A DNA stretch of 64,000 nucleotides from Escherichia phage LinBro. A model generated the notes under the pieces. That model was given only the letters and a program-made list of their open reading frames with translations, was not told where the DNA came from and ran no database searches. The stretch lies in the sequence record OR896830.1. One strand, written 5' to 3'. The position numbers were made by a program, and so were the translations under genes. Positions 1 through 64,000 of the stretch are shown piece after piece (within the stretch, counting starts at the first letter, position 1; every line of letters begins with the position of its first letter).

Positions 1-1617
1 TTGCGGAGGTGCTTAATGGACTTAAATGCTGTTAAGCAGAAGCGAGTGGAAGATGTTAGGAAAGTCCTAGCTGGAGAGTTGGGGCTTTCTGATGAAGTAA
101 AAGAAATTATCAAATCATTCGGTAAAGACCCCTCTAAATTCCTTCCAACTCAAATTCTGACTTTATTAAGATACACACCAGACCAAGTTCGCCTTATCTT
201 TAAATTGATGACTGATAAGAACTATGTAGCCCCTCAACCGGGTTCTCAAGAGGTCTTTTTAAACACTAATGCTGACTTGGTTCTTTATGGTGGTGCTGCT
301 GGTGCTGGTAAAACTGCTGCATTGTTAATGGACTCTTTAAGATTTATTGAAGACCCTAACTATAATGCTGTATATTTCCGTCGAAATACAACACAGTTAC
401 AAGGTGGTTTATGGCCTGCTGCAAAGAAACTATTTGGTAAGTTTGGTGGGATTCCTCACGAGCAGAAAATGACTATCACATTCCCTTCTGGGGCGACTAT
501 CAAGTTTACCTACCTAGAACTTGAAAAGCACGCTGAAGGTCATCAGGGTATTGAATACTCAGCTATTTACTTTGACGAAGGTACACACTTCTCTGCTTCA
601 CAGATTTCATACCTACAAACCCGTCTACGTTCTGGTGCTGAAGGTGATTCATACATGAAGATTTCCATGAACCCAGACAGAGACCACTTTATTTATGATT
701 GGGTAGAACCATTCTTAGATGAAGAAGGTTATCCAGACCCTGAAAAGTGTGGTCGTATTCGTTGGTATGTAATGAATGATGGTGTGATGGTTTCTGATTG
801 GGAGAGAGACAAGATTCTTGAAATGTTCCCTCTTGAGATTCCTCAAACATACACCTTCATCTCTGGTACGATTGATGATAACCCAATTCTTGACTTCTTA
901 GAACCAAAGTATCGCGGTAAGTTGGAAAACAACACCCCTGTAAACGTTGCAAGACTTCGTTTCGGTAACTGGAAGGCTCGTGCAGAAGGTTCAAACTACT
1001 GGCAAAGACAATGGTGTGAGATTGTTGATTCACTCCCAGAAGATGTATTTGATGTTAGAGCATGGGACTTAGCAGCAACTTTACCATCTGAGATTAACCC
1101 TAACCCAGACTGGACAGCAGGTGTTAAGATGGGTAAATCTAAAAAAGACGGTTGCTATTATATCATTGATGTAGTAAGATTTAGAGATAGACCCTCTGGA
1201 GTCGAAACACAAATTAATTTGACTGCTGAAAGTGACGGTAAGCGAACTGGTATTTTTATCCCTCAAGACCCAGGCGCTGCTGGTAAATCCTACGCAACAT
1301 CCCTCATCAGGAAACTTGCCGAGAAAGGTTATCGAGCAAGAGCCAAACCAACAAATAAAGATAAAGTTACCCGCTTTGCGGGATTTTCTGCTGCTTCTGA
1401 AGCTGGACTTGTAAAAGTCTTGAGAGGTAGTTGGAACGAAGCTTATTTCCAAGAGCTTGAAGGCTTTTGTGGTGATGGCAAAACTAAAGATGACCAAGTG
1501 GATGCTACCAGTGATGCTTTCAACAGTCTTAACGAAGTTAAATTATTCAAGCCACCATCAATGGGTGCTCACACAGACTTAGTGAGAGGAAACCCATATG
1601 AGGGGCTTAGACGTTGA
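1..1617 (+). CDS. terminase large subunit (probably 5'-truncated by window edge)
   Basis: ORF open from nt 1; Walker A P-loop LVLYGGAAGAGKT near N-terminus; sits directly upstream of portal gene. Confidence 0.75.
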   Translation: MRRCLMDLNAVKQKRVEDVRKVLAGELGLSDEVKEIIKSFGKDPSKFLPTQILTLLRYTPDQVRLIFKLMTDKNYVAPQPGSQEVFLNTNADLVLYGGAAGAGKTAALLMDSLRFIEDPNYNAVYFRRNTTQLQGGLWPAAKKLFGKFGGIPHEQKMTITFPSGATIKFTYLELEKHAEGHQGIEYSAIYFDEGTHFSASQISYLQTRLRSGAEGDSYMKISMNPDRDHFIYDWVEPFLDEEGYPDPEKCGRIRWYVMNDGVMVSDWERDKILEMFPLEIPQTYTFISGTIDDNPILDFLEPKYRGKLENNTPVNVARLRFGNWKARAEGSNYWQRQWCEIVDSLPEDVFDVRAWDLAATLPSEINPNPDWTAGVKMGKSKKDGCYYIIDVVRFRDRPSGVETQINLTAESDGKRTGIFIPQDPGAAGKSYATSLIRKLAEKGYRARAKPTNKDKVTRFAGFSAASEAGLVKVLRGSWNEAYFQELEGFCGDGKTKDDQVDATSDAFNSLNEVKLFKPPSMGAHTDLVRGNPYEGLRR

Positions 1618-1624
1618 TAGCTAG

Positions 1625-3100
1625 GTGAGAAGAATGGCAGATATTACAGAAACACAAGAAAGCTTACCACCATTTAGAATGGGTGAAGTAGGTTCTTTGG
1701 GTCTGAAGGTTAAGAATGGAAGAATCTATGAAGAACCTCGTCAGGCACTAAGGTTCCCTGAAAGTATTAAAACTTTCCAATTAATGATGCGTGACCCTGC
1801 TGTAGCAGCATCTGTAAATATTATTAAGATGTTTGTCAGAAAAGTCAACTGGAGATTCGTACCTCCAAAGGGAAAAGAGCAAGACCCTAAAATGCTTGAA
1901 AGAGCAGACTTCTTTAATTCTTTAATGGATGACATGGAGCATGATTGGGCAGATTTTATTAATTCTGTAATGTCATTCTGCACTTATGGGTTCTGTGTTA
2001 ACGAGAAAGTTTATAAGAAGCGACAGGGTAAAAAAGGAAAGTACCAGTCAAAATTTGATGATGGTCTAATTGGATGGGCTAAATTACCAATCAGAAACCA
2101 ATCAACACTTGATAAGTGGTATTTTGACGAAGACTTTAGAAAAGTTACTGGTGTTAGACAGAATCTGAGAAATGTTTCACATATTGCTGGAGCAATTAAT
2201 CTTGGAGAAAGACCACTAACAAGAAAACTTCCACGAGCTAAATTCATGCTGTTCAAGTATGACGATGAATATGGAAACCCAGAAGGTCGTTCACCATTAC
2301 TTAATGCTTATGTACCGTGGAAATATAAAGTACAGATTGAAGAGTACGAAGCTGTTGGTGTTTCAAGAGACTTGGTTGGTATGCCAAAGATTGGTTTACC
2401 ACCGGACTATCTGGATGAGAATGCAGAACCTGAAAAGAAAGCTTTCGTACAATACTGCAAAACTGTTGTTAATGATATGATTGCAAATGACAGAGCAGGT
2501 TTAATCTGGCCTAGATATATCGACCCAGATACTAAAGAGGATATTTTTGAGTTCTCATTAGTTTCTAGACAGGGTGCTAAAGCATACGACACAGGTTCTA
2601 TTATTGACAGATATTCCAAGCAGATTATGATGGCATTTATGTCAGATGTTCTTGCTATGGGTCAGTCAAAATATGGTTCATTCTCTCTTGCAGATTCTAA
2701 GACAAGCTTACTAGCAATGTCAGTAGATATTCTGCTGAAGCAAATTAAGAACGTAATTAACCGTGATTTAGTTGCACAGACTTATGCTCTTAATATGTGG
2801 GATGATGAAGAACATGTACAAATCACATATGATGATATCGAAACTCCAGACCTTGAAGCAATTGGTTCTTATATTCAGAAGACTGTTGCAGTAGGTGCTT
2901 TGGAAGTTGACAAAGAGCTATCTAACAAGCTTAGAGAGCATATTGGTCTTCCTCCTGCTGATGAGTCTCAACCAGTATCTGAAAAGCTTTCTCCAAATAG
3001 CCAAAGCCGCTCAGGAGATGGTTATAAGACCGCTGGAGAAGGTACTGCAAAGACACCTTCAGCGAAAGACCCAAGCACAGCAAATAAGGCAAATAAATAA
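1625..3100 (+). CDS. portal protein
   Basis: 491 aa ORF immediately after terminase, upstream of protease and capsid genes; canonical position and size. Confidence 0.6.
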   Translation: MRRMADITETQESLPPFRMGEVGSLGLKVKNGRIYEEPRQALRFPESIKTFQLMMRDPAVAASVNIIKMFVRKVNWRFVPPKGKEQDPKMLERADFFNSLMDDMEHDWADFINSVMSFCTYGFCVNEKVYKKRQGKKGKYQSKFDDGLIGWAKLPIRNQSTLDKWYFDEDFRKVTGVRQNLRNVSHIAGAINLGERPLTRKLPRAKFMLFKYDDEYGNPEGRSPLLNAYVPWKYKVQIEEYEAVGVSRDLVGMPKIGLPPDYLDENAEPEKKAFVQYCKTVVNDMIANDRAGLIWPRYIDPDTKEDIFEFSLVSRQGAKAYDTGSIIDRYSKQIMMAFMSDVLAMGQSKYGSFSLADSKTSLLAMSVDILLKQIKNVINRDLVAQTYALNMWDDEEHVQITYDDIETPDLEAIGSYIQKTVAVGALEVDKELSNKLREHIGLPPADESQPVSEKLSPNSQSRSGDGYKTAGEGTAKTPSAKDPSTANKANK

Positions 3101-3600
3101 TGGCTGAAGTTATCTCTATTTCAAATGCTACACGAGTGCATTCGTATAGAGGTGTTCTTATTATCACTGACAAATTATCTGTAGAGGCTGGCTCAAGGGT
3201 CAGCCTTTCAGGTTACGTAAGTGACGGTGGAACCTCTGACGTTTTCACTATTTGTAGGTTACTTGATGCTCCAATGAGTGGAAAACCGTTTATTTCAGAA
3301 AATTGTAGTGAAATTGTTAAAATTCCATTTGACAGTTCATGCCTTTTGGGTGTAAAGTTATATAACTGCGAGAATAAACGTATTAATGTTAACAGCATTG
3401 AAGCCGCTTTCATTACCCTCGACACTGCATTTCAATCTCCAATGACAGTTAATAAAGAAACAAACAGACTTGAATACATTTTTTCAAAAAATGATTACAA
3501 AGTACTTGTCAAAGGTAAAGTATATGATATGATTGTAAATGTGGTAGATGAATCTGGTAACCATTCAACAGTCCTTAAACAAAAAGTAAGGTTTAATTAA
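3100..3600 (+). CDS. hypothetical protein (possibly virion-associated)
   Basis: 166 aa ORF with start overlapping portal stop (ATGG/TAATG coupling); no recognisable motif. Confidence 0.4.
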   Translation: MAEVISISNATRVHSYRGVLIITDKLSVEAGSRVSLSGYVSDGGTSDVFTICRLLDAPMSGKPFISENCSEIVKIPFDSSCLLGVKLYNCENKRINVNSIEAAFITLDTAFQSPMTVNKETNRLEYIFSKNDYKVLVKGKVYDMIVNVVDESGNHSTVLKQKVRFN

Positions 3601-3932
3601 TGGGAACATTAACTATTGATGGTAAGAATAAAATCCTCGCCACGCTAACCCCAACGACTATTATTTTACACAATGTAGACCCAACGGCAGACCCTACAGC
3701 AAATAAGGTTACTCAGCCAGTGGCTATTTATTTTTCTGAACCGGATAATGGCTTAATTGCCTCAGAAGACACAGTTAATATCACTGTTCCAGCTTCTGCA
3801 ACGGTCTCACACTATAGCTTGTGGGATGCTAACGATAAATGCGTGGCAACTGGTGCTCTTAGCAAACCTCAATTCTTTGCTGAAGAAGGTATCTATGTTA
3901 TCTCTTCAGTCTCTGTAGATTTAAACAAATAG
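3600..3932 (+). CDS. hypothetical protein
   Basis: 110 aa ORF translationally coupled (TAATG) to upstream ORF. Confidence 0.4.
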   Translation: MGTLTIDGKNKILATLTPTTIILHNVDPTADPTANKVTQPVAIYFSEPDNGLIASEDTVNITVPASATVSHYSLWDANDKCVATGALSKPQFFAEEGIYVISSVSVDLNK

Positions 3933-3943
3933 GGTGAGTAAAA

Positions 3944-5290
3944 ATGAGTTCGAATATCTTCAGACTTGCTGATAGATTATTCAACCAACCTTTACTAGCC
4001 ACTGAATCATTAGCTCACTCAGCAGCAACTTATGTGAATAACAGATTGCTGGGTGATGTCCAAGCAGCAGTAAACTTTGATAAACCCAAAGGTGAAGCAA
4101 GAAGTCTTTTAAAAGTGAAAGATGACATTGCTATTATCCCTATTATGGGTGGTTTAACCCATCGTATGACATTCATTGATGCAATGTGTACAGGTGGATT
4201 AAGTTCTTATGAAGGTTTGCGTAGAGGCTTTGACGAAGCTTTAGCAGATGAGTCAATCAAGACTATTGTTCTGCACATCGATTCTGGTGGTGGTGAAGCT
4301 TCAGGTTGCTTTGAATTAGCACGTCACATTATGGCTTCAAGAGGCCAAAAGAAAATTATTGCTTATGTAGATGAGTTCGCTTGTTCCGCTGCATACGCTC
4401 TTGCATCTTCTGCTGAAGAAATTATTGCATCACCAGATGCAGATGTTGGTTCTATTGGTGTAATCATGGTTCATCAGGAATTAACTAAGGCATTTGAAAA
4501 GAATGGCGTAACAATTAACGTCATCAAAGCTGGTGAGTTTAAAGGTATGGGTTCACCATTCCAAGCACTTTCAGAAGAAAGCAAAGAAAGACTTCAAAAG
4601 AGAATTAATGATACCTACGCAACCTTTACAGGTTTTGTAGCCGAATCTCGTAATCTCTCTGAAGAAGCTGTAAAGAATACTGAGGCGAATGTTTATTCTG
4701 CTCAGGAAGCTCTTGAACTTGGTTTAATTAACTCAATCATGTCTCAAGATGATTTCTTAAATTACTTACAAGGTTCTGAAGAGGCTCCTGTAAGTTTAAA
4801 CGTTAACAATTCAGGTGAAGAAATGACTGAACAAGAAAAGCAAGAACTAGAAGCTTTGCGTCTTCAGGTTGCTCAAATGAAAGCTAAAGAACAGGAAGCT
4901 GCTTTGTCAGATTTGACTAATAAGATTTCTGCTTCTGCTGAAGCTTTTGGATTTGATGCAAAAGAAGCTGCAACGACTATTTTAGGTGCTGGTCTTGATA
5001 ACCCTCTGAGTGTTCTGTTTATGAATGCTATGGAAGGTGCTAACCAGAAACTTAATGAAACTATCGCGTCCCATGCTTCTGCAATGGAAGAAAAAGAATC
5101 AGAAATTACCAAGCTGAAAGAAACTGCTGGTGCTGTTCTTGAACATTCTAATGCTATGGAAGAAATGGGTAATGACGGCGAAGCTGATTTGGTTGAAGAA
5201 GAAAAAGAACCAGCTAAGAATGCTTCCGAAGACACCGCTGAACAACGCAAACTGGCTCTCCAGAATGCTCTAAAATCTCTTATCAAATAA
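3944..5290 (+). CDS. prohead protease (S49/ClpP-fold) fused to acidic coiled-coil scaffold-like C-terminus
   Basis: N-terminal region resembles the S49 (SppA-like) peptidase fold (IDSGGGEASG, DEFACSAAYALASSA); C-terminal half is Ala/Glu/Lys-rich coiled coil; sits between portal and capsid. Confidence 0.7.
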   Translation: MSSNIFRLADRLFNQPLLATESLAHSAATYVNNRLLGDVQAAVNFDKPKGEARSLLKVKDDIAIIPIMGGLTHRMTFIDAMCTGGLSSYEGLRRGFDEALADESIKTIVLHIDSGGGEASGCFELARHIMASRGQKKIIAYVDEFACSAAYALASSAEEIIASPDADVGSIGVIMVHQELTKAFEKNGVTINVIKAGEFKGMGSPFQALSEESKERLQKRINDTYATFTGFVAESRNLSEEAVKNTEANVYSAQEALELGLINSIMSQDDFLNYLQGSEEAPVSLNVNNSGEEMTEQEKQELEALRLQVAQMKAKEQEAALSDLTNKISASAEAFGFDAKEAATTILGAGLDNPLSVLFMNAMEGANQKLNETIASHASAMEEKESEITKLKETAGAVLEHSNAMEEMGNDGEADLVEEEKEPAKNASEDTAEQRKLALQNALKSLIK

Positions 5291-5301
5291 GGAACACAAT
5301 A

Positions 5302-5679
5302 ATGGCATATCAAGGTTTTACTAAGTTAGGTAACAGAGAACCTCTGAATGATATCATTCTTTGGGAACAGATTACACCAACAGGCCACTCTCGTAAAGAG
5401 TACACTCCAGTTGCTTCAACAGAATACCGCGTAGGTGAAGTTCTGAAAGCAGATGGTACTAAGGTACAAGCTGGAGAAGAAGCCCAAGCAGACTCTGTAT
5501 GTATCGTTAATTTCTACGCAGACCTGCAACTGTCTTATCATGGTCAGTTGAAAGTGGTAGGTATCCACCGTGATGCAGAACTGAAAGACCTGCTAACTCT
5601 TGAATCAAGCGTTGATGCTACTGAAGTCAAGAAAGCTCTGGCTGCTAAAGGTATTGATTTCGTACCAACTGGCCTGTAA
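5302..5679 (+). CDS. putative head decoration/stabilisation protein
   Basis: 125 aa ORF immediately upstream of major capsid gene, same strong codon bias as capsid gene. Confidence 0.35.
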   Translation: MAYQGFTKLGNREPLNDIILWEQITPTGHSRKEYTPVASTEYRVGEVLKADGTKVQAGEEAQADSVCIVNFYADLQLSYHGQLKVVGIHRDAELKDLLTLESSVDATEVKKALAAKGIDFVPTGL

Positions 5680-5712
5680 TAACAATAATAAGACATTCTG
5701 GAGAATTTTACA

Positions 5713-6822
5713 ATGTTGACTAATTCTGAAAAAAGCAGATTTTTCCTTGCTGACCTGACTGGTGAAGTCCAGTCTATCCCTAATACTTATGGGTATATTT
5801 CCAACTTAGGTCTGTTCCGTTCAGCACCAATCACCCAAACTACTTTCCTTATGGACTTGACTGATTGGGATGTTAGCTTGCTTGATGCGGTAGACCGTGA
5901 TAGCCGTAAAGCAGAGACTAGCGCACCTGAGCGTGTTCGTCAAATCAGCTTCCCAATGATGTACTTCAAAGAAGTTGAAAGCATTACTCCTGATGAGATT
6001 CAGGGTGTACGTCAGCCAGGCACTGCAAACGAACTGACTACTGAAGCTGTAGTACGTGCTAAGAAGCTGATGAAGATTCGTACCAAGTTCGATATTACTC
6101 GTGAGTTCTTGTTTATGCAAGCTCTGAAGGGTAAAGTTGTTGATGCTCGTGGTACTCTGTATGCTGACCTGTACAAGCAGTTCGACGTTGAGAAGAAGAC
6201 TATTTACTTCGACCTTGACAACCCTAATGCTGACATCGATGCTGCTATTGAAGAACTGCGTATGCACATGGAAGACGAAGCTAAGACTGGCACTGTAATC
6301 AACGGTGAAGAAATTCACGTAGTTGTTGACCGTGTATTCTTCAGCAAACTGGTTAAGCACCCTAAGATTCGTGACGCTTATCTTGCACAGCAGACTCCAC
6401 TGGCTTGGCAACAGATTACTGGTTCTCTGAGAACTGGTGGTGCTGACGGCGTTCAGGCTCATATGAACACTTTCTACTACGGTGGTGTTAAGTTTGTCCA
6501 GTACAACGGTAAGTTCAAAGACAAGCGTGGTAAGGTTCATACTCTGGTTAGTATTGATGGTGTTACTCAGGATGGAACTGTAGGTGTAGGTCATGCTTTC
6601 CCTAACGTTTCTATGCTGGGTGAAGCAAACAACATCTTCGAAGTGGCATATGGCCCATGTCCTAAGATGGGTTATGCAAATACTCTGGGTCAGGAACTGT
6701 ACGTATTCGAATACGAAAAAGACCGTGACGAAGGTATTGACTTTGAAGCTCACTCTTACATGCTGCCATACTGCACACGTCCTCAGTTGCTGGTAGATGT
6801 TCGTTCTGACGCTCAAGAATAA
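5713..6822 (+). CDS. major capsid protein
   Basis: 369 aa ORF after protease/scaffold; strong RBS; pronounced highly-expressed codon bias (ctg, cgt, ggt, gaa). Confidence 0.7.
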   Translation: MLTNSEKSRFFLADLTGEVQSIPNTYGYISNLGLFRSAPITQTTFLMDLTDWDVSLLDAVDRDSRKAETSAPERVRQISFPMMYFKEVESITPDEIQGVRQPGTANELTTEAVVRAKKLMKIRTKFDITREFLFMQALKGKVVDARGTLYADLYKQFDVEKKTIYFDLDNPNADIDAAIEELRMHMEDEAKTGTVINGEEIHVVVDRVFFSKLVKHPKIRDAYLAQQTPLAWQQITGSLRTGGADGVQAHMNTFYYGGVKFVQYNGKFKDKRGKVHTLVSIDGVTQDGTVGVGHAFPNVSMLGEANNIFEVAYGPCPKMGYANTLGQELYVFEYEKDRDEGIDFEAHSYMLPYCTRPQLLVDVRSDAQE

Positions 6823-6843
6823 TATTCTTAAGGAGGGTTATGA

Positions 6844-7293
6844 ATGTGTTATACAGGCGACCCAGCCAATAACCCTCTTGATAGAGTAAGAATCCTCTGC
6901 ACAGACACCAATAATGATGAAATTCTTATTGAGCAGTCTGTGCTAGAGTGGTTCTATCTAGAATCTGGAAAGGATGAAAAGAAAGCAGCCATCAAAGCTC
7001 TTAAATATTTACTCTTTCAAGTAGCCAAGATGGGAGATGAGAAGGTTGGTGGTGTTTATTTACGTAACTCTTCCAGATTCAAATCTCTGAAAGCTGTTTA
7101 TGACGACCTTGTTAAAAGCTCTGTTTCAGGACTACCCTATGCAGGTGGTATTAATCAGTGTGATATTGACATGCGTCGTCAGAATCCTTGCTCTGTCAAG
7201 AAATACACAGAATATGGTGATGCTGCCAGATACGAAGGCAGAGATTACTGCAACCGTGTTAATGGCGTATTTATTATCGAGCGAGATGAATAA
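6844..7293 (+). CDS. hypothetical head completion/connector protein
   Basis: 149 aa ORF in head-tail joining region, RBS aaggaggg upstream. Confidence 0.35.
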   Translation: MCYTGDPANNPLDRVRILCTDTNNDEILIEQSVLEWFYLESGKDEKKAAIKALKYLLFQVAKMGDEKVGGVYLRNSSRFKSLKAVYDDLVKSSVSGLPYAGGINQCDIDMRRQNPCSVKKYTEYGDAARYEGRDYCNRVNGVFIIERDE

Positions 7294-7775
7294 TGGTTAA
7301 AAGGGTTATTCACCCCGCGAGAGCAAAATTAGTCGGGGCTATGAAGAACTTGCAAACGGCTAATGCTCAAGTTGGGTATTTTCAAGAACAAGGTCAACAT
7401 AGCTCTGGTTTTTCTTATCCTGCTTTAATGTATTTACAAGAAGTTATTGGGGTTCCTTCAGCTTCTGGTAAAGTATATCGTAGGTTGTTTGAAATCACTA
7501 TGATGCTAAACAAACAGACCTTGTTAGAGCAGACTAAGAAGAATCTATATAAGCAACTTAGCAGTCTCAACACAGACCCTTCAAATACCTTAGAAGCATT
7601 TGCAAAGAATGCTCAAAAGGCAATTAAAAGAGGTTTTGGTAATTCTGCTATCCTCCCTCCTAACGCACCTTCCACAGTCAAGAAAAAAGGCTTTAACGCA
7701 CCTCTTGTTGAGACAGGTGACTTAAGAGATAACCTTGCTTATAAAATTTCTACTAAGAAGGGTATTAAGAAATGA
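7293..7775 (+). CDS. hypothetical head-tail connector protein
   Basis: 160 aa ORF, ATGA/TAATG coupling with neighbours. Confidence 0.35.
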   Translation: MVKRVIHPARAKLVGAMKNLQTANAQVGYFQEQGQHSSGFSYPALMYLQEVIGVPSASGKVYRRLFEITMMLNKQTLLEQTKKNLYKQLSSLNTDPSNTLEAFAKNAQKAIKRGFGNSAILPPNAPSTVKKKGFNAPLVETGDLRDNLAYKISTKKGIKK

Positions 7776-8173
7776 GACTCTTAAACAGACACAGCTTTGT
7801 AGTAAAGCGTAAAGTCTCTGAAGACGGTTATTATAATGATGATGGTGATTGGGTAGCTTCACAAGATATTGTAGAGGTTAACTGCAAAGGTAATATCCAG
7901 CCATATATCAAAGGTTCTGTAAAGAATGGTACACAGATTGCTTTACCGGAAGGTATCAGGCTTACCGATACAAGAATCCTGTACACCACATATAAACTTA
8001 GAACTTCAGATGATGTAGAGTGGAATGAGTCTGATATTGTTATGATTGATGGTCATGAGTATGAAGTATTTATGACTATGGATTGGTCACAGCAATTAGC
8101 CCATACATCCCATTATGAATATATCATTATTAGAAGGGATAAAATGAATGCAGTTAGAAACAGCAGAACTTGA
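7772..8173 (+). CDS. hypothetical head-tail joining protein
   Basis: 133 aa ORF overlapping neighbours by 4 and 26 nt. Confidence 0.35.
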   Translation: MRLLNRHSFVVKRKVSEDGYYNDDGDWVASQDIVEVNCKGNIQPYIKGSVKNGTQIALPEGIRLTDTRILYTTYKLRTSDDVEWNESDIVMIDGHEYEVFMTMDWSQQLAHTSHYEYIIIRRDKMNAVRNSRT

Positions 8174-8747
8174 AAAAGGTCTAGTTAGAACCTTAGTGGA
8201 TGTTATTGGTCACAGACTAGCTCGTGATAAAAATAATAGACCAAATGTAATTAGAGCTTACCCTTCTGATAACTCAAATGACAAAGGTTTAAAACCTGAC
8301 CAGCCATTTATTACCGTATATTGTCAAGATGCTGCAACACCTTATGGTTGGGTTCTTGATAAGTTTGTTGAGGATGATGTAGTTTGCTACAGAATTGCTT
8401 TTCAGATTCCAGTATTAATTACGGTGAATGGTAAAGGTGCTCACAGTATTATGCTTGAGCTTAAACAACGATTAGAGATGAGTTCAGTCAGAGATTTAAT
8501 CCTTGAAGAAACAGGAGCTACAGTACTAGACACTGGAGCTATCCCGAATGACTACACTTATCTCAATACAGATTTCGAAAATTCTGCGCCTCTTGTTGTA
8601 ACTCTTGTAAAAAACTCAGTCCTGAAGGATGAACGTGGAAGTATTATTGAGCGTGTCATTGTTGATGGTGAGTTGGTTTATGAAGAAGGACAAGAGCCAC
8701 CAGAATATACTATCCATCTAGATGTAGACTCCAAAGGGGTAAAATAA
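8148..8747 (+). CDS. hypothetical tail completion protein
   Basis: 199 aa ORF directly upstream of sheath gene. Confidence 0.35.
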   Translation: MQLETAELEKGLVRTLVDVIGHRLARDKNNRPNVIRAYPSDNSNDKGLKPDQPFITVYCQDAATPYGWVLDKFVEDDVVCYRIAFQIPVLITVNGKGAHSIMLELKQRLEMSSVRDLILEETGATVLDTGAIPNDYTYLNTDFENSAPLVVTLVKNSVLKDERGSIIERVIVDGELVYEEGQEPPEYTIHLDVDSKGVK

Positions 8748-10100
8748 ATGTGGAATCCAATTGTTAATGTAGATATTACATTGAACACCGCAGGAACTAC
8801 AAGAGAAGGTTTTGGTTTGCCACTATTCTTAGCTTCAACAGATAACTTTGAAGAAAGAGTGCGTGGTTACACTTCCTTAACTGAAGTTGCTGAAGATTTC
8901 GATGAGAATACTGCTGCATATAAGGCTGCTAAACAACTTTGGAGTCAGACTCCTAAAGTAACTCAGCTTTATATCGGTAGACGCGCTATGCAGTACACTG
9001 TATCAATTCCTGATGCCGTTACCGAAAGTACAGACTACTCAATTACTGTAGCTGTTGGCGGTGGAATTTCTCAACCATACCAGTACACAGCACAAGATTC
9101 AGACACTGCTGAGGTAGTGTTGCAACAGTTTAAAACACAGATTGAAGCTGACCCAACAATCAAAGATAAGGTTTCTGTGAATGTAACTGGTAGCAATGGC
9201 TCTGCCACAATGATTATTACCAAAGCTGGTGATAATGACTTTGTGAAAGTAACAACCACAGCACAGACTGTATATATTGCAAGTACAACTGCTGATACAG
9301 CAGCAACTGCTCTGGCAGCTATCGAAGCTTACTCTACTGACTGGTATTTCATTGCAGCAGAAGACAGAACTCAACAGTTTGTCTTAGCAATGGCTTCTGA
9401 GATTCAGGCTCGTAAGAAAATCTTCTTTACGGCTAACTCCGATGTAACAGCCCTACAAGGTACAGAATTAGCCAGTGCAAATGATGTTCCAGCACAGCTT
9501 GCTAAGAATATGTACACTCGTACAGTTTGCTTGTGGCATCACGCAGCAGCAGAAGATTATCCAGAGATGGCATACATTGCTTATGGTGCTCCATATGATG
9601 CAGGCTCAATTGCTTGGGGTAATGCTCAGCTAACTGGCGTAGCAGCTTCTCTACAACCATCTAATCAGAGACCTCTGACAAGTATTCAGAAGTCTGCTTT
9701 AGATGTACGTCACTGTAACTTTATTGACCTTGATGGTGGTGTTCCAGTGGTTCGTAGAGGGATTACTTCTGGTGGGGAATGGATTGATATCGTCCGTGGT
9801 GTTGACTGGTTAGAATCAGACCTGAAAACTTCTCTGAGAGACTTGCTAATTAACCAGAAGGGTGGTAAGATTACTTATGATGATACTGGTATTACCCGTA
9901 TTCGTCAAGTCATTGAAACCTCTCTGCAAAGAGCAGTCAACAGAAACTTCCTGTCATCTTACACAGTTAATGTTCCTAAAGCCTCTCAAGTTGCTTTAGC
10001 AGACAAGAAAGCACGTATCCTGAAAGATGTTACCTTCGCAGGTATCTTAGCAGGGGCTATCTTGGATGTTGACTTGAAAGGTACAGTGGCTTACGAATAA
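8748..10100 (+). CDS. tail sheath protein
   Basis: 450 aa ORF immediately upstream of a ~150 aa tube-sized ORF, chaperone pair and tape measure: the contractile-tail gene order. Confidence 0.55.
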   Translation: MWNPIVNVDITLNTAGTTREGFGLPLFLASTDNFEERVRGYTSLTEVAEDFDENTAAYKAAKQLWSQTPKVTQLYIGRRAMQYTVSIPDAVTESTDYSITVAVGGGISQPYQYTAQDSDTAEVVLQQFKTQIEADPTIKDKVSVNVTGSNGSATMIITKAGDNDFVKVTTTAQTVYIASTTADTAATALAAIEAYSTDWYFIAAEDRTQQFVLAMASEIQARKKIFFTANSDVTALQGTELASANDVPAQLAKNMYTRTVCLWHHAAAEDYPEMAYIAYGAPYDAGSIAWGNAQLTGVAASLQPSNQRPLTSIQKSALDVRHCNFIDLDGGVPVVRRGITSGGEWIDIVRGVDWLESDLKTSLRDLLINQKGGKITYDDTGITRIRQVIETSLQRAVNRNFLSSYTVNVPKASQVALADKKARILKDVTFAGILAGAILDVDLKGTVAYE

Positions 10101-10115
10101 TAGAGGTAAATTGGA

Positions 10116-10562
10116 ATGGCTATGTATCAGCAATATTCCCCTAAAGACGTTGTATGTAGCTGGAATGGTATTGCCATTGAAGGCTTTGCCCCAGACTCAT
10201 TCTTGCGTCTACAGAGAACATCACCACTCGTGACACCAGTTGTTGGTGCAGGTGGTCAAGTTGCTCTGACAAGAAATGCAGACAAGACAGGTACTATTGA
10301 GATTGAGTTAATGCAGACTTCTCTCTCTAACCAGATGCTTTCTGCAATTCAAGCTAAACAAGACAATATGGAACTTGAAGAAGATATCTCTTCTAACTTC
10401 GTAATCTACGACCCATCAGGCTCTGTTCTGGCAACTGGTATTAACGCTTGGTTGCAGGAGTTACCGCAGATTGAACTTGGTCGTGACCAGAACTCTAAAA
10501 CTTGGATTTTTGGTTGTGAGAAGTTAGACTACACTTCTACAATTCCAGCGTCAAGTGTTTAA
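10116..10562 (+). CDS. tail tube protein
   Basis: 148 aa ORF between sheath and chaperone genes, followed by strong terminator. Confidence 0.55.
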   Translation: MAMYQQYSPKDVVCSWNGIAIEGFAPDSFLRLQRTSPLVTPVVGAGGQVALTRNADKTGTIEIELMQTSLSNQMLSAIQAKQDNMELEEDISSNFVIYDPSGSVLATGINAWLQELPQIELGRDQNSKTWIFGCEKLDYTSTIPASSV

Positions 10563-10574
10563 TAAATCCTATAA

Positions 10575-10607
10575 GGGGGAGACTTTAAAAGGTCTTCCCC
10601 TTTTTTG
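10575..10607 (+). terminator. rho-independent terminator after tail tube gene
   Basis: 9-bp GC-rich stem GGGGGAGAC/GTCTTCCCC (one G-U pair) with 8-nt loop, followed by TTTTTTT. Confidence 0.7.
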
Positions 10608-10635
10608 TTTCTTTTAAAAGTATTAAGGAATCACA

Positions 10636-11034
10636 ATGAAAACAGAATCTAGAGTAATTAATGGTAAGAAAGTAAATATCATCCTGCTTGGGGCAAGAGA
10701 TGGTATTAAGATGTCTATGAAGTTGGGTAAAATTGTTGTTCCAACATTTGCACAGATGCTGTCAAGTCTTACGGATAAAGATAAGAAAGAAGCTCCAATG
10801 GTTCCATTTAAAGAACTTGTTGAAGCTTGTTTTGACAGAATTGAAGAAATTAACCTTGAAGAGATGGCTACCCTGCTGTTTCAAGGGGCAACTGTTGATG
10901 ACTTCCCACTTAATATTGATACGTACTTCCAAGCAAACTACGGTGAGTTTATTGATTACTTAGCATTTGCGCTGGAGGCAAACTTCGGAAGTTTTTTCGA
11001 AGCAAGCATTTTCAAAAGCCTAACTTCTCAGTAA
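10636..11034 (+). CDS. tail assembly chaperone (upstream frame)
   Basis: 132 aa ORF between tube and tape measure; contains slippery heptamer near its 3' end. Confidence 0.55.
   Translation: MKTESRVINGKKVNIILLGARDGIKMSMKLGKIVVPTFAQMLSSLTDKDKKEAPMVPFKELVEACFDRIEEINLEEMATLLFQGATVDDFPLNIDTYFQANYGEFIDYLAFALEANFGSFFEASIFKSLTSQ
10992..10998 (+). other. candidate programmed -1 ribosomal frameshift site (T_TTT_TTC)
   Basis: Heptamer TTTTTTC in X_XXY_YYZ register relative to ORF 10636-11034; -1 frame is open from here through ORF 11037-11276. Confidence 0.5.
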
Positions 11035-11036
11035 AC

Positions 11037-11275
11037 ATGGGTAACACTCTACAGACACCACTAACTGATGCTGCTGTAGAGGCAACCTATGAAGAAGCAG
11101 ACGAGATGAAATTTGTGCTTGCTATTTATGGTATGGAAGGGTGTAAAGAAACACTTGACCAACTCTTTGCTATGACATTCTCTGATTTATTATCATTGAG
11201 ACAATTTCTTGAAATTCAGAGGTCGTATAAAGAGGAAATTGCTTACAACGAACTTAGAAGAGCAGGAAAAATGTA

Positions 11276-11276
<1 letters not shown>
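11037..11276 (+). CDS. tail assembly chaperone frameshift extension (-1 frame)
   Basis: 79 aa ORF in -1 frame relative to upstream chaperone, immediately before tape measure gene (ATGG overlap). Confidence 0.5.
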
Positions 11277-19274
<7,998 letters not shown>

Positions 19275-19276
19275 TA

Positions 19277-20425
19277 ATGGCAGTAGGTGAAATTCAAATT
19301 AGTGCCTTGCCTCAAGCAGCCTTACCAATTGACCTTAGTGATATCTTCCATCTTAAACAGGGTATCGAGGATAAGAGATGTACTCTTGAGCAATTACTTG
19401 CTCCACACTCAAGCCTAAGAAATAACCCACATGGTGTTACTAAGACACAAATTGGTTTAGATAACGTTATTAATGCTCTCCAGTTAGTTGCTGAAAATAA
19501 CTTATCAGATATTGTTAATGTAGCTGAGGCAAGAGCAAATCTACAGATTATGTCTTCAGAAGAGGTTAATAATCTTATTCAACAGCATATTGATGATAAG
19601 AGCAACCCACACAATACTACTAAGGCACAGGTTGGGTTAAGCAATGTTCAGAACTGGGTGACATCTAACCTTTATAATGAGGATGCAGATAAGTATGCTA
19701 CAGCAAGAGCAGTAAATAACTTGTACAAGGCTGTTCAGGCTTCTTATCCAGTAGGTACTATCCATCTCTCTATGAATCCTGCAAACCCTTCTACATATTT
19801 AATTTGTGGAGGTACTTGGGAGTTAGTTTCAAAAGGAAGAGCACTTGTAGGTTATGATAGTGCTTCTAGGCCAGTTGGTTCAACGTTTGGTTCGCAGACT
19901 ACTGCACTGACAGTTAACAACATTCCTGCACATACTCACTCAGTATACGTCACTGGTGGTGGTCACACACACGGTGCAACGGCCTCTATCAGTGCTTTTG
20001 ACTACGGTACTAAAGGGACTACAACGTTTGACTATGGAACAAAGACTGTATCTACTTATGACTATGGTAACAGAACAACCAGTGCTGCTGGTTTAACACA
20101 AACAACATTCATTAATCGTGGTTATGCTGATGGTGGTTGGAGAGGTTTATCAGTTGAGGGGGCAAGCTATGACCCAAGAGCTACGCTGACAACAGCTAAC
20201 AACCACACTCACTCTGTAGCAATTGGTGCGCATAATCACACAGTGGGGATTGGTGCTCACAGCCATTCTGTTGCAATTGGTTCCCACAACCACTCAGCAA
20301 CAGTAACAGTAACCGGAGCAGGTGAGCATTCGCACTCTGGCACAACTGGCACAACTGGTTCTGGTCAAGCGTTTAGCGTTGAACAGCCATCCTTCGTATT
20401 GTATGTATGGCAGAGAACAGCTTAA
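19277..20425 (+). CDS. tail fibre protein with His-rich (HxH) C-terminal tip
   Basis: 382 aa; C-terminal ~150 aa contain repeated HTHS/HNHT/HSHS motifs and a terminal motif shared with the next gene. Confidence 0.6.
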   Translation: MAVGEIQISALPQAALPIDLSDIFHLKQGIEDKRCTLEQLLAPHSSLRNNPHGVTKTQIGLDNVINALQLVAENNLSDIVNVAEARANLQIMSSEEVNNLIQQHIDDKSNPHNTTKAQVGLSNVQNWVTSNLYNEDADKYATARAVNNLYKAVQASYPVGTIHLSMNPANPSTYLICGGTWELVSKGRALVGYDSASRPVGSTFGSQTTALTVNNIPAHTHSVYVTGGGHTHGATASISAFDYGTKGTTTFDYGTKTVSTYDYGNRTTSAAGLTQTTFINRGYADGGWRGLSVEGASYDPRATLTTANNHTHSVAIGAHNHTVGIGAHSHSVAIGSHNHSATVTVTGAGEHSHSGTTGTTGSGQAFSVEQPSFVLYVWQRTA

Positions 20426-20435
20426 TTTCTTTACA

Positions 20436-20455
20436 GGGGCTGTATAGCCCCTTTT
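20436..20455 (+). terminator. putative terminator/attenuator between tail fibre genes
   Basis: GGGGC-tgtata-GCCCC hairpin followed by TTTT. Confidence 0.5.
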
Positions 20456-20471
20456 AAGAGGAAAATTTATA

Positions 20472-22805
20472 ATGGCAGATTACAAGTTGAGTGAATTAAA
20501 CTCAATTGATACAATTCGTTCAGACGACCTCCTTCATGTCAGGGTTAAAAAGAGACCTGAAATGCTGGGTGATGAAGACCGTCGAATGACCTATCAAGAC
20601 TTCTTAGCGTCTTTTAAACTAGAAAGATTTGTTCAGATTGCTGGTAGCACTATGACGGGCGACTTAGGGATTGTTAAGTTACTTTATGGTGGTAAGGCAG
20701 TCTTTGACCCTACAGGTTCTTCTGAGATTACTATGGGGGATGTTTTAAAGACTTTTAAAATTAATGCAAATGGTCTTAAACTAACTATTGCAGATGCTTC
20801 AAGGTCTGCAACTGTTTATCATACTCTTAATAAGCCAAGCCCTAATGAACTTGGGATGAGAACTAATGCTGAGAATGATGCTAGATATGCTAGATTAGAA
20901 GTACTAAATACTTTTAAGTCTAGGCAGACAATTGTAGCAGATGGTCAAGCACTGTTGTTAAGAAGTGCAACTGATAGCCCTTCTCTCTATGTTAGAGGTC
21001 AAGACCCATCTGGAACTAATAAATGGTATGTTGGATTTAATACTTCAAATGTTCTTGGATTATCAAATGAAGCCTCTGGCACGACATTGACATTGGATTC
21101 AGCAGGTATTAATTCTAATAAGAATTTAAATATCACTGGTCAGGTTAAACCTTCAGACTGGTCTAACCTAGATGATAGATACTTTACCCAAACATTGGCT
21201 AATCAAAGATTTGCACAGTTGGCTGGTAATAACACTTTTAACGGCACTAATACATTCAACCAACTGAGTGTTTTCAAAAAAGATGGTGAAGCAATTAGGC
21301 TACAGAATGCCAATGCTGCACAACCATTGTACATTAAAGCAATTGATAGCACAGGTGTCAACAGATGGTACATTGGTAATAGTAACGAAGGTGATAACGT
21401 AGCTCTAGAAAACTACAAAACTAGTGGCAAGATTACTGTAGGGACAAGTGTTAATATCAATAAAACACTAACTGTAACTGGTCAAGTTCAACCTTCAGAT
21501 TGGACTAACATTGACTCTAGATATATTCCGGCAGCAACATTAAGTACAATTGCAAGAACTAATGCTAAGAATACTTTTTCTCAAGGTCAGATTATTAAGG
21601 CTGATGGAGAGGGTATTAGACTTCAGGGGGTAAATGATACTGGTGGTTTGTTCTTGCAAGGTTATACTTCTGATGGTGCTAAAAAGTGGTTTATGGGTAC
21701 TAATGCTTCAGGAAACTTTACTATCAGGGAGATGGTGTTAGGTACTGAACTGTCTCTTAGAGAGAACTATATCCAGTTTAATAAGAATGTAACAATCACT
21801 GGGCAGGTTCAACCATCAGACTGGACTAACCTAGATAAAAGGTACTATACCGGTTCAGCATCAAACGCCAGATACATGTATGCAGGAAAAACTGGTGAAG
21901 GTGATAATGATGCTGCTATTGCTTGGGATGCTAAGACAGGGCTGTATAATGTCAAGACTGGAGCTACATCATCAAATCTTTTACTTCAGTTATATCAGGG
22001 GTCTGAGTCATCTACACCGTCTGCGCAGCTAAGATTTAAATGGGCGAATGGTGGTATGTGGTATAGGACATCAAGAGATGGTAATGGCTTTGAGAAAAGT
22101 TGGGCTATGGTGTACACAACTGCACAGAAGCCAACCCCTTCAGATATTGGTGCATACACTAAAGCAGAAACTGACCAGAAGATTGCACAGGCAGTAAGTG
22201 ATTCAACAGACCTTAATAAAATCTACCCTGTTGGTATTGTAACGTGGTTTAACAGTAACGTTAACCCTAATACAGCACTGCCTGGTCTAACTTGGACGTA
22301 CCTTAACAATGGTGTAGGTAGAACAATCAGGATTGCAGCAGCTAACGGTTCAGATGTTGCTACAACTGGTGGTTCAGATTCTGTAACGTTATCTGTTGGT
22401 AACTTACCTTCACACACACACAGTTTTTCTGCTACTACTTCGTCTTTTGACTACGGAACAAAAAACACTAACACGACTGGTGCTCACACCCACTCTGTAA
22501 GTGGTTCTACTTCATCTGCTGGTAACCACAGCCACTCTATTTCGTGGATTGGTCAGAACTCACAGCACTATTCCGGTGGTGGTGGTGGTTACATTGGTAC
22601 AGGGCCGGGTTACACCGATGCTAACGGTGCTCACACCCACTCTGTAAGTGGTACTGCCGCTTCTGCTGGTAACCATGCTCACAGTGTTGGTATTGGTGCT
22701 CACAGTCATACAGTTAGTGGTAACACTGGTGGTACAGGTTCTGGTTCAGCATTTAGTGTTACTAACCAGTTCTATAAGTTAATGGCTTGGGTGAGGACTG
22801 CTTAA
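20472..22805 (+). CDS. long tail fibre protein with three internal tandem repeats and His-rich C-terminal tip
   Basis: 777 aa; three ~110 aa repeats each ending TGQV(K/Q)PSDW(S/T)N(L/I)D.RY; C-terminal HTHS/HSHS/HAHS motifs paralogous to the upstream fibre. Confidence 0.65.
21000..21850 (+). repeat. three tandem ~330-nt coding repeats inside long tail fibre gene
   Basis: Repeat units at approx 21008-21190, 21351-21530, 21671-21850 encode ..(K/R)W(Y/F)(V/I/M)G..(T/N)(G)QV.PSDW.N.D.RY. Confidence 0.55.
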
Positions 22806-22812
22806 TCCCTTA

Positions 22813-22841
22813 TTGACTGATTGTTAAGATGGTGTTAATAT
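22813..22841 (+). promoter_or_regulatory. putative sigma70-type promoter (TTGACT-N17-TAATAT)
   Basis: Read directly; overlaps a 9-bp inverted repeat AAGATGGTG...CACCATCTT. Confidence 0.4.
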
Positions 22842-22884
22842 TCTTTATAGGTATTCTCACCATCTTGGCTGATGAGGTGATTAA

Positions 22885-23079
22885 ATGCCTACAATCCTAG
22901 CAATTCTCCTAAAAAATCTAGGTAGTTTCTTCTGGAAACTCATTTTATCTCTTCTAAGTGAATACATGATTGAGAAAGTGTTCTTTAAGCTTGCAAGATA
23001 CCTTGCGGGTAAGACAGACACCCCTATTGATGATGAATTCGTAGATAACTTAGAAAAAGCTTTTAAGGGGGAGAAATAA
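22885..23079 (+). CDS. small membrane protein (holin-like candidate)
   Basis: 64 aa, N-terminal hydrophobic helix ILAILLKNLGSFFWKLILSLL, charged C-terminus. Confidence 0.3.
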   Translation: MPTILAILLKNLGSFFWKLILSLLSEYMIEKVFFKLARYLAGKTDTPIDDEFVDNLEKAFKGEK

Positions 23080-23451
23080 ATGAAGTGGATAGAGGAAGCT
23101 TTTAAAAATAATATTGGTGCAATTGTTGTTGGTATTTTTAGTGTTATTGGGATGTATACCACGATGCAAGTTTCAAGTGGTAAGCAAGAGGTGTCTGTCA
23201 CAACAAAATTACAGCAGCTAGATAATTATAGCAAATCTAATTACTCAGCTATTCGTGATTTACAGTCTGACATAAGACTTATTCAGTTAGGGATGGAGAA
23301 CCAGAAAGTTCAGTTAGAGAATGTTAAGGGTGAGAATGCAAAACTTACCAAAACTCTTGATAAATTCTCTGACAGTGTGAATAATCTGGCTCAATCAGTA
23401 TCAGCCCTCCAAGCTATTACTGAAAAGAACACAAAGAATACTGAAAAATAA
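23080..23451 (+). CDS. membrane-anchored coiled-coil protein (lysis-related candidate)
   Basis: 123 aa, N-terminal TM segment GAIVVGIFSVIGMY followed by coiled-coil heptads. Confidence 0.3.
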   Translation: MKWIEEAFKNNIGAIVVGIFSVIGMYTTMQVSSGKQEVSVTTKLQQLDNYSKSNYSAIRDLQSDIRLIQLGMENQKVQLENVKGENAKLTKTLDKFSDSVNNLAQSVSALQAITEKNTKNTEK

Positions 23452-23456
23452 AATTT

Positions 23457-23490
23457 AAGGCTCCTTTTTACGGGAGCCTTTTTTTTTTTT
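23457..23490. terminator. bidirectional rho-independent terminator between convergent gene blocks
   Basis: 8-bp stem AAGGCTCC/GGAGCCTT, 8-nt loop, followed by T12; A/T-rich on the other side. Confidence 0.7.
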
Positions 23491-23493
23491 GTT

Positions 23494-24393
23494 TTACTTA
23501 CCTACTGACAGAGGTGCTTCAATCTTTCCTGCATGTTGGTAGTTGCTAATACCACCAATAAAATCACTTGCGGTAAGGTGTTTTAGGTCACTTAGCGTGT
23601 TAAGCTGCACACCAATCTCAAAAGTAGGCGCATGGAACTCTTTATTGTTCATCAGTTCATAAACCTGCTTCATATGGTTCTGATAAATCTGAGTATCCCC
23701 AAAGACACCTATCAAGTACCGTGGAGTATATCCAGTCATCTTGCAAAGTACTTCCAGAATAAAACCATAAGATGCAATGTTAAATGGAAGACCTAAAAAG
23801 GTGTCTACAGAACGTTGATACCATTGTAAGTCAACCTCACCTTCGTTAGTGATATAAATCTGAAACAGAACATGACAAGGTGCTAAAGCCATTGAGTTAG
23901 CTGCAATATCTGCTGCATTCCAAGCATTAACAAGCATGTAACGGTCTGTGATATCACCTTTCATCTTCGTTACTAAGGTCTCTAACTGGTCTACAACACA
24001 ACCGTTATGACCTTCAAAGTTTCTCCACTGAACCCCGTAGATTCTCCCACCTGCATCTTCTAACCAGTCTTGCTCAGAAGAATAGTTAGAGCTTAACCAG
24101 CGTTTAAAATCATCTGACCAGATAGTCCAACGTTCCCCATCATTTTCACCCCAAGTACGGTAACGGAGTTCACCAAGTTTATTCTCACCATTCAGGAACC
24201 ATAAAGCTTCCCCAATAACTTGCCGTGTAAACACCTGTTTAGATGTTAAGAGTGGGAAACCAGTACGCATATCAAAACGAAATTTTGGTGGAGCAAATGC
24301 AGAGATAACATCTCCAGTTCGTGTAGTACGCAGTTCACCAACGGATAAAACATGGTTCAGGATATTTTTGTAACTCAAATCAGCTTGTGACAT
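23494..24393 (-). CDS. thyA: thymidylate synthase
   Basis: Motifs ALAPCH, LQWYQRSVDTFLGLPFNIASY and DTQIYQNH align with the ThyA active-site regions. Confidence 0.9.
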   Translation of the reverse strand: MSQADLSYKNILNHVLSVGELRTTRTGDVISAFAPPKFRFDMRTGFPLLTSKQVFTRQVIGEALWFLNGENKLGELRYRTWGENDGERWTIWSDDFKRWLSSNYSSEQDWLEDAGGRIYGVQWRNFEGHNGCVVDQLETLVTKMKGDITDRYMLVNAWNAADIAANSMALAPCHVLFQIYITNEGEVDLQWYQRSVDTFLGLPFNIASYGFILEVLCKMTGYTPRYLIGVFGDTQIYQNHMKQVYELMNNKEFHAPTFEIGVQLNTLSDLKHLTASDFIGGISNYQHAGKIEAPLSVGK

Positions 24394-24394
24394 A

Positions 24395-24940
24395 TCAAAA
24401 GTGTCCTTTTACTTGTGGAACATAGATTTCAAAGGTTGCTTTACCATCATCTGAAGGTCTCGACTGCACCTTTGCAAATACACGGTTATCATACAGCTTA
24501 TCAAAGAAGTTTTCAAAAGGTAAATACACAGTGGCCTCTTCAGTAACTTTATGGAAAACTGTATGGAAAACTACACCAGCATATGGTAAAGCATCGACAA
24601 GAACACCTGCACCACCAATTACAAAGACATCTTCATCAATAGAGCTATCAAGATACTTCAAAAATGCTCCAAAGGACTCTTTGCTGGCCTTAGCATACAT
24701 TACATCTTCTTTACCAAAGTCTATACCATAATAAGGTACAGAGTTTGTTAAGATAAGGTTTTCACGTTCTGGTAAAGGCTTACTACCCAGAGTCTTGAAA
24801 GTCTCGTTACCCATAACTACTAAGTTATCTTTAGTAAGTCTCTTAAACTCTTGCATATCCTGTTTATGTCGAGGCCACGGCATACCAGTTGGAGTGCCAA
24901 ATTCACCGTTTTCACCACTTGCAAATATTAGTTTAATCAT
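24395..24940 (-). CDS. folA: dihydrofolate reductase
   Basis: N-terminal IFASGENGEFG..GMPW and VMGNETFKTLG..PLPER.N and VIGGAGV motifs typical of DHFR; adjacent to thyA. Confidence 0.8.
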   Translation of the reverse strand: MIKLIFASGENGEFGTPTGMPWPRHKQDMQEFKRLTKDNLVVMGNETFKTLGSKPLPERENLILTNSVPYYGIDFGKEDVMYAKASKESFGAFLKYLDSSIDEDVFVIGGAGVLVDALPYAGVVFHTVFHKVTEEATVYLPFENFFDKLYDNRVFAKVQSRPSDDGKATFEIYVPQVKGHF

Positions 24941-25197
24941 TTTGTAAACCCTTTCTTAATGAACCAGTTGATGACACTCTTCACAACTTTACTACGATGG
25001 TAGATAAAATGTGGAGAGGGTTGGTATGAACCATAAGCCCAGAAAGCGATAATTTCATTACACCCTGTACATCGGGTACTTTCTTCAGCAATATGACCGT
25101 TGACTATTTCACTTACCTCACCTTGTAAGTCTGTACACCCACAATGTGGACATCGGATAGGTGTTCCATCAGACTCATAGCAGTGTTCAATTTTCAT
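24937..25197 (-). CDS. small zinc-ribbon protein
   Basis: 86 aa, CPHCGC...CTGC cysteine pairs. Confidence 0.4.
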   Translation of the reverse strand: MKIEHCYESDGTPIRCPHCGCTDLQGEVSEIVNGHIAEESTRCTGCNEIIAFWAYGSYQPSPHFIYHRSKVVKSVINWFIKKGFTK

Positions 25198-25713
25198 TTA
25201 CTTAACCTCAAAAACTGGCTCAAGAACCAATATAAAGTCTACACAGTCATCTTCTTCATCCAGAATACCATCAAAGTTCTTAGGAACGAAGTCGAAGAGG
25301 CTCATAACAAAACAGTCAGAAGTGACCCTGATAGTTCCTCCCATGTTCTCTACAGTTAACACTGTACGACTTTCTTTTACCTCCCTCAGAAGATTACTCA
25401 CAAAGTCATCTAAGAAGTACTTCATCAGTGACTTGAAACCTTTAGGATAATCTGTACCAGAGTATGTTTCAATCTGTGGTACAAGCTTAACATTTATACT
25501 AGTCTTTGTTAAGAACGTTTTAGAGAACATACTATCAGGTAACTTACAAACAGTCTTTCCAGTACCTTCATGCTCAATCTCAACAAAACCAGCTTCATCG
25601 CCACATGTAACTATTTTAAAAGATGCTTCATTCTCATACTGTGAAGCCATAAACTTTTTAAGCATTTCTTTAAGGAAATCTGCATGAGCATCCTGTAAGA
25701 AGATATCAATCAT
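25198..25713 (-). CDS. hypothetical protein
   Basis: 171 aa ORF, tightly packed with neighbours. Confidence 0.4.
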   Translation of the reverse strand: MIDIFLQDAHADFLKEMLKKFMASQYENEASFKIVTCGDEAGFVEIEHEGTGKTVCKLPDSMFSKTFLTKTSINVKLVPQIETYSGTDYPKGFKSLMKYFLDDFVSNLLREVKESRTVLTVENMGGTIRVTSDCFVMSLFDFVPKNFDGILDEEDDCVDFILVLEPVFEVK

Positions 25714-25726
25714 AGTTAATCACCTA

Positions 25727-26086
25727 TTATGGGAACAGACACTTAATGTCATCGTTTTTGAAAACAAAACTTGTGTAGTTATGACCATCAACATCCAACC
25801 AAACAGCCTGAACATCTACACCATCAAGATTCTGGTAAAGCTCTTTGATGAAGTGGTCTTTTACAATCTGACTGCTAGTTGTTTCCAGCTTAATGTTCGA
25901 GATTGCTGAACCTACAGCCATATAGCCCATGACACGTTTCTTCTCAGTATGCTTAATCTTACCATCTTTGTAAGCCATAATGAGATTGGAAAGAATCTTT
26001 ACACCATAATACTTTTCAAGGTGAGTAGGCACACCATAAAAGCCTAATGCGAAGTTTTCAGAGTGGATAATGTTTTCACGTTTCAT
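25727..26086 (-). CDS. hypothetical protein
   Basis: 119 aa ORF. Confidence 0.4.
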   Translation of the reverse strand: MKRENIIHSENFALGFYGVPTHLEKYYGVKILSNLIMAYKDGKIKHTEKKRVMGYMAVGSAISNIKLETTSSQIVKDHFIKELYQNLDGVDVQAVWLDVDGHNYTSFVFKNDDIKCLFP

Positions 26087-26087
26087 A

Positions 26088-26417
26088 TTAATCTGCCAAC
26101 CTTAAATTGAAATTAACACCAAATTTTTCGCATACTTCCAACATATACTCAAGGGAGACGTTACCAGTGAGGTGGATTATGTTGGATACACGAGCCTGAG
26201 AGATACCACAAATTTTAGCGACTTGCTCTTGAGAAAGACCTCTGGATTTAATCTCTCTCTTAAAACGATGTGCAACGAAGTCTCTCATTTCGTCTACATC
26301 CATTGGACAAATATAACTCTCCATTTCAGCCTCTCTATCAGCCTCCCAATCATCTTGTGGAGCATAAGGGTCAAAAACCTCATTCATCTTTCTTCTTCCG
26401 TTTGCGTGAAGTGTCAA
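26088..26417 (-). CDS. helix-turn-helix DNA-binding protein (XRE-like)
   Basis: C-terminal LSQEQVAKICGISQARVSNI helix-turn-helix; true start may be the internal ATG at 26387. Confidence 0.5.
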   Translation of the reverse strand: MTLHANGRRKMNEVFDPYAPQDDWEADREAEMESYICPMDVDEMRDFVAHRFKREIKSRGLSQEQVAKICGISQARVSNIIHLTGNVSLEYMLEVCEKFGVNFNLRLAD

Positions 26418-26592
26418 TCAATGAATCTATGTTTGTAGCCCTAACCTTTTCACGTTCATCGTTAAGATAATCATCAAGAGCCTTTTCAATCTGTGAATCA
26501 TCTTGACAGATAACTGTAAAGACTGTAAAGCCGTCTGTATCGTCAATTATCTTACCATAACCGCTTCTGGGATGTAACTTTTTAAGAGCCAT
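26380..26592 (-). CDS. hypothetical small protein
   Basis: 70 aa ORF with basic C-terminal tail RKRKKKDE. Confidence 0.3.
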   Translation of the reverse strand: MALKKLHPRSGYGKIIDDTDGFTVFTVICQDDSQIEKALDDYLNDEREKVRATNIDSLIDTSRKRKKKDE

Positions 26593-26593
26593 A

Positions 26594-26977
26594 TCAAATA
26601 CCTGTGCAGCTTCTGTTTTCTAAGAAATACTCAACACCGTACATAGCTTTTTGCATCAAATCTTCTTTAAACTGGATACGGTGGTTGAGCATAGACTGTA
26701 CATCAATATCATCACGGTGTTTCTCTTTAATGTTTGCAGATTGCAGGAAATACTCTGCAAGAACACGATACTGGTAGTCAGTCACCTTATCAGTCATCTC
26801 TGTTAAAGACTCTTCAGAGATTGGTTTAAGTAGCTCACCATTCGCTAGAGCAACACCCTTTACAATCTGACAAGTATCCTCTTGGACGCCTGATAAGTTC
26901 ACATTTGGTAGTTCTGTTGAATGAACTGGTAAACTCATTGTCATAACCATTGCAGCAGCTAATAAAATCTTTTTCAT
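26594..26977 (-). CDS. secreted/periplasmic protein with signal peptide
   Basis: N-terminal MKKILLAAAMVMTMSLPVHS signal-like sequence; RBS GAGG upstream. Confidence 0.5.
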   Translation of the reverse strand: MKKILLAAAMVMTMSLPVHSTELPNVNLSGVQEDTCQIVKGVALANGELLKPISEESLTEMTDKVTDYQYRVLAEYFLQSANIKEKHRDDIDVQSMLNHRIQFKEDLMQKAMYGVEYFLENRSCTGI

Positions 26978-27249
26978 AATGACCTCAAAGTTATATTAAA
27001 TTTTGTATTACGTTGAGTATAAAAATAAGCTATAACACCTGACTTGTCAACAGATTTTATAGCTTATTTGGCAGATTTTTTATAAGGCTACTGCCATCCT
27101 TCCATGCTAGACTACGCCATGCCAAACCAGACTTCACATCACCTTACCGTGCAATACATCACTTAAAAACCCTCTTAGAAGACTCTTAAGTGATACTGGT
27201 GAGTACCCGTTGGTTTATGCTGCTCAGTATACTCACCAAATTTTCTATG

Positions 27250-27438
27250 TCAACAACTTTCTAATAAAGTTTTATGAAGATTTTGCTTAACGACCCGCCT
27301 CACATGCCTATGCTCTTTCTTGATAAAGAGTGACCTCTTCTTAACAGAGCGCCTATTCTTGTAAGTATTACTAGGATACTTATCATGAACCGGACAACAA
27401 CTCCCCGGATTTGTAAACTTGATAATCTCTCTTTTCAC
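27250..27438 (-). CDS. small basic protein (hypothetical)
   Basis: 62 aa Lys/Arg-rich ORF directly downstream of ligase gene. Confidence 0.25.
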   Translation of the reverse strand: MKREIIKFTNPGSCCPVHDKYPSNTYKNRRSVKKRSLFIKKEHRHVRRVVKQNLHKTLLESC

Positions 27439-28577
27439 TATTCATAATCCCTAATAACTAACCCAACAGGGAACAGCAGAGACCCCTTACGAGTCATCTT
27501 CTGGAACTGAACCGTTAAAGGCTTTCCGATAAACTCATCAGGGTGCTCAGCAAGATACTGTTTTTTCTCATGAGTAGTCTTCCATGAGACATCTACAAAG
27601 ACGTTAGGAAGAGTCTCTACAACGAACTTACCATGACCACGTTTATCGGTCTTGACACCAGTAACTTTAAACTCTTCAGTGTGCATCTTCTTGTGCTTAA
27701 TCAAGAAGTATGAACGGTGACCACACTCATAGAAGGAGTCTTCAGAGATTGAACGGTACATTGCACCTTCAAACTTAGCTTCAACCCACTTATCATGAGC
27801 TTCATCAAACTCTTCCCAAGAATTTACACGACGAGATTTAACAGGAACAACTTTACAGCCGTCTCTAAAATCATTCAATGGTGAAGTCTCAATAATATCT
27901 CTACGCTCAGGCCACGTCTTAGTACTGTCACAGATATCGTACCAGTAAAACTTGAGTAGATGTCGGTCAGGATTGTCTTCATTTTTAATCATAGAGACAA
28001 TATCTTCTAAGTCCCACCCATGAGCATAAATCTCACCATCAAATTCATCAACATCTTTATGAATCCTCAACATTGCCATAATGTCAGGTATTAGCTCAGT
28101 AGGAATTTTATAAACAGTATTCTCACGAGAGTATGCTGTAAATACACTACCAATACTCAAGCGTCTTGAAATTCTACAACGAACACCATCAAACTTCGGT
28201 TGAGCATCAGCAGGGAATTTCAAATACTTTGCATGACTAACCTTTGAAGCATCATGAGCAAGCTGTACACCTACCTTCTCAGTATTCTGTGCAGACTCTT
28301 TTGTGTAAGCATAACCTTTACGGTCAACTTGCTTTTTATACTTAGCAGCAACTTCAAAGAGAGCTTGCTGTTCAGCGTTACGCTCATTCTTTTTACCGAT
28401 GTTTTTAGGTTCTGCTGTATACTCTTCAAACATCATCTTGCCATTTTCTTTACCATAGGTTGTAATAACTTTGTCACCTACAGCAACGCATGACCAGACG
28501 TTGAAAGAGCCATCTTTATTTTGTTTGTATAGGATTGTCATTTTATTCCTCTGAGTGATACCAAGTGTTGCAAGCAT
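27438..28577 (-). CDS. ATP-dependent DNA ligase
   Basis: Nucleotidyltransferase motif I KFDGVRC (KxDG) at ~aa 128; 379 aa, T7-ligase-like size. Confidence 0.75.
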   Translation of the reverse strand: MLATLGITQRNKMTILYKQNKDGSFNVWSCVAVGDKVITTYGKENGKMMFEEYTAEPKNIGKKNERNAEQQALFEVAAKYKKQVDRKGYAYTKESAQNTEKVGVQLAHDASKVSHAKYLKFPADAQPKFDGVRCRISRRLSIGSVFTAYSRENTVYKIPTELIPDIMAMLRIHKDVDEFDGEIYAHGWDLEDIVSMIKNEDNPDRHLLKFYWYDICDSTKTWPERRDIIETSPLNDFRDGCKVVPVKSRRVNSWEEFDEAHDKWVEAKFEGAMYRSISEDSFYECGHRSYFLIKHKKMHTEEFKVTGVKTDKRGHGKFVVETLPNVFVDVSWKTTHEKKQYLAEHPDEFIGKPLTVQFQKMTRKGSLLFPVGLVIRDYE

Positions 28578-28734
28578 TACATGCGTAAAGCTCTAAGTCA
28601 TTTTTATCCGGTTTATGAAAACAGTTTGCTCCGCAGTGGCAACGAAATGGCTTTCCACCAACTGTCAGGACGAAGGACTGAATCTTTCCATCAGGAGTTC
28701 GTACAGCATTTTTATGCTTATCTTCTTTGTTCAT
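28543..28734 (-). CDS. small zinc-ribbon protein
   Basis: 63 aa, CHCGANC...CNAC. Confidence 0.35.
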   Translation of the reverse strand: MNKEDKHKNAVRTPDGKIQSFVLTVGGKPFRCHCGANCFHKPDKNDLELYACNACNTWYHSEE

Positions 28735-29036
28735 TTCCTCTTGCCACCAATTTCTACGTCAATAACTTGAACATCACCAGCAACATCAAACTTATGAATG
28801 ATGCTTTCCACAGTGTAAGTCCAACCATCAATGCGAACCAACTCACCTTCTCGTGGGACGATTGGGTTACGTTGAGCTACCGTTGTAGTAGAGTGAACAA
28901 CATCATAACAATAGATATAGTTTACTAGGACTTCCATCGTGAAACCCTCACTCAATAACCGTAGTGTGTGATTGACCATTTTTGCCATAGCTATAAGATG
29001 TTGTTGTTTGGGAGTTTGGACATCTGACAACAACAA
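28731..29036 (-). CDS. hypothetical protein
   Basis: 101 aa ORF. Confidence 0.35.
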   Translation of the reverse strand: MLLSDVQTPKQQHLIAMAKMVNHTLRLLSEGFTMEVLVNYIYCYDVVHSTTTVAQRNPIVPREGELVRIDGWTYTVESIIHKFDVAGDVQVIDVEIGGKRK

Positions 29037-29208
29037 TATCTCTGCTTATAGCATCACCATGTAACTTGTATACTCTGCAATCTTGCATCTCTGGTGGGAG
29101 GCTGTAAGAAGCATTTTTATCTTCATAAGAAGGGTTGCAGCCAGATAGAAAAATAACACCAAGCGCAATTACTGATTTCCACATAATACACCCCTGTTTA
29201 CTGTTCAC
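28948..29208 (-). CDS. putative lipoprotein
   Basis: Signal peptide with lipobox-like FLSGC; likely true start at internal Met MWKSV. Confidence 0.4.
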   Translation of the reverse strand: MNSKQGCIMWKSVIALGVIFLSGCNPSYEDKNASYSLPPEMQDCRVYKLHGDAISRDIVVVRCPNSQTTTSYSYGKNGQSHTTVIE

Positions 29209-29353
29209 GATGCTCTACTTCTCTGTATGTACGTCGATAATGAATGATAAGTGGTGCTAATTCATTGCTTTTAACATTTGAGCGTAACAGTTGCCAGTCA
29301 AAACCTTTACCAACTCTTCCATATAAATTAAAAAACTTAACTTTGCGTTTCAT
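29198..29353 (-). CDS. small basic hypothetical protein
   Basis: 51 aa ORF (MKRKVKFFNLYGRVGKGFDW...) below the ORF-track cutoff, preceded by GGAGATACC RBS-like sequence. Confidence 0.25.
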   Translation of the reverse strand: MKRKVKFFNLYGRVGKGFDWQLLRSNVKSNELAPLIIHYRRTYREVEHREQ

Positions 29354-29371
29354 TTTCGGTATCTCCAATAT

Positions 29372-29599
29372 TCAGAGGTTAATATTAATACGTTCGCCCT
29401 TAAGGACTCCAGTACGGTCCCTTGCAATCTTACCATCAACAATAAGGATATGCACAGACCTTAAAGAGTCATTATTAAAACCTTTTACGAACTTACTAGG
29501 CATCACTACAATAAGCATCTCCTGAATCAACTCTGGAGTATAGCAGTTATCATGAAGTTGTTGGATAACGTCTGCAAGTGTCATTTTTGATGTCTCCAA
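29372..29599 (-). CDS. hypothetical protein
   Basis: 75 aa ORF. Confidence 0.35.
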   Translation of the reverse strand: METSKMTLADVIQQLHDNCYTPELIQEMLIVVMPSKFVKGFNNDSLRSVHILIVDGKIARDRTGVLKGERININL

Positions 29600-29790
29600 T
29601 ACTCAATGTCAATAAGTTCTTGTGCAATGCTTTTCAGATTACCTTTCAAGAAAACCTTCTCAGAACCTGAAAGAGATGAATTGTCAATTAACCTGTTCAT
29701 TCTCTCAAACAACTTCTGCTTACGGTTCTTGATAGTTTCCTTTGAAGCGCCTTTCATCATCGCTGCATGGGTTCTTCCACGATGGCTCAT
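29581..29790 (-). CDS. hypothetical protein
   Basis: 69 aa ORF with GGAGGA RBS 7 nt upstream. Confidence 0.4.
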   Translation of the reverse strand: MSHRGRTHAAMMKGASKETIKNRKQKLFERMNRLIDNSSLSGSEKVFLKGNLKSIAQELIDIEYWRHQK

Positions 29791-29851
29791 AAGTCCTCCT
29801 ATACAAGATATTGTATAAGGTACTCTTCCCTGAGCACCTTGTCAATACTAA

Positions 29852-30408
29852 TTAGTGTACTTCAAGCCAATTCTTACCAACTTTACCAGTACCAGTTACA
29901 AGCGTTTCCTCCTTAAGTCCTAAGTTTCTTGATGCCTGACCATACATCCAGTCAATCACTGCTTTAACATCTTGTGTCATCTCTTCTGGGCACTCCCAAC
30001 TGTTCTCATCGTGGTATGCTAGAAGCAATCTAGCACCAATAGCTGGTTTTCGACCATTCAGCTTTGTAAGACCCTCTTCACAAGTTCTTCTACAAGCGAG
30101 GTTGATGGCTTCATTCTGAACCTGACTTTCCGAACCCATGAGCAGATAATTCAATAGTTTGTGTGGAGATTTACACCACAACCATGCACCAGCAACCTTT
30201 ACAAAACCACCTTTAGAGATTGCAGCAGTCTTACCAAATACCTCTTCAAGAGCCTTCTTAGTGGCTTTGAAGTCAGCTTCCAAATTATCTATCAACTTTT
30301 TAATCTTAGGGAGGCGTACAAAGTAAGTTTGCTTAGTTAAAGCACCTTCTTCGGTTGTTGATGCTTTAATCGTCTTGGCAAACTTCTCATCACCTGCCCC
30401 AAACAATA
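29852..30408 (-). CDS. DNA polymerase (family A), exon 2
   Basis: Begins LFGAGDEK (end of O-helix/motif B) and contains motif C LLLAYHDE; joined in frame to exon 1 by predicted splicing. Confidence 0.7.
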
Positions 30409-31209
30409 CATCTGGTCAATACACTCGCAAGGTGTACCAGTTCTCTTATGAACTTCTCCGCATTTCTACGGAGTGTCGGACTATATCACGTAGTAGTAAT
30501 ACTACCGTTGCACTTGGGAATGGTCATTAGCTTACCACCCTACTCTACTCAGTTCATACATTAAGTATGCTTTTCGATAGTCTCTGAACGTTTCTCTGTT
30601 AGGAACTCTAAAATACTATTGTTTACTAAGGTATGCAATTGCTCTCTGCATATTATCAACGCTATCTGCAAGCAACCCCAAAGCCCTATTGCAATTGTGG
30701 CACAACATACCTCTTACTTTTCCGGTTTTGTGGTCATGGTCAACGACAAGTTTAGCCTTATGCCGTGAACTATTCATGATAAAACCTTCACCGCCACAAA
30801 TTTGACATTTGTAATCACAGTTACGAAGTAGGGTTTCAACCTCTTCTCTTTCTAAACCATATGTTCTCAGGTAGTAATTCTTAACTCTACCTTTCTCTCC
30901 GCAATGCGAAGAACAATAAACTTGCCTTGCTGTTCTAGGCATGAACACCTTCTCACAGCTAGGACATTTCTTAGTAAGAACCCTATGTTCTGCTCTTCTG
31001 TCAAATTTTAATACGCAACTTCTGCACCGTTTTTGATTGTATTGGTATGGTTTAAACTCTGCACCACACTCAGTACACAATCTCTCTTTGTAACCTGCCA
31101 TTGTCTCTCTCCTTTGCTTTAGGAGTCCTAACAGAGACTTCGCTGCTGATTACCATATCTTTACAGACTTAGGCTTCCAGCAATTCACAACGTTTTACAT
31201 GCGCCACTG
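30409..31209 (-). mobile_element. group I intron interrupting the DNA polymerase gene (carries an HNH ORF)
   Basis: Exon 1 ends in U (31210) and intron ends in G (30409); P1 helix exon UAUGCGU with guide GCGCAUG (31204-31198); core elements GTTCAGAGACTA (30589-30578) and GATATAGTCC (30487-30478) on - strand; exon lengths sum in frame (2173+557=2730). Confidence 0.75.
30616..31101 (-). CDS. intron-encoded HNH / endonuclease VII-family homing endonuclease
   Basis: Cys-rich zinc ribbons (CTECG, CRSC, CPSC, CQIC) and VVDHDHKTGKVRGMLCHNCNRALG catalytic motif. Confidence 0.7.
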   Translation of the reverse strand: MAGYKERLCTECGAEFKPYQYNQKRCRSCVLKFDRRAEHRVLTKKCPSCEKVFMPRTARQVYCSSHCGEKGRVKNYYLRTYGLEREEVETLLRNCDYKCQICGGEGFIMNSSRHKAKLVVDHDHKTGKVRGMLCHNCNRALGLLADSVDNMQRAIAYLSKQ

Positions 31210-33382
31210 ACGCATAAATGCCATTCTTGGCTTTCTTACGACCCTTACTAATTTCTTGAAGAAGGTTTGTATCCTGAGTAGCTCGACAAGTCAAGATATC
31301 TTCCTCTTTATTAAGGCTGAAGTAGATGCTATTTAAAGTATGCGCATCAGTTCCTGAGTACACCACGTACAAGTCATTTTCAGAATCATAATGCAAATAC
31401 TTGTCAATCTCTGGGTTTAGATACTGGTCAAAATGTTTGCAATAGTATCTGCCATCCTCTTGTTTGACAAACTCAACTTCTTCTTTACCCTCTGTCACTG
31501 CTTTGGTGAACTCTTTATCACCCATAAAGTTACACAGCAGTACAAGTTGCGCGCTATTCATATCTGCTGAAACAATATTAGTTCCTTCTTCACAAGTCCA
31601 CACCTCCCTCATAGGTGCTCCATAGACAGCAGCACCAGACGGTACGTTTACAATACCATATTGTGTCATACGTCCAGTTGAAGTACCAAACACCATTGCA
31701 CCAGCACTAAGGCGACCATCAGGACGAATCTGGTTCAACCAACCTTTTTCATCATCTTTTGAGTTCTCAATAGTTCTGCGTCGGTGCATTAAAGTATAGT
31801 ACTTAGCAATCTTCTGTCCAAGCTCACCTTCAATCGTATCATAAGATGATTCAGTAAGTTTTGGTGAAGTACGGATTAAGCAAGGCTCAAGCAAATCTGT
31901 GTACTTCTTCACAGACCAGTTATGCTCAATGTACTGTACACCTTCATGTTCAACATAACTCAAACCACACCGCTCAACCATTTCCTGCCACTTAGGATGC
32001 TTTGTAATCATCTTTTTATTGTCTTTGAAACGACAAACTTTAACAGGGCGACCATCTGAGTCTTTCTTGTAGTTCCAGTCATCTGGAATCCAACCAACTG
32101 ATTTCAAGTAGTCTTTAACAACTGCTACCTGAGTCATACGAGAAACTTCGAACTCAATTGGTGTATATGGTGCATCAATCAAACCTGTGTAGCGACTTGA
32201 CTCAAGTTCAAAGTGATTGACAACGTGACTGTTATAGTACTTCACAGTCTTGACTGTTTTTACTGGTTTCCAGTCTTTGCATTTTTTGCCAATCTTTGCA
32301 TTCAACTCGTTGCAGATTGCACGAGCATCCTTCATCGCTACAAAACCCTCTTTGTACTCTTCACCAGTTACAGAGTTGGTTGGTGTATAGCAATTTCTCT
32401 TTTCAATGTTAAAAATCTTTGTAGTTGGCTTACCAAATGGTTTGATTTCATAAGTCTGCATCTCACCATTACGTACCTGCTGACGGTACTTTGTCTTAGG
32501 GTACTTGGTAATTCTCTTCAGTCCATCTGCATGACCAAATGTTTCAACATACTCATTCCAAGCTTTTGCAAACTCTTCTCCAGTCACTTTACCTTTGGTC
32601 TTAATAGTTGGAGGTAGATGTGGTTCAACCTCTGAAGCAAGCTCATTAGTCAACTTGTCAAGTTCCTTTACATGGAACTCCATAAGCTCCTTATCAGCTT
32701 TCCAACCATTGATAGCTTGTTGACTCATCCAGAAAGATGTTTCTTTAGCTCGCATATAGGTTTCATAAGTATCTATGCCACACTTCTTAAGCTTGAGATA
32801 CTCATTATCAAGTGCCCGTTTAGTTTTGGCGTTAATACGGATATCTTCTACAACACGAGTGAAGATTTCTGCATTCCACACACCCCAATGTTCAATCTCT
32901 GGTTTACGGACACCAACACGAGCACCCCATGCAGCCAAACCATGAGCACCTTTATAACCCTTTGGGGTTGGCCTATCCATCCACTGAACACGAGACTGGA
33001 TAAGAGAATCCTGAAAGAAATTACTCCACGGCTTACATTTTGGATTATCAAAGTTCCATAAATCAGGCGCAATGTGATTGAAAACCCACCAGTCATAGCC
33101 GAGACCATTATGGATGCAAAGACGTTTTGCCTTTAACGCAAATTCAACACCTTCACGTAAGCCGCCCTTGATGTACTTAGTGTACTTGTGACCGAGGATA
33201 GGTTCATCTGTAAAGACCCATACAGGTGGCTCTTCATCATCAGATTTATAGTCTGCGAAAGCCATTACGTGCACTTTAGTGAACTCAAGGAGTAAACCAT
33301 CAGTTTCTGTATCACCAACCAAATGTAAGTTTTTAAAATCTACGTTTTCCATTTTTACTCCCTCTAAAATCATTAACCTCAT
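31210..33382 (-). CDS. DNA polymerase (family A), exon 1 with 3'-5' exonuclease domain
   Basis: Exo I motif HLVGDTETDGL near N-terminus; motif A-like IVSADMNSAQL; motif B start RKKAKNGIY just before the splice site; the track ORF continues 41 nt into the intron to stop at 31169. Confidence 0.75.
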
Positions 33383-33547
33383 ACATTACTGCAAAAAATT
33401 ATAAAAAGCAAGTTGACAATGCACTTGACAAGGTGTTAATCTTTGCGAAGTGGGTTTTTACTTAAAAGGTTACTTAACAGTTTAACTATACAGATACTTT
33501 AAAACTCTTAAAAGATTATTTAATAGCTTTTAAAAAGCTTTAAAGTA

Positions 33548-33566
33548 TAACGTATAGAATACGTTA
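33548..33566. promoter_or_regulatory. perfect 8-3-8 palindrome (TAACGTAT-aga-ATACGTTA), candidate operator
   Basis: Read directly; ~45 bp upstream of first rightward early gene in AT-rich divergent intergenic region. Confidence 0.4.
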
Positions 33567-33609
33567 AGATAAAAGATTAAAACTTAATAGCTACTTAAAA
33601 GAGGCTTAC

Positions 33610-34032
33610 ATGCAGAAAATGTTTGTTCACCCAGACATAGCTGACTTTGTTAGAGCTTTGCAGAAGTTGGAAGAACTTGACATTGCTGCTCAACGGGAAT
33701 ATGCTCACCATCACAGGAGAATGGTTGATATACAACATGAAATAGAGTTGTCTGAAGACTATGAAGATGACTTAAAATGCTCTGTATTTGAGCATATGAA
33801 AGATGTTGCTACAGCGAGACGTAAAGCTAAAGACACAGTTGCTTTACTAGATTCTCTTAAAAAGAGGTTGCAAAGTGGTACAGACCTGTGTAATCTAGCA
33901 TCACTGATTAACGATGTTGAAACTTCTTGGGATAGGCACTATTATCCACGTTCTGAAAAGACACTTGACTTTTCTTCATCCGAAAACTTAAAATGTTCTA
34001 GAAAGAAACTTAACCAACTGAGAGAGAAATAA
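33610..34032 (+). CDS. hypothetical early protein
   Basis: 140 aa ORF, first gene of rightward block, RBS aaaagagg. Confidence 0.4.
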   Translation: MQKMFVHPDIADFVRALQKLEELDIAAQREYAHHHRRMVDIQHEIELSEDYEDDLKCSVFEHMKDVATARRKAKDTVALLDSLKKRLQSGTDLCNLASLINDVETSWDRHYYPRSEKTLDFSSSENLKCSRKKLNQLREK

Positions 34033-34033
34033 T

Positions 34034-34834
34034 ATGAATATCGATGTAGAAAAGATGCTTGAAGAGAAAGGTGTTGATGAAGCATTCTTAATCAATGCCG
34101 TAGAAAGCATGGCTATGATTCTTCGTGGCAACAACTACACAGAACAGTTTATGCCTGCAAGCTATAACTTGCCTGAAGACAAGTCTGATAACGGTGCTTT
34201 TGCAGAACAGGTTAATATGATGTTGACAGACACTACACTTGCTCTGGCATCTATTGCGGTTGGTGTTGATGCACTTGCTGAGTTCATTTTTTATGAAATG
34301 CAAAAGAATGACTATATCAGGATGTCAGACGAAGATAAGGAACTGTTGCTGACTAAGGACACTGATTTCATTATTGATACGCTTATCTCATCAACGAGTG
34401 CTGTTATGGCTGTTCTTGAGAAGCGTATGGAAGAGAAACTTTCACGATATGAAAAACTTGATTGGGGCGTAGAAGAATTAAACCCACGAATCAAAGAGAT
34501 TATCCAGCAAACTAAAGAGTCTTTGGAAGAAGCTGTTGAAAATGACTCTGTAGCTGACATTGAACCACTTCAGGTGAAAGTTGCACTGATGATTCCAGCT
34601 ATATCTACGATGATGAATATCGTTGCACTAATCCAACTGTCACAGATGATGGGTGTGAGTATTGAGTTCATTGAGGAAATGACTGGTGGCGTTAGTATGC
34701 AAGCAATCAATGATGTTTTGGTGAACATTGGTGCTTCAATCATTGAAGAGAAACTACGCATTAACTTCGGTGATGATTTTGTGAAGCAAATCTCAGCTAT
34801 GGCTGAAAAAGAGGCTGCTGAGCAACTGCACTAA
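34034..34834 (+). CDS. highly acidic early protein (hypothetical)
   Basis: 266 aa with strong excess of Asp/Glu over Lys/Arg. Confidence 0.4.
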   Translation: MNIDVEKMLEEKGVDEAFLINAVESMAMILRGNNYTEQFMPASYNLPEDKSDNGAFAEQVNMMLTDTTLALASIAVGVDALAEFIFYEMQKNDYIRMSDEDKELLLTKDTDFIIDTLISSTSAVMAVLEKRMEEKLSRYEKLDWGVEELNPRIKEIIQQTKESLEEAVENDSVADIEPLQVKVALMIPAISTMMNIVALIQLSQMMGVSIEFIEEMTGGVSMQAINDVLVNIGASIIEEKLRINFGDDFVKQISAMAEKEAAEQLH

Positions 34835-34852
34835 GTCTTTATAAATCTTACA

Positions 34853-34876
34853 AGCCTCCTTAGTTGGGGGCTTTTT
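34853..34876 (+). terminator. rho-independent terminator
   Basis: AGCCTCC-ttagtt-GGGGGCT hairpin (one G-U pair) followed by TTTTT. Confidence 0.55.
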
Positions 34877-34895
34877 AGTAATTAAGGGAGATAAA

Positions 34896-35639
34896 ATGAG
34901 TAATATTATCGCATTTACTGGAAAGGCACGTTCTGGAAAAGACACCTCATGTTCTATTGTGAAGAACATCTTAGAGGATGAGTATGGCTACAATGTTGCT
35001 GTAATGGCCTTTGCAGACAACCTTAAACTATCTGCATCAAAGATATTTGACTTGACTTGGAATGACCTGTACGGTGAAACTAAAGAGACTCCACAGGTTT
35101 TTGACTTATCATACTCTGAACTGATGTTTAAAGTTACGGAAGCTATGGAGTTCACCTTCAGAGATGAACGTTACCATATGGACTTCAAGCTTATGTCAGA
35201 GTTAACCGGACGATTAATCATGGAGCTTAAGAAGGTTGCTAAACCGACTCTATTGACACGTCTGGGGTTTAGTAAAAAGTATAAATTCTCATCAAGACAA
35301 ATTCAACAGGTTTGGGGTACTGAAGTTGTCCGTAAAGTAATGGGCGACAAGTTCTGGTCTAAAGACCTTGAAAAAAGAATGGTTAGATTCCATGAAATGT
35401 GCTCACTTAGAAACCAATATGGTTTTGTCTTAATCAGTGATTTAAGATTTGACTCTGAAGCTGAATGGCTGAGTAGATTTGCACACCAAACTATTGAAGT
35501 AAAAAGAGACAATGTGGACAAAGTTTCATCACATGTTTCAGAAAATGGGATTTCTACAAAATATGAGCGTGACATTATTCATAATAATGGTACTCTTGCA
35601 GACCTTGAGAACAAGCTAAGAGCCATCATTAAAGTTTAA
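34896..35639 (+). CDS. deoxynucleoside monophosphate kinase
   Basis: N-terminal IIAFTGKARSGKDT P-loop matching the T4 gp1 dNMP kinase N-terminus (recalled from memory); 247 aa. Confidence 0.55.
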   Translation: MSNIIAFTGKARSGKDTSCSIVKNILEDEYGYNVAVMAFADNLKLSASKIFDLTWNDLYGETKETPQVFDLSYSELMFKVTEAMEFTFRDERYHMDFKLMSELTGRLIMELKKVAKPTLLTRLGFSKKYKFSSRQIQQVWGTEVVRKVMGDKFWSKDLEKRMVRFHEMCSLRNQYGFVLISDLRFDSEAEWLSRFAHQTIEVKRDNVDKVSSHVSENGISTKYERDIIHNNGTLADLENKLRAIIKV

Positions 35640-35647
35640 AAGAGAGA

Positions 35648-35848
35648 ATGAAGATGAGAGTAAAAGACAATTTTAAAGTTATTGACCACCGTTTAGTGGA
35701 ACTCTCATCTCTTTCCAATGAGGTAATGATTGAACGTCTTAAGAGGGTTGAATCACGAAGGAAAGAGATTGCAGATGAAATTCATGAACTGGACAAGATT
35801 GAAAATGGATTGAAGGAAGAACTACAACGAAGAGGTGCTAATGTCTAA
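35648..35848 (+). CDS. hypothetical coiled-coil protein
   Basis: 66 aa ORF. Confidence 0.3.
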   Translation: MKMRVKDNFKVIDHRLVELSSLSNEVMIERLKRVESRRKEIADEIHELDKIENGLKEELQRRGANV

Positions 35849-37826
35849 AGGTCGTAAATTGAAAGAGGCTGGTCAGTTTGTTGGTCATTGCGCATGTCCA
35901 CGTTGTGGTTCATCAGATGCTGGTTCAATCTATCATCATGACGATGGTTCTTATTCAATGACTTGCTTTAGTTGTAACAAAGGTTTCCCAGAGTGGGATT
36001 TTGATAAAGGACAAATCGTGAGCACTTATTCTACTGGTTCAGACAATAAAAACCGTACTTTCCGTGGAATGGATTTAGACGATGTGAAAGAAAACCTTGA
36101 AGCAATGGACTTAAAGGATAGGAAGATTCCTGCAAAAGTCCTTGAACGCTTAGGTATCAAGGTTGACATTGACAGTGACGGTGAAATTGATGCGCACTTC
36201 TATCCAACTTACAAACGTAATGAAGATGGTAAGCTGGAACATGTTGGCTACCGTGTTCGTCACCGTTACCCAGAAGACCATCCAAAAGAGCACCTACGTG
36301 GTAAGCTAAAAGACTTTTCTGGTGGTGTTGGAGACATTAAAGGTGAACTAGCAATGTTCGGTTCATGGATTGCTCCAGAAGGTGGTAACCGTCTATTCAT
36401 CTGGGAAGGTGAGATGGAATGTGCGACAGCAATCTATATGACTTCTCTTGCGATTAAGGACAAGTCTCGTCGTAAGAATTACTGTCACGTATCTGTTCCA
36501 TCAGGTGCAAACATTAAGTCTATCAAAGACAACTATCAGTACATCACATCATTTGATGAGATTTACTTGTGCTTTGATAACGATGAAGCAGGTGCTAAAG
36601 CCACTAAAGAGGCTGCTGGCATTCTCCCTATCGAGAAGGTTCGTTTATTCCAGTATCCAGAAGGTGTAAAAGACCTTAACGAATGGTGGACAAAGTTCTA
36701 TAAAGAGAAAGATACAGTTCTTGAAGGGTTTAAGCAGCGTATATACAATGCACCCCGTTACTGCCCTGCTGGTATCAAGAACTTCGCAGATGGTTTTGAG
36801 GCAATGAAGAATCGTGGTCAGATTCCATTGATTCCTTTCCCAGAATCATTCGGAGATTTGAACAGACTGACTTATGGCGGTTATGGTTTAGGTGAGATTA
36901 CAACTCTGGCAGCACCCTCTTCAGTGGGTAAATCTGCATACACTCGTGAAATGATTTACACAGCTTGGAAAGAAACCGATTACAATATTGGTGTAATTCC
37001 TGTAGAAGATACCTATGAAGAGTTGATGGAGATGCTTTGTGCAATCCACCTTAGCAAGCAGATTTCTGAGATTCCTTATGACGAACGCGATTGGGATGAA
37101 TTGAAGGAAGCACACGCAGAACTGTCTAAAGGTCGTCGTATCCACATCGTAGACCATCAAGGGGCAATTGACCAAGATAACTTGCTGGAGTTTGTTGACT
37201 ATCTTGTTAATAGCTTAGACTGTAAGATTATTATTCTTGACCCTATTACGTTGGCTCTGTCACGTTCAGATACGGATGAAGAGGAAGTTTTGTCTGAGCT
37301 ATTGCGTCGTTGCAAACGCTACCAGTATGCACAAGTGAACGTCTGTCACGTTCGTAAGAGTGCAGGTGGTCAGAAGGCTAACTCTGAAGGTGGGGATATC
37401 TCTGAAGAGGATATTAAAGGCTCTGGTGCGTATTTCCAGATTTCTATGAACAACATTCTGTTAATGCGTAACAAGGTTGACCCAGACCCTGTTAAGAAAA
37501 ACTTGACAAAAATCAAGCTAACTAAATGTCGTCGTCACGGTAAGTCAACGGGTATTGCTGGTCATACTTGGTACAATCCAGATACAGGACGCCTCATCAA
37601 AGCATCTGGTTGCGGAGTTGACATTGATGGTGCAGCAGAAAATATTCGCCAACAGTTTGGTATTGGTGAAGCTGAAGACCATTACGATGACTCTTTGCCA
37701 CATTATGAGGATGAAGTGTTTGACCGTGAGACTGGTGAAGTCTATGCTGAAGAGCAGCGCCAAAGCTCAACGATTCCACCTGTATTAAGTGAGGATGCAG
37801 ATGACTGCCCATTCGAAACTGAGTGA
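35835..37826 (+). CDS. bifunctional DNA primase/helicase
   Basis: N-terminal zinc ribbon CACPRCGSSD...CFSC, central TOPRIM-like region, C-terminal DnaB-like Walker A LAAPSSVGKSAYT. Confidence 0.7.
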   Translation: MLMSKGRKLKEAGQFVGHCACPRCGSSDAGSIYHHDDGSYSMTCFSCNKGFPEWDFDKGQIVSTYSTGSDNKNRTFRGMDLDDVKENLEAMDLKDRKIPAKVLERLGIKVDIDSDGEIDAHFYPTYKRNEDGKLEHVGYRVRHRYPEDHPKEHLRGKLKDFSGGVGDIKGELAMFGSWIAPEGGNRLFIWEGEMECATAIYMTSLAIKDKSRRKNYCHVSVPSGANIKSIKDNYQYITSFDEIYLCFDNDEAGAKATKEAAGILPIEKVRLFQYPEGVKDLNEWWTKFYKEKDTVLEGFKQRIYNAPRYCPAGIKNFADGFEAMKNRGQIPLIPFPESFGDLNRLTYGGYGLGEITTLAAPSSVGKSAYTREMIYTAWKETDYNIGVIPVEDTYEELMEMLCAIHLSKQISEIPYDERDWDELKEAHAELSKGRRIHIVDHQGAIDQDNLLEFVDYLVNSLDCKIIILDPITLALSRSDTDEEEVLSELLRRCKRYQYAQVNVCHVRKSAGGQKANSEGGDISEEDIKGSGAYFQISMNNILLMRNKVDPDPVKKNLTKIKLTKCRRHGKSTGIAGHTWYNPDTGRLIKASGCGVDIDGAAENIRQQFGIGEAEDHYDDSLPHYEDEVFDRETGEVYAEEQRQSSTIPPVLSEDADDCPFETE

Positions 37827-38082
37827 TAGTTATAAAAGAGAGGGGTTCACACCCTTCTTTGAAGAAAAAAGTTTAAATAAATTTCAGGAAGAGTGTTTGA
37901 CAAAGATTGATAGACTCTATAGAATGCTCCTCATGAAATGCGATGGAGAGGTTGAGATAAAAGAAGATTTTCACCAGAGCATGATTACAGTCATCATTGC
38001 GCTGCCTCAGCATAATATTAGTTGGCTGTTTATAATTAAAGAAAATGTGTTTGAATATCAAGTATATCGGAGAATATCATGA
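37789..38082 (+). CDS. hypothetical protein
   Basis: 97 aa ORF overlapping the end of the primase-helicase gene; start uncertain. Confidence 0.3.
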   Translation: MRMQMTAHSKLSDSYKREGFTPFFEEKSLNKFQEECLTKIDRLYRMLLMKCDGEVEIKEDFHQSMITVIIALPQHNISWLFIIKENVFEYQVYRRIS

Positions 38083-38228
38083 AACACTCTAAAGCATTTG
38101 AAAAAGTTTTTGGGGATTCCTTAAAAGCCACTGCTGGAAAACCAGCAAAATACTATGAAGAAAAACGTGTAAGAACTGGAAAAACTGCACGTAAAGCAGC
38201 TTCTAAAGATAAGCACAACTTCCAGTAA
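38079..38228 (+). CDS. small basic protein (hypothetical)
   Basis: 49 aa ORF (MKHSKAFEKVFGDSLKATAGKPAKYYEEKRVRTGKTARKAASKDKHNFQ) below track cutoff; ATGA overlap with upstream stop. Confidence 0.3.
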   Translation: MKHSKAFEKVFGDSLKATAGKPAKYYEEKRVRTGKTARKAASKDKHNFQ

Positions 38229-38235
38229 TTAGTAT

Positions 38236-38264
38236 TTGACAATAGAGTATCAACAAACTAGAAT
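38236..38264 (+). promoter_or_regulatory. strong sigma70-type promoter (TTGACA-N17-TAGAAT)
   Basis: Read directly; 37 bp upstream of SSB-like gene. Confidence 0.6.
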
Positions 38265-38300
38265 TGGTACTCTTCATAAATTGAGATAGAGGTTTAAATA

Positions 38301-39158
38301 ATGTCTAAAGTTGTTAAAATGAAAGCTCCGGTAGAGAAATACAATGGTACTGAACGCCAAACTCTGCGATACCTGCTGAAAGATGTCTGGTTTTATTACC
38401 TGAACACTTCACCACGTCCGGGAAAAGGTAAGTCTATTGATAAGAAATTCCCAGGCAAAGACTGTAACTACAGCGTATCAATTCTGGCAGAAGACGGTAA
38501 CAAACTGTTTAAAGAGTTTACTAAGTCTAAGAAAAATCCAGAAGGCTGGGATAAAGTCACTACTGAAGCAGTTGATGCAGATGACTTCGAAGAGAAGTTT
38601 GGTTGTAAACCACCTTTTGAAGCAGACACTTACTACATCTTGAAAGTAAGTCGTGCAGCAGCTTATAAAGATGGTGCTGTGTGGACAGCTAAACAGTCAT
38701 TCCCTGTAATGCTGATTGAAGAAGTAAATGGTAAGCGTGTAGCTGTTAAACAGCCGATGAAGAAAATCAAAGCTCAAGCATCTGACAAACATGAAGATGA
38801 TAAGAACTATGATGTAATTCATCCAGATATTGCAGTTGGTAACGGTTCTTTTGGTAGTGTGATTCTTTCTACTCACTTCTACACTTTTGAGAACAATGTC
38901 CTGACAAAACCTATTCAGGAACAGTTTATCATTGACACTCTTGTACCTTACACTGGTGGTAACGGTACTAATGGTGAACCTGAACTGGATGAAGATGAAC
39001 TGGCTATGCTTGGTCTTGATGGTGTCGAAGATAACGGTGAAATCACTGAAGAAGACGCAACAGACCATAAATCTTCGAATGATTCTGATGATGGTGACGA
39101 TGAAGACTTGCCAGACCCAGATGACGAAGAAGATGAAGACTTCGATACAGAAGACTAA
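38301..39158 (+). CDS. single-stranded DNA-binding protein (candidate)
   Basis: 285 aa with extremely acidic C-terminal tail DDGDDEDLPDPDDEEDEDFDTED as in phage SSBs; sits between primase-helicase and exonuclease; strong promoter. Confidence 0.45.
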   Translation: MSKVVKMKAPVEKYNGTERQTLRYLLKDVWFYYLNTSPRPGKGKSIDKKFPGKDCNYSVSILAEDGNKLFKEFTKSKKNPEGWDKVTTEAVDADDFEEKFGCKPPFEADTYYILKVSRAAAYKDGAVWTAKQSFPVMLIEEVNGKRVAVKQPMKKIKAQASDKHEDDKNYDVIHPDIAVGNGSFGSVILSTHFYTFENNVLTKPIQEQFIIDTLVPYTGGNGTNGEPELDEDELAMLGLDGVEDNGEITEEDATDHKSSNDSDDGDDEDLPDPDDEEDEDFDTED

Positions 39159-39176
39159 TCTCTAAAAGTTACTTTA

Positions 39177-39205
39177 AAGCCCTGTACTTAGTATGGGGCT
39201 TTTTC
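39177..39205 (+). terminator. putative terminator
   Basis: AAGCCC / GGGCTT stem with 13-nt loop followed by TTTT. Confidence 0.4.
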
Positions 39206-39220
39206 ATATGGAGAGCCATA

Positions 39221-40261
39221 ATGGAGAAGTACACATTAACAAAGCTTCCCGATTCAGTTACACATGTCTTTATTGACTCTGACAGCATTGCCTATAAAGG
39301 TGCTTGTGTAGTTGAGAAAGCAAAGTATAAATACGTTAATAAACTCACCGCAGAAGAATCTGAGCCATTTGATAATGCAAAAGATGCTGCAAGATGGTTA
39401 GCAGACCAGAGAATCCTTGTAGAAGAGCTTGGCCTAGCATTTGATGAAGATGAATGGGAAAGACAGACTTGGAAAGAAGCTAAGAGTGAAAAAGAAGCTA
39501 TCATGGCTACTCAGCAGGTTCTTCAGGAATGGCTTAAGGTTGTTGGTAAAGAAAGAACTTGGGTAGGTTATTTAACAGAGAAGGGCGTGCATAAACATAA
39601 AGACATTAAAGGTCTTGAGCACCAATATCAAGGTAACCGTAAAGATGCTGTCACACCAACACACTTAGTTGCTTGTCGTGAATACCTTCTGTCAAGACCA
39701 GAGTTCAAACTGATTCTTGATGGATTTGAAGCCGACTCTATCGTTATTGCTAAAGCTGAAAAGATGGGTAAAAAGGCTGCCTTGATGAGTATTGATAAAG
39801 ACCTTCGCCAAGCTGAAGGGACTTACTGCATTGATATGACCTATGAGAAGTCACCTTTGATTTTCATTGCTGACAACAACGTAGGTGAAATTTGGGATTG
39901 CCCAATAAAATCAACACCAAAAGCTAAGAAGACAGTTGGTGTAGGTTTTAAATTCCTTTGTTATCAAGCTGTGGCTGGTGACAATGCTGATAATTATTTT
40001 GGTTTAAAGGGCGTTGGTAAGGCTACTGTAATGAAAGCCCTTGAAGGTAAAACCACTTACAAAGAGTGTCTTGATGCAATTTATGAGCTTTATGCTAAGA
40101 AAGAGTCATACACTTATGTCTCGTGGGATGGTCAAACAATTACCAGAACACCTTTAGAGTTAATGCAGCAACACTTTTTCTTAGCTTATCAGGAAAGAAA
40201 CAAGAAAGACGATTTCACTTTTAAGAAATATAATTGGGAGCCGTGTATGAATGAAGATTAA
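39221..40261 (+). CDS. 5'-3' exonuclease / flap endonuclease (FEN family)
   Basis: N-terminal VFIDSDSIAYK and helix-3-turn-helix-like YFGLKGVGKATVMKAL. Confidence 0.5.
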   Translation: MEKYTLTKLPDSVTHVFIDSDSIAYKGACVVEKAKYKYVNKLTAEESEPFDNAKDAARWLADQRILVEELGLAFDEDEWERQTWKEAKSEKEAIMATQQVLQEWLKVVGKERTWVGYLTEKGVHKHKDIKGLEHQYQGNRKDAVTPTHLVACREYLLSRPEFKLILDGFEADSIVIAKAEKMGKKAALMSIDKDLRQAEGTYCIDMTYEKSPLIFIADNNVGEIWDCPIKSTPKAKKTVGVGFKFLCYQAVAGDNADNYFGLKGVGKATVMKALEGKTTYKECLDAIYELYAKKESYTYVSWDGQTITRTPLELMQQHFFLAYQERNKKDDFTFKKYNWEPCMNED

Positions 40262-40748
40262 AGGATTTGGCAATTGCCCCACCTACGGTCATTGGGTATC
40301 TTTATGTGGGGAAGTTGACCCCACTAAACATTTTGGCTTTGTCTACCTAGTGTACTGCAAAAAGACTGGACAGTATTATTTGGGTAAAAAACAGCTTAAC
40401 AGTGTGACCAAAAGAAAAGTTGCTGGGAAGACTCGGAAGAAGGTAGTCACTAAGGAGAGTGATTGGATGACTTACGAGACTTCTTCTGAGTATATTAAAA
40501 AAGATATTGAGAGTTTTGGAAAAGAATTTTTTGACTTTTACATTATTCAGACCTACTACACAAAAGGTGGCCTAGTCTATGGTGAAGCAAACCTTCAACA
40601 TAAATTCGATGTAATGACAAAAAGGATTGACTCTAAGCTCAGACTCTTCTACAATGCCAATATTGCAGCAATTAAGTTTATCACTAAAGAAACTTATGAA
40701 GATGCTGAAAAAAGAATCCATAAGGTCATGAAAGCAAATTGTGCTTGA
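40251..40748 (+). CDS. GIY-YIG domain protein (candidate)
   Basis: GFVYLVYCKKTGQYYLGKK resembles the GIY...YIG motif; only 165 aa, no DNA-binding extension. Confidence 0.35.
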   Translation: MKIKGFGNCPTYGHWVSLCGEVDPTKHFGFVYLVYCKKTGQYYLGKKQLNSVTKRKVAGKTRKKVVTKESDWMTYETSSEYIKKDIESFGKEFFDFYIIQTYYTKGGLVYGEANLQHKFDVMTKRIDSKLRLFYNANIAAIKFITKETYEDAEKRIHKVMKANCA

Positions 40749-40754
40749 TAACTA

Positions 40755-41018
40755 TTGAGAGAGAATAAAATGTTTAACAAAAGTAAAGCTGTGAGTCATG
40801 TAGCAAAAGTTGACAGCAAGATTGAAGAACTTGAGCGCATTCTTGCAAATGCTAGAGAATCAATAATTAAAGAAGTTGAAGCTGTTGAATCACAAATGCA
40901 GCACCTAATGCTTAAACGCCAAGAGCTACGTGAGCATCTAGAATATATTGAAACACGAGAGCTAAAGGTTAACAGATATTTTAAGGAGTCCAAATGTTTA
41001 ACTCAAGAGAATCAGTAA
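40755..41018 (+). CDS. hypothetical coiled-coil protein
   Basis: 87 aa ORF. Confidence 0.3.
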   Translation: MRENKMFNKSKAVSHVAKVDSKIEELERILANARESIIKEVEAVESQMQHLMLKRQELREHLEYIETRELKVNRYFKESKCLTQENQ

Positions 41019-41749
41019 AAAACTGGAATCTTCGTTGTGGAAACACTCAAAAACAACCTTACAGTAATGAGTATTGGGAATCTTTGAAATCTCAATCTCT
41101 GTGTATGCTTGAAGAAGCAAAAGAGCTTGTAAAAGCAATTGAAGAGAAAGACCCCATTGAGACACTGGATGCTCAGGCAGATTTGCAATATGTTCTTGAC
41201 GGTTTGATTTACCTGTCACAACATGACCATAACGGTGCTATGAAAGCTGTTTGCCATAATAATGACCTGAAATACACAGATGACTATGAAGAGGCTTTAA
41301 AACGTCTTGCAGACATTGAAAAGCGTACTGGTCAAGAGTGTATTATCAGAATGTCAGTAGTTGATGGTAAAGAGTGGTATGTGATTGTTCGTGCAGCCGA
41401 TGGGAAGATTATGAAGCAATCAAATCTCCCTAAAGTACAGCTTGGTGAATACATTGTAGAACTTGAAAGCCAAGAACTTTTTGTGGTAGTATCTGAGACA
41501 TGCGTTATCTGCAAAGGTATTGTAGGTAGCTTAAAGGATTTGGGTGTAGATGGTTTTGTAGAAGTTAATCCAATTACCTCTAAAGCAGATAAAGACTTCT
41601 GTAAAGAGAATGGACTATGGATTGCAGATATTGTCTATTATGATGGTGAGCAGTTCCATGTAACCTCATACCCGAAACTGAATTATGATGCTAATAACCT
41701 GAAGTGCTGGTTAAAAGGGGTTGGTTATAATGGATTCACAGAACATTAA
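40994..41749 (+). CDS. MazG-like NTP pyrophosphohydrolase domain protein (candidate) with C-terminal extension
   Basis: EEAKELVKAIEEKD...ETLDAQADLQYVLDG resembles the EExxE...ExxD metal-binding pattern of all-alpha NTP-PPases. Confidence 0.3.
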   Translation: MFNSRESVKNWNLRCGNTQKQPYSNEYWESLKSQSLCMLEEAKELVKAIEEKDPIETLDAQADLQYVLDGLIYLSQHDHNGAMKAVCHNNDLKYTDDYEEALKRLADIEKRTGQECIIRMSVVDGKEWYVIVRAADGKIMKQSNLPKVQLGEYIVELESQELFVVVSETCVICKGIVGSLKDLGVDGFVEVNPITSKADKDFCKENGLWIADIVYYDGEQFHVTSYPKLNYDANNLKCWLKGVGYNGFTEH

Positions 41750-42053
41750 TAAAGAGGGTGTGGCTCAGAAGAGCCACTTCTCAAACTACAATATTTCTAT
41801 GACGGTGTTTATGAATGACCCGTTACTAGAAAAATATGGTGAGACTCCAGATACACTTCTGGACAATGAACAAGTTTTAAAAGCAGTCCTGTACAAATAT
41901 GGGATTGATATTGAGAAAGAGTATTCCTTTGAAATCTGCCAACACAGAAATACTTTCGGTAAAGTTGTGATGGCTCCGCTCTTTATGGGTGTAGAAAGGA
42001 CTGACTATGGTTGGTTGTATCTGAAAAGAAACTTGGAGAAATACCGTGTCTAA
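41721..42053 (+). CDS. hypothetical protein
   Basis: 110 aa ORF. Confidence 0.3.
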   Translation: MVIMDSQNINKEGVAQKSHFSNYNISMTVFMNDPLLEKYGETPDTLLDNEQVLKAVLYKYGIDIEKEYSFEICQHRNTFGKVVMAPLFMGVERTDYGWLYLKRNLEKYRV

Positions 42054-42381
42054 AGCAAAAAAGCTATCTTATGATGACATTATCTCAGGTGCTAAGTTAG
42101 GTGTTGATAGTATCGGACAAGATGTTAAGCACGGAGACACAGTCATGTACTGTGATGACCGAAGAGGTAGAAGTGCAATCTTGTTTGGAAGAATTGTTTG
42201 CAAGATGAGAGGTAATTACGTTGTTGCAGACATGGATGTGAACGTTACACAAAAACTTGAAACAATTATGGATGCTATCGCACCATCATGGTTCCTAAAT
42301 TGTATGCACACCTCGTCAGTCACAAAAGTAAGTGATAAGTTTTACGATATGTGGCAGAATGAGCAAATTTTCAAGATTTAA
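42046..42381 (+). CDS. hypothetical protein
   Basis: 111 aa ORF. Confidence 0.3.
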   Translation: MSKAKKLSYDDIISGAKLGVDSIGQDVKHGDTVMYCDDRRGRSAILFGRIVCKMRGNYVVADMDVNVTQKLETIMDAIAPSWFLNCMHTSSVTKVSDKFYDMWQNEQIFKI

Positions 42382-42387
42382 ACTATG

Positions 42388-42409
42388 GAGCCTCTTCGGA
42401 GGCTCTTTT
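42388..42409 (+). terminator. rho-independent terminator
   Basis: GAGCCTC-ttcg-GAGGCTC hairpin followed by TTTT. Confidence 0.65.
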
Positions 42410-42427
42410 CATCTGTAGGATTCAAAA

Positions 42428-44662
42428 ATGATTAAGACAATTAAAAAATCAAACGGTACAGTAGTAAGCTTTGACCCAGAAAGACTGAATAAGTGGGCAT
42501 CATGGGCAGATAAACGTGGGATTATCTGGTCAGAAGTCACTATGGAAGCCATGAAACGTGTTTATGAGGGTTGCACTACAAAAGAGATGCACCAAGCCAT
42601 GATTGATGTTTGTGTTGATAAACAAACTCAAGAGTACTCAGATATGGCTGGACGACTGCTTTTGGGTATTATCTACAAAGAAGCCTTTGGAGGCTTTACT
42701 AAGGTTCCTACGCTGGTTACCTTCGTTAAAAATATGGAGAGAGCAGGACTTTGGGAGAAGATGGATTATTCACAGGAAGAGCTTGAATACCTGCAAGGTT
42801 ACATCGTACACTCAAAAGATATCTCTTACGGTTATGCAGTCTTGAAACAGTTCAGAGACAAGTATGGTATCCGTGATATTAAAACGGGAAGACTTTTTGA
42901 GTCACCACAATTTATGTTTATGGGTATGGCTATGAAAGCTTTTGAGAAGCAACCAAAGCACCGTAGACTGCAAGATGTTATCAAGCTGTACACTTATCTA
43001 TCTGACCTGAAGATTAATGCTCCCACACCTTATTTAAACGGTTTAAGAGCTACTAAATCAGGTTATGCGTCATGCTGTTTGATTAAGGCGAATGATACTG
43101 CTGAATCTCTAGGTATTGCTGCAAAGGTTGCCTATGACATGACCACAAAGCAAGCTGGTATTGGGATGCTGATGGAGACTCGCACTATTGGTGATGGCAT
43201 CCGTCAAAATACTATTGAACACATGGGTAAGCTGCCTTATTATAAGCTTGTACGTTCATCTGTAGAGGCAAACAAACAGAAGAGTCGTGGTGGTTCAGCT
43301 AATAACTTCTACACTGCTCTAGACCCGCAGATTGAAGATTTACTGCGTTTGAAGCACCCTACAACGGTTCCTTCTAAACGTATTAATGAGATGGACTACT
43401 CATTCGGCACAAACGATTATTTCTGGCAGTGTGTTCAGTATGATACAGATTGGTTGCTATTCTCTTACAAAGATGCACCAAAACTCTATGACATGTTCTA
43501 CACAGCATCTGCTGATGAGTTTGCTATGGCAGTTGGTCACGCAGTACATACAGGAGTTAAGCACAGACGAGTAAAGGCTCGTGAAATTGCTAAGCTGTTT
43601 ATTCAACAGCGTTATGCTACAGGTCGTGTGTATCCATTCTTCACTAACAATGCAAACACACATACACCATTTAAAGAACCATTGAAGATGTCAAATCTTT
43701 GTATGGAAATTGTATTGCCAGTGTATGGTTTTGAGAAAGAGACAGACCTTTACAGAGACGATGCTGTGAAAGAGGATGGTGAGGTGGCTCTTTGCTTCCT
43801 AGCTAGTTTGGTTGCAGGGAGAATTTCAGAAGATGAATACGCTGACGTTGCTTATTATGCTCTTGCAATGGTTGACTCCGTTATTGACCTTATGGATTAT
43901 CCGTATCCGTCGATGCGTAACCATGTTCAGAAGCGTCGTTCTGTTGGGATTGGCCTTACAAATGTGGCTCATTACCTTGCGAAGAACTACGTGAACTACT
44001 CTTCACGAGCAGGTAAAACGAAACTTCATGAACTTGCAGAGATGCACTCTTACTATCTGCATGAAGCCTCTCTGAGACTTGCTAAAGAGCGTGGCGTTCC
44101 AGAGTACATGAAGTTCACTAAGTATCCTGAAGGCTGGGTTCCTCCAAAGACAGCTAACAAGAAGATTGATGAAAAGCATGATGCAAAACTACGATATGAT
44201 TGGGATGACTTAGCACAACGTATCAAAGAAAATGGTGGAATCCGAAACTCTGTATTAGAAGCTTACATGCCTAATGAGAGTTCTTCACTAGCAACTAATA
44301 CGACAAACGGCTTGTACCCAATTCGTGACTTTATTTTAACTAAAAAGTCTGCAACCGGTAACGTACTGTTTATTGTTCCAGATTATGAAGAACTGAAGTA
44401 TGTCTATGAAATTGCTTGGGATATTGACACCTTTGATATGATTGATTGTTATGCAATTGTTCAAAAGTTCACTGGTCAGGCTATCTCTTCAGACTTCTAT
44501 GTTGACTATGCAAAGTCTAAGAAGGTATCATTGGCTCAAGCTTTGAAGTACATGATTTATGCCAACTCGGTAGGTATGAAAACCATGTACTACCTTAACA
44601 GTCGCATTGGTGTAGGTAAATCTGCACTGCAAGATGCTTATTGCGAGGGTTGTGGTGTTTAG
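42428..44662 (+). CDS. nrdA: ribonucleotide reductase class I large subunit
   Basis: N-terminal ATP-cone-like segment; active-site motif NLCMEI; 744 aa; followed by nrdB. Confidence 0.85.
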   Translation: MIKTIKKSNGTVVSFDPERLNKWASWADKRGIIWSEVTMEAMKRVYEGCTTKEMHQAMIDVCVDKQTQEYSDMAGRLLLGIIYKEAFGGFTKVPTLVTFVKNMERAGLWEKMDYSQEELEYLQGYIVHSKDISYGYAVLKQFRDKYGIRDIKTGRLFESPQFMFMGMAMKAFEKQPKHRRLQDVIKLYTYLSDLKINAPTPYLNGLRATKSGYASCCLIKANDTAESLGIAAKVAYDMTTKQAGIGMLMETRTIGDGIRQNTIEHMGKLPYYKLVRSSVEANKQKSRGGSANNFYTALDPQIEDLLRLKHPTTVPSKRINEMDYSFGTNDYFWQCVQYDTDWLLFSYKDAPKLYDMFYTASADEFAMAVGHAVHTGVKHRRVKAREIAKLFIQQRYATGRVYPFFTNNANTHTPFKEPLKMSNLCMEIVLPVYGFEKETDLYRDDAVKEDGEVALCFLASLVAGRISEDEYADVAYYALAMVDSVIDLMDYPYPSMRNHVQKRRSVGIGLTNVAHYLAKNYVNYSSRAGKTKLHELAEMHSYYLHEASLRLAKERGVPEYMKFTKYPEGWVPPKTANKKIDEKHDAKLRYDWDDLAQRIKENGGIRNSVLEAYMPNESSSLATNTTNGLYPIRDFILTKKSATGNVLFIVPDYEELKYVYEIAWDIDTFDMIDCYAIVQKFTGQAISSDFYVDYAKSKKVSLAQALKYMIYANSVGMKTMYYLNSRIGVGKSALQDAYCEGCGV

Positions 44663-44975
44663 TTTTAATAACTATGAGGGTCGTAAAAGACCCTCTAAAA
44701 ATAACTTTGGAGAGACCATGAAAGATTTAATAGAAAAACATGAGCGGCCTATATACTTGCTCCACAAGCCTCGGAAAACGATGTACTATGTTAGTAGCAC
44801 AGATATGATGATAAAACAAAATGATGACTCATGGGTTGCTGGTATCTCTTACATCTCTACAGCAGATGGTAAAATATACGCAAGACCTTATGAGATGTTC
44901 AATGAAGAAAATTGGGAAGTTTTAGACAGAAAACAAGCCTTAGAAATGATAAAGAAAGGAGAAATCACACTATGA
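44634..44975 (+). CDS. hypothetical protein
   Basis: 113 aa ORF between nrdA and nrdB, ATGA overlap with nrdB start. Confidence 0.35.
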   Translation: MLIARVVVFSFNNYEGRKRPSKNNFGETMKDLIEKHERPIYLLHKPRKTMYYVSSTDMMIKQNDDSWVAGISYISTADGKIYARPYEMFNEENWEVLDRKQALEMIKKGEITL

Positions 44976-46045
44976 TTAACCAGCACCCAATCTTTTTAGG
45001 TGGTGAGAGAAAAACTTTTGACTCACTTAATAAACACTACCCAAAAATCTTTGAGCTTTATAAGCAACAAAAAGCACAAGACTGGTCAGAAGATGAGTTC
45101 CCTTTTGAACAATCACGTCTTGATTTTGAGAGTGTCCCAGCATCAATGTCAGGTGTAATGCTTGAGATTCTTAAGTGGCAGTGGGAAGCAGATACCCAAG
45201 TTGCTAAGAGCTTGGCATTTGCCTTCGCACCATTTATCTCTGATGACATCTATGCAACTGCAATTATGAAGCAGTCTGAGATTGAAAACCTACATGCTCT
45301 TACTTACTCAGAGATTGTAAGGCAATGTATTAAAAACCCTGAAACAATCTTAGATGAGATTAACCAGAATGTTGCTGTGCAAGACCGATTAAAAACTGTG
45401 AATCGTGTTCTTGAAGAATTACTGGATGAAGGTATAAACTATCGTCTGAATTATGTTCGTGATTCACTTCTGGACAAAGACCCTTTACACTTCCATAAAG
45501 TGATTCTGAAAGGGCTGTTTGCAGTGACTGCACTTGAAGGTATATCTTTTATGGCATCATTTGCATGTACTTTTGCACTTGATGCTCAAGATAAATTTCA
45601 GGGTATTGCTCAAGCTGTCCAGAAAATTATGCTTGATGAAATCCTTCACACTAAAATTGATATTGAAGTTTTAAAAGAAACTTTAAGAGATGATGAGTGG
45701 CAGAAAGCTTTTCAACAGATTCTTCCAGAGATTAAAGTAATCTTAGATGAAGTAGTTGAAAGCGAAGAAAAATGGTCGTATTATATCTTCTCTGAAGGAC
45801 GTGCTGTAGTTGGTTTAAATACAAAGCTTCTTCATGAGTGGGTTTACTATAATGCCGCCCCACTGTACGATATGTTTGGCATTCCCAGAGATTTTGTAGC
45901 TCCTAAAGAACCACCTTTGAAATATATGATTAAAAAGATGGAAATTGATAAAGAGCAGAATGCTAATCAGGAGCAACAGAACGGTGCGTATTTATTGAAT
46001 ACTGTTGTAGATGACTTAAATAGTGGATTTTTAGAGGTTCCTTAA
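44972..46045 (+). CDS. nrdB: ribonucleotide reductase class I small subunit
   Basis: Ferritin-like di-iron protein with E..H ligand motifs (EILHTKIDIE); start placed at ATG 44972 after RBS aaggag rather than the upstream track start 44912. Confidence 0.8.
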   Translation: MINQHPIFLGGERKTFDSLNKHYPKIFELYKQQKAQDWSEDEFPFEQSRLDFESVPASMSGVMLEILKWQWEADTQVAKSLAFAFAPFISDDIYATAIMKQSEIENLHALTYSEIVRQCIKNPETILDEINQNVAVQDRLKTVNRVLEELLDEGINYRLNYVRDSLLDKDPLHFHKVILKGLFAVTALEGISFMASFACTFALDAQDKFQGIAQAVQKIMLDEILHTKIDIEVLKETLRDDEWQKAFQQILPEIKVILDEVVESEEKWSYYIFSEGRAVVGLNTKLLHEWVYYNAAPLYDMFGIPRDFVAPKEPPLKYMIKKMEIDKEQNANQEQQNGAYLLNTVVDDLNSGFLEVP

Positions 46046-46287
46046 TGACTTATGTAATTTACTCCAAAACTGGATGCCCTCAGTGTGAGACTGCAAAGAA
46101 TTTTGCAAAAGCTCGTGGTATTGACCATGTTGTGAGAATGTTAGGGCAGGATTATGAACTATCAGACCTGATAGATATTGCACAGATGCCAGTTCGCCAG
46201 ATGCCATTCATCATGAAAACGGATGGTCAAAATCTAAAACCTGTTGGAACGCTACAGAATTTTATGACAGAGGTGAATAATGCTTAA
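46045..46287 (+). CDS. nrdH: glutaredoxin-like protein (NrdH-type redoxin)
   Basis: 80 aa with CPQC redox motif at N-terminus, coupled to nrdB. Confidence 0.65.
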   Translation: MTYVIYSKTGCPQCETAKNFAKARGIDHVVRMLGQDYELSDLIDIAQMPVRQMPFIMKTDGQNLKPVGTLQNFMTEVNNA

Positions 46288-46486
46288 ACGCATTTGGGAA
46301 GGTTTGGTTATTGATGCACCAGCCATTGTGATTGGTATGCTTGTTGTTAACCTATTTACTGATTTTGAACAAGGTTCATTGTTTGGAGCCATGTTACTAT
46401 GGGTTATCTTTGAAATATTAGAGATACAACTAGGCATCACTGAAAAACTAAGAAAACTCGTTTCAAAGTTTTCTAAAAAGATTTAA
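46280..46486 (+). CDS. small membrane protein
   Basis: 68 aa with two hydrophobic segments. Confidence 0.3.
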   Translation: MLKRIWEGLVIDAPAIVIGMLVVNLFTDFEQGSLFGAMLLWVIFEILEIQLGITEKLRKLVSKFSKKI

Positions 46487-46494
46487 AATGAAAG

Positions 46495-46515
46495 GGTCTC
46501 TTCGGAGACCTTTTT
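46495..46515 (+). terminator. rho-independent terminator
   Basis: GGTCTC-ttcg-GAGACC hairpin followed by TTTTT. Confidence 0.65.
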
Positions 46516-46534
46516 AGCATGTAAAGGGGTAATA

Positions 46535-47731
46535 ATGAACAAAGTACAGATTATTAAAAAGAATGGCTCACTTGAAGAACCCGATATCAAAAAAGTTTTA
46601 GCAGCAGTAACTAAGTCAGCTAACAGGGTTGGATATAAAGAACTTCCACCAGATGTTACCCAAGCTCTTGAGTCAGCATTTATGAGGATTCTGGTAAAGT
46701 CCACTAAGCAGAATAATTTGCTCATCTCGGTAAATGATATTCACAGTATTGTTGAGGGTGCTTTGGCAGAAGTCAATCACGAGATTTATGAGTCTTACTC
46801 AACATATAGAAATTACCGTAAAGAGGTTGCTCAAAATTGGGACGAGCTTTACCAAAAGACTAGGGATACACTCTTCTTAGGTGACCGTGAAAATGCTAAC
46901 TTTGACAGTAGTTTAATTTCTACAAAAGGCTCAATTATTCGTGGTTACTTGACTAAAGAAATCTTTAAACAGTACCATTTAACACCAGAGGAACTTGAAG
47001 CCATTGAAAAAGGGTTTATCTACATCCATGACTTAAGAGACCTAATTTTTGGTGGTATCAACTGTTGCCTGTTTGACATCGGCAAAGTACTGAAAGGTGG
47101 CTTTGAAATGTCTGGTATCGAATACTGTGAACCAAAGTCTGTGCTGTCAGCCTTACAGGTTATTGGTGATGTAGTTCTTTCAGCAACTGCACAGCAATTT
47201 GGTGGCTTTACTTTAGCAGAGATTGATAAGGTACTTGTGCCGTATGCTAAAAAATCTTTAGTGTACCACTCAGAGAAAGCTGAAGAGTACGGAATCCCTA
47301 AAGAGCAACACTATAATTACGTAATGGAGCAATTACAGAATGAGTTAACACAAGGTTTCCAATCTCTTGAAATGAAACTCAACACTGTTCCTTGCAGTCG
47401 CGGTGATTTTGCATTTACTACTCTGACATTTGGCCTGTTGGAACCAGATATGCACAATGAAGATAACCGTCTTCAGTTTATGATTGCTAATACAATCCTT
47501 AATGTAAGGATGAACGGGCAAGGGAAAAGCAAAAAACCTGTTGTTTTTCCTAAACTTGTGTATATCTATGAAGAGACAAGACATAAACTTGATGTATGCC
47601 AAGCAAGGTTGTTTGAAAAAGCTATTGAGTGTTGCTCTAAAGCGATGTATCCAGATTTCTTAAGTGTATCTGGTCATGGTGCTGTAGCAGATGCTTTTGA
47701 GCGTTCTGGTAAGGTGATTTCACCGATGGGT
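46535..47731 (+). CDS. nrdD: anaerobic ribonucleotide reductase (class III), exon 1
   Basis: N-terminal ATP-cone; exon ends ...KVISPMG with final nt U at 47731, before the in-frame stop at 47732-47734 that lies in the intron. Confidence 0.75.
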
Positions 47732-48473
47732 TAACAAGCTCTATAGCTCATCTAAAACGTGCCTAAACAGGGAAACTCTACAGATGTAGACAATCCTGTG
47801 CTAAATGATGTACGATGTAAGAAACTATACAACATAGGAGTCTTACATGCCAAACTATCACGTCACTGAAGATGGAAAAGTCTTTAGGGAAAATGGTGTA
47901 GAGCTTACGCAGTGGAAATCCAACACTGGGTATATGAAAGTGAGGTTTTACGGTAAGAAGAATCGTGACATGTATGTCCACAGGTTAGTTGCTGAGAAAT
48001 ATGTACCTAACCCGAACAATCTTCCAATTGTAAAACATAAGGACGATAACAAACTAAATAACCACGTATCTAACTTAGAATGGGGTACTCATTCTGATAA
48101 TGCTAAAGAAGGTTATGAGAATGGATGTTACAAGTTCCACAAGCGTTCATATGCCGTGAAAGCCACACACAAAGTGACAAAGGAAGTTATTGTTACTAAG
48201 TCAATACGAGAGTTATCCAATATACTTGGATACAATCGCAAGACCATCTCTTCAATATTGAAGGGTGTAAAAGAGCATAATAACTTCGAATATGAGTTTG
48301 AATACATCTAAATGCCGAACGACTAACCGTGATGAATGTAGCGGTGTAGGGTCAAGCGACTCGAAATGGTACGCTACTTAGAAATAAGTAGAAGATATAG
48401 TCTGGACTTACTGGCGACAGTAAGCAGCTTGAATAAAGCGGGGTAAGCTTAGCGAACTTACCTGAACAATAAG
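47732..48473 (+). mobile_element. group I intron interrupting nrdD (carries an HNH ORF)
   Basis: Exon 1 ends in U, intron ends in G (aag at 48471-48473); P1 helix exon GATGGGT with guide GCTCATC (47746-47752); core elements GAACGACTAA (48317-48326) and AAGATATAGTC (48391-48401); join gives ISPMG|CRAFLSP. Confidence 0.75.
47847..48311 (+). CDS. intron-encoded HNH homing endonuclease
   Basis: 154 aa; VHRLVAEKY...HKDDNKLNNHVSNLEWGTHSDN typical of the HNH_3-type family. Confidence 0.7.
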   Translation: MPNYHVTEDGKVFRENGVELTQWKSNTGYMKVRFYGKKNRDMYVHRLVAEKYVPNPNNLPIVKHKDDNKLNNHVSNLEWGTHSDNAKEGYENGCYKFHKRSYAVKATHKVTKEVIVTKSIRELSNILGYNRKTISSILKGVKEHNNFEYEFEYI

Positions 48474-49421
48474 TGTAGAGCATTTTTATCACCATACCAT
48501 AACGAATATGGTGAAGAGTTTTATGTAGGTCGTGCTAACATTGGTGCTGTATCTTTGAACTTACCAATGATTTACCAGTATTCTAAAGAGAATGGTTTAG
48601 ATTTCTGGAAAGAGCTTGATAAGTACCTAGAGATGATTCGCAGCTTCCACAAGAAACGCTACGAAATGATTGCTAATATGCCAGCAAGCTCTAACCCTCT
48701 TGCATTCACACAAGGTGGCCTGTACAAAGGGACTAAGAAATCTACCGACAAGGTTGGCTGGGATATCGTGAAGTCCTTCACAGCTTCTTTTGGAGTTACT
48801 GCGCTTGATGAGCTATCTGTTCTTGCTGAAGGTAAACGACTTCATGAAGTTGGGAGCTATAGTTTTGCATACGATGTTCTGGCATACATCAACATGAAAA
48901 CTGAAGAGTTTAAAAATGAAGATGGCTTCTTATATGCTGTCTATGGTACTCCAGCAGAATCACTTTGTGGAACTCAACTAAAACAGTTCAGAGAAATGTT
49001 TGGTGTTATCAAAGGTGTTTCTGACAAGGAATACTTTACAAACAGTTTCCATATGAATGTTGCAGCAGACATCTCACCATTTGAGAAGCAGGACTTAGAA
49101 GAGCCATTCTTCCATATCTGTAGAGGTGGCAGAATCCAGTATGTCAGGGTAGCTAACCCAGAAAACTTAACAGCACTTAAGAGTTGTATTACAAGAGGGA
49201 TGTTGAAAGGTTTTTATCAGGGACTTAACTTTGACCTAGCAATTTGTGAGCATTGTGGTAGCAGACCAAAGGCTGATGTTGAAGAATGTGAGGTTTGCCA
49301 TTCACATGACATCTCTGTGATTAACAGGGTGTGCGGATATCTGGGATGGACTAAGATTAAAGGTGAATCCCGAATGAATGATGCAAAAATCGCTGAGATT
49401 CGTGACAGGATTTCTATGTAA
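48474..49421 (+). CDS. nrdD: anaerobic ribonucleotide reductase (class III), exon 2
   Basis: Begins CRAFLSP...GRANIGAVSLNLP; C-terminal CxxC zinc site and glycyl-radical motif RVCGYLG. Confidence 0.75.
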   Translation, partial: CRAFLSPYHNEYGEEFYVGRANIGAVSLNLPMIYQYSKENGLDFWKELDKYLEMIRSFHKKRYEMIANMPASSNPLAFTQGGLYKGTKKSTDKVGWDIVKSFTASFGVTALDELSVLAEGKRLHEVGSYSFAYDVLAYINMKTEEFKNEDGFLYAVYGTPAESLCGTQLKQFREMFGVIKGVSDKEYFTNSFHMNVAADISPFEKQDLEEPFFHICRGGRIQYVRVANPENLTALKSCITRGMLKGFYQGLNFDLAICEHCGSRPKADVEECEVCHSHDISVINRVCGYLGWTKIKGESRMNDAKIAEIRDRISM

Positions 49422-49430
49422 AACTTGACA

Positions 49431-49469
49431 AGGTGATGTGGGTCTTGATAGGCTTACATCACCTTTTTT
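49431..49469 (+). terminator. rho-independent terminator after nrdD
   Basis: 9-bp stem AGGTGATGT/ACATCACCT with 16-nt loop followed by TTTTTT. Confidence 0.55.
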
Positions 49470-49473
49470 ATTG

Positions 49474-49590
49474 GATGTCAGACATGGCAGAGAGTATTAT
49501 CGGTTTGTTCATAGGTTCTGTCTTACTAGGATTCTTTTTAGGACTTTCTTATTGTGAATTGAGAGATAAGTTAAAATGTTTAAAATATCA
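49474..49590 (+). CDS. very small hydrophobic peptide (speculative)
   Basis: 38 aa ORF MAESIIGLFIGSVLLGFFLGLSYCELRDKLKCLKYQKR, single predicted TM helix. Confidence 0.2.
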
Positions 49591-49776
49591 AAAACGTTGA
49601 TATACATACTCCACATTCTAATCTTCTTCTTTGGGGTTAGTGTTATGGTATGGGGTTTTTCAGACCCACAATGGAGTTTATCATATCACGGACAAATGGA
49701 TTTATGGTCATGCTTCAAACCATTTTTAGGGTTAGCTATAGCATTCAGTGCATTACCAACTAGGGTGAAATTATGA
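49576..49776 (+). CDS. small membrane protein
   Basis: 66 aa with two hydrophobic segments. Confidence 0.3.
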   Translation: MFKISKTLIYILHILIFFFGVSVMVWGFSDPQWSLSYHGQMDLWSCFKPFLGLAIAFSALPTRVKL

Positions 49777-50168
49777 TTAAGTTGAACCAAAAACAGTTAG
49801 AGTGGGTTAAAGACTACACCTCAGAGTGTGGCTCTTGCGAAAAGAATCACGTAAAATACTCAACATTCCATACAGTCTTCACATTGTACATCAGCGACAA
49901 TGTTCTAAGCGACTCCGTAGAAGACGGTGTAGCGTTGCCTAATGAGTTACTTGATAAATTAGCTGTAGTCACTGGAACTTGGTCTGAAGAAGATGGTCAT
50001 GAATTATCTGATGATGTTGTCTTCTACACCCTTGAAAACATCATGAATCCAGAGTACATTATGCTAATGACTTGCGCGCAAGACTGTGTTCCATTACAAG
50101 ACTTTATTAAAGAACACTGTGAAGAGTTTATTACTAAACAGGTTCCTTGTGAGGTGGTGTTTGAATGA
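49773..50168 (+). CDS. hypothetical acidic protein
   Basis: 131 aa ORF, ATGA coupling. Confidence 0.3.
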   Translation: MIKLNQKQLEWVKDYTSECGSCEKNHVKYSTFHTVFTLYISDNVLSDSVEDGVALPNELLDKLAVVTGTWSEEDGHELSDDVVFYTLENIMNPEYIMLMTCAQDCVPLQDFIKEHCEEFITKQVPCEVVFE

Positions 50169-50227
50169 GTAAAACAATTCGAAGAAAAGGTTTAAAGAAC
50201 ATTTATATTTATTGGTGAGGTAACTAG

Positions 50228-50713
50228 ATGAATTACATGGAGATTAGACCATTTGACACAGCTAATGGTGAAGGGGTTCGTGTAAGCCTCTTCGTAGCTG
50301 GCTGTAAACATCACTGTGAAGGCTGCTTTAACAGGGAGTCTTGGAAGTTTAATGCTGGTAAAGTATTTACTTATGCAAACCTCTACGGCATCATTAAGTT
50401 AATGGATGATGAGGCCATCAGTGGGTTGTCAATACTTGGTGGGGAGCCTCTGGATGATAGAAACATTCAAGAGGTCACCAACATATGCAAACGTATTAAA
50501 ACTGTTTATCCAGAAAAGTCTATATGGCTTTGGACAGGTTTTCAGTTACACGAAAAAATTCACTTAGATGTGATGAAATATGTTGACGTAGTGATTGATG
50601 GTAAGTATGATTCATCTAAACCAACAGTTAAACCTTATCGTGGTTCTGATAACCAAAACCTCTGGAGAAAAGAGTATGGGTGGCAAGGTGATTGTCAATG
50701 GCGAGCAGAATGA
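50228..50713 (+). CDS. nrdG: anaerobic ribonucleotide reductase activating protein (radical SAM)
   Basis: CKHHCEGC (Cx3Cx2C) radical-SAM cluster motif near N-terminus; 161 aa; near nrdD. Confidence 0.75.
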   Translation: MNYMEIRPFDTANGEGVRVSLFVAGCKHHCEGCFNRESWKFNAGKVFTYANLYGIIKLMDDEAISGLSILGGEPLDDRNIQEVTNICKRIKTVYPEKSIWLWTGFQLHEKIHLDVMKYVDVVIDGKYDSSKPTVKPYRGSDNQNLWRKEYGWQGDCQWRAE

Positions 50714-50951
50714 TTATTCTGGCAAGTGGACTTACGACATCAACAAGTTAGATGCTTGGATGATTTATACAAGAGAAAAATTTGGCGAACGTTCATTATG
50801 TGCTCTTGCAACAATGGTGAAGAACGTTGCCTTTGTCATTCATGAATCAGATAAGTTTGGAGACTTCTACAGGATTCAAAACATTAGAGAAGGTATAACT
50901 CCAATCGGTATCACTGAAGAAGAACTCCATAAGTTCTGTATTAAACTTTAA
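50676..50951 (+). CDS. hypothetical protein
   Basis: Track ORF 50595-50951 trimmed to in-frame ATG at 50676; overlaps nrdG 3' end. Confidence 0.3.
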   Translation: MGGKVIVNGEQNDYSGKWTYDINKLDAWMIYTREKFGERSLCALATMVKNVAFVIHESDKFGDFYRIQNIREGITPIGITEEELHKFCIKL

Positions 50952-50966
50952 TGAGAGAGACTAAAA

Positions 50967-51233
50967 ATGGGAATTTTAGGTAATATGAAAGCTGGCTTCT
51001 TGAAGGCACTGGCAAAAGCAGCAGCAATCATTTCTATGACTGGAAAGCAGGTTGGTGTAGATGCTTCAGCAATTGCACAGGTTCTTGCAAGCCAAATTGA
51101 ACAGCAGCCTTACATCCACGTTGGACGTGGCAAAGGTGGTAAGAAACAAGCACATCGACCAACTGGTGCAGCAGCAATTAAACGTGCAGCTAAAAAAGCT
51201 CGTAACCGTAAACGTAATAAGAAGGCTAAATAA
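50967..51233 (+). CDS. small protein with amphipathic N-terminus and highly basic C-terminal tail
   Basis: 88 aa; C-terminus GRGKGGKKQAHRPTGAAAIKRAAKKARNRKRNKKAK. Confidence 0.35.
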   Translation: MGILGNMKAGFLKALAKAAAIISMTGKQVGVDASAIAQVLASQIEQQPYIHVGRGKGGKKQAHRPTGAAAIKRAAKKARNRKRNKKAK

Positions 51234-51235
51234 TC

Positions 51236-51556
51236 ATGAGCAAAGTTTATAACACTCGTAAATTACAGATTTTCGTACTGTGCCAGTTTATGGCTAAAGA
51301 GTATAACTACTACTACTGTGGTACAGGGTTCATCAGCGATGATGACGGTTCATACCTACCATTTAAAGAAGCTGTGAAGCTCTTTAATGAAGAGAAAAAC
51401 TCTAAGAAAGATATTGAAAAGGTTAAGCTAACCTACAGCAAGAAAGATAAGAAGATTATCTGCCTAGATAACTTTGTAAAAGTTACTGGAGAAGCAAAAG
51501 AGTTTATGGATGAGAGTGAGATTTCATTCACAAGCATCTTGAAAGTAGCTCAGTAA
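51236..51556 (+). CDS. hypothetical protein
   Basis: 106 aa ORF. Confidence 0.3.
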   Translation: MSKVYNTRKLQIFVLCQFMAKEYNYYYCGTGFISDDDGSYLPFKEAVKLFNEEKNSKKDIEKVKLTYSKKDKKIICLDNFVKVTGEAKEFMDESEISFTSILKVAQ

Positions 51557-51567
51557 ACAGATACTAT

Positions 51568-51598
51568 AAGGGAACTGTAAAGGTTCCCTTTTTATTTT
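51568..51598 (+). terminator. rho-independent terminator
   Basis: AAGGGAAC-tgtaaag-GTTCCCTT hairpin followed by TTTATTTT. Confidence 0.65.
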
Positions 51599-51607
51599 GG
51601 AGATAAT

Positions 51608-52123
51608 ATGTACCTGTCAAATCTGAAACGTTCTGCTGCAATGTCAGTGTTAAGACTCAGTTTTGAGGAACGTCAAGAGTTCATTGACTCCCACCAATAC
51701 GACCCTTCTAACTCCAATCACATGATTCTCTGGAATCGTGACAGTACTCGTGAAAGAGCACTATTCCGTTACTACCCACATTACACCATAGACAACTTGT
51801 ATGAATGTTTTGTTGTGAAGAACACCATTACAGTACTCAATAAACTTTGCAGATACACAGGTAGTCAATCCTTCACATTAGGCCACCACAAACCCGTTAC
51901 AAAGGGTGGTGAGCATCACTGTGCAAACTGGTTTATCCAGACTAAACTTGATAACCAGAAGCAAGGGGATAACCTCCTAAGCACACCTAAGATGACCTAT
52001 GAAGAGCAAGAGAAATATATCAAAAATAATATGCCAGATGTGCTTGACAACAACTATACAGATTTGGCAATATCTCTCCTGTTGAAGTTCGAGACAGTTT
52101 ATAGGGCAACTTACAATGGCTAA
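51608..52123 (+). CDS. HNH-like nuclease domain protein (candidate)
   Basis: GHHKPVTKGGEHHCANWFIQTKLDNQKQ resembles the HH..P...GG.....N HNH signature. Confidence 0.3.
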   Translation: MYLSNLKRSAAMSVLRLSFEERQEFIDSHQYDPSNSNHMILWNRDSTRERALFRYYPHYTIDNLYECFVVKNTITVLNKLCRYTGSQSFTLGHHKPVTKGGEHHCANWFIQTKLDNQKQGDNLLSTPKMTYEEQEKYIKNNMPDVLDNNYTDLAISLLLKFETVYRATYNG

Positions 52124-52394
52124 AGAGAAGTGGGAGATTTTACCATTAGTCAGTGAAGGCGGTAATGGTTGTGAAATGTACATGATACGTGGGCATGTTC
52201 CAGAACCAATTGCACTTGAGATGGTAAACAACTTTACAGATGGCTCTTACAAAGACTTAGGGGAGCCAAATATAAAGCAGCAATGGGTAAAGCCTGTACC
52301 AGACAGCACAGGTAACTGTAGTGTACTTTATCACGTTGTAGACCCTGCAAAATGCAAATCTGCAATGGCAGTAACAAACGTAACTTTTGATTGA
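52116..52394 (+). CDS. hypothetical protein
   Basis: 92 aa ORF. Confidence 0.3.
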   Translation: MAKEKWEILPLVSEGGNGCEMYMIRGHVPEPIALEMVNNFTDGSYKDLGEPNIKQQWVKPVPDSTGNCSVLYHVVDPAKCKSAMAVTNVTFD

Positions 52395-53287
52395 GAGAGA
52401 AAACTATGAAAACTGTTATTGAAGCCGTCGTCACCGCTCAAGAGAAATTCTTCCACACAGAAAAATTTAATATCATTCAATTCCCATCTGGAGAAATTGG
52501 TGGAAACTTCTCTGAAGATTTTGTTAAGTTTACTGAGCGTAATGCTGGTAAGATTGATAATGTTATAATTACTGTACAGGGATATGACAAAGATACACTG
52601 TTTGCATTAGCTTTGGCTAAGGATGCCGTTGACAGTCTTGTTCCCCAGAAATCAGCGATGAAAACCGTTGTTTTCGGGTTCTTACCAAATGCTCGATATG
52701 ACCGCCACATGTTCAAAGGTGATGCAGCAGCACTGAAAGCCTTTGCCAACCTAGTTAATGCAATGGGTTTTGATGCAGTATGTGCTCTTGACCCTCACAG
52801 TAATGTTGCAGAAAACTTATTTAAGTGCTTTCAAAGCATGAAGCAAAAAGATGTGGCAGTACACTTTGCAAGTGACCCACGCATTGATTTCTTGGTAGCC
52901 CCAGATGCAGGTGCAGCTAAGAAGACTGAAGATACCGCTAAAGAGGTGGATAAGCCGTATATCACAATGTCTAAGGTGCGCAATCTTAAGACTGGAGAAA
53001 TCACTGGTATGCGAATCCTTGACGATGTTGATTTGACCGATAAAACTGTCATGATTCTTGATGATATCTGTGATGGTGGTCGAACATTCGTAGAGGCAGC
53101 TAAACACCTACGTGAAGCAGGTGCAAAACGTGTGGAACTCTATGTAACTCATGGTATTTTCTCTAAAGGTGTTGAAAACTTACTTGACAACGGTATTGAC
53201 CATATCTACACTACAAACACTTTAGGCGAAGCTAAAGACCGTGGCTTAACACATTATGGTCAAGTTACTGTAGCAAACATTGATTAG
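52391..53287 (+). CDS. ribose-phosphate pyrophosphokinase (Prs)-like phosphoribosyltransferase-fold protein
   Basis: PRPP-binding loop VMILDDICDGGRTF near the C-terminal third; ~300 aa as for Prs. Confidence 0.6.
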   Translation: MREKTMKTVIEAVVTAQEKFFHTEKFNIIQFPSGEIGGNFSEDFVKFTERNAGKIDNVIITVQGYDKDTLFALALAKDAVDSLVPQKSAMKTVVFGFLPNARYDRHMFKGDAAALKAFANLVNAMGFDAVCALDPHSNVAENLFKCFQSMKQKDVAVHFASDPRIDFLVAPDAGAAKKTEDTAKEVDKPYITMSKVRNLKTGEITGMRILDDVDLTDKTVMILDDICDGGRTFVEAAKHLREAGAKRVELYVTHGIFSKGVENLLDNGIDHIYTTNTLGEAKDRGLTHYGQVTVANID

Positions 53288-53295
53288 GTAACAGT

Positions 53296-53787
53296 ATGAA
53301 TAAGGGTTATTTTGAAAGATACCTAATATATGAACCAGATACAGGTTTATTAATTTGGAGAGTAACCCTTTGCAGTACCGCTATTGCTGGTAATGTGGCT
53401 GGCACAAGGTCTAAGAAGGGTTATATCCAAGTCCAGATAAATAAGAAGAGGTACTATGCACATAATATTGCATGGATTATGTCTGGAGGTGAGATACCAA
53501 GTGGATATGAGATAGACCACATAGACCTTGATAAATCTAATAATAAGTTGGAGAATTTAAGACTTAGCACAAAGTCACAAAATCAGAGGAATAGGGGTAT
53601 ATACAAGAATAATAAAACTGGTGTGAAGGGTGTAAGTTTTTGTAAACAAACAGGTCTTTACAAAGCAAGAGTCATGCTTTACCATAAAGAATACTTTTGT
53701 GGAAGATTTAAAACGGTAGAAGAAGCAAAAGAAGCTGTAATTAAAAAGCGAATAGAACTTCATGGTGAGTTTGCAAGACATAACTAA
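53296..53787 (+). CDS. free-standing HNH homing endonuclease with AP2-like DNA-binding domain
   Basis: YEIDHIDLDKSNNKLENLRLSTKSQN HNH_3-like motif followed by GVKGVSF...GLYKARV...FKTVEEAKEA AP2-like segment. Confidence 0.65.
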   Translation: MNKGYFERYLIYEPDTGLLIWRVTLCSTAIAGNVAGTRSKKGYIQVQINKKRYYAHNIAWIMSGGEIPSGYEIDHIDLDKSNNKLENLRLSTKSQNQRNRGIYKNNKTGVKGVSFCKQTGLYKARVMLYHKEYFCGRFKTVEEAKEAVIKKRIELHGEFARHN

Positions 53788-53801
53788 GAGAGAGGTAAAA
53801 T

Positions 53802-55583
53802 ATGAGTAAGTCACTTTACGCAGTACCAGCAGGTCTTAATGCAGATGCTTACAAGGCATCACATATATATCAGTATCCAGATGCTACGCAATATCTTATG
53901 TTGAACCTGACACCACGTAGTGATAAATGGTTTAACAGCCCCTTAGCAATTGACGGTGTAGTAGCTTTTGGTATTCAACGTTTCGTTAAAGATTACTTGA
54001 TAGACCATTGGAATGCTACGTTCTTTGAACGTGACAAAAAAGAAGCAATTGACGAAATCTTAGAAGTCATGAATGGTGTTCTGGGCAAAGATGCTATCGG
54101 TCGAGAGCATTGGGAGGCACTTCACGACTTAGGTTATCTACCAGTTGAAGTATACGCTGTAGAAGAAGGCACAGTTGTCCCTATGCGTGTTCCGATGATT
54201 GTTTTCCAGAACACTGTTTCAGGTTTCCATTGGGTAGCAGGTTATCTGGAAGATGCTTTCTCTGCTGAGATTTGGAAGGCTTGTACCATTGCAACTATTG
54301 CATTGCACTACAAACGTATCTGTAAGAAGTGGGCTGACCTTACTTGTGACAACGACTTGCATTTGCCTTATCAGTGCCATGACTTTGCTATGCGTGGTAT
54401 GTCCGGCTTTACTGATGACGCATTTAACGCTGTAGGCCACTTAACCAGCTTTAAAGGAACTGATAGCTTCCCTGCTGTGTATACGGCTAAACGAATCTAT
54501 GGACAGTCCTACCCAATCTCTGATATTGGTAGCTCTGTACCAGCCACTGAGCACTCTGTAATGTGTGCAAACATTGCTTGGGAAGGTGGTAATGAGTTGA
54601 TTGAAGAAGAAAGACGCTTTAAAGGTGAGTTACAGACCTTCCGTCGTTTCTTAACAGAAACTTACCCAACTGGTATTGCAAGTATTGTTTCAGACACTTA
54701 TAACTTCTGGAGAACTGTGTCAGAAATCTTACCAGCACTTCGTAAAGAAATTATGGAACGTGATGGTAAGCTGGTAATTCGCCCTGACTCTGGAGACCCT
54801 GTACATATTGTCACAGGCTATAAAGCAATCCACTTAGAGTGTGCTAAGAAGGCTTATTATGAGCACCTAAGCAAGCTGGAAGCTAGTGACACAATGTTGA
54901 ATGCTGTTCTGAACATGAAGCTTGAAAACATCAACTATGGTATTGCTGGATGGCTACTGTCAGAAGGCTACGAAATGGTTGTTGACAGAGAAGACTTTGA
55001 AGTTGCTGATACAGTGATGTTGAAAAATGCTTATATGGTTGGCTCTGCAAACGTTGTAACACGTCCTGTAGCAGAGATTGATGGAGCTATTAAGACCCTG
55101 TACAACATCTTCGGAGGGACTATTAACTCTAAAGGGTTTAAGGTACTGGATGAGCACATCGGCCTTATCTATGGTGACTCTATCACGCTGGAACGTGCAA
55201 ACGAAATCCTGAAGCGTCTGTATGAAATGGGTTTTGCAAGCTCTAACGTAGTGTTTGGTGTAGGCTCTTACACTTACCAGTACATGACTCGCGACACCTT
55301 TGCATTTGCTGTCAAAGCAACTCTTGCAAGCATTGGTGGTAAAGAGATTATGCTTGCAAAAGACCCTAAAACAGATAGTGGTGTTAAGAAATCTGCCTTT
55401 GGTGGTGTAGCACCTATGTGGGATGGTGATAAGCTGAAAGCTGTAGATGGCTATGGATTCCAGAGTTTTGCAGATGTACTTGACCACCAAGCTTGTGCTT
55501 TACGTTTAGTCTTTAGCGACTCTGAGCAGTTCGGTTATACAACTCTTGGAGATATTCGAAATAATATTGACAAGCAGCTTTAA
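53802..55583 (+). CDS. nicotinamide phosphoribosyltransferase (NAMPT/NadV)-like protein
   Basis: N-terminal ADAYKASHIYQYPDAT resembles the NAMPT signature (DxYK..H..QYP); 593 aa. Confidence 0.65.
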   Translation: MSKSLYAVPAGLNADAYKASHIYQYPDATQYLMLNLTPRSDKWFNSPLAIDGVVAFGIQRFVKDYLIDHWNATFFERDKKEAIDEILEVMNGVLGKDAIGREHWEALHDLGYLPVEVYAVEEGTVVPMRVPMIVFQNTVSGFHWVAGYLEDAFSAEIWKACTIATIALHYKRICKKWADLTCDNDLHLPYQCHDFAMRGMSGFTDDAFNAVGHLTSFKGTDSFPAVYTAKRIYGQSYPISDIGSSVPATEHSVMCANIAWEGGNELIEEERRFKGELQTFRRFLTETYPTGIASIVSDTYNFWRTVSEILPALRKEIMERDGKLVIRPDSGDPVHIVTGYKAIHLECAKKAYYEHLSKLEASDTMLNAVLNMKLENINYGIAGWLLSEGYEMVVDREDFEVADTVMLKNAYMVGSANVVTRPVAEIDGAIKTLYNIFGGTINSKGFKVLDEHIGLIYGDSITLERANEILKRLYEMGFASSNVVFGVGSYTYQYMTRDTFAFAVKATLASIGGKEIMLAKDPKTDSGVKKSAFGGVAPMWDGDKLKAVDGYGFQSFADVLDHQACALRLVFSDSEQFGYTTLGDIRNNIDKQL

Positions 55584-55597
55584 AAGTATATGATAAG

Positions 55598-55619
55598 AGG
55601 CTCCTACGGGAGCCTTTTT
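55598..55619 (+). terminator. rho-independent terminator
   Basis: AGGCTCC-tacg-GGAGCCT hairpin followed by TTTTT. Confidence 0.65.
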
Positions 55620-55636
55620 AATTTCTGGAGAAGATT

Positions 55637-55972
55637 ATGAAAATCAAAGAAATGAACATTAACGTTGTCCTAGAAGAACGTTGGGAGAACATTAAGAAAC
55701 CTGAAGATGGTAAAAAGTTCCTTAACAAAATTTTAGTAGCAGCTAAAGAAGAACTGACTGGCAAGATTGCAGCAGCAATCACAATAAAAATCTGTGTAAA
55801 AGGTCTTCCACAACATCACCAATTTGCACTTGACGAGTTTAAAGAAAGCTTCTACAATCCAAACAAACAGATGCTTGAAAGTAACTTTGCAGTGTCTACA
55901 AGTATCGTCCATGACAGAAGCTTTATCCTTTACAAGAATATGAGAGGTGAGTCATGCAAGCATATTGGATAG
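55637..55972 (+). CDS. hypothetical protein
   Basis: 111 aa ORF. Confidence 0.3.
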   Translation: MKIKEMNINVVLEERWENIKKPEDGKKFLNKILVAAKEELTGKIAAAITIKICVKGLPQHHQFALDEFKESFYNPNKQMLESNFAVSTSIVHDRSFILYKNMRGESCKHIG

Positions 55973-56130
55973 AAATTTTACTGTCACTTGGTAGTGTAGC
56001 AGTATTTGTTTACCTTCTTTGCAAGTACTATGCAGAGCACAAGAAGTGTGATTACTGCAACGGGGAAGGGTACACAAGAGCAGGTTGTTGCCCTATTTGT
56101 GGTGGTTCTGGTAAAATGTTTAATAAGTAA
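55954..56130 (+). CDS. small membrane protein with DnaJ-type zinc finger (CxxCxGxG x2)
   Basis: 58 aa ORF below track cutoff: N-terminal TM helix then CDYCNGEG...CPICGGSG. Confidence 0.35.
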   Translation: MQAYWIEILLSLGSVAVFVYLLCKYYAEHKKCDYCNGEGYTRAGCCPICGGSGKMFNK

Positions 56131-56158
56131 TTTAACAGTAAACTAAGAGGAAAGTATT

Positions 56159-58525
56159 ATGCGCATGGTAAATGACCACGCAGAAGTGATTAAGAGTTCA
56201 ACTTCTTTGGAGACATCTCAAGCACAGATTACAATGACACCTGAAATGTTCAGCCTTCTGAGTTCTGGTGTATACACATTCAAAGAAAGGGCAGTGATTC
56301 GTGAACTGTCATGTAATGCAGTAGATGCTCAGAAAGAAGCTGGAAAAGAGAACATCCCATTCCATGTGCATTTACCTACTCGATTTGAGCCTTACTTTGA
56401 AGTCCGTGACTTTGGAACTGGTTTAACCCATGACAAAGTAATGAGTTTGTACCTGAACTATGGGGCTTCTACGAAGAATGACTCTAATGATTACATTGGT
56501 GCAATGGGTATCGGCTCAAAATCACCATTTGCAATTGCTCAGTCATTCACAGTGTCTAGCTATGTTGATGGTGTTGTTAATAAGTACTCTGTTTACCTTG
56601 AGAATGGTATACCTCAAGTAACTAAGCTTACTACTAACCCAACAAATGAACCCAATGGTTTAGCTGTACGTGTGGCAGTTGCTGACCACCGTATTTCAAA
56701 GTTCTTTGAAGAGGCTGGTCATGTATACTCATACTTTGCTGTAAAACCAGAAAGTAACATTGTATATGATGATGTGTTAGCAGATATGAACGTCATTGCT
56801 CGTGAAGAAGGTGTTTATGATGCCATGATTCATAAGCAAAGCTGGCGTTCTAGTGGTAACAGGACGGAGTTTAATGTGGTGATGGGTAATATTGCCTATC
56901 CAGTGAACATGGAAGCATTACTTGGTGATGATTTCTTCAAAGTCTTGCCAGAGTTTTTCCGTAGGAGCGTAGACCTTGTAAACATTTACATGCCTATTGG
57001 TTCAGTCGCTATTGCAGCTTCTCGTGAAGCATTGCAGATGAATGATACGACAAAAAATGTTATCATTGAGGCTACTAAAAAGATAACTGAAGCAATTACA
57101 AAGGATGTTATCAAGAAAGTTAATAGCCAACCTACACTCATGGATGCTGCACAGGCTTATGCTGAGTTACGTTTGAACTCACGAGAGATGTTTAATGCTG
57201 TGTGTCCAAAGTTAGAGTGGGGAGGCGTTAAGCTTGATTCTTTGGAAGAAGAATTACTAAACATTCGTCGTGGGATTATCTACGCAGAAGACGGCTCAGT
57301 CATTTATGAACGTGACGGCAAAGGTAATATTAAGGTTGACAGTAAAGGAAACAACATTCCTAAAGTGGACTACCTATACAATCCAGTTGCTTATGTTAAG
57401 TTCAACTCTTTAGAGAGTAAGATTCGTGCAACAGCACTTTCCTACACTCAAGAGGCGAGCATGTTCAATATCTTTGGTGCAATGCGTAAAAGCCAAATTG
57501 AACAGTTTTTGTTCGTGATTAATGACCGTCGCAATAAAAACGGTACTGAAAAGACTGTAGGCCGCAATCAGATTCTGCGTGGTGCATGTCGAGACTACGC
57601 CAGTGAGTCAAGTCTGTTTCACAGATATAATGGTATTGTGTTTGTATTCTCGACTGAAAAAGAGTTAGACGACCTAATCAATCTACACAAACTTGATAAA
57701 AGCTTGTTAAAGATTGTGAAAATGTCTGATAAGGAGCACCATTACCAGCGCAAAGAAGCTGTAAGGGGTGTTGTAAAACTCTGGAAAGCTGTTCCAGCAG
57801 AAGGTGTAGCTTCCTATAAAGAGGTTTCAGAGGACTTTGATACAATTGAAGAACCTCAGCTTTACATTAAGGCAGTTGGTGACACAGTTGATGGCGAATG
57901 TTTTTGCTCATCTCCAGAAGATGTAGCTAAGTCAGTCGCTAATGTTCTAGGGAAGACAGTCTATGTTTTCCGAAAAGCAAATTGGAAAAAGATACCAGAA
58001 GACTGGATTGAAGTAGATGAGAAGCTCTTGAACGACAGCTTAACTGATGTTCACTGGATTAATCATAACAGGTATATGACACGTATCTATATGAATGGTG
58101 TTCTTGACCTTACAAGCAGTTGGATTATCACCAGAAACTTTACATTCAATAACAGGAAGATTTCTCGTGGTTATTGCTATTCACGAGATACTAACAAAAC
58201 TATCTTCCTAGAAGGCAATGAAGATGCTGTAGAGGCAATGTTCGGTAAAATCCAATACGTTGCTGCACCATTTGCATACACTTATACTGTTAGTGTATTG
58301 AAAACTTTGAAAGACTGTCTTGACAATGATACAAAGCTTTACAAGAAAATTAAGAAAGCTGGTGACCGCATGGTCATTAAGGTGACAAACTACCTTTCAA
58401 AAAGAAAACAAGAAAACTTCTTGCTTTCTCATTTAGATTGGAATAAAGTGTCGCCTATCGAAGTGAGTAAGTTCTTAGGCTTTGATGTGAAGTGTGTTCC
58501 AGAAGGGACTACAATTTACGATTAA
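56159..58525 (+). CDS. rIIA: rIIA-like protein with N-terminal GHKL (Bergerat-fold) ATPase domain
   Basis: ATPase motifs IRELSCNAVDA (N box), VRDFGTGL (G1), GAMGIGSKS (G2); 788 aa followed by rIIB-sized ORF. Confidence 0.6.
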   Translation: MRMVNDHAEVIKSSTSLETSQAQITMTPEMFSLLSSGVYTFKERAVIRELSCNAVDAQKEAGKENIPFHVHLPTRFEPYFEVRDFGTGLTHDKVMSLYLNYGASTKNDSNDYIGAMGIGSKSPFAIAQSFTVSSYVDGVVNKYSVYLENGIPQVTKLTTNPTNEPNGLAVRVAVADHRISKFFEEAGHVYSYFAVKPESNIVYDDVLADMNVIAREEGVYDAMIHKQSWRSSGNRTEFNVVMGNIAYPVNMEALLGDDFFKVLPEFFRRSVDLVNIYMPIGSVAIAASREALQMNDTTKNVIIEATKKITEAITKDVIKKVNSQPTLMDAAQAYAELRLNSREMFNAVCPKLEWGGVKLDSLEEELLNIRRGIIYAEDGSVIYERDGKGNIKVDSKGNNIPKVDYLYNPVAYVKFNSLESKIRATALSYTQEASMFNIFGAMRKSQIEQFLFVINDRRNKNGTEKTVGRNQILRGACRDYASESSLFHRYNGIVFVFSTEKELDDLINLHKLDKSLLKIVKMSDKEHHYQRKEAVRGVVKLWKAVPAEGVASYKEVSEDFDTIEEPQLYIKAVGDTVDGECFCSSPEDVAKSVANVLGKTVYVFRKANWKKIPEDWIEVDEKLLNDSLTDVHWINHNRYMTRIYMNGVLDLTSSWIITRNFTFNNRKISRGYCYSRDTNKTIFLEGNEDAVEAMFGKIQYVAAPFAYTYTVSVLKTLKDCLDNDTKLYKKIKKAGDRMVIKVTNYLSKRKQENFLLSHLDWNKVSPIEVSKFLGFDVKCVPEGTTIYD

Positions 58526-58530
58526 AGTGT

Positions 58531-58560
58531 TTGACAAGGGGCTTTGAAGCCCCTTAGAAT
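58531..58560 (+). promoter_or_regulatory. sigma70-type promoter (TTGACA-N17/18-TAGAAT) with hairpin in spacer
   Basis: Read directly; spacer contains GGGGCT-ttga-AGCCCC hairpin; between rIIA and rIIB. Confidence 0.5.
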
Positions 58561-58604
58561 AGCATCACAAAATGATTTATTAACTAACAAGAGAGAGTAA
58601 TAAG

Positions 58605-59714
58605 ATGACTACTAAAACTAAAGCACAGATTGACGCAGAAATTTACAAACTGGTTAAAGAAGGTAAGCTGACTAAAACAGCTATTGCACAGAAATTTAAT
58701 ACTTCAACCCGTTCAGTTGGTCGTGCTGTAGAGCGTCATGAAGCAACTTTAAAAGGGGATAAGAAGGCAACTTCTACACCAGCTACGAAGACTTTGAAGC
58801 AAGTTGCTAAGACATTTAAAAAGAAAGCTGACAAACCAGTTGAAAAGGTCGTTAAAGATGCTGTACAGAAAGCTCCGGTAAATAAACTGCATGAAGCTAT
58901 GCAGAAAGATGACAAGATTGAGTACATGATTACTGGTGACTCTGTAATTATGACTTATGGTTCAGAATCTGAAATTGTTGAGTCTACTCATCCGAACTAT
59001 CAAGAGATTGTAGTTCATGTTGTGAAAGGTGAGTTCAAAAAAGCCTTTGAATTGATGAACATTCGTAAGTCTATCGAAAACTTCACTCAGGGCGCTATCA
59101 CAATCAAAGGTGACAAGTTATTCTACGGTGCTGTTGAGATGCGTTCTACTCTGGTTGACCGTATTCTTCACATGATGAAGACTGGAGATAAAGGTTTCGA
59201 ACGCCTTGTGATGTTCTTCGAAAAACTGATGGAAAACCCATCTAAAGACTCTGTAGAACAACTTTGGGGCTTCGTATCTCACCTTGATGTTGAAATTGAT
59301 GAAGAAGGCTACATCATTGGTTGGAAGAAAGTATCTACTCGTGAAGGCAAGCTGGTTGACTCCCACACCTACAGAGTACCTAATGATTTGGGTAACATTG
59401 TAGAAATGCCACGTTGGATGGTTGATAATAACCGTAACGTGACTTGCTCTCAAGGTCTTCATGTTGGTGCTTGGGATTATGTTCGTTGCTTCTCAGGTGA
59501 TACAATTCTGAAGGTTCGTGTCCATCCACGAGACGTTGTATCCGTACCAACTGATTACAACGATATGAAGATGCGCTCGTCTCGTTATGAAGTTGCAGCA
59601 ATCGTTGATAATCAACGTAAAGTACTGAAAGCATGGGATGGCAAGACTGAAGCTTTGCATGTCATCGTTGGCACTGCTGGGGAACTTATCTCTCAGCGTA
59701 AACGTGAAATCTAA
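58605..59714 (+). CDS. rIIB: rIIB-like protein
   Basis: 369 aa ORF immediately downstream of the rIIA-like gene (conserved pairing); no independent motif. Confidence 0.45.
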   Translation: MTTKTKAQIDAEIYKLVKEGKLTKTAIAQKFNTSTRSVGRAVERHEATLKGDKKATSTPATKTLKQVAKTFKKKADKPVEKVVKDAVQKAPVNKLHEAMQKDDKIEYMITGDSVIMTYGSESEIVESTHPNYQEIVVHVVKGEFKKAFELMNIRKSIENFTQGAITIKGDKLFYGAVEMRSTLVDRILHMMKTGDKGFERLVMFFEKLMENPSKDSVEQLWGFVSHLDVEIDEEGYIIGWKKVSTREGKLVDSHTYRVPNDLGNIVEMPRWMVDNNRNVTCSQGLHVGAWDYVRCFSGDTILKVRVHPRDVVSVPTDYNDMKMRSSRYEVAAIVDNQRKVLKAWDGKTEALHVIVGTAGELISQRKREI

Positions 59715-59730
59715 TAAGTAATTTCTTAAA

Positions 59731-59753
59731 AGGCTGCTTCGGCGGCCTTTTTT
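59731..59753 (+). terminator. rho-independent terminator
   Basis: AGGCTGC-ttcg-GCGGCCT hairpin (one G-U pair) followed by TTTTTT. Confidence 0.6.
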
Positions 59754-59754
59754 A

Positions 59755-59783
59755 TTTGTATTTTGTGCAGAGTGCTGTATAAT
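59755..59783 (+). promoter_or_regulatory. putative promoter (TTTGTA-N17-TATAAT)
   Basis: Consensus -10 TATAAT at 59778-59783 with weak -35; upstream of secreted transglycosylase gene. Confidence 0.35.
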
Positions 59784-59814
59784 TGTTTTCACGATAAACT
59801 AAACAGGAGAACCA

Positions 59815-60363
59815 ATGAAGAAATTGATTCTAGGTTTGTGCTTAATGTTTACAGCACACTTATCTTATGCAGTTGACTGCCCAGAGCTATCAATTAGCCA
59901 AAAAGTAAACATGTTAAAAGCTTACCAGTATGGTGAGAATAACATGGGTAAAGGTTGGGGTATCACTCTAGCTGCTATAGCCTTACAAGAGTCAGAGTTA
60001 GGTCTGAAGGTAGAGAATAAAAAGACCCATGACTATGGTATCTTCCAGAATCACTTGAAGACTGTTGTAAAGCGTAACAAAATTAGTCCTAATGTGGCTA
60101 AAAAGAAACTCTTAAAAGACTTTGACTATGCTGCGAAGGAAACTCACAAAGAGCTTGAGTTTTGGACAAAGGTGCATGGTCAGCCAAAGTCAAAGAAGAC
60201 TTTACAAAAAGTTTTAGCATCATATAATGCTGGGTATTCGTACAGAATCCCTAAAGCTAAGAAATATTCTCAAGATGTCTATAACAACATGAAAGTTATT
60301 GCTCAATGTGAATTTGCAACAAACATTTCTAAGGTAAACCATGAAAAAATTAAAAAAGTCTGA
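59815..60363 (+). CDS. secreted lytic transglycosylase (SLT domain) with signal peptide
   Basis: Signal peptide MKKLILGLCLMFTAHLSYA; SLT motifs ALQESELG (catalytic E-S), GIFQ, SYNAGYS. Confidence 0.55.
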   Translation: MKKLILGLCLMFTAHLSYAVDCPELSISQKVNMLKAYQYGENNMGKGWGITLAAIALQESELGLKVENKKTHDYGIFQNHLKTVVKRNKISPNVAKKKLLKDFDYAAKETHKELEFWTKVHGQPKSKKTLQKVLASYNAGYSYRIPKAKKYSQDVYNNMKVIAQCEFATNISKVNHEKIKKV

Positions 60364-61036
60364 TGAAGTACTGTGTCATGCTTACGACTTACATCCTCAT
60401 GAGTTAGGTCTTGATTCCTGTGTATGGACTCCAGAACAGTGTAGGGATTTTGAAGACACTGCAAGAGAAGTTGTATGTTCACTCGAAGAGTTCCACACAT
60501 CAGAACCAATTGTGAATGTTGTAGATAAAGAGACTGGACAAACTATAGGTGTAAGTCGTGATAGCTTAGTCATAGTCAATAAAGACCTTGTAGAAAAAGG
60601 GAATCTCATCTTAGCAGATATTGATGGTGTTCTTACAAATTTTAATCACGAAGATTGTTCAACGGAATTGACTGACGGTTCATTCTCGCAGTACACTAAT
60701 CTTCTTGACTCTGTAAGAGCAAAACCAACGTATGTTTTCAATATCATTGATGCAATTGCTAATCATGCTGCTGTTGGACTCTTGACAGCGAGAGGTGAAT
60801 CTCAGAGAATACCTACTGAGATGTTTTTAAGGCATAACACAGAGCATGACTACATGCTTTTTATGCGTGGTTTTGGGACTAACTCTATAAGCGCAGAAAG
60901 TTTGAAAGTGAGGATGATTCAGTCTTGCATTCTGCCTTACTTTAATATAGTATGTTTTATAGAAGACACAGAGAAGAATGTGCAGAAGGTGAACAGAATC
61001 CTTCCACACATTAAAACCATGTTAGTTAAACATTGA
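60341..61036 (+). CDS. HAD-like hydrolase (candidate phosphatase/nucleotidase)
   Basis: LILADIDGVLTN resembles HAD motif I (DxDG); GLLTARGES motif II-like. Confidence 0.35.
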   Translation: MKKLKKSDEVLCHAYDLHPHELGLDSCVWTPEQCRDFEDTAREVVCSLEEFHTSEPIVNVVDKETGQTIGVSRDSLVIVNKDLVEKGNLILADIDGVLTNFNHEDCSTELTDGSFSQYTNLLDSVRAKPTYVFNIIDAIANHAAVGLLTARGESQRIPTEMFLRHNTEHDYMLFMRGFGTNSISAESLKVRMIQSCILPYFNIVCFIEDTEKNVQKVNRILPHIKTMLVKH

Positions 61037-61046
61037 GAGAAAACTT

Positions 61047-61511
61047 ATGAACAATATCATTACGGTAGCACTGGACGATACGGTAAACAAATCTGCAATA
61101 GTTCGTAAAATGATTCAAGGTAACTTTGAAGGTAAAATTTTTCGTGCTGTTAATGTAAAAGCTGATGGCAGCATTCGTGAATATCGTGCATTATTGAATG
61201 TTAAAAAACACGTAAAAGGTGCTGGTTCAACGACTGCACACAAAGAAAACCTGATGACTATCTATGATATGGGTAAGGCTTCAGAGTTAGGTGCTGAAGG
61301 TATCGTTAAAGAAGGTGCTCCGTATCGCTCTTTCAATCTGGAAACTACTCTTATGCTTTCCTTTACAAGTGGTTCTAAAACAATCACTTACCTCTTTACT
61401 GATGCTGCAACGGTATCTGCTATTAAGGATAGCACTGTCAAAGCTGGCGTAGTTGCTGCTGCAAAAGCTTCTTCGATGGCTGCGAATATCCTTGCTAAAG
61501 TCCTCGGTTAA
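61047..61511 (+). CDS. hypothetical protein
   Basis: 154 aa ORF followed by terminator. Confidence 0.35.
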   Translation: MNNIITVALDDTVNKSAIVRKMIQGNFEGKIFRAVNVKADGSIREYRALLNVKKHVKGAGSTTAHKENLMTIYDMGKASELGAEGIVKEGAPYRSFNLETTLMLSFTSGSKTITYLFTDAATVSAIKDSTVKAGVVAAAKASSMAANILAKVLG

Positions 61512-61523
61512 GGTTAAGATACA

Positions 61524-61544
61524 GGCTCCTTCGGGAGCCTTTTT
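61524..61544 (+). terminator. rho-independent terminator
   Basis: GGCTCC-ttcg-GGAGCC hairpin followed by TTTTT. Confidence 0.65.
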
Positions 61545-61563
61545 CATTTTAGGAGATTGTTAA

Positions 61564-61911
61564 ATGACATTTAAAGAGTTCTGTCAAGCTACTTTCATAA
61601 TTGTTTTCTTAGTTGGGGCAGGTGTCTGGGGAGGATACTCTTACAGAGACTACCAAGTTGCTGAAACTGAGCTAAACAATCAAAAGCTCATAAGTGTTGC
61701 TAAAGATGCTTATCAGGAAGGATTAGTCACACTGAGCACCAATTACAAAAATGATTTGAAAGACGTGCTTGCTAAGAATAAGCACACAAAAGAGGTACTA
61801 ACATATGAAAAGACTAAGCCAGAGTTTTATAATGTTTGTGTTACTGATAATTATGTCAGGGTGTTCAACGAACAAAGTGAGCAGTACATTCAAAAACTCC
61901 CAAGTAAGTGA
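61564..61911 (+). CDS. i-spanin-like protein (N-terminal TM, periplasmic domain)
   Basis: 115 aa; TM helix FIIVFLVGAGVWGG then charged coiled-coil-like region; overlapped by lipoprotein ORF in +1 frame. Confidence 0.35.
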   Translation: MTFKEFCQATFIIVFLVGAGVWGGYSYRDYQVAETELNNQKLISVAKDAYQEGLVTLSTNYKNDLKDVLAKNKHTKEVLTYEKTKPEFYNVCVTDNYVRVFNEQSEQYIQKLPSK

Positions 61912-62074
61912 GAGTGATAAGTACACCCAAGAAGAATCACGGTATATCATCAAAGGCAACACAGGCAGCGATGTAGCAGCAGCCCTTGAGTTCTATCGTG
62001 ACGGCTTTTACCAGTGCACAATCAAAGCTAACAACCTTATTGACATGATTTTATTAGGGAATAAGCAGCAATGA
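61805..62074 (+). CDS. o-spanin-like lipoprotein overlapping upstream gene
   Basis: 89 aa; signal peptide with lipobox-like IIMSGC; starts inside the 3' end of the i-spanin-like ORF in a different frame. Confidence 0.35.
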   Translation: MKRLSQSFIMFVLLIIMSGCSTNKVSSTFKNSQVSESDKYTQEESRYIIKGNTGSDVAAALEFYRDGFYQCTIKANNLIDMILLGNKQQ

Positions 62075-62340
62075 CAGAGAATCAAGATACTTTTTACGTA
62101 GAAGGGTACTTACTGTTACCACGACCAAAAGAGACTTATATGCGAATTGATTTCTCACCAACCATTATGGATAATGTGATGTGCCATATCTTTATGCAAG
62201 GTGTCACAGCACAGCTTAAACATGTTGGTAAAGAGTGCAAAATAAAGGTTGACACTCATCCAGAAATCAAAGAGAATCACTACACATGGTTCTTACCAGA
62301 TTCTAAAGAAATCTTAGCAGTTCTTAAAACGAGGAAGTAA
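62071..62340 (+). CDS. hypothetical protein
   Basis: 89 aa ORF, ATGA coupling. Confidence 0.3.
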   Translation: MTENQDTFYVEGYLLLPRPKETYMRIDFSPTIMDNVMCHIFMQGVTAQLKHVGKECKIKVDTHPEIKENHYTWFLPDSKEILAVLKTRK

Positions 62341-62342
62341 CT

Positions 62343-62669
62343 ATGCAGATTAATGGAAGAGACTTTGTAGCCGTTTACTATGAGAAAGGTAAAGAAGTTG
62401 GCGTAGCACAAGTATCTTATGGCAATGGTAAGTGGCTATATGGAACAATCGCAGTAGTTGGAACAAGAAGTGATACAAAAACTTTTAAAGACTGTGTTGA
62501 CCTTCTTGAAGAATCCATCCATAATCATTGGTGTCTGATATGGATGACTGACAACGAAGTGATAGAACGCTTCAAAAAGATTGGTATCAACATTGATAGT
62601 ATTGAGCATGTTGATTTATATGAACTAACTGAGAAGGTAAACTATGAAAGTAATACTAGCCAGAGATAA
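62343..62669 (+). CDS. hypothetical protein
   Basis: 108 aa ORF. Confidence 0.3.
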   Translation: MQINGRDFVAVYYEKGKEVGVAQVSYGNGKWLYGTIAVVGTRSDTKTFKDCVDLLEESIHNHWCLIWMTDNEVIERFKKIGINIDSIEHVDLYELTEKVNYESNTSQR

Positions 62670-62871
62670 AAAGACACGGAAAATTATCCGGTCAGCAGTA
62701 TTTATTGGAAGAAATGAAGTGATTCCTTTTACAGCAAATGATGTGATAGTCTACAGGAAAAAATTAGCATTCAGTTATTGCTTACGTGGCTTTATCTCCC
62801 AGCCATTAGAAGATTTTAAAAATCGTTGTGGTAAAGGCATCATCATTCAAGAGGCAATTATTCATGGCTGA
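62644..62871 (+). CDS. hypothetical protein
   Basis: 75 aa ORF. Confidence 0.25.
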   Translation: MKVILARDKKTRKIIRSAVFIGRNEVIPFTANDVIVYRKKLAFSYCLRGFISQPLEDFKNRCGKGIIIQEAIIHG

Positions 62872-63064
62872 CTTCTGCAAAGACTGTGCTATCGAGATGT
62901 TTGGGCGTGATACAGGTGATTTAAAAGGTCTTATCACTGAAGATGACTTTAAAGCTGGCTACGCAATGCCAGTAATCTGTGAAGGTTGTGGGTGCATCTG
63001 GGTAGACCACGAAGGACAGCGTGTAAAACCTTCAGAAGATAAAGAGTCTTGGGAGAGATGTTAA
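62828..63064 (+). CDS. small cysteine-rich (zinc-binding) protein
   Basis: CKDC...CEGCGC; true start probably internal Met (MADFCKDC). Confidence 0.3.
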   Translation: MVKASSFKRQLFMADFCKDCAIEMFGRDTGDLKGLITEDDFKAGYAMPVICEGCGCIWVDHEGQRVKPSEDKESWERC

Positions 63065-63850
63065 ATGGGTATTGTAAAAATAATCAATGGTGATATCTTT
63101 GCCGCATTTGATAAAGGTAAGTTTGACATCATCGGTCACGGTTGCAACTGTATGAATTTAATGGGTGCAGGTATCGCTGACAAGATTTCTAAACTTTACC
63201 CAAAAGCATATGAGACCGATACAGAAGTTTATCTATATGCAGGTGGTATAGGACACAAGCCCTGTGAAAATTTACTAGGCAATTTCTCTGTAGCACGTTT
63301 AGAACAAGGCCGTATAGCTAACCTTTACACTCAGCTTAAGACTGGTAAAGATGCCCGATACAGTGCTTTAGAATCATCTTTGAAACAGCTTAACAGATAC
63401 TGTGAAGTTAACCAGTTGAAGAAAGTTGGTCTACCTATGATTGGTGCAGGTATCGGTGGGCTAGACCCTCAAGCCGTCACAGTTATCATTAATCAGGTGA
63501 TGAAGAGTGTAGATGTGTATCTGTATGTCTATGAAGGAGAGATGTACCACAAGTTACGCTCAGGTTGGAAGAACTACTGTGAACCAGAATACTTTGCAGG
63601 TGTAGTAACGTTCACAGACAATACAGTTACCCTCTTCAGACGAAGAAAAGGTAAGATACATCAAAGTAACCCTCCGGTTGAAAAGATGTCTCTGAGTAAC
63701 GCTCTAGTTACCCACCTGTCGAAGAGCAATCACAGAATTGCAGTAACATTTGGCAGTGATGCAGATACTTATATCTATGCAAGGACTGATGAGGGTATTG
63801 AGTTAATCTTCTCTTCACCAGAGCTTACCTTCTTAGACGCAAAGAACTAA
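63065..63850 (+). CDS. macro-domain (ADP-ribose-binding/processing) protein with C-terminal extension
   Basis: IINGDIF...DIIGHGCNCMNLMGAGIADKI and PMIGAGIGGLDP match the two glycine-rich ADP-ribose-binding loops of macro domains; 261 aa. Confidence 0.55.
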   Translation: MGIVKIINGDIFAAFDKGKFDIIGHGCNCMNLMGAGIADKISKLYPKAYETDTEVYLYAGGIGHKPCENLLGNFSVARLEQGRIANLYTQLKTGKDARYSALESSLKQLNRYCEVNQLKKVGLPMIGAGIGGLDPQAVTVIINQVMKSVDVYLYVYEGEMYHKLRSGWKNYCEPEYFAGVVTFTDNTVTLFRRRKGKIHQSNPPVEKMSLSNALVTHLSKSNHRIAVTFGSDADTYIYARTDEGIELIFSSPELTFLDAKN

Positions 63851-64000
63851 GAAATTTCGTAGTATATTCACAATAGACTAAGCCTTTCTTATCTGGTAAA
63901 TTTTTCAGGTAAGGAGGGCTTTTTCATTTCAGATTTGTGCAGGTAGAGTTCTGTAGAGAAATCTGTAGAGAGAATTTTAAACTCCAAAGAGAAAATTCAT

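Follow-up and report, generated by a model that had tools for sequence, protein, structure and literature searches.

The essential family A DNA polymerase gene of Escherichia phage LinBro is interrupted in the middle of its O-helix by an insertion of 801 nt, which is very probably a mobile group IA2 intron that splices and that homes by means of its own endonuclease. We analysed 64,000 nt of the genome (sequence record OR896830.1, hereafter the window), which is that of a Felixounavirus (Felix O1-like myovirus, Ounavirinae). An earlier reading of the letters alone, hereafter the sequence-only reading, had proposed a polymerase split by an ORF-bearing group I intron. The observation is confirmed, and its interpretation is supported as far as sequence comparison goes.

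The interrupted polymerase gene

Exon 1 encodes the 3'-5' exonuclease domain, motif A and the first half of motif B (the O-helix), and ends with ...RKKAKNGIYA and the first nucleotide of a Leu codon (coordinates in Table 1). Exon 2 begins with the bases UA that finish this codon, followed by LFGAGDEK (the rest of the O-helix), motif C (AYHDE) and the C-terminus, up to the stop codon at 29854-29852. The ORF that starts in exon 1 (31169..33382) ends 38 nt into the insert, or 41 nt with its stop, and the open frame resumes at 30406. The sequence-only reading had noticed this break, the resumption at LFGAGDEK and the YHDE of motif C, and all three were found again in the list of ORFs. Its arithmetic is also exact: exons of 2173 and 557 nt give 2730 nt and 909 aa with one terminal stop. 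It had quoted the T7 O-helix correctly: the PDB sequence of T7 gp5 is RDNAKTFIYGFLYGAGDEK, which aligns without gaps to the spliced GRKKAKNGIYALLFGAGDEK. The alignment that it had suggested, of the spliced product with the T7 polymerase, shows no gap across the junction and is gap-free over residues 517-541. The Pfam profile DNA_pol_A (PF00476, cutoff 34.3 bits) matched the spliced protein with 59.1 bits and the separate halves with 18.7 and 27.3 bits. The contiguous palm and fingers of a family A polymerase, with motifs A, B and C, were obtained only after in-silico splicing.

There are three candidate starts for the polymerase (33382, 33373 and 33352), and the first is probably not the one used. 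The best Shine-Dalgarno sequence, a strong GAGGGAG, precedes the ATG at 33352, which yields 899 aa and is the start annotated in REP8, Si3 and JH2. The ATG at 33373 would yield 906 aa, as annotated for Felix O1 and wV8.

The insertion site is known exactly from phage wV8, which lacks the intron and has one contiguous polymerase CDS. The comparison places an insertion of exactly 801 nt at the boundaries that had been proposed, where a U (31210) closes exon 1 and a G (30409) closes the intron. The junction is ...TATGCAC/TGCTGTTC in wV8 and TATGCGT/(801 nt)/TATTGTTT in the window, and A-L-L is intact across it. The intron starts with CAGUGGCGCAUG and ends with ...ACCAGAUG, its last base being the terminal G (omega-G). 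The site and its flanks, TATGCGT/../TATTGTT, are common to 12 of the 12 intron-bearing relatives examined.

Table 1. Features of the interrupted polymerase gene in the window, in the order of transcription.
Feature	Coordinates	Strand	Evidence
DNA polymerase (family A) exon 1	31210..33382	minus	ORF list; partial Pfam DNA_pol_A match; wV8 alignment
P1 hairpin	31198..31216	minus	Invariant in 9 aligned variants; found by unconstrained minimum-free-energy fold
Group I intron, predicted subgroup IA2, 801 nt	30409..31209	minus	Exact insertion vs wV8; Rfam RF00028 on ORF-less alleles
5' core	31126..31192	minus	Rfam alignment; fold; pair counts
UAA stop of exon-1 frame	31169..31171	minus	Within P5; ORF list and motif positions
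Putative homing endonuclease gene, 161 aa	30616..31101	minus	Inside P6 loop; Pfam PF02945; PDB matches
P6 3' strand UCCUAACAGAGA	30593..30604	minus	Perfect 12-bp complement of 31137-31126
J6/7 and P7 5' strand (GUUCAGA-GACUAU)	30577..30589	minus	Rfam alignment; motif positions
P7.1 (CAUAC/GUAUG) and P7.2 (GGGUGGU/ACCAUUCCC)	30516..30569	minus	Minimum-free-energy fold; pair counts
P3 3' strand, P8, P7 3' strand	30478..30512	minus	Rfam alignment; pair counts; motif positions
3' peripheral domain (P9, P9.1, P9.2, tail)	30409..30473	minus	Motif positions; covariation
DNA polymerase exon 2	29852..30408	minus	ORF list; Pfam; in-silico splice; T7 alignment

Fold and conservation of the ribozyme

The P1 helix put forward in the sequence-only reading pairs the exon sequence UAUGCGU (31216-31210) with the guide GCGCAUG (31204-31198), 5 nt into the intron, and we found it as described. 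It has 7 bp, with a U31210.G31204 wobble at the 5' splice site that is invariant in the 9 variants; the position of the splice-site U is a C in intronless alleles. The P1 loop CAGUG (31209-31205) can pair with UAUUG of exon 2 (30408-30404) over 5 bp, giving P10. The 5' core contains the P3 5' strand CGUUGUG, P4 (UGCUGG/UCAGCA), P5/P5a with a GUAA (GNRA) tetraloop, and the P6 5' strand UCUCUGUUAGGA. P6 closes the loop that contains the ORF and shows a compensatory change from U-A to C-G in REP8-type alleles. The two core motifs that had been picked out, GUUCAGAGACUA at 30589-30578 and GAUAUAGUCC at 30487-30478, do lie downstream of the ORF, and the second contains the P7 3' strand. The P3 3' strand is UGCAACG, and the P8 hairpin GUAGUA-UUAC-UACUAC has one U-A to C-G compensatory change. 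Between P7 and the P3 3' strand are the P7.1 (30569-30555) and P7.2 (30540-30516) hairpins, with a linker AACUGAGUAGAGUA that contains GUA. In the Rfam alignment this region is inserted into the consensus at precisely this place, and the two hairpins are the hallmark by which the modelled structure is assigned to subgroup IA2. The 3' peripheral domain comprises P9 (CUCCGUA-GAAA-UGCGGAG), P9.1 (GUUC-AUAAGA-GAAC), P9.2 (GGUACAC/GUGUAUU) and a tail, GACCAGAUG, that finishes at the terminal G.

The P1-P10 model has 87 pairs, and 99.9% of its cells are paired across the 9 variants (one is broken), the structure having been derived from these same sequences. Its substitutions comprise two compensatory changes (P6, P8) and four wobble-compatible ones. 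Covariation within Felixounavirus is thin, with these two compensatory pairs only, because the ribozyme is so conserved. P9 and P9.2 strongly covary across 10 distant phage introns, where 12 of the 18 pairs are changed on both sides; the covariation score is 0.632 vs 0.205 ± 0.034 in shuffled alignments, and none of 500 shuffles reached 0.632. Once the ORF loop had been trimmed off, minimum-free-energy folding recovered P1, P3, P4, P5, P6, P7.1, P7.2, P8, P9 and P9.1, with a z-score of -4.9 (0 of 100 shuffles equally stable).

The window's own intron gave no match at the gathering score of the Rfam group I model (RF00028, 50 bits), only two partial matches of 28.1 and 15.4 bits, because the 486-nt ORF inside P6 splits the model. 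ORF-less alleles scored above it, with 62.9 bits for EC106 and 61.7 bits for REP8 (E about 1e-14). The ribozyme halves of the ORF-less EC106 and Mushroom (~62-63 bits) are identical to those of the window (84/84 and 196/196 nt), and the ribozyme of REP8 is near-identical to them. Hence, the covariance-model search suggested in the sequence-only reading failed on the window alone and succeeded on ORF-less alleles with the same ribozyme. That reading had also proposed to give up the intron if no such match was found, a rule that would have misfired for the ORF-split copy of the window. The intron shows three features expected of a group I intron: a P1 with a U.G wobble, an omega-G with P10, and a conserved core (P3-P8 with the J6/7, J8/7 and P7 sequences) above the curated threshold, the last of these through EC106.

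The polymerase would be transcribed as a single pre-mRNA, in which the ribozyme would fold into P1-P10 with P7.1 and P7.2. Free guanosine in P7 would attack the phosphodiester after U31210, held in P1 by the U.G pair with the guide, and the 3'-OH of exon 1, aligned by P10, would attack after the terminal G 30409. Ligation of GCG-U to UA-UUG would give ...KNGIYALLFGAGDEK... and restore the O-helix of the fingers domain. Ribosomes on unspliced RNA would halt at the UAA within P5. We infer this splicing chemistry, like the activity of the endonuclease, from family membership and by analogy with experiments on the homologous T7-like introns. Among these, splicing and homing were reportedly shown experimentally for the PhiI and W31 introns, by Bonocora and Shub in 2004 and 2009.

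The endonuclease gene and the spread of the intron

The ORF in the P6 loop matched the Pfam profile Endonuclease_7 (PF02945) with E=2.7e-19 and 69.3 bits (cutoff 23.6 bits). The zinc ribbons and the CxxC...DHDH...R...CHNCN motif that had been read from its translation are present. Two CxxC...CxxC ribbons form the N-terminus, and the C-terminal Endo VII/DHHRN core has the residues C99, C102, D121-H-D-H124, R130, C134, C137 and N138. Aligned with the PDB sequences of T4 endonuclease VII and Hpy99I, the ORF lacks none of their catalytic and zinc-binding residues. It has a Shine-Dalgarno sequence (AGGAG, 31113-31109), and the dN/dS of 0.03-0.065 among its alleles points to strong purifying selection. 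By these signatures the ORF is assigned to the endonuclease VII-type (DHHRN) His-Me-finger nucleases. The 161-aa protein would be a homing endonuclease made of zinc ribbons and an endonuclease VII-type (DHHRN, beta-beta-alpha-metal) domain. In mixed infections it would cut or nick intronless polymerase alleles near the insertion site, and recombinational repair from the intron-bearing allele would copy the intron into the cut one. The evidence for homing is indirect: one fixed site with or without the intron, a ribozyme that stays identical across divergent backgrounds, and an ORF under purifying selection all suggest it.

Of about 261 Felixounavirus records, about 97 have the intron; the ORF is present in about 40 of these and absent from about 57. 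The other records (about 164 of the 261 that match the polymerase) had no intron match and are presumed intronless, which was confirmed directly for wV8. Two independent deletions, of 268-nt and 311-nt types, removed the ORF, and in VpaE1 it is frameshifted. Phages whose flanking exons differ with a pS of 0.7-0.8 have ribozymes that are 99.5-100% identical. EC106 has a wV8-like polymerase (exons 96% and 93% identical), yet it bears the intron. Such near-identical ribozymes in polymerase backgrounds near synonymous saturation indicate mobility, and are a signature of horizontal transfer.

The intron might splice while its ORF is no longer a homing nuclease; the ORF could have lost its activity, or have been recruited as a maturase, regulator or general resolvase. 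The frameshifted and deleted alleles are what such decay would leave, and the ORF of FSL SP-107 has been taken as a T4-like endonuclease VII mismatch-repair protein (PMC8300805). We consider this improbable. The ORF of the window is intact, with every catalytic residue and strong purifying selection, and it is 51% identical to the ORF of a T7-like phage intron. Its N-terminus carries zinc ribbons, the dimerisation domain of T4 endonuclease VII is missing, and the match to the latter covers the catalytic core only. It clusters with homing nucleases, intron-encoded or free-standing, and not with the resolvases (Fang et al. 2018, PMC6083498). Mobility that is active, or was so recently, also fits the presence/absence pattern and a ribozyme that is identical across divergent backgrounds.

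It is still more improbable that the polymerase is truly split, by a dead intron or a free-standing endonuclease cassette, with two ORFs that are translated apart and assemble without splicing. Nearly all GenBank and RefSeq records do annotate the halves as separate "DNA polymerase" CDSs, the Mushroom genome announcement speaks of "two genes", and split phage enzymes have precedents (e.g., Friedrich et al. 2007, cited by that announcement). However, the polymerase is interrupted within a codon, halfway through the O-helix, and exon 2 starts without ATG or Shine-Dalgarno sequence, its only TTG being the Leu of the joined frame. The ribozyme is intact, exceeds the Rfam gathering score once free of the ORF, and has changed far less than the exons. 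ORF-less alleles also keep all of it, for which there would be no reason in an RNA that is not spliced. Finally, an interruption in a highly conserved catalytic motif would be typical of inteins too, but an intein is impossible because the frame reaches a UAA stop after 38 nt of insert and the ORF lies in another frame, and a group II intron is rejected, with no reverse-transcriptase ORF and Rfam matches only to RF00028 (group I).

Relatives, history and significance

The mobile group I intron is a selfish element of a classic type, already known in related phages. Fang et al. (2018, Mob DNA 9:27, PMC6083498) called the ORFs with an endonuclease VII motif of JH2, EC6 and FSL SP-010 "intron-encoded" in one sentence and a tree; boundaries and structure are not given there, nor are splicing data or a survey of the population. 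These ORFs are part of the same element, inserted at the same position, and the three phages match the whole 3.6-kb region of the window at 89-94% identity. The gene 5 introns of T7-like phages (PhiI and W31; Yersinia phages Berlin, Yepe2 and Yep-phi) likewise interrupt a family A polymerase in the O-helix/motif B, are IA2 with P7.1 and P7.2, and have the ORF in the P6 region. Their P9.1 hairpin, GUUCAUAAGAGAAC, is identical to that of the window, whereas the ribozymes are otherwise dissimilar. The Yep-phi polymerase gene is annotated in RefSeq as a two-piece join, and its intron ORF is homologous to ours (the 51% identity extends over 116 aa), with one N-terminal zinc ribbon instead of two. 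The intron of the window lies 11 nt downstream of the Yep-phi site: the latter splits the codon matching T7 F524, the former follows the first nucleotide of the codon matching T7 F528. The hosts also differ, podoviruses for the T7-like introns and a myovirus (Ounavirinae) here.

The CX2C...DHDH...R...CX2C-N core of the ORF is common to the DHHRN family (prototype F-CphI), T4 endonuclease VII and Hpy99I. In the window it is C-terminal, as in the "endonuclease clade", whereas in T4 endonuclease VII, a Holliday-junction resolvase, the core is N-terminal; Hpy99I is a restriction enzyme. F-CphI is free-standing and adjoins the psbA intron, unlike our intron-encoded ORF. The introns of T4 td, nrdB and nrdD and those of the SPO1/SP82/Bastille polymerases (I-HmuI, I-HmuII, I-BasI) are likewise phage group IA2 introns, sporadic in distribution, in conserved parts of nucleotide-metabolism or replication genes, with optional homing endonuclease ORFs in peripheral loops. 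T-even introns are also near-identical in diverged hosts, as is the Felixounavirus intron. Yet, the endonucleases of these T4 and SPO1-type introns belong to other families (GIY-YIG, HNH proper), and the SPO1-type polymerase site is elsewhere (position 674, E. coli numbering).

The EC6-type endonuclease gene is deeply diverged from that of the window, and the surrounding ribozyme is almost identical. There are at least two old ORF alleles, both under purifying selection, with a pS of 0.73 and about 80% amino-acid identity between types. Such divergence is not predicted by simple whole-intron homing. A tentative reading, which we hold to be possible rather than likely, is that the ribozyme and the endonuclease gene have separate histories, the ORF recombining as a cassette. 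In this reading, one almost invariant ribozyme (0-4% divergence) would have swept recently through Felixounavirus polymerases near synonymous saturation. The endonuclease lineage would also be common to the T7-like podoviruses, whose gene-5 intron lies 11 nt from this one in the coding sequence of the same O-helix. In the Bonocora-Shub model, introns and homing endonucleases are said to target the same conserved sequence independently and then unite. Separate histories, if true, would be a natural example of this model in which the endonuclease also moved across phage families, and would make the competition of two introns for one homing site testable.

The intron implies no new mechanism and leaves unchallenged the known picture of group I introns in phage polymerase genes. 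In about 97 GenBank and RefSeq records of Felixounavirus, the polymerase appears as two CDSs accompanied by an "endonuclease VII", which has sometimes been taken for a repair enzyme. These records should instead show a single joined CDS, an intron and a homing endonuclease gene. Felixounaviruses have been widely put forward for the biocontrol of Salmonella and E. coli, and the correct annotation of their replication genes therefore has some practical value. In the window, nrdD is also split by an intron with a homing endonuclease gene (47732..48473), and this second intron shows the same pattern of homing-cycle states in Felixounavirus. One genus with >250 genomes presents all stages of the homing cycle: the empty site, the intron with its ORF, the frameshifted ORF and two independent deletions. 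The introns of Felixounavirus are a convenient natural system for the dynamics of introns and endonuclease genes.

The interrupted polymerase gene and the limits of the insertion

The 3.6-kb polymerase region matched 261 phage records in a database search, nearly all of Felixounavirus (Ounavirinae), the Felix O1-like myoviruses that infect E. coli, Salmonella and Shigella; Escherichia phage vB_EcoM_LNA6 was the best match (97.9%). Many Felixounaviruses (REP8, EC106, Si3 and Mushroom; loci L002, L003, L004 and L128) carry a free-standing HNH homing endonuclease gene right after the polymerase. The window has no such gene below 29852, which explains the extra ~500 bp and the two-piece matches in this search. 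No tRNA genes were found across the 64-kb window. Felix O1-like phages encode about 22 tRNAs, so their cluster must lie outside it.

Each statement of the sequence-only reading about the sequence was borne out by the ORF listing and by direct reading of the minus strand (Table). Excision of the 801 nt that it had proposed, 31209..30409 (C... to ...G), joins U31210 to U30408 and indeed yields a frame of 2730 nt whose only stop is the terminal one. The predicted junction reads ...ATTTATGCGT/TATTGTTTGG..., and spliced RNA would contain TATGCGTTATTGTT. Several candidate starts leave the beginning of the polymerase uncertain: ATG 33352, the annotated start in REP8, Si3 and JH2, is preceded by a strong Shine-Dalgarno sequence (GAGGGAG) and gives 899 aa, and ATG 33373 gives 906 aa, the length reported for Felix O1.

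Open reading frames and introns of the polymerase and nrdD loci
Feature	Coordinates	Strand	Remarks
737-aa ORF, polymerase 5' part	33382..31169	-	ends ...GRKKAKNGIYA, then 38 nt to UAA
161-aa ORF	31101..30616	-	from the ORF listing
184-aa ORF, polymerase 3' part	30406..29852	-	starts (L)FGAGDEK, contains AYHDE
nrdD gene region	46535-49421	+	
nrdD intron, 742 nt	47732-48473	+	starts UAA (in-frame stop), ends G
nrdD intron ORF, 154-aa HNH_3	47847-48311	+	

Taken separately, the two polymerase ORFs scored 18.7 and 27.3 bits with the Pfam profile DNA_pol_A, both below its cutoff of 34.3 bits; the joined protein scored 59.1 bits. The resemblance to the O-helix of T7 gp5 put forward in the sequence-only reading stood up to comparison with solved structures: GRKKAKNGIYALLFGAGDEKFAKTI of the joined protein aligns without gaps across the junction with TRDNAKTFIYGFLYGAGDEKIGQIV (T7 residues 517-541). 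The O-helix is thus split within the codon aligned with T7 F528, between its first and second bases.

Comparison with relatives shows that the interruption is a real insertion. The joined-exon query retrieved an uninterrupted polymerase in many of them, e.g., wV8 (whose record has one 906-aa polymerase CDS), Shigella phages Sf13-Sf18 and E. coli typing phage 1. Intronless sequences of the wV8 or Felix O1 type read ...AATGGTATCTATGCACTGCTGTTCGGTGCAGGTGATGAGAAG... at the site. When aligned, wV8 reads ...GGTATCTATGCAC/TGCTGTTCGGTGCAGG and the window ...GGCATTTATGCGT/(801 nt)/TATTGTTTGGGGCAGG, hence the insertion is exactly the predicted one. Both wV8 and the spliced window encode K-N-G-I-Y-A-L-L-F-G-A-G, and a one-base shift of the boundary, either way, would turn a conserved Leu into Ser or Val. 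Four synonymous differences beside the site (-2, -1, +2, +3) go with the intron in all 12 of the 12 intron-bearing relatives examined. Two of the four create the G-C pair and the U.G wobble that terminate P1; intronless alleles have A and C at these positions.

The ribozyme and its endonuclease ORF

A scan of the whole window with Rfam at gathering thresholds gave no match. A sensitive scan gave two partial matches to the group I intron family RF00028, of 28.1 and 15.4 bits, flanking the ORF. The sequence-only reading had regarded a blank covariance-model search as counting against an intron; the window does fall short of the gathering score (50 bits), but alleles lacking the ORF exceed it. 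We therefore dropped the whole-window blank as evidence against the intron and attribute it to the ORF. Such shorter introns measure 311 nt in EC106, Mushroom and NS7 and 268 nt in REP8, REP5 and SSBS18, with scores of 62.9 bits for EC106 and 61.7 bits for REP8 (E about 1e-14). In EC106 and Mushroom, both halves of the ribozyme are identical to those of the window (84/84 and 196/196 nt).

The Rfam alignment places P1, P3, P4, P5, P6, J6/7, P8, a P7 strand and P9, with a ~60-nt insertion between P7 and the 3' strand of P3. This insertion folds as two hairpins, P7.1 and P7.2, with a linker containing GUA, an arrangement characteristic of subgroup IA2. When GAAA took the place of the ORF loop, unconstrained folding (z-score -4.9) recovered P1, P3, P4, P5/P5a (GUAA tetraloop), a 12-bp P6, P7.1, P7.2, P8, P9 (GAAA tetraloop) and P9.1. 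The perfectly paired P6 (31137-31126 with 30604-30593) closes the loop holding the ORF. At the 5' end of the intron, CAGUG can pair with the first five bases of exon 2 (P10) and directly adjoins the P1 guide GCGCAUG.

An 87-pair model pairs in 99.9% of the cells across nine distinct Felixounavirus variants, which is not strong evidence on its own, the variants being very similar and the model derived from them. The few substitutions in their helices are compensatory in two cases (U-A to C-G, in P6 and P8) and single but wobble-compatible in four (P3, P5a, P7.1, P8); one cell holds a broken pair, and the other variation falls in loops and bulges. Since the variants were too alike for strong evidence, we aligned the 3' domain with that of nine far more divergent phage introns sharing the P9.1 motif GUUCAUAAGAGAAC. 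Both sides changed in 12 of the 18 pairs of P9 and P9.2, and the covariation score (0.632) was reached by none of 500 shuffles (0.205 +/- 0.034); slid registers scored at most 0.163. For P9.2, a pairing of UGGU/ACCA plus ACAC/GUGU was rejected in favour of the continuous helix GGUACAC/GUGUAUU, the homologue of the P9.2 that covaries in related introns. The original observation is confirmed and its interpretation supported: the element is very probably a splicing-competent, mobile group IA2 intron.

The ORF is matched by Pfam Endonuclease_7 (E=2.7e-19). Among solved structures it matches Hpy99I, a restriction enzyme, and T4 endonuclease VII, in both cases in the catalytic core. The zinc ribbons and DHDH...CHNCN motif previously read in it are present: its N-terminal half has two CxxC...CxxC ribbons, presumably serving DNA binding, and it keeps the zinc ligands C99, C102, C134 and C137 together with D121-H122-D123-H124, R130 and N138. 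A candidate CUCCU...AGGAG hairpin hiding the Shine-Dalgarno sequence of the ORF, as hairpins do for T4 intron ORFs, was rejected, its local fold being no better than shuffles (z = -0.64). Such zinc ligands and D-H-H-R-N residues define the "DHHRN" family of Fang et al. 2018 (PMC6083498). Among Felixounavirus alleles the dN/dS of the ORF is 0.03-0.065, and the protein is therefore maintained by selection; the VpaE1 allele is frameshifted by a 22-nt deletion.

Related introns and previous descriptions

Group IA2 introns with endonuclease ORFs are classic in phage family-A polymerases (SPO1, SP82, Bastille, PhiI, W31, LUZ24, phiL7, Pf-WMP3; sources include Fang et al. 2018, PMC6083498). The closest described relative of the Felixounavirus intron is that of gene 5 in T7-like phages. 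In Yersinia phage Yep-phi we placed its boundaries at ...AAGACGUU/UAACAC...CUAAGG/UAUCUACGG, giving 680 nt, in agreement with the length implied by the two-piece RefSeq CDS (704 aa in total). It interrupts the same O-helix coding sequence 11 nt upstream of the Felixounavirus intron, and its ORF is 51% identical over 116 aa to that of the window. In the T7-like Pectobacterium phage PcaP1EGY (OR599645, 524-3378), gene 5 also holds this intron, with an ORF for a homologous endonuclease; the three pieces (ORF14 to ORF16) are each annotated "hypothetical protein". An unannotated ORF-less group I intron (94.4 bits on Rfam) lies at 2455-2702 of the N4-like (Schitoviridae) Erwinia phage MIF8 (PP700702), between an "RNAP2-like" CDS and the next "hypothetical protein", and over P3-P5 it shares 81.5% identity with positions 15-79 of the window intron.

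Fang et al. 2018 (PMC6083498) listed the endonuclease VII-motif ORFs of myoviruses JH2, EC6, FSL SP-010 and "2 JES-2013" as intron-encoded, and by region match (3.6 kb) JH2, EC6 and FSL SP-010 carry exactly the element of the window. The element is therefore already known, though uncharacterised and still mis-annotated. RefSeq gives JH2 two polymerase CDSs plus an "endonuclease VII", and the ORF of FSL SP-107 was read as a T4-like repair endonuclease (PMC8300805). Literature searches for an explicit account of the Felixounavirus polymerase intron turned up only the sentence of Fang et al., an unspecified "two introns" in the ncRNA count of phage SPJ41, and the Mushroom announcement, where the polymerase is split by a 383-bp gap without ORF that is not named an intron. 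Felix O1 itself lacks the intron, and no introns are mentioned in its genome paper.

The anaerobic ribonucleotide reductase gene, nrdD, is interrupted by a second group I intron, which also carries a homing endonuclease gene. Exon 1 ends ...GKVISPMG at U47731, exon 2 begins CRAFLSPYH at 48474, and in P1 the exon sequence GAUGGGU pairs with GCUCAUC. Its two RF00028 pieces are sub-threshold (15.6 and 33.1 bits). Relatives show full, ORF-less and intronless (e.g., Felix O1) states; published accounts of the locus speak of a "free-standing" endonuclease or a "split nrdD". A 42-nt stretch of the intron core (48308-48352) matches, at 97.6% identity, unannotated sequence that presumably belongs to a group I intron in many T4-like (Tequatrovirus) genomes.

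Distribution and histories of the ribozyme and the ORF in Felixounavirus

The ribozyme is present in about 97 of the 261 matching records; the ORF accompanies it in about 40 of these and is missing from about 57. The remaining records, roughly 164, had no intron match and are presumed intronless, as confirmed directly for wV8; in Felix O1 the polymerase is encoded by one gene, of 906 aa. The deletion end-points are not the same in the two ORF-less forms, which implies at least two losses of the ORF.

When the window is compared with EC6, REP8 or EC106, the flanking 300 nt of each exon are 74-87% identical (pS 0.5-0.8) and the ribozymes 95-100% identical. The polymerase of EC106 is essentially of the wV8 type (exons 96% and 93% identical) and yet bears the intron, with the differences between the two concentrated within 3 nt of the site. 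A near-identical ribozyme in diverged exons is the signature of recent horizontal spread, as known for T-even introns.

The ribozyme and the ORF may have different histories. Among the window, EC6, SP107, EC106 and Si3 (L015, L132, L003 and L004 for the last four), the ribozyme is 99.5-100% identical, in exons near synonymous saturation. The ORF falls into two strongly diverged alleles: that of EC6/SP107 type differs from that of the window by a pS of 0.73 (about 80% amino acid identity, dN/dS about 0.05), and the ribozyme around it is 99.6% identical to the window's. The body of the window ORF is Si3-like, whereas the last part of the ORF and the 3' half of the ribozyme resemble EC6/EC106: the intron appears to be recombinant, with a putative breakpoint around 30650, close to where the ORF ends. 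A ribozyme that looks much younger than the ORF enclosed in it is not what simple homing of whole introns predicts; cassette-like exchange of the endonuclease gene and short-tract conversion are possibilities.

A polymerase intron will not surprise the specialist. The main points of interest are that ribozyme and ORF appear to have decoupled histories, that one genus shows the whole range of states of the homing cycle, and that nrdD holds a second intron.

Follow-up and report, generated by a model that had tools for sequence, protein, structure and literature searches.

Candidate back-to-back early promoters and a conserved leader in the gap between the DNA polymerase gene and gene 97 of Felix O1-like phages

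The 64,000-nucleotide stretch of Escherichia phage LinBro DNA analysed here (OR896830.1; hereafter the window) is part of the genome of a Felixounavirus. When 5 kb around the region of interest served as the query, 261 phage records matched, the best of them being Salmonella phage Si3 (97% identity). The region corresponds to the intergenic gap between genes 96 and 97 of Felix O1, coding for DNA polymerase and gp97, respectively. A leftward gene for a T7-like family-A DNA polymerase lies to the left of the gap. To the right begins an operon composed of the genes for gp97, a 'minor tail protein', a dNMP kinase, and a primase/helicase resembling gp4 of T7. The sequence and the annotation of relatives place the polymerase start at the ATG 33352-33350 on the minus strand, with the Shine-Dalgarno sequence GAGGGAG at 33359-33365; the records of Suspvirus and Mooglevirus have this start annotated at the base equivalent to 33352. 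The ATGs at 33373 and 33382 were ruled out because a 1-nt indel upstream breaks the longer reading frame in relatives. Since the polymerase starts at 33352, the gap occupies positions 33353-33609. An earlier sequence-only reading of this DNA had recognised it as intergenic but gave its length as 227 bp, which has to be corrected to 257 bp. A coding leader or leader peptide within the gap is excluded by 1-nt indels among relatives.

Gene 97, with which the rightward replication operon begins, extends over 33610-34032 on the plus strand, is preceded by the Shine-Dalgarno sequence AAAGAGG (33598-33604), and encodes 140 amino acids. The protein has no Pfam match and no sequence match in the PDB, and falls in a PHROG of unknown function. 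Its AlphaFold model (pLDDT 73) is all-helical with a helical hairpin, and the Foldseek matches were non-specific, all with E > 0.05. A role of gp97 as the DNA-binding protein of the gap may be considered, but the sequence and fold searches gave no DNA-binding match in its support.

The temporal regulation of Felix O1 was stated as not understood by Whichard et al. (2010; PMC3185647), who assumed divergent early promoters in the gene 96|97 gap and found none. In their RT-PCR analysis, ORFs 96, 101, and 105 were transcribed within 5 min (Whichard et al., 2010; PMC3185647). According to the published analysis, Felix O1 has no phage-encoded RNA polymerase (PMC3185647). Our literature search found no mapping of transcription starts or replication origins for Ounavirinae phages.

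The gap is highly conserved. Nucleotide diversity among 22 Felixounavirus sequences is 0.003 at positions 33510-33709 and 0.012 at positions 33310-33509, as compared with 0.03-0.06 in the flanking coding DNA of the same sequences. The gap shares 80-85% identity with its counterparts in Suspvirus and Mooglevirus, the respective values for the N-terminus of the polymerase and for gp97 being ~85% and 68-77%. Non-coding DNA whose conservation equals or exceeds that of the adjoining genes must be densely functional.

A search with the minimal sigma70 grammar (TTGNNN, 16-18 bp, TANNNT) revealed one promoter candidate per strand in the gap. The candidate rightward early promoter P_R (plus strand) consists of the -35 element TTGACA (33413-33418), an 18-bp spacer, and the -10 element TAATCT (33437-33442); a TG at 33434-33435 precedes the latter (TGtTAATCT), and transcription is predicted to start at ~33449. 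The candidate leftward promoter P_L (minus strand) is composed of the -35 element TTGCTT (33411 to 33406), a 17-bp spacer, and the -10 element TAATGT (33388 to 33383), with a predicted start at ~33376. The -35 elements of the two candidates are separated by 1 bp within the block AAAAAGCAAGTTGACAA, and this block shows no variation among nine sequences of three genera (Felixounavirus, Suspvirus, and Mooglevirus). An A-rich UP-like tract, AAAAAATTATAAAAAGCAAG, occupies 33393-33412 upstream of the P_R -35 (plus strand), and a G-rich block, GCGAAGTGGG, surrounds the predicted P_R start (33446-33455, plus strand; 8 of 10 columns invariant). The -10 element of P_R matches TATAAT at three of six positions, including A2 and T6, and a standard promoter scan made no call here.

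The two tandem TTGACA hexamers that had been read at 33413 and 33425 are indeed present (33413-33418 and 33425-33430), and both are invariant in the nine sequences of the three genera. The second one probably is no independent promoter, since it lies inside the P_R spacer and lacks a -10 at 16-18 bp. The -35 of P_L is also invariant, and its -10 stays within the TAnnnT pattern (TAGGGT, TAAGGT, TAGTGT) across the three genera; in the -10 elements of both promoters, this frame is kept and the middle bases vary. Kolesnikvirus (Erwinia), Pectobacterium phage Arno162, and Yersinia phage P778 possess a single cTTGACA-17-TAnnnT at the equivalent site upstream of the gp97 homologue. The -35 TTGACA is present in all six lineages examined, and the -10 in the other lineages reads TACATT, TAATGT, TAGGCT, or TAAAGT. 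The GenBank record of AYO145A contains two software-predicted promoters in the gap, one of them at the P_R site. The initial view of this region as a divergent control region with early promoters agrees well with the presence of one sigma70-type candidate per strand, the invariant block that holds them, and the early transcripts detected by RT-PCR.

The combination of A-tract and double TTGACA recurs at two further sites of the Felixounavirus genome, both outside the window. One precedes an early gene (Si3, ~75.57 kb); the other lies at a second divergent junction, between genes 40 and 41. The same module was also found in phiEa21-4. In the paralogous module B, the -10 is followed by a G-rich block, CGAGGGGG, similar to GCGAAGTGGG. 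A further blast match to the promoter module, at window position 58817, was discarded as coding DNA without the TTGACA doublet. Judged by these sequence recurrences, the A-tract plus double-TTGACA module defines a promoter class.

Downstream of P_R, the segment 33454-33603 has an AT content of 79%, against a window mean of 61%. It is the least stable and most AT-rich stretch of the 64 kb, and it ranked top for both properties at scan sizes of 60-250 bp. Such a layout could mark a primary replication origin of the transcription-activated type of T7 and T4, at which P_R transcripts would enter the AT-rich tract and form an R-loop or primer, and the flanking T7-like primase/helicase and polymerase would load. 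Consistent with this are the placement of a candidate promoter directly before the most meltable 150 bp, the position between the genes for a family-A polymerase like that of T7 and for a gp4-like primase/helicase, the extreme sequence conservation, and the occurrence of direct repeats and dyads typical of origins. A local minimum of the cumulative GC skew at 33-34 kb points in the same direction but is uninformative, since it coincides with the switch in gene orientation. Neither DnaA boxes nor IHF sites, GATC, or primase sites of the T7 type ((G/T)GGTC) are present in the gap, although the primase of this phage may recognise another sequence. No initiator gene is recognisable, and gp97 has no match to a DNA-binding fold. 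Two further points speak against an origin: each genome has three copies of the promoter module, and conservation of every base would be unnecessary in a low-complexity unwinding element. The positive evidence for an origin does not go beyond this anatomy, and we regard it as quite unlikely. An origin of the iteron/DnaA type, as in lambda, P4, and plasmids, was rejected on account of the missing DnaA box and IHF consensus and the lack of a recognisable adjacent initiator.

The leader carries an array of CTTAACAG-like octamers between 33461 and 33601, all on the plus strand: CTTAAAAG (33461), CTTAACAG (33473), CTATACAG (33486), CTTAAAAG (33507), CTTTAAAG (33538), CTTAATAG (33583), and CTTAAAAG (33594). 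The first three are 12-13 bp apart, and the last one overlaps the Shine-Dalgarno sequence of gp97. As written in the leader, the family comprises CTT[A/T]A[A/C/T]AG plus CTATACAG. The CTTWAHAG family counts seven copies in the 161-nt leader as compared with 0.34 ± 0.57 in shuffles, none of 500-1000 shuffles reaching seven; these statistics are generous because the pattern was defined after the sequence had been seen. The recurrence of the octamers across lineages and their position-specific conservation do not depend on this choice. Among the three genera, variation affects 3 of 42 columns in the octamer cores and 6 of 14 columns at octamer positions 4 and 6, as well as 35 of 90 columns in the spacers (core versus spacer, Fisher p = 1.4e-4).

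In every Ounavirinae lineage that was examined, an octamer array is found downstream of the promoter. Those of Kolesnikvirus, Arno162, and P778 are made up of CTTAACAG, CTAAACAG, CTTTAAAG, CTTAATAG, and CTTTACAG, with a spacing of 11-14 bp and spacers that cannot be aligned. The sequence-only reading had listed three copies of CTTAAAAG, which were found again at 33461, 33507, and 33594, and two copies of (T)AAAAGATTA, located at 33509/33510-33518 and 33570/33572-33579. Its description did not include the 12-13-bp periodicity. CTTAAAAG occurs 14 times in the window (5.2 ± 2.2 expected) and is one variant of the octamer family, not a stand-alone motif.

The octamer family also occurs outside the window, in massive repetition, within a ~1.8-kb piece of Si3 that has no annotated genes and lies at the convergent 23|24 junction. 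This stretch contains five perfect tandem units of CTTAACATTTT and more than a dozen copies of CTGTTAAG, the complement of CTTAACAG; sense-oriented octamers number 11 and 15, with 1.2-1.6 expected. Similar octamer arrays and another double-TTGACA element are present in the equivalent region of phiEa21-4. The leaders of the two paralogous promoters are weakly enriched in octamers, with 2 and 3 copies. A role in the mRNA leader alone is hard to reconcile with octamers that are equally dense, and in both orientations, in the 1.8-kb non-coding region.

The octamers may instead be DNA sites for one cooperatively binding phage or host protein, which would coat the arrays here and in the 1.8-kb region. 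Direct terminal repeats have been reported for felixounaviruses, and if the 1.8-kb region lies near these, as presumed, such a protein could link control of the early promoters to replication or packaging. CTTAACAG/CTGTTAAG, CTTAAAAG, and CTATAAAG are enriched 7- to 13-fold at 76.0-77.8 kb of Si3, in both orientations and partly as perfect tandems, and enrichment extends to the equivalent region of phiEa21-4. The 12-13-bp spacing and the degenerate positions 4 and 6 resemble an array of protein sites, and CTTGACAAG, the -35 context, is similar to the octamer. Yet no candidate protein was found, the motif is short, AT-rich, and defined after the fact, and the copies in the gap are all sense-oriented, which a role in RNA would explain equally well. 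A collection-wide scan for CTGTTAAG tandems retrieved mostly unrelated contigs. We consider a common octamer-binding protein unlikely. Still more speculative is an extended version, in which octamers of the CTTAACAG family form a genome-wide cis-code for a single protein. This protein would bind the arrays in double-TTGACA leaders and in the 1.8-kb region in the manner of phi29 p6 or omega, and would couple early shut-off to the initiation of replication or to packaging; the gap might then double as a transcription-activated origin.

Within the leader, a perfect 19-bp palindrome with an 8-3-8 arrangement, TAACGTAT-AGA-ATACGTTA, occupies 33548-33566 on the plus strand and is followed by AGATAAAAG (33567-33575). 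Both its sequence and its position were correctly given at first reading; the distance to the first early gene, put at about 45 bp, is 43 bp from the palindrome end to the gp97 ATG. Further copies, proposed at that stage as something to look for, are absent from the window with as many as three mismatches allowed, and from the other ~21 kb of Si3 with as many as four. The palindrome contains a -10-like TAGAAT (33555-33560), which was rejected as part of a second sigma70 promoter for want of a -35 at 16-18 bp.

When the gap was shuffled at matched composition, 14% of the shuffles contained a perfect inverted repeat with 8-bp arms; the palindrome is one of three such repeats in the 64 kb, with 10.7 ± 4.2 expected. 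It is not significant on its own, and its weight comes from conservation. The inner 7 bp are complementary in all nine sequences of the three genera. At position 7, Felixounavirus has an A-T pair and all other sequences have T-A. Position 5 is C-G apart from the Moogle/Michonne/3HA14 clade, which has T-A there and the loop AAC instead of AGA. Two of the eight pairs have thus changed on both sides, leaving the 7-bp core unbroken. The covariation score was reached by one of 500 shuffles and dropped to zero or below when the partner strand was slid. Kolesnikvirus, Arno162, and P778 lack the palindrome.

These data also bear on the question of whether, apart from the promoter, the motifs of the gap are chance products of AT-rich, low-complexity DNA. 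The frequency of perfect 8-bp-arm palindromes among shuffles would fit such an origin, as would the fold of the whole leader, which is only marginally better than that of shuffled sequences (z = -1.85). A product of chance would, however, hardly show a diversity 10-fold below that of the flanking genes, position-specific conservation, compensatory changes in the palindrome, an octamer count unmatched in 500-1000 shuffles, and an architecture common across the subfamily. We therefore regard chance as a most improbable explanation.

As an isolated hairpin, the palindrome folds with -5.4 kcal/mol (DNA parameters; z = -3.6) and its Moogle version with -3.2 kcal/mol. In the minimum-energy fold of the 180-nt leader the arms pair elsewhere, and the RNAalifold consensus contains the hairpin. 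A structure spanning the whole leader was rejected, given its z of -1.85 and an RNAalifold covariation term of -0.08 kcal/mol, with almost no covariation beyond the hairpin. The flanks, CTTTA...stem...AGATAAA(A)G (AGATAAAAG), match those of five intergenic stem-loops in the early gene cluster of Si3, which have GC-rich stems of unrelated sequence and the 3' flank AGATAAAG, and are located ~45 nt before start codons. A 'TATAAT' at the corresponding place in Kolesnikvirus was considered as a promoter element but aligns better with the AGATAAAG flank. Compensatory change, together with a conserved structure of variable sequence, favours a stem-loop in the transcript or in single-stranded DNA. The stem evidence comprises only two compensatory events in a short, weak stem of 7 bp, mostly A-U, and a role in RNA cannot be separated from one in DNA because symmetric changes would equally keep a DNA dyad.

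Several other types of element were considered for the leader. An Rfam scan of 33000-34200 (E <= 1) gave no match in the gap. A scan for intrinsic terminators found none at 33000-34000, and no T-run follows the palindrome on either strand. Regarding lambda nut/boxA, only CTCTTAA at 33505 could be set beside a GCTCTTTA-like boxA, and it is not conserved in relatives. A Rho rut site does not fit a leader with 17 C and 21 G. The pairing of TAATCTTT (33437) with AAAGATTA (33511 and 33572) was dropped, the relatives showing one consistent, one wobble, and one broken pair. A hairpin promoter of the N4 type, with a stem of 5-7 bp and a 3-nt loop read by a virion RNA polymerase, has a similar shape, but Felix O1 is reported to lack an RNA polymerase (PMC3185647).

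Two further symmetric elements, missed in the sequence-only reading, are located upstream of the 19-bp palindrome. The first is an imperfect dyad with 27-nt arms at 33494-33548 (centre 33521), the DNA fold of which has -9.3 kcal/mol (z = -3.2). The second, inside this dyad, is a perfect 15-bp palindrome, AGCTTTT-A-AAAAGCT, at 33525-33539. The 27-nt dyad is nearly invariant, so that covariation gives evidence neither way.

The 19-bp palindrome could also serve as a DNA operator. A Cro/CI-type HTH protein (Pfam HTH_3, E = 6e-10) is encoded in a leftward operon at 26091-26417 (minus strand), 7 kb from the gap. A dimer of this protein, placed over TAGAAT between P_R and gp97, would throttle the rightward replication operon as a roadblock or by repressing a weak second promoter. 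The perfect dyad is of operator size and promoter-proximal, and its half-site changes are symmetric. The HTH gene and the palindrome-bearing gap each occur in 258 records and agree in their organism counts; another 41 records (Kolesnikvirus, Pectobacterium, and Yersinia phages) have gp97 and neither the HTH gene nor the palindrome. This co-occurrence is that of a single clade, however, and in effect counts as one evolutionary event. In the clade in which the loop and the C-G pair (to T-A) have changed, helix 2 of the HTH protein displays K-to-T and I-to-V replacements. The recognition helix QARVSNI, by contrast, is almost invariant even though positions 5 and 7 of the half-site have changed, and its near-invariance makes covariation between helix and half-site uninformative. 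In favour of an operator, Arno162 has a different 10-bp palindrome near the same place, ATGTTAACAT, which is unable to form a hairpin.

Other features fit an operator less well. The palindrome is a single genomic copy located ~105 bp downstream of the P_R -10, with no overlap with the P_R core, and its flanks are similar to those of other stem-loops with unrelated stems. Symmetric double changes would require co-evolution of the protein, but follow directly from a hairpin. A hairpin fits the compensatory changes and the likeness to leader stem-loops at least as well as an operator does. For the palindrome we rate the hairpin somewhat above the operator, which we consider rather unlikely, although the data cannot separate the two.

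The explanation that we prefer, with moderate confidence, is that the gap comprises an early promoter pair and a cis-regulatory leader for the replication module, with the palindrome acting as a stem-loop. Host sigma70 RNA polymerase would bind the two back-to-back promoters in the invariant block. P_L would read leftward into the DNA polymerase operon and P_R rightward into the genes for gp97, dNMP kinase, and primase/helicase. Transcripts from P_R would carry an A/U-rich leader of ~160 nt with two kinds of elements. One would be the periodic array of CUUAACAG-like octamers and the other the stem-loop formed by the 19-bp palindrome, ~43 nt before the start codon, in the same layout as before other early genes. 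Most likely, such elements would govern how stable the early message is, or its processing or translation, or be bound by some factor. The scheme presumes a single continuous transcript of the leader and a palindrome that functions as RNA. Most likely, host RNA polymerase starts transcription of the replication genes in both directions from this gap, at sites that we predict near 33376 and 33449. Comparative sequence evidence identifies the palindrome and the repeated 8-mers as real, selected elements of an ordinary regulatory kind.

The region is an ordinary phage regulatory region in kind and does not depart from known kinds. What is new is an explicit promoter module, a selected octamer family shared with a large non-coding region, and a co-varying dyad. 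Felix O1 and related phages find use in typing, biocontrol, and therapy. The comparative footprint yields concrete predicted starts of transcription, a promoter module with three occurrences per genome, and two conserved classes of cis-elements. That one octamer family occurs both in this leader and in the non-coding region may be a sign of an undescribed factor that binds DNA or RNA.

The closest known counterparts of P_R are strong early sigma70 promoters in virulent coliphages, such as A1-A3 of T7 and the P25/PN25 type of T5, which use the host polymerase, as P_R would, combine a consensus -35 with an upstream A-tract, and stand at the head of early genes. P_R differs from them in its weak -10 (TAATCT, helped by TG) and in the second TTGACA within the spacer, and here two candidate promoters stand back to back with their -35 elements 1 bp apart. 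The primary origin of T7 (phi1.1A/B plus an AT-rich tract) and oriF/oriG of T4 share with this gap the succession of a promoter and the most meltable DNA, and the likeness to T7 extends to the adjoining T7-like replication genes. In the gap, however, the candidate promoters are of the host and not the phage polymerase type, and the AT-rich tract holds octamers and dyads and shows conservation at the level of single bases.

Lambdoid Cro/CI operators resemble the palindrome in being dyads of 17-19 bp in genomes that have a Cro/CI-type HTH gene. Here, in a virulent phage, a single candidate site takes the place of a tripartite operator and does not overlap a promoter core. The boxB element of lambda has a 5-bp stem and a pentaloop, as compared with a 7-8-bp stem and a 3-nt loop in the hairpin of this gap. 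Stem-loops of the 5'-UTR or intercistronic type include the RNase III sites of T7 and the 5' stabiliser hairpins of ompA and T4 gene 32 mRNAs. Features shared with such stem-loops of phage early mRNAs are a fixed distance to the start codon, recurrence before several early genes, and a variable stem. In comparison with a canonical RNase III substrate, the A/U-rich stem of 7-8 bp is too short, and its action may be at the DNA level.

Small regulators that bind cooperatively to arrays of short iterons are exemplified by the omega protein with its heptads in pSM19035, by ParR with parC of plasmid R1, and by phi29 protein p6, which acts at genome ends and early promoters. The octamer arrays share with these systems many units of 7-11 bp, a spacing of about one turn, both orientations, and locations at promoters and presumed genome ends. 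They differ in their period of 12-13 bp, and their function, as proposed here, is an inferred one.

The A-tract and double-TTGACA promoter module of the gene 96|97 gap also has paralogous copies elsewhere. In the loci of related phages they lie at position 4673 in that of Salmonella phage Si3 (L048), at 74 and 10843 in L060, at 2677 on the minus strand in L058, and at 16494 in that of Erwinia phage phiEa21-4 (L169), which carries one copy. One of these sites is upstream of an early gene and one is at the other divergent junction, between genes 40 and 41.

Perfect inverted repeats (arms of at least 8 bp, spacer of 0-6) are depleted across the whole window: 4 hits, representing 3 distinct sites, versus 10.7 ± 4.2 in dinucleotide shuffles. 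Besides the gap palindrome (33548-33566), they were located at 3477 (CATTTTTTCAAAAAATG) and 58536 (AAGGGGCTTTGAAGCCCCTT).

The DNA polymerase is encoded on the minus strand in two pieces (31172-33352 and 29855-30406, within window positions 29855-33352), which are separated, as in Si3, by an Endonuclease VII/zinc-ribbon ORF (30619-31101). Most relatives possess a single polymerase gene of ~2.7 kb. Kolesnikvirus and PMBT37 of the Erwinia-phage lineage (L029, L031, L035, and L036) carry an inserted HNH homing-endonuclease gene that separates the control region from the polymerase gene; accordingly, conservation of the gap's leftward half does not extend across the subfamily. This virulent phage also encodes a Cro/CI-type HTH_3 protein (26091-26417, minus strand), which only Felixounavirus, Suspvirus, and Mooglevirus carry; Kolesnikvirus and its allies lack it. 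Gene 98 (34034-34834; PHROG 4251) is labelled 'minor tail protein' in many records. This label looks doubtful, since the gene belongs to the early replication operon, where it is flanked by gp97 and the dNMP kinase, and its product matches no Pfam family.

Three records in the phage collection, MG065664.1, MG065668.1, and GU169904.1, contain Felixounavirus sequence that is 98-100% identical across the gene 96|97 locus. They are named as Campylobacter phages A132 and A126 and Staphylococcus phage SA1, and the match probably stems from contamination or chimeric assemblies in these records.

Outside the window, a ~1.8-kb repeat-dense stretch without annotated genes was observed where genes 23 and 24 of Si3 converge (L048 5150-6900, corresponding to ~76,050-77,800 of KY626162.1). 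Its repeats include five tandem units of CTTAACATTTT, more than 12 copies of CTGTTAAG/TTGTTAAG, units of CTTAAAAG/CTATAAAG, and ~38-bp tandem repeats (GTTACTTCAAAGTAACGTAAAAGGGGCT...); the stretch shares the octamer family with the gene 96|97 gap. The counterpart region in phiEa21-4 (L169 16,470-17,660) resembles this stretch.

An intergenic stem-loop of ~57 nt occurs five times in the early gene cluster of Si3 (L048 1186-3791, i.e. ~72.1-74.7 kb). The lower stem is formed by AAAGTACTTTA/TAAAGAGCTTT and the upper stem by GGGGCTTA/TAAGCCCC or a compensated variant, with energies of -18 to -22 kcal/mol and no T-run. Each copy is located ~45 nt upstream of a small early gene's start codon. Two of the five stem-loops of this type appear in the Felix O1 paper merely as '57-bp direct repeats' (Whichard et al., 2010; PMC3185647).

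Follow-up and report, generated by a model that had tools for sequence, protein, structure and literature searches.

The gene studied here, which we call ORF98, lies in a 64,000-nucleotide stretch of Escherichia phage LinBro (record OR896830.1), hereafter the window. The window is a Felixounavirus genome: over region 33400-35700 it shares 99.9% identity with Escherichia phages phiWec172, phiWec174 and phiWec177, and 98-99% with many further Felixounavirus genomes. Exactly where the initial annotation had placed a 266-aa protein, an ATG-to-TAA open reading frame of that size is found (Table 1), the homolog of ORF98 of phage Felix O1. It was also correctly described as the second gene after a control region, as it follows ORF97, whose TAA stop codon (34030-34032) is separated by a single nucleotide from the ATG of ORF98 at 34034, and ORF97 borders the intergenic region from which the DNA polymerase gene diverges. 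This region is presumed to be the control region; a scan of its + strand for sigma-70-like promoters found none, and in the Felix O1 paper divergent promoters were assumed here and a consensus promoter was not found. The terminator announced after the gene is present as a hairpin with a T-run (dG -13.4 to -13.9 kcal/mol, z = -2.8); a terminator is annotated at the equivalent site in phages KhF2 and Moogle, and Felix O1 has the same one. ORF98 is a real gene, found by tblastn in 258 phage records, with at least 80% of its length covered in each, and subject to purifying selection (dN/dS 0.16).

Table 1. Features of the ORF98 locus and segments within ORF98 (window coordinates)
Feature	Coordinates	Strand	Remarks
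Intergenic region, AT-rich, 227 bp	33383..33609	.	Splits DNA polymerase (-) from the ORF97/ORF98 operon (+); presumed control region
ORF97 homolog	33610..34032	+	140 aa, helical, phrog_4039
ORF98 homolog (Felix O1 ORF98 / Bas63 gp49)	34034..34834	+	266 aa, pI 4.2, predicted all-alpha, phrog_4251, labelled 'minor tail protein'
Mosaic hot spot, residues 90-122	34301..34399	+	Loop, helix 99-107, start of helix 110-133
Most conserved segment LEKRMEEKLSRYEKLDWG, residues 128-145	34415..34468	+	Basic/aromatic, end of helix 110-133 and following loop
Terminator-like hairpin AAGCCTCC / GGGGGCTT + T-run	34852..34878	+	Intrinsic type
Deoxynucleoside monophosphate kinase (dNMP kinase)	34896..35639	+	Pfam DNMK, E 8.6e-22; downstream neighbour of ORF98

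The surroundings of ORF98 are arranged alike in all genomes examined, with DNA ligase, small ORFs, in some cases an HNH gene, and DNA polymerase following one another on one strand, and ORF97, ORF98, the terminator, dNMP kinase, a small ORF, primase/helicase, further small ORFs, ORF104 and the exonuclease on the other. The slot of the gene, running from the polymerase-divergent region through ORF98 to the dNMP kinase, was found in Felix O1, KhF2, Moogle, SUSP1 and Bas63, as well as in the distant contigs L037 and L039, and the adjacency of ORF98 and dNMP kinase is kept in all relatives examined. Every record with a Felix-type dNMP kinase in the Escherichia, Shigella, Citrobacter, Enterobacteria and 'Felixounavirus' name groups also has ORF98; when we speak of a core gene, we refer to these equal per-group counts of ORF98 and dNMP kinase records. 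In the window, the DNA polymerase gene itself (29852..33382, - strand) is split in two, the parts encoding 737 aa (31169..33382) and 184 aa (29852..30406). Between them lies an endonuclease VII/HNH homing-endonuclease ORF (30616..31101), and 31050..31186 (-) matches a group I intron below threshold (28.1 bits, E 3e-4). The gene is unbroken in Felix O1 (2721 bp) and Bas63 (2730 bp), and the same split is annotated in phages Si3, JH2 and BPS15Q2.

The window protein is 96% identical to Felix O1 ORF98 (NP_944960), with equal length and position. Its counterpart in Bas63 (JohannRWettstein) is gp49 (bas63_0049, QXV81740), again of equal length and position, and phrog_4251 is matched over the full length (E 6.8e-145, residues 2-265 against profile positions 1-264 of 266). 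All of these belong to the same gene family and show no material difference from the window protein. Besides this own PHROG, searches of Pfam, NCBIfam, PADLOC and PHROGs gave no family above noise: with 12 diverse members as queries, Pfam returned no match at E<=0.1, and PADLOC and NCBIfam yielded just sub-threshold Csn2 noise. In the PDB, sequence searches with profiles built from 19 and 12 sequences found nothing below E 0.05. Word-indexed and HMM searches located homologs in the Ounavirinae only (Felixounavirus, Suspvirus and Mooglevirus), together with three distant metagenomic members (P0063, P0066 and P0067), the contigs of which were retrieved by exact-sequence look-up; a metagenome scan for distant members found nothing, and an exhaustive HMM search of 1.84 billion representatives returned 10 matches, all from this same small family.

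The distant members, as well as some of the more remote relatives of these phages, show how the slot is occupied elsewhere. P0067 has the same position in the 87-kb contig L037, and since its distance to the polymerase gene is just 374 nt, ORF97 is absent from that lineage; P0066 likewise lies upstream of dNMP kinase and primase/helicase. Conversely, ORF97 is present, at 47-53% identity, in Pectobacterium phage Wc4 and Erwinia phage phiEa104 (Kolesnikvirus), where the slot of ORF98 is occupied by other acidic proteins, namely gp094 of phiEa104 (L034 4090..4941, 283 aa, pI 4.4) and a 273-aa protein of pI 4.8 in Wc4 (L033 4097..4918). Comparison of ORF98 with these slot proteins by BLAST, hmmsearch and hhalign gave nothing significant, and a homolog search from phiEa104 gp094 returned two close relatives and nothing more; they have either diverged from ORF98 past recognition or are non-orthologous replacements of it. 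ORF97 carries a conserved HHHRxMVDxQHExELS motif; the one hint at its role is that Gam-like nuclease inhibitors are weakly matched among the PHROGs (E 0.024).

With a pI of 4.20, the lowest of all window ORFs with 100 aa or more, and a net charge of -29 (-0.11 per residue), the protein is clearly acidic, as had been claimed, but it is not dominated by Asp and Glu, which together account for only 50 residues (18.8%) against 21 Lys and Arg (7.9%). Its hydrophobic core is large (I/L/A/V make up 91 of the 266 residues, plus 19 Met), and the acidic fraction is equal or higher in two more window ORFs, 38301..39158 (21.8%) and 49773..50168 (19.1%). The latter (+ strand) encodes 131 aa with a pI of 4.3, 6.1% K+R and several Cys, has a charge per residue of -0.13, more negative than that of ORF98, and is 51.6% identical to its SUSP1 counterpart. 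The former (+ strand), the homolog of ORF104, encodes 285 aa, belongs to phrog_3877 ('unknown') and lies just upstream of the exonuclease; it bears a long acidic C-terminal tail (...SSNDSDDGDDEDLPDPDDEEDEDFDTED, ...DDEEDEDFDTED) resembling that of T7 gp2.5, and is probably the unannotated single-strand DNA-binding protein (SSB) of these phages. Across the ORF98 family the net negative charge is retained (pI 4.2-4.8, net -14 to -29), with about 20 of the 50 acidic positions having an acidic residue in 5 or more of 7 lineages, and it is weaker in the distant members (13-15% D+E, net -14 to -17).

The structure predicted from a shallow alignment was poor (pLDDT 62), and with the three distant members added it improved to a pLDDT of 88.2 and a pTM of 0.87. 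The improved model consists of 13 helices, without any strand, and amounts in essence to a bundle in which five or six helices are long; a search of BFVD with the earlier model returned own-family members only, and comparison of the N-terminal and C-terminal halves gave no signal of an internal duplication. Across 12 diverse members, 8 columns are invariant and a single one of them is acidic, which argues against a metal-dependent enzyme and led us to reject an all-alpha NTP pyrophosphatase of the MazG-like type. A membrane protein was likewise rejected: two segments reach a Kyte-Doolittle value of about 1.8, both of them are buried as core helices in the model, one holds D and E, and the other has K or E in homologs. 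The most conserved segment (residues 128-145) is basic and aromatic, L128, E129, K130, R131, R138, Y139, D143, W144 and G145 being invariant in 19 sequences from three genera, and a P-R-[YN] plus K pattern is retained in the distant homologs P0066 and P0067. The protein occurs naturally in forms of 266 and 270 aa, which differ by a 4-aa indel near the C-terminus.

Among the large genes, ORF98 evolves fastest. It is 43.6% identical to its SUSP1 counterpart, the fifth lowest value among about 90 shared ORFs and the lowest among those longer than 200 aa; the tail fiber (59.5%), RIIA (62.8%), dNMP kinase (70%), ORF97 (75.5%), DNA polymerase (93%), ORF104 (94.5%) and primase/helicase (96%) are all better conserved. 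In comparison with Susp- and Mooglevirus, identity is 36-43% for ORF98, as against 84-91% for ORF104, 93% for DNA polymerase and 92-97% for primase/helicase. Of the shared ORFs, just four, all small and hypothetical, differ more from SUSP1 than ORF98 does (32-39% identity): 26594..26977 (-), 25198..25713 (-), 37789..38082 (+) and 62644..62871 (+), which are candidates for further rapidly evolving accessory functions. Within Felixounavirus, copies of ORF98 are 85-99% identical to that of the window, ORF97, ORF100, primase/helicase and ORF104 being at 97-100%, and the ORF98 allele is uncoupled from those of its neighbours, as in locus L019, where ORF98 is at 86% and both neighbours are at 99%. 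The allele types are not sorted by host genus, and both main types are found in Escherichia and in Salmonella phages.

Variation within the genus peaks in the mosaic hot spot: nucleotide identity to other Felixounavirus loci is 57-62% in 34300-34399 and 82-83% in 34200-34299, with flanks at 93-100%, and 19 of the 30 residues from 91 to 120 vary. In this hot spot dS is 0.83 and dN/dS 0.25; its boundaries are sharp, and as most changes are synonymous, its alleles are old and are being exchanged by recombination. For the whole gene, dS is 0.40 (neighbours 0.10-0.27) and dN/dS exceeds that of the neighbours (0.015-0.10), and no positive selection was detected, dN/dS being well below 1 throughout, hot spot included. 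The pattern shows purifying selection acting on old alleles, which are swapped through recombination.

Published data on related phages place the product among the replication functions and outside the virion. By RT-PCR in Felix O1, ORF98 reaches its maximum at 25 min, as do ORFs 96, 97, 99 and 101, which are DNA polymerase, ORF97, dNMP kinase and primase/helicase (PMC3185647), and tail genes 72, 73, 76 and 77 peak at 60 min. Hence the term 'early' used in the initial annotation is approximate. Mass spectrometry of the Felix O1 virion identified 17 proteins, with Gp98 absent; in VpaE1 the virion comprises 22 proteins, the Felix O1 set plus gp54, gp58 and gp68, and the ORF98 counterpart is again absent; and the cryo-EM study of Bas63, which covers at least 23 gene products and has models for 22, does not name gp49 anywhere in its text. 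The name 'minor tail protein' stems from phrog_4251, RefSeq and UniProt, and the product was given as 'unknown' in the original Felix O1 GenBank deposit. The gene lies outside the tail/baseplate module, between DNA polymerase and dNMP kinase, and the protein has no similarity in sequence or fold to characterised tail proteins. Given the absence from three virion inventories, the position in the replication module and the expression with replication genes, we consider this label not supported. The Bas63 study notes a mislabelling as tail components for other Felixounavirus proteins.

Taken together, these data portray ORF98 as soluble, non-enzymatic, all-alpha and acidic, confined to the Ounavirinae, produced inside the infected cell along with the replication genes and absent from the virion. 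We infer that ORF98 acts by binding another protein, and that this partner belongs to the host. In the mechanism that we propose, the partner would be a variable host component, for example a nucleic-acid-handling enzyme or a defence system, and ORF98 would serve as a host-takeover or counter-defence factor rather than as a subunit of the highly conserved phage replisome; the basic/aromatic loop 128-145 and the conserved helical core may form the functional scaffold, with the mosaic segment 90-122 and the variable termini as putative target-tracking surfaces. A non-enzymatic binding factor directed against a variable host target is the explanation that we would tentatively choose, at somewhat less than even confidence. 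As our best guess, a host-directed binding factor ranks first, followed by an accessory role internal to the phage, with a DNA mimic low in the order.

Several lines of evidence lead to this choice. The product is not found in virions, belongs to the replication phase, is net negative family-wide and lacks an enzymatic signature, having no match to any family or PDB entry and 8 invariant columns with one of them acidic. It diverges far faster than the phage proteins that would be available for docking, its alleles move independently of their flanks within the genus, and in Kolesnikvirus and Wc4 unrelated acidic proteins fill its slot while ORF97 persists. A subunit docking onto the polymerase or helicase should share their conservation; ORF98 does not, so that a variable partner, or else a loose constraint, fits better. 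On the other hand, ORF98 is a strictly syntenic core gene, whereas counter-defence genes are more often found in variable accessory regions; with dN/dS well below 1, its fast divergence could also reflect weak constraint on a helical bundle; and the allele types show no sorting by host genus. The case for a host-directed role of this orphan protein is circumstantial. In the text reporting a PhageMaP knockout screen of Bas63, which covered 4 hosts and 12 defence systems, g49 is mentioned neither as a counter nor as a trigger, and the literature on Felix O1, wV8, VpaE1, Bas63, PhageMaP and DRT7 holds no functional statement on ORF98. The proposal of a host-takeover factor made in the initial annotation would still give the best fit, considering the non-enzymatic appearance, the transcription with replication genes, a divergence exceeding that of the tail fiber and the shuffled alleles; the DNA mimic named as the alternative there is not supported.

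It is also conceivable, although we regard this as rather doubtful, that ORF98 is an accessory of replication or nucleotide metabolism working within the phage programme, with no host target at all. Such a role could take the form of an adaptor or organiser through which dNMP kinase, polymerase and primase/helicase are connected, of a partner of ORF97, or of a regulator of middle or late transcription, possibilities that are covered by the same doubt. The fixed slot between DNA polymerase and dNMP kinase in every relative, the distant metagenomic ones included, would be accounted for in this way, as would the spacing of ORF97 and ORF98, which is of the kind seen in translational coupling, the co-expression with ORFs 96, 97, 99 and 101, the status as a core gene paired with the Felix-type dNMP kinase throughout five name groups, and the purifying selection; in addition, the conserved basic/aromatic loop could bind a nucleotide, nucleic acid or an acidic partner. 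However, the putative phage partners are 90-97% conserved between genera and ORF98 only 36-43%. An obligate complex with ORF97 is unlikely, since each of the two occurs without the other, the L037 lineage having an ORF98 homolog and no ORF97 and Kolesnikvirus showing the converse. Moreover, the T7-type set of polymerase, primase/helicase, exonuclease, ligase and dNMP kinase, together with the candidate SSB ORF104, leaves no obvious vacancy.

A DNA mimic, as first suggested for this gene, would be an elongated acidic helical bundle filling the DNA site of a host enzyme, for example a type I restriction enzyme, RecBCD or BREX. The total charge of ORF98 is close to the -28 of T7 Ocr, the protein is predicted to be all-helical, as are Ocr, lambda Gam and T7 gp5.9, about 20 of its acidic positions are kept across lineages, and it is encoded in a replication-side operon, T7 gp5.9 also being located in the replication module, beside the exonuclease. 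Nonetheless, we judge this explanation improbable: the charge density is about half that of Ocr, the acidity drops in distant family members, the best-conserved element is a basic/aromatic loop rather than an acidic array, and no sequence, profile or fold link to anti-restriction or defence-related families was found, which includes profiles of Ocr/ArdA and other known anti-restriction families. In addition, Bas63, which carries ORF98, is reported to be remarkably sensitive to several RM systems (their types are not stated in the text), and it has a separate Lar-like gene, g32, to which its restriction alleviation is credited.

The tail function implied by the databases would still have some room in Bas63, where the cryo-EM map shows one helical C3 density, two helices per 120 degrees, that sits at the puncture-apparatus tip and is assigned to no gene (PMC12609058), and it seems to gain from the Felixounavirus phages Eifel1 and Eifel2 of Citrobacter rodentium (PX596620, PX596621). 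These two phages show only two differences, one extra ORF and a 12-bp deletion in a 'minor tail protein' gene that is predicted to affect an alpha-helix of the C-terminal domain; the burst size of Eifel2 is 46 versus 14, with an equal latent period, and an effect of the indel on attachment or DNA injection was proposed. Their annotation was made with Pharokka and Phold, both PHROG-based, and none of 10 tail-module proteins of the window carries the PHROG label 'minor tail protein', which the ORF98 homolog does; the deleted gene is therefore probably the ORF98 homolog, a 4-aa indel of that protein being then one of the two changes accompanying the difference in burst size. Yet a minor tail or baseplate protein, for instance the helical component at the Bas63 tip, is very improbable, because mass spectrometry of two virions lacks ORF98, the Bas63 authors place their missing component in the baseplate module (PMC12609058), some 13 kb separate the gene from the structural module, its surroundings being replication genes, with which it peaks, it has no tail-family similarity and was deposited as 'unknown', and the Eifel phenotype is one of burst size and not of adsorption.

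Returning to a host-directed binding factor, a broader scenario may be put forward, although only as a speculative possibility: the family might consist of new-fold acidic inhibitors of about 30 kDa, one in each Ounavirinae phage, which would sit in a fixed slot of the replication operon, exchange their alleles by recombination and act against a variable host nucleic-acid enzyme or defence, the slot proteins of Kolesnikvirus and Wc4 being diverged counterparts. The question has practical weight, as Felix O1-like phages are widely used in Salmonella and E. coli diagnostics, in biocontrol and in therapy. Most of the Felix O1-like records that we examined name ORF98 'minor tail protein' against the virion data, and this mislabel already steers interpretation, as in the Eifel phages, where the indel was tied to attachment or injection though the phenotype concerns burst size. 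No other large conserved gene of this genome, not even the one for the receptor-binding fiber, is as divergent as ORF98, whose fold is predicted with confidence and has no solved relative, all of which makes it a sensible first target in a search for host-takeover and counter-defence functions of the Ounavirinae.

The composition of T7 Ocr and gp5.9 was measured with the same script as that of ORF98. The T7 SSB gp2.5, an OB-fold protein whose acidic C-terminal tail has Phe as its last residue, is similar to ORF98 in size and acidic pI and in belonging to a T7-type replication gene set; an SSB of this type was rejected for ORF98, given its 13 predicted helices, the lack of strands and a C-terminus (...KEAAEQLH) with no acidic tail. 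The RecBCD inhibitors T7 gp5.9 and lambda Gam share with ORF98 an acidic, helical character and the lack of enzymatic motifs, and are encoded near replication or recombination genes; no similarity to ORF98 was detected for either. T7 gp5.9, directly upstream of the T7 exonuclease, is much smaller (52 aa, 25.0% D+E, -0.15 per residue), and lambda Gam has 138 aa, so that ORF98 with its 266 aa far exceeds the size range of these inhibitors and of Ocr. T7 Ocr (gp0.3), a DNA mimic that inhibits type I restriction and BREX, shares with ORF98 an acidic, helical character and expression before the late genes, with no sequence, profile or fold match between them; it packs 29.1% D+E and -0.24 charges per residue into 117 aa, against the more dilute 18.8% and -0.11 of ORF98, and it is encoded by the first gene to enter the cell, whereas ORF98 belongs to a replication operon and peaks in mid-infection.

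Follow-up and report, generated by a model that had tools for sequence, protein, structure and literature searches.

A predicted mobile group I intron with its own HNH endonuclease gene at the catalytic-cysteine codon of nrdD in Felixounavirus phages

In Escherichia phage LinBro (sequence record OR896830.1) the reading frame of nrdD, the gene for a class III ribonucleotide reductase, stops after ...KVISPMG and resumes with CRAFLSP at position 48474. What is the sequence that separates the two halves, and could a functional reductase be made in spite of it? The preliminary description of the locus had proposed a group I intron with an embedded endonuclease gene, and the ORFs and the sequence agree with its account of where the frame ends and resumes. 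Coordinates below are those of the window, that is, the whole stretch of 64,000 nucleotides that was analysed. The main features are as follows.

46535 to 47731, plus strand: nrdD exon 1, 399 codons, encoding the ATP-cone and the N-terminal half of the NrdD barrel
47732 to 48473, plus strand: putative group I intron of subgroup IA type without P2, 742 nt, assigned by comparison with the intron-less garuso and Felix O1 alleles, partial RF00028 matches and covariation
48473, plus strand: omega-G, presumptive last base of the intron, at the 3' splice site, from the sequence and from the boundary given by the intron-less alleles
48474 to 49421, plus strand: nrdD exon 2, 315 codons plus stop, assigned by Pfam NRDD and Gly_radical and by alignment to T4
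50228 to 50713, plus strand: nrdG-like activase ORF, assigned by its CxxxCxxC motif and synteny with the Bas63 annotation

The two halves belong to a single protein. The ORF of exon 1 (46535-47734 in the ORF list) runs into a TAA formed by the first bases of the insert; it matches the Pfam ATP-cone and positions 1-246 of the 562 in the NRDD profile, and can be aligned to T4 NrdD. Exon 2, whose frame is open from 48474 and whose first codon specifies the catalytic finger-loop Cys, covers positions 264-560 of the same profile as well as Gly_radical, and contains GRANIGAVSLNLP, the Zn-ribbon cysteines and the glycyl-radical motif RVCGYLG. Once the 742 nt are taken out, an uninterrupted protein of 714 amino acids is predicted, with the peptide ...VISPMGCRAFLSPYHNEYGEEFYVGR across the join; it aligns to T4 NrdD (E = 3e-78) without a break at that point. 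The join corresponds to T4 G289|C290, with C400 aligned with C290, and the insertion splits the finger-loop motif MG|CR directly ahead of the catalytic Cys codon; in T4 the motif is 288-MGCR-291 (PMC4493059). The length of 714 residues is the one given in the preliminary description, and the ISPMG|CRAFL junction, which it had matched to a motif of E. coli NrdD, has its equivalent in T4 NrdD as VSPMG-CRSFLS (residues 285-295). A barrel with its finger-loop Cys, the glycyl-radical motif, the Zn-ribbon cysteines and an NrdG-like neighbour together identify the product as a class III NrdD. The NrdG activase is the partner that such an enzyme needs.

The limits of the insertion can be set to the base. 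An intron-less nrdD failing to align across the join had been named beforehand as evidence against an intron; the alleles of garuso and Felix O1 can be aligned base by base through the join, relative to which the window has an insertion of exactly 742 nt, and chance is excluded as an explanation. Taken alone, these alignments leave a slack of one T in the boundaries, which are fixed at 47732 and 48473 because this is the sole placement with an exon-final U (T 47731) and an intron-final G (G 48473), the junction originally put forward. The Felix O1 genome paper describes that phage as having no introns, consistent with its carrying the intron-less allele. An element removed at the protein level, such as an intein, might also be thought of, since ribonucleotide reductase genes often harbour inteins, which also target catalytic motifs (PMC3653736). 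Here, however, a TAA directly follows exon 1, and the embedded ORF is equipped with a ribosome-binding site and a start codon of its own and is separated from both exons by stops; frame and stop codons rule this reading out, and we give it practically no weight.

The sequences flanking the embedded ORF can be folded into a complete group I ribozyme, with the following proposed elements.

47725 to 47752, plus strand: P1 hairpin, exon GAUGGGU (47725-47731) with internal guide GCUCAUC (47746-47752)
47758 to 47812, plus strand: 5' half of the core, from the P3 5' strand to the P6a 5' strand
47758 to 47763, plus strand: P3 5' strand
47767 to 47772 with 47794 to 47799, plus strand: P4
47777 to 47790, plus strand: P5 hairpin
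47800 to 47801, plus strand: P6 5' strand
47807 to 47812, plus strand: P6a 5' strand
48303 to 48462, plus strand: 3' half of the ribozyme, from P6a' to P9.2
48303 to 48308, plus strand: P6a'
48314 to 48315, plus strand: P6'
48321 to 48325 with 48398 to 48402, plus strand: P7
48326 to 48345, plus strand: P7.1
48349 to 48362, plus strand: P7.2
48368 to 48373, plus strand: P3'
48374 to 48391, plus strand: P8, with a GAAA loop
48392 to 48397, plus strand: J8/7, AAGAUA
48407 to 48424, plus strand: P9, with a GCGA loop
48427 to 48439, plus strand: P9.1
48442 to 48462, plus strand: P9.2

P1 has 7 bp, including the U·G pair at the splice site (U47731·G47746), just as had been proposed when GATGGGT was matched to GCTCATC. 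Its loop holds the P10 guide CUCUAUA (47739-47745), which can form 7 bp with the first 7 nt of exon 2, UGUAGAG. The P3/P7 pseudoknot and the helices from P4 to P9.2 are present, P7.1 and P7.2, which are typical of subgroup IA, among them. The only spacer between P1 and P3 is UAAAA, so that P2 is absent, which is unusual among relatives of the T4 td intron. The two core elements of the preliminary description were both recovered: GAACGACTAA lies at 48317-48326 as given, and AAGATATAGTC is found at 48392-48402, one base away from the 48391-48401 assigned to it. A precise insertion whose removal restores the gene, the U·G pair of P1, the terminal G, P10 and the P3-P8 core jointly mark the 742 bases as a group I intron, one that appears to be of subgroup IA type and related to the T4 td intron, finer placement in IA1, IA2 or IA3 aside.

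Comparison of homologues lends weight to this fold. In three lineages, each of the 14 helices is paired throughout. In the alignment used for scoring (A4), 99.7% of 394 cells are paired, with one mismatch, and 36 of 90 pairs show changes on both sides, i.e. compensatory ones; A4 consists of 5 rows from these 3 lineages and was hand-fitted to the proposed structure, so that its counts are biased toward it. In control runs, slid pairings gave 0-2 such pairs and 29-42% pairing, and none of 500 shuffles reached the observed values. A4 is a block alignment with N-masked loops, which MAFFT returned gap-free, and in the pair count P3 and P7 were scored as separate bracket types. It replaced two MAFFT alignments, one automatic on ORF-excised introns (A2) and one N-padded (A3), in which P5, P7.2, P8 and the P9.x helices were out of register. 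P7.2 contains 2 covarying pairs, and both P1 and P10 covary in phage navn and the Vibrio homologue: the outermost P1 pair is G-C here, C-G in navn and U·G in the Vibrio phage. An unconstrained minimum-free-energy fold of an ORF-less allele recovered most helices, P3-P6a included (z = -3.0).

Could the insert have decayed to a relic incapable of splicing, leaving nrdD a pseudogene and the anaerobic dNTP supply to the host? A search of the whole window at the Rfam gathering threshold gave no match, P2 is missing, splicing is itself deduced, and the endonuclease ORF has been lost repeatedly. The low Rfam score, however, is a consequence of the endonuclease ORF splitting the ribozyme. The covariance search called for in the preliminary description matched the two intron halves separately to RF00028 in E-value mode (33.1 and 15.6 bits), and natural ORF-less copies of the nrdD intron, at 53.6 and 54.3 bits, exceeded the cutoff of 50; the copy scoring 53.6, from EC6, differs from the ORF-excised intron of the window at 2 of 340 bases. 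The helices are intact in every allele examined but for the one mismatch just cited; both exons are open, and few substitutions are seen in the exon sequence next to the intron in any of the 11 other intron-carrying alleles that were aligned. The intron occurs in about 93 records, and a C-to-T change at position +3 of exon 2 improves the P10 pairing. On balance, we consider decay an improbable account. Judging from this architecture, we infer guanosine-dependent self-splicing, or splicing in vivo, of the nrdD intron.

The same structure bears on a view that prevails in the databases. Most GenBank records list two separate nrdD CDSs and a homing endonuclease, and two papers describe a split gene (PMC4837284, PMC3728262). 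There is a precedent in Aeromonas phage Aeh1, whose NrdA is split by mobE: a free-standing endonuclease gene would sit within nrdD, and the halves would be translated separately and then assembled, with no RNA splicing involved. Against this, the sequences on either side of the endonuclease ORF together make up a complete group I ribozyme, in which compensatory changes are found, and the ORF-less copies still retain precisely a ribozyme of 292-316 nt. Furthermore, the earliest in-frame start of exon 2 in the ORF list is a TTG at 48555, 27 codons beyond the catalytic Cys, so that a separately translated second polypeptide would be without that residue. With a ribozyme present and an exon 2 that cannot be independently translated with its Cys, we think it very improbable that this nrdD works in pieces, and return to the intron.

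The loop of P6a contains the endonuclease gene, preceded by a hairpin.

47847 to 48311, plus strand: putative homing endonuclease gene of the I-HmuI-like HNH type, 154 aa, in the P6a loop, assigned by Pfam HNH_3 and alignment to I-HmuI
47815 to 47848, plus strand: hairpin AUGUAAGA/UCUUACAU, enclosing the Shine-Dalgarno AGGAG (47836-47840) and pairing the first two bases of the start codon (47847)

The last codons of the ORF double as the 3' strand of P6a. That the 154-residue product is of HNH_3 type, as initially suggested, is borne out by Pfam (E = 3.5e-10, 39.8 bits, cutoff 24.8); NUMOD1, at 17.6 bits, falls under its cutoff of 22.8. Residues 3-153 align with residues 12-170 of I-HmuI (PDB 1u3e; E = 5e-9), which is full length. 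H64, N72, N76 and N85 are invariant across four homologues; the profile match, the full-length alignment and these residues place the protein in the I-HmuI-type HNH family. In I-HmuI the residue just ahead of the catalytic His is an Asp that serves as a metal ligand. The protein encoded here has a Lys at this position, so that its activity is not assured. An early in-frame stop also makes it 5 residues shorter than its counterparts in navn and the Vibrio phages. It may nick DNA at a specific site near the insertion point, as its family suggests; the intron-linked variants on the exon 2 side, described below, bear on this only circumstantially. In navn and Vibrio 355E48.1, hairpins of other sequence likewise pair or flank the ribosome-binding site at this position, and the one at 47815-47848 may have a regulatory role for the endonuclease.

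The intron is optional. It occurs in about 93 of 225 related records, with the endonuclease ORF in 60 of them, and the ORF-less introns, of 316 nt and 292 nt, represent two independent ORF deletions. In other Felixounavirus genomes (e.g. Alf5, pinkbiff, UAB_Phi87, FSL SP-010 and Bas63/JohannRWettstein) it is 93-100% identical, 742 nt long and at the same site. The same MG|C site is also occupied in Escherichia phage navn (Vequintavirus) and in the Vibrio crassostreae phages 355E48.1 and 184E37.1. Its presence is linked to a short stretch of the downstream exon.

48476 to 48527 (+3 to +54 of exon 2), plus strand: intron-linked exon 2 variant block, from allele comparison

Four core sites in this block (+3T, +9A/G, +12T and +18A), all synonymous, set apart 11 intron-carrying from 8 intron-less alleles, with two single-site exceptions. 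Between the window and garuso, whose sequence is 96% identical near the junction, +3 to +54 holds 11 differences, +55 to +200 a single one, and a 600-nt stretch of exon 1 has 9. The preliminary description had spoken of active homing traffic on the strength of a second intron in this phage. The claim of a second intron holds as well:

29852 to 33382, minus strand: family-A DNA polymerase gene split by an insert, with an Endonuclease_7 ORF and partial RF00028 matches

As for the traffic, comparison between genomes, the sole basis for this point, speaks in its favour: presence/absence polymorphism, two ORF deletions, homologues at the same site and the linked exon 2 block. It is tempting to go further. 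The block might not just be a scar left passively by co-conversion but a signature of self-immunity to a nickase of the I-HmuI type that recognises sequence entirely within exon 2; the intron might then serve as a weapon of marker exclusion or interference between co-infecting Felix O1-like phages, like the SPO1/SP82 and PhiPA3 intron endonucleases, and the intron-endonuclease unit might have moved among Felixounavirus, Vequintavirus and Vibrio phages by aiming at finger-loop codons that are invariant in NrdD. We advance this extended scenario tentatively and think it rather unlikely as it stands. With the endonuclease alignment as query, IMG/VR yielded 8 contigs of Felixounavirus and 7 distant HNH loci; the NrdD finger-loop junction was found in none of the latter (0/7), so that no further introns at this site came to light.

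These data suggest the following course of events. The nrdD pre-mRNA would fold into the ribozyme, the final seven bases of exon 1 pairing with the internal guide to form P1, in which U·G marks the cleavage site, and the first seven of exon 2 with the adjoining guide segment to form P10. An external guanosine would attack after U47731, and the freed exon 1 would then attack after G48473, joining GGU to UGU; this would restore the finger-loop SPMG-CRAF and yield an active NrdD of 714 residues. Mobility would depend on the I-HmuI-type HNH endonuclease encoded in the P6a loop, with recombinational repair off an intron-bearing genome copying the intron along with a short stretch of exon 2; the activity and cut site of the enzyme and the direction of transfer are, like splicing itself, predictions. 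That a mobile, td-related group I intron of subgroup IA type is inserted in the class III reductase gene of Felixounavirus is a reading to which we assign a probability of about 0.9. It is directly supported by the insertion boundaries, the continuity of the spliced protein, a ribozyme architecture with covariation, the endonuclease family, the optional distribution and the linked exon 2 block.

The most immediate consequence concerns annotation: in most Felix O1-like genomes, a single spliced NrdD of 714 aa should replace two nrdD fragments and a stray endonuclease. The exon 2 fragment as usually annotated starts past the catalytic cysteine and would therefore be non-functional. The locus also adds another mobile intron on the most conserved, indispensable codons of a ribonucleotide reductase, those of the finger-loop MG|CR, at a site common to three unrelated phage groups. 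Closely related and easily grown coliphages and Salmonella phages, which also serve in biocontrol, exist in three states (intron-less, intron with endonuclease, intron without it), and might provide a system for studying homing, co-conversion and endonuclease loss. No new question is opened, HNH-bearing phage group I introns in nucleotide-metabolism genes being textbook material.

How does the intron compare with those already known? Like the T4 nrdD (sunY) intron, it is a subgroup IA group I intron in a phage nrdD with a homing endonuclease. We rejected identity with sunY on three counts: sunY lies at about residue 179 (AYE|YEVNT), whereas the present site corresponds to T4 G289|C290; its endonuclease is annotated as the GIY-YIG I-TevII, whereas an HNH protein is found here; and the ORF is in P6a here, whereas that of sunY sits in the P9 region. 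The T4 td intron (subgroup IA2, I-TevI) is closer: the 3' half from P7 to P9.2 shows about 71% nucleotide identity, P7.1 and P7.2 are shared, and the td ORF is also in the P6 region. The td intron differs in its host gene and GIY-YIG endonuclease, and P2 is missing in the nrdD intron. The I-HmuI system likewise has an HNH endonuclease of this family within a group I intron of a phage; its host gene and insertion site are different. In the introns of navn and of Vibrio phages 355E48.1 and 184E37.1, the MG|C junction is the same and the ribozyme homologous, but P5, P6a, P7.2, P8 and P9.2 differ in length; the endonucleases are 41-51% identical in a four-protein alignment, and the ORFs extend into P7, ending in ...EMPND, whereas the ORF of the window stops 5 codons earlier. 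Homologous introns at one conserved site have been described across widely divergent phages (PMC3428280), and the occupation of one site in Felixounavirus, Vequintavirus and Vibrio phages parallels this. The accessible part of a survey of phage ribonucleotide reductases does not mention an nrdD intron at this site, the main text of a 2025 group I intron database paper does not mention phages, and our search of the literature found no ribozyme structure, splicing test or endonuclease test of this nrdD intron. Other Felixounavirus copies differ in nothing essential, most records and papers speaking of a split gene rather than an intron. In Bas63, NrdD is annotated as a join of two pieces that extends over the same 2887 nt and encloses the endonuclease gene, and the BASEL S5 table gives one intron for this phage. 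The intron is thus already known, present in dozens of public phage genomes and annotated as a joined CDS in Bas63: a real but ordinary mobile element.

The interrupted nrdD gene (46535-49421) is matched by 296 phage records, nearly all from Felix O1-like myoviruses (Felixounavirus, Ounavirinae), among them Escherichia phage vB_EcoM_Alf5 (96.8% identity). It lies in the usual nucleotide-metabolism block, with an nrdB-like ORF, a glutaredoxin-like ORF, nrdD, small ORFs and an nrdG-like ORF, the neighbors being assigned from ORF translations and synteny with the annotation of the BASEL Felixounavirus Bas63. The first nrdD piece carries Pfam matches to the ATP-cone and to positions 1-246 of the 562-position NRDD profile; the second matches NRDD positions 264-560 and the glycyl-radical domain. 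The features of the locus are as follows.

46535-47734, plus strand: ORF of the first nrdD piece, ending ...KVISPMG, then TAA
47725-47731 with 47746-47752, plus strand: helix P1, with a U·G pair at the splice site
47739-47745 with exon 2 bases 48474-48480, plus strand: helix P10, assigned by hand
47847-48311, plus strand: HNH endonuclease ORF, 154 aa (Pfam HNH_3, E = 3.5e-10; NUMOD1 below its cutoff)
48473, plus strand: terminal G of the intron
48474-49421, plus strand: second nrdD piece, in which the NrdD frame restarts with CRAFLSP...

When the predicted spliced junction was used as query, 225 related records fell into three classes: uninterrupted, with an insert of ~742 nt, or with an insert of ~316 nt. 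Alignment of the window with garuso and Felix O1, both intron-less, and with EC6 and SPJ41, which carry an ORF-less intron, places the insertion at exactly 47732-48473, with both flanking exons colinear, base for base. The alignment alone permits a one-base shift of these boundaries, because a T is present on each side; only with 47732-48473 does the exon end in U and the intron in G. The predicted spliced NrdD has 714 aa, as in the preliminary description, and aligns without a break to T4 NrdD (PDB 1h78, E = 3e-78). Within the alignment, SPMG|CRAFLSP lies over T4 SPMGCRSFLS and the join therefore falls between T4 G289 and C290. The T4 finger-loop motif is 288-MGCR-291, and the finger loop houses the cysteine that initiates catalysis (PMC4493059). 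An intein is ruled out by the stop codon and the frame.

The insert is a group I intron. At the gathering threshold, Rfam gave no match in the whole window, because the ORF parts the ribozyme into two; both parts matched RF00028, the Rfam group I intron model, in E-value mode (48244-48424, 33.1 bits; 47767-47850, 15.6 bits). Natural ORF-less copies score 53.6 bits (EC6) and 54.3 bits (SPJ41) against a cutoff of 50, and the ORF-excised window sequence differs from EC6 at 2 of 340 bases. Besides P1 and P10, we assigned by hand P3, P4, P5, P6, P6a, P7, P7.1, P7.2, P8, P9, P9.1 and P9.2. P2 is absent: between P1 and P3 there is only UAAAA. P7.1 and P7.2 are markers of subgroup IA, and the 3' half of the intron is ~71% identical to that of the T4 td intron. 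An unconstrained fold of the 316-nt allele recovered P3, P4, P5, P6, P6a, P7.2, P8, P9 and P9.2 (z = -3.0). The coordinates originally proposed for the locus hold throughout, except that AAGATATAGTC occupies 48392-48402, one base away from its first placement.

Introns homologous to this one, each with an endonuclease gene that is also homologous, occupy the same MG|C junction in Escherichia phage navn (Vequintavirus) and in two Vibrio crassostreae phages, 355E48.1 and 184E37.1. After taking out the ORF interiors, we compared the window, SPJ41, Salmonella phage RPN213 (another ORF-less carrier), navn and 355E48.1; each lineage has full pairing in all 14 helices. In a block alignment with masked loops, hand-fitted to the structure and covering three lineages only, standard pairs fill 99.7% of 394 cells and 36 of 90 pairs are changed on both sides, still far above both controls: sliding the 3' partners by 1-3 columns left 0-2 such pairs and 29-42% pairing, and none of 500 shuffles matched the observed values. 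Exon sequence covaries with P1 and P10, the latter being CUCUAUA/UGUAGAG in the window versus GAUUGGCA/UGCCGAUC in the Vibrio phage. A dead intron is unlikely: pairing is present in 393 of the 394 helix cells, and both exons stay open. As separate observations, the annotation of navn (MN850642.1, 63064-68525) divides nrdD into four or more pieces and places two ORFs within it, one of the inserts being the same-site homologue; and where 355E48.1 nrdD is annotated as breaking between "part 2" and "part 3" (locus L007, ~3330-3340), the sequence has a single in-frame TAA (KIDI*SE) and no insertion. The sister phage 184E37.1 is uninterrupted there; a nonsense mutation, recoding or a sequencing error could account for the TAA.

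Residues 3-153 of the 154-aa protein align with residues 12-170 of I-HmuI, a phage intron HNH endonuclease (PDB 1u3e, E = 5e-9), and H64, N72, N76 and N85 are invariant in four homologues. With the RF00028 matches and the covarying helices, this bears out the initial interpretation of a group I intron with an HNH endonuclease. The ORF sits in the P6a loop, and its last codons make up the 3' strand of P6a. The ORFs of navn and the Vibrio phages run to a UAA within P7 (...EMPND), overlapping P6', J6/7 and P7; the window ORF stops earlier, at the in-frame UAA 48309-48311. Past this stop, five further codons in frame read AUG CCG AAC GAC UAA (region 48309-48326), corresponding to the ...MPND* ending of the homologues, and the early stop was therefore gained in the window copy. 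In all three lineages a stem-loop, of unlike sequence in each, pairs or flanks the Shine-Dalgarno and start codon of the endonuclease gene.

47815-47848 in the window: ribosome-binding-site stem-loop, z = -1.6
2440-2470 in the navn locus (L009): the same, z = -3.1
1967-2025 in the 355E48.1 locus (L007): the same, z = -3.2

These hairpins suggest that endonuclease translation may be restrained; translational restraint of the T4 intron endonucleases offers a parallel. The cut made by I-HmuI itself lies 3 nt from the insertion site, and both I-HmuI and I-HmuII also cut intron-containing DNA (PMC3428280).

The intron is found in ~93 of ~225 related records and the ORF in 60, counts that are approximate given GenBank/RefSeq duplicates in the database. 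At least two losses of the ORF have left the ribozyme in place: EC6 and SPJ41 share an in-frame deletion leaving a 12-codon remnant and a 316-nt intron, and RPN213 has another, leaving 292 nt. Since these deletions are distinct, the losses were independent. Retention of the ribozyme after ORF loss, its intact and covarying structure, and the lack of a start codon that would take in the catalytic cysteine all contradict the reading of nrdD as an unspliced split gene.

The evidence for mobility is purely comparative. All 11 intron-carrying alleles in the comparison (7 with the ORF, 4 without) share +3T, +9A/G, +12T and +18A of exon 2, versus C, T/C, C and T/C in the 8 intron-less alleles compared, with a single exception at +3; all four changes are synonymous. 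The last 90 nt of exon 1 hold no intron-linked differences among the same alleles. The window differs from garuso at 11 positions in +3 to +54, at 1 in +55 to +200 and at 9 in 600 nt of exon 1. Such a block would fit one-sided co-conversion initiated by cutting within exon 2 or, alternatively or additionally, selection for P10 pairing and endonuclease resistance; +3T mends a C·A mismatch in P10. Separately, Felixounavirus-like sequence occurs in records MG065668.1 and MG065684.1 ("Campylobacter phage A126/A138"), A126 having an nrdD with an insert of the ORF-less size and A138 a 71% match to the intron 3' half. These are probably mis-assigned or contaminating contigs.

Two group I introns had been proposed for this phage. 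The other split gene encodes a family-A DNA polymerase and carries a group I-like insert.

29852-33382, minus strand: split polymerase gene (exon 1, 33382-31169; exon 2 frame, 30406-29852)
31101-30616, minus strand: Endonuclease_7 (PF02945) ORF, 161 aa, in the polymerase insert

The insert gives partial matches to RF00028 (28.1 and 15.4 bits), and with the split gene and the Endonuclease_7 ORF this makes a count of two introns reasonable. Among records of the phage collection, 40 match 80% or more of the polymerase query (full insert); short-form records, among the matches listed, cover only ~38-42% of it, and this form looks like an ORF-less one.

The nrdD element is already public and already recognized as an intron. 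The Felix O1 paper reported introns to be absent from that phage, in agreement with its intron-less allele here. In later papers a homing endonuclease is said to split nrdD, or endonucleases to have inserted into conserved genes, but the term intron is not used (PMC4837284, PMC3728262); the SPJ41 paper speaks of "two introns" and gives no details. The BASEL collection enters one intron for Bas63. In the GenBank record of this phage NrdD is a join of two pieces that span the same 2887 nt and enclose the endonuclease, and the junction sequences are those of LinBro. What we add is the architecture of the ribozyme, the precise insertion site at the catalytic cysteine codon, the exon-2 variant block, same-site relatives in two further phage groups and separation from the T4 nrdD intron, sunY. 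That the insert is a typical mobile group I intron is well supported. Identity with sunY is ruled out, as site, endonuclease family and ORF position all differ: the T4 intron splits nrdD at about residue 179 (AYE|YEVNT) and holds the GIY-YIG enzyme I-TevII.

Follow-up and report, generated by a model that had tools for sequence, protein, structure and literature searches.

The window analyzed here, a 64,000-nt stretch of the Escherichia phage LinBro sequence record OR896830.1, belongs to the genus Felixounavirus and carries adps, an HNH gene and namat as three plus-strand ORFs in a neighborhood collinear with that of phage Bas63 (Table 1). An earlier note, made from the letters alone, had placed a Prs-like and a 593-aa NAMPT-like protein in one unit at this site with an endonuclease gene between them, and both the ORF map and the profile matches agree: namat starts 515 nt downstream of adps, with only the HNH gene in the interval, and both ORFs are intact and preceded by Shine-Dalgarno-like sequences. 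The mechanical ORF of adps begins at a TTG at 52391, overlapping the stop codon of the upstream gene; the ATG at 52406 is most likely the true start, given the Shine-Dalgarno-like stretch GAGAGAGAAA just upstream of it and its agreement with the Bas63 annotation. A terminator-like hairpin likely marks the end of the transcription unit, and a similar hairpin forms part of a promoter-like module upstream. A minus-strand ORF within namat (54960-55490) was dismissed as spurious, since the conserved namat frame accounts for the whole region.

Table 1. Features of the adps-namat locus of LinBro, in window coordinates
Feature	Coordinates	Strand	Basis or remark
Promoter-like/hairpin/SD module	51539-51606		Upstream of unit; similar to the 55595-55618 hairpin
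adps, putative ADPR-pyrophosphate synthetase (Prs-like), 293 aa	52406..53287	+	Near-identity to Bas63_0079; PHROG 619
Adps SKVR segment	52970..52981	+	HMMER alignment to human PRPS1 and Sulfolobus Prs
Adps PRTase-type ribose-phosphate binding loop ILDDICDGGRTF, aa 217-228	53054..53089	+	Alignment
HNH gene, 163 aa	53296..53787	+	PF13392 HNH_3; PHROG 99
namat, putative nicotinamide ADPR-transferase (NAMPT-like), 593 aa	53802..55583	+	Near-identity to Bas63_0080; Namat structures
HNH-linked polymorphic tract, namat 5' end	53802..53905	+	Allele comparison
Namat selectivity-clamp loop (SCL), PRSDKWFNSP	53913..53942	+	Alignment; same sequence in Bas63
Namat H251, within conserved ATEHS segment	54552..54554	+	Alignment to SpbetaL1 Namat
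Namat insertion 1, aa 257-275 (19 aa), NIAWEGGNELIEEERRFKG	54570..54626	+	Absent in short-form Namat/Nampt
Namat insertion 2, aa 342-423 (~72-82 aa)	54825..55070	+	Compact alpha/beta module
Namat selectivity-clamp helix signature GSYTYQYMTRD, aa 488-498	55263..55295	+	Motif search, found once
Terminator-like hairpin and T-run	55595..55618	+	12 nt past namat stop codon

The Prs-like protein

The LinBro Adps is identical to Bas63 gp79 (Bas63_0079) at 290 of 293 positions (99%). It matches the profile of PHROG 619, 'ribose-phosphate pyrophosphokinase' (E 9e-99), and passes TIGR01251 (138 bits, cut-off 113), yet it stays below all Prs equivalog and subfamily models, scoring about 47-115 bits against cut-offs of 296-536, with the best equivalog score coming from NF002095 (114.6 bits against 296). 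K190, in the SKVR segment, falls at the position of the Prs catalytic lysine in the alignment (K194 of the human enzyme), where Prs proteins read KERK or KRR; the equivalents are reported to be K197 in Bacillus subtilis and K162 in the SpbetaL1 Adps (Osterman et al., bioRxiv 10.1101/2024.02.11.579819). The Prs-like phosphoribosyltransferase loop recognized in the earlier note is present as well. By proxy, the protein would belong to the phage Adps clade rather than to the cellular Prs enzymes, since it is 99% identical to Bas63 Adps, one of the seeds of that clade, and fails the Prs equivalog models; 97% of that clade has a Namat homologue in the immediate vicinity. Our literature search found no Adps structure and no residues setting specificity for ADPR over ribose-5-phosphate, so clade membership is drawn from the Bas63 identity rather than from a residue-level signature.

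The NAMPT-like protein

Namat shares 581 of 593 residues (98%) with Bas63 gp80 (Bas63_0080), and none of the 12 substitutions falls at a core or clamp residue. Its profile match is to PHROG 448, 'nicotinamide phosphoribosyl transferase' (E 4e-202); it carries the Pfam domains PF04095 and PF18127, passes NF006629 (472 bits, cut-off 405), and contains the NAMPT-like signature picked out previously, ADAYKASHIYQYPDAT, at aa 14-29. Its best matches among PDB sequences are the SpbetaL1 Namat entries 9W5W/9W5X (E 4e-129), which also head the Foldseek results for the AF2 model (pLDDT 93.3), with an E value of 1.5e-53 and a TM-score of 0.95 on the target; both sequence and structure thus rank these entries ahead of genuine Nampts. 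The profile matches of the two enzymes, and that of the HNH protein, lie well beyond what chance would give.

Residues D15, Y17, F195, R198, D221, H251, R327, D329 and G458-D459 make up a complete catalytic core, corresponding in SpbetaL1 Namat to D13, Y15, F189, R192, D215, the catalytic His, R306, D308 and G360-D361. H251 is invariant in a 42-sequence alignment and is taken to be the catalytic (phosphorylated) histidine of the family. In the SDKW stretch of the clamp loop, K42 aligns with SpbetaL1 R40 and is followed directly by W43; under the published clamp-loop rule, for which Bas63 is the paper's example, the stacking residue is either an Arg at position 3 or the residue that follows a Lys or Tyr, and W43 is the proposed adenine-stacking residue, as in Bas63. 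The clamp helix signature corresponds to the published Namat-specific adenine-clamp consensus, GS-X-phi-X-phi-X-phi-TRD, in which X is aromatic.

The NAMPT-like ORF had been described as about 100 aa longer than is typical, perhaps because of an extra domain; it indeed contains two lineage-specific insertions that are missing from SpbetaL1 Namat and from short-form relatives, and the larger, insertion 2, is confidently folded in the predicted structure. It sits after the RPDSG strand, where an example short form has the loop GTGDDRDTEPTRS, and is specific to the long-form Namats of the Ounavirinae (Felixounavirus, phiSUSP1, Silverhawkium) and of some other enterobacterial phages of ~85-92 kb; in other lineages this loop holds insertions unrelated to it. 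We found no structural or sequence relative of insertion 2 outside long-form Namats. An exhaustive HMMER search of 1.84 billion representatives with a trimmed insertion profile returned five matches, two of them Namat or a Namat fragment, and the other three, giant SEA-domain or Listeria-Bacteroides repeat proteins, were rejected because their scores were summed from many weak repeats. With the 83-aa insertion as query, a word-indexed protein search gave one 54-aa candidate and was uninformative, as it missed even known full-length homologues. An intein or intron origin was likewise rejected, as the insertion is in frame, is too short for an intein and lacks the terminal Cys/Ser and His-Asn of splice junctions, and as its amino-acid sequence is conserved across diverged relatives and it folds within the enzyme. 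That insertion 2 is a functional add-on rather than neutral decoration, for instance an Adps dock channelling labile ADPR-PP, an allosteric or oligomerization element, or a barrier to a host Namat inhibitor, strikes us as rather doubtful; were it such an add-on, this Namat loop, with its unrelated insertions in other lineages, would be a hot spot for accessory functions.

The intervening HNH gene

The gene between adps and namat encodes a predicted free-standing HNH homing endonuclease with an HNH_3 domain (PF13392, E 2e-19) and an AP2-like DNA-binding domain (weak match), belonging to PHROG 99 (E 3e-68); a search of PDB sequences with this protein gave no match. The gene is a selfish mobile insertion in the intergenic spacer and stands outside NARP1 chemistry. 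Among evenly sampled relatives about one in four has it; it is absent from Bas63 and most others, which have a 45-nt spacer with a hairpin instead. When six alleles with the HNH gene were compared with six without it, 18 sites within 53800-53899 differed in allele frequency by at least 0.66, against 0-1 such sites in every other comparable 100-nt bin. This tract at the 5' end of namat is probably a homing-endonuclease co-conversion or cleavage-immunity tract.

Assignment to NARP1

NAD+ reconstitution pathway 1 (NARP1) was discovered in Bas63 as the gp79-gp80 pair of Adps and Namat (Osterman et al., bioRxiv 10.1101/2024.02.11.579819). In the same study, Bas63 lacking genes 79-80 became sensitive to SIR2-HerA, NAD+ recovered only when the operon was present, ADPR-PP (m/z 720.010) appeared only in wild-type Bas63 infection of defense-positive cells, and the effect held in a host without pncC and nadR. 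In vitro, the SpbetaL1 Adps yielded product only with ADPR and ATP, with none in the minus-ADPR control, and the SpbetaL1 Namat preferred ADPR-PP over PRPP, a preference that the in vivo results imply for Bas63 as well (bioRxiv 10.1101/2024.02.11.579819). The in vitro work used the SpbetaL1 homologues, at roughly 38% identity, as Bas63 Adps failed to purify. Independent PhageMaP knock-outs lowered plating efficiency by 1e4-1e6, and complementation rescued it.

We consider it very probable that the LinBro locus is the NARP1 operon of a Felixounavirus. The evidence presented here consists of identity to a characterized pair, catalytic and clamp residues, predicted fold and gene arrangement; the enzymatic activities and anti-defense phenotype of the LinBro pair we infer from the Bas63 and SpbetaL1 literature. 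The earlier note had proposed an NAD+ reconstitution module, with the ADPR-PP route as one option, and the 99% and 98% identities to Bas63 gp79 and gp80 bear this out. It had also held that the route could not be decided from sequence alone, which proves too cautious: the near-identity to the characterized pair and the Namat-specific clamp motif decide by homology, pointing to the ADPR-PP route and not to PRPP/NMN.

On this assignment, once a host defense, for example SIR2-HerA, type I Thoeris, DSR1/2 or SEFIR, has cleaved NAD+ to ADP-ribose and nicotinamide, Adps would use ATP to pyrophosphorylate ADP-ribose to ADPR-PP. Namat would then exchange the pyrophosphate for nicotinamide, yielding NAD+ directly, and the restored NAD+ pool would allow the phage to escape abortive infection. 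Namat retains some PRPP-to-NMN activity in vitro, and it may make a minor canonical contribution by this path.

Alternative readings

The same genes could be a canonical salvage booster, in which a true PRPP synthetase and a true Nampt/NadV make NMN and host NadR or PncC completes NAD+. The labels in GenBank, Pfam and NCBIfam (ribose-phosphate pyrophosphokinase; nicotinamide/nicotinate phosphoribosyltransferase) favor it, as do the pass against NF006629 and the NMN that Namat makes from PRPP in vitro. We nevertheless regard it as very improbable for LinBro, where the Prs-like protein lies far under the Prs equivalog cut-offs and the NAMPT-like protein has the Namat-specific clamp motif. No NMN adenylyltransferase domain occurs in the neighboring ORFs and none is annotated in the collinear Bas63 genome, which also tells against NARP2 (Nampt plus Nmnat). 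For Bas63, canonical salvage is largely refuted: the wild-type phage beats SIR2-HerA without host pncC and nadR, and ADPR-PP is formed; the SpbetaL1 homologue yields product only with ADPR and ATP.

A NARP1 module could also be impaired in LinBro, through uncoupled expression of the two genes by the HNH insertion, which replaces the native 45-nt spacer, or through decay of the operon, as suggested by phage ekra, the closest relative, where an (AT)n run longer by 2 nt frameshifts namat in the sequence record. This seems to us even less probable than canonical salvage. In LinBro the (AT)n run keeps the reading frame, the two genes are full length and every mapped functional residue is present; in each of the six HNH-containing alleles examined, the namat ATG follows a GAGAGAG Shine-Dalgarno-like stretch; and FelixO1, BPS15Q2, dune and Mushroom have the same arrangement with intact genes. 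Since FelixO1 and roughly one in four sampled relatives have this arrangement, adps and namat would be expected to be co-expressed despite the insertion.

Implications

The NARP1 module is a genuine anti-defense system, and its assignment predicts that LinBro, like Bas63, grows on hosts carrying SIR2-HerA/Nezha, type I Thoeris, DSR1/2 or SEFIR. A Pfam search of the flanking ORFs at 51608-52123, 52116-52394 and 55637-55972 found no Macro or RyR domain; on that basis the module is not expected to overcome aRES-type cleavage to ADPR-1''-P, and LinBro is predicted to be unable to grow on hosts with that activity. Predicting NARP1 in this way can help host-range forecasts and the choice of phages for therapy. 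It is easily mis-annotated, as Pfam, NCBIfam, PHROGs and GenBank records still call its genes Prs and NAMPT/NAPRT. The LinBro pair adds no new pathway, NARP1 having already been described, and the locus leaves the current understanding of it unchanged.

Comparison with known systems

Among related pathways, NARP2 has a PRPP-preferring Nampt, whereas the LinBro protein has the Namat motif instead. NARP1-AP (Adps-Adpp-Namat) and RyDEP-carrying NARP1 loci share the Adps/Namat core with LinBro and, like it, can have a third gene inside the operon, which in LinBro is the HNH endonuclease; the Adpp of NARP1-AP is a Macro-domain ADPR-1''-phosphatase, found within two genes of NARP1.

Class I PRPP synthetases (Prs, EC 2.7.6.1) have the two-domain architecture of Adps and share its ARYDRH, DPHS and APDAGAAKK motifs, catalytic lysine and PRTase loop. 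The ribose-5-phosphate loop is altered, reading DDICDGGRT in Adps and DDMADTCGT or DDIISTGGT in Prs, and solved Prs structures match Adps at 1e-18 to 1e-12 only. The canonical Nampt/NadV enzymes compared (human NAMPT, Haemophilus ducreyi NadV 9KE8/9KEO and the Vibrio phage KVP40 NadV of NARP2) have the type II phosphoribosyltransferase fold, nicotinamide pocket and catalytic histidine in common with Namat. Published work describes these enzymes as having no aromatic clamp motif, favoring PRPP and depending on an NMN adenylyltransferase partner. Human NAMPT is a weaker match to the LinBro protein, at E 1e-41 by sequence where Namat reaches 1e-129, and at 1e-38 by structure where Namat reaches 1e-53.

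Closer still is SpbetaL1 Namat (PDB 9W5W/9W5X; Lan et al., NAR 2026, PMC12774641), with the same fold, catalytic core and clamp helix at ~38% identity. It is ~490 aa long without either insertion, uses R40 in the clamp loop where LinBro has K42 then W43, and has S190 and A362 in place of LinBro A196 and S460. The nearest counterpart is the NARP1 of Bas63 (JohannRWettstein), a phage of the same genus whose genes 79-80 occupy the same place, between a gp78 homologue and rIIA, and whose Namat, also 593 aa long, shares the two insertions, the clamp loop and the clamp motif. The two loci differ in the 492-nt HNH gene that LinBro carries in the adps-namat spacer and Bas63 does not, in the linked variant 5' end of namat, where 7 of the 12 amino-acid differences lie in aa 2-34, and in the extra downstream gene 81 of Bas63, which is missing in LinBro.

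Gene organization and family assignment

The region holds three co-directional open reading frames (ORFs), whose products can be placed in their superfamilies unambiguously from profile searches. The Prs-like protein matches PF00156, PF14572 and PHROG 619 and scores 138 bits against TIGR01251 (cut-off 113); the HNH gene product matches PF13392 (HNH_3), PHROG 99 and, weakly, an AP2-like domain; and the NAMPT-like protein matches PF04095, PF18127 and PHROG 448, scoring 472 bits against NF006629 (cut-off 405). Both peptide strings quoted in the earlier note are present in these proteins. The first protein falls well short of all curated equivalog cut-offs for Prs (114.6 against 296 in one case) and is therefore Prs-like rather than a standard Prs. 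For its gene, the ATG at 52406 is the most likely start, favored by GAGAGAGAAA upstream of the codon and by agreement with orthologue annotation; the TTG (52391) overlaps the preceding gene's stop codon.

Features of the region (genes and hairpins in window nucleotides, insertions in Namat residues)
Feature	Coordinates	Strand	Size	Remarks
Terminator-like hairpin	51568-51590			Consensus match; downstream of promoter-like site, upstream of Shine-Dalgarno and ATG
adps (Prs-like)	Mechanical ORF 52391-53287; likely start 52406	+	293 aa from ATG	
HNH gene	53296-53787	+	163 aa	
namat (NAMPT-like)	53802-55583	+	593 aa	
Terminator-like hairpin	55595-55618			Consensus match; downstream of promoter-like site, upstream of Shine-Dalgarno and ATG
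Namat insertion 1	aa 257-275		19 aa	Relative to SpbetaL1 Namat and short-form relatives
Namat insertion 2	aa ~342-423		Net ~72 aa	After conserved RPDSG strand; relative to SpbetaL1 Namat and short-form relatives

Identification of the pair as NARP1

The proposal that these genes form an NAD+ reconstitution module is supported by their near identity to an experimentally demonstrated NARP1 (NAD+ reconstitution pathway 1), the gene 79-80 pair of Bas63 (JohannRWettstein), the Felixounavirus in which NARP1 was first found (MZ501086; bioRxiv 10.1101/2024.02.11.579819). The ADPR-pyrophosphate (ADPR-PP) synthetase, Adps, is identical to Bas63_0079 at 290 of 293 residues and the nicotinamide ADPR-transferase, Namat, to Bas63_0080 at 581 of 593, both Namats being the same length, and on this comparison we identify the pair as a NARP1 operon.

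Whether such a pair follows the canonical PRPP/NMN route or an ADPR-PP route had been left undecided from sequence. Adps retains the Prs catalytic framework, including ARYDRH, DPHS and APDAGAAKK, with K190 aligned to the catalytic lysine of Prs, and its ribose-phosphate loop is modified (DDICDGGRT). Deletion of Bas63 genes 79-80 caused sensitivity to SIR2-HerA and loss of NAD+ restoration, ADPR-PP was seen only with wild-type Bas63 in defence-positive cells, and the effect was kept in a host without pncC and nadR (bioRxiv 10.1101/2024.02.11.579819), which excludes the NMN route for Bas63. Purified Adps of SpbetaL1 gave product only from ADPR plus ATP, and its Namat couples nicotinamide to ADPR-PP, which it prefers over PRPP (bioRxiv 10.1101/2024.02.11.579819). 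In PhageMaP, an independent knock-out screen, loss of g79 or g80 lowered plating on Sir2-HerA cells 1e4-1e6-fold and complementation rescued it, with weaker effects also on retron Ec86 and hhe. The Bas63 experiments on near-identical genes thus contradict the PRPP/NMN route, and we consider the question resolved in favor of ADPR-PP.

Residues and insertions of Namat

Crystal structures define a Namat-specific adenine "selectivity clamp" made of a helix signature, GS-X-phi-X-phi-X-phi-TRD with X aromatic, and a loop giving a stacking residue, either Arg or, as in Bas63, Lys/Tyr followed by the stacking residue (PMC12774641). The window protein has GSYTYQYMTRD at residues 488-498, which fits the signature, K42-W43 in the loop, and all mapped core residues (D15, Y17, F195, R198, D221, H251, R327, D329, G458-D459). 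None of its 12 differences from Bas63 (S2T, A19S, S20G, I22V, D27S, Q30E, L34F, N367D, N378S, I441T, A537S, Q563P) falls on clamp or mapped core residues. A confident AlphaFold2 model (mean pLDDT 93.3, pTM 0.91) has as its top solved-structure matches 9W5X/9W5W (E 1.5e-53, TM 0.95 on target), confirmed as Namat by the data-availability statement (PMC12774641), followed by Haemophilus ducreyi NadV and mammalian NAMPT; sequence search gives the same ranking (4e-129, 1e-105 and 1e-41).

The extra length noticed earlier is borne out as two insertions. Both are also found in Bas63 and in ~590-610-aa homologues from Ounavirinae and from certain other enterobacterial phages of ~85-92 kb, among them phiSUSP1, Silverhawkium, Yersinia phage P778 and Pectobacterium phage Arno162. 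The prediction of insertion 2 is highly confident within the full protein and also in isolation (pLDDT 88; core about 94), with a modeled beta-alpha3-beta2-alpha-beta topology. The word "insertion" appears nowhere in the Namat structural paper (PMC12774641). Unrelated insertions of 30-75 aa occupy exactly the same post-RPDSG loop (window residues 334-432) in other Namat/Nampt-like lineages (P0083, P0095, P0101, P0107), P0095 and P0101 having, for example, a TPHG...YNRYDKQYY module there, and this loop appears to be an insertion hot spot.

The HNH gene and its flank

The HNH gene, absent from Bas63, occurs at this site in about a quarter of 60 evenly sampled relatives, the remainder having instead a 45-nt spacer with the hairpin GGGGCTTGAAAGCCCC. 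When six alleles with the gene (HNH+) and six without (HNH-) were compared in 100-nt bins, ignoring the bin over the HNH gene 3' end, which is without an HNH- counterpart, sites strongly associated with the gene lay only within the opening ~100 nt of namat (53802-53905), where there were 18, against 0-1 per 100 nt in other comparable bins. HNH-linked sites explain seven of the 12 Namat differences from Bas63, and some HNH- phages (tootiki, L27) also carry the HNH+-type flank. This pattern looks like the footprint expected of a free-standing homing endonuclease, by co-conversion or target-site immunity; no paralogue of the gene was found in the window. In the closest relative, Escherichia phage ekra (MN850644, about 2975-2990), the (AT)n run spanning namat codons ~22-24 is longer by 2 nt, which frameshifts namat in the record, whose annotated gene begins at a downstream ATG; the window equivalent (53861-53871) is in frame. 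Either a genuine tendency of this run to slip or a sequencing error could account for the expansion.

Transcription context and neighboring genes

By consensus matches, the two hairpins bracket a unit of the gp77 and gp78 homologues, adps, HNH and namat. The intergenic modules at 51539-51606 and 55567-55636 are alike (TTGA(C)AAG..AGCT promoter-like site, GC-rich hairpin, T-run, GGAGA, ATG) and may be a recurring promoter/terminator unit in this phage group.

The neighborhood is collinear with Bas63, most genes having 96-99% protein identity, compared with 82% for rIIB. Bas63 carries a 345-nt gene, bas63_0081, that separates namat from the gp82 homologue (L002, 5455-5857); this gene is missing in the window (~55620-55640), another small indel of the accessory region. 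The 171-aa ORF at 51608-52123 is identical at 169 residues to Bas63 gp77, which PhageMaP reported to counter retron Ec67 and described as GIY-YIG; the window ORF has only a weak PHROG HNH-endonuclease match (E 2e-4) and an HNH-like HHKP...GGEHH...N stretch, so that its nuclease class seems unsettled. Homologues of rIIA and rIIB, reported in Bas63 (g84, g85) to counter QatABCD, lie at 56159-58525 and 58605-59714, and together gp77, NARP1 and rIIA/rIIB make a run of anti-defence genes. The ORFs at 46535-47734, 47847-48311 and 48555-49421 are laid out as in Bas63, whose NrdD annotation joins two pieces around an internal homing endonuclease gene, and are probably an intron- or homing endonuclease-split anaerobic ribonucleotide reductase gene.

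Relation to known NARP1 systems

The segment is matched in 257 phage records, nearly all Felixounavirus, with ekra on top (97% nucleotide identity); in these records adps appears as "ribose-phosphate pyrophosphokinase" and namat as "nicotinamide phosphoribosyltransferase." NARP1 itself has been reported from 859 phage genomes, 4.3% of those analyzed. A Pfam search of the window neighbors detected neither a Macro-domain phosphatase (NARP1-AP) nor a RyR-domain glycosidase (RyDEP), and the system is therefore a plain two-enzyme NARP1, which should not rescue the phage from aRES-type NAD+ cleavage to ADPR-1''-phosphate. The system is thus already known, and is essentially the type example of NARP1.
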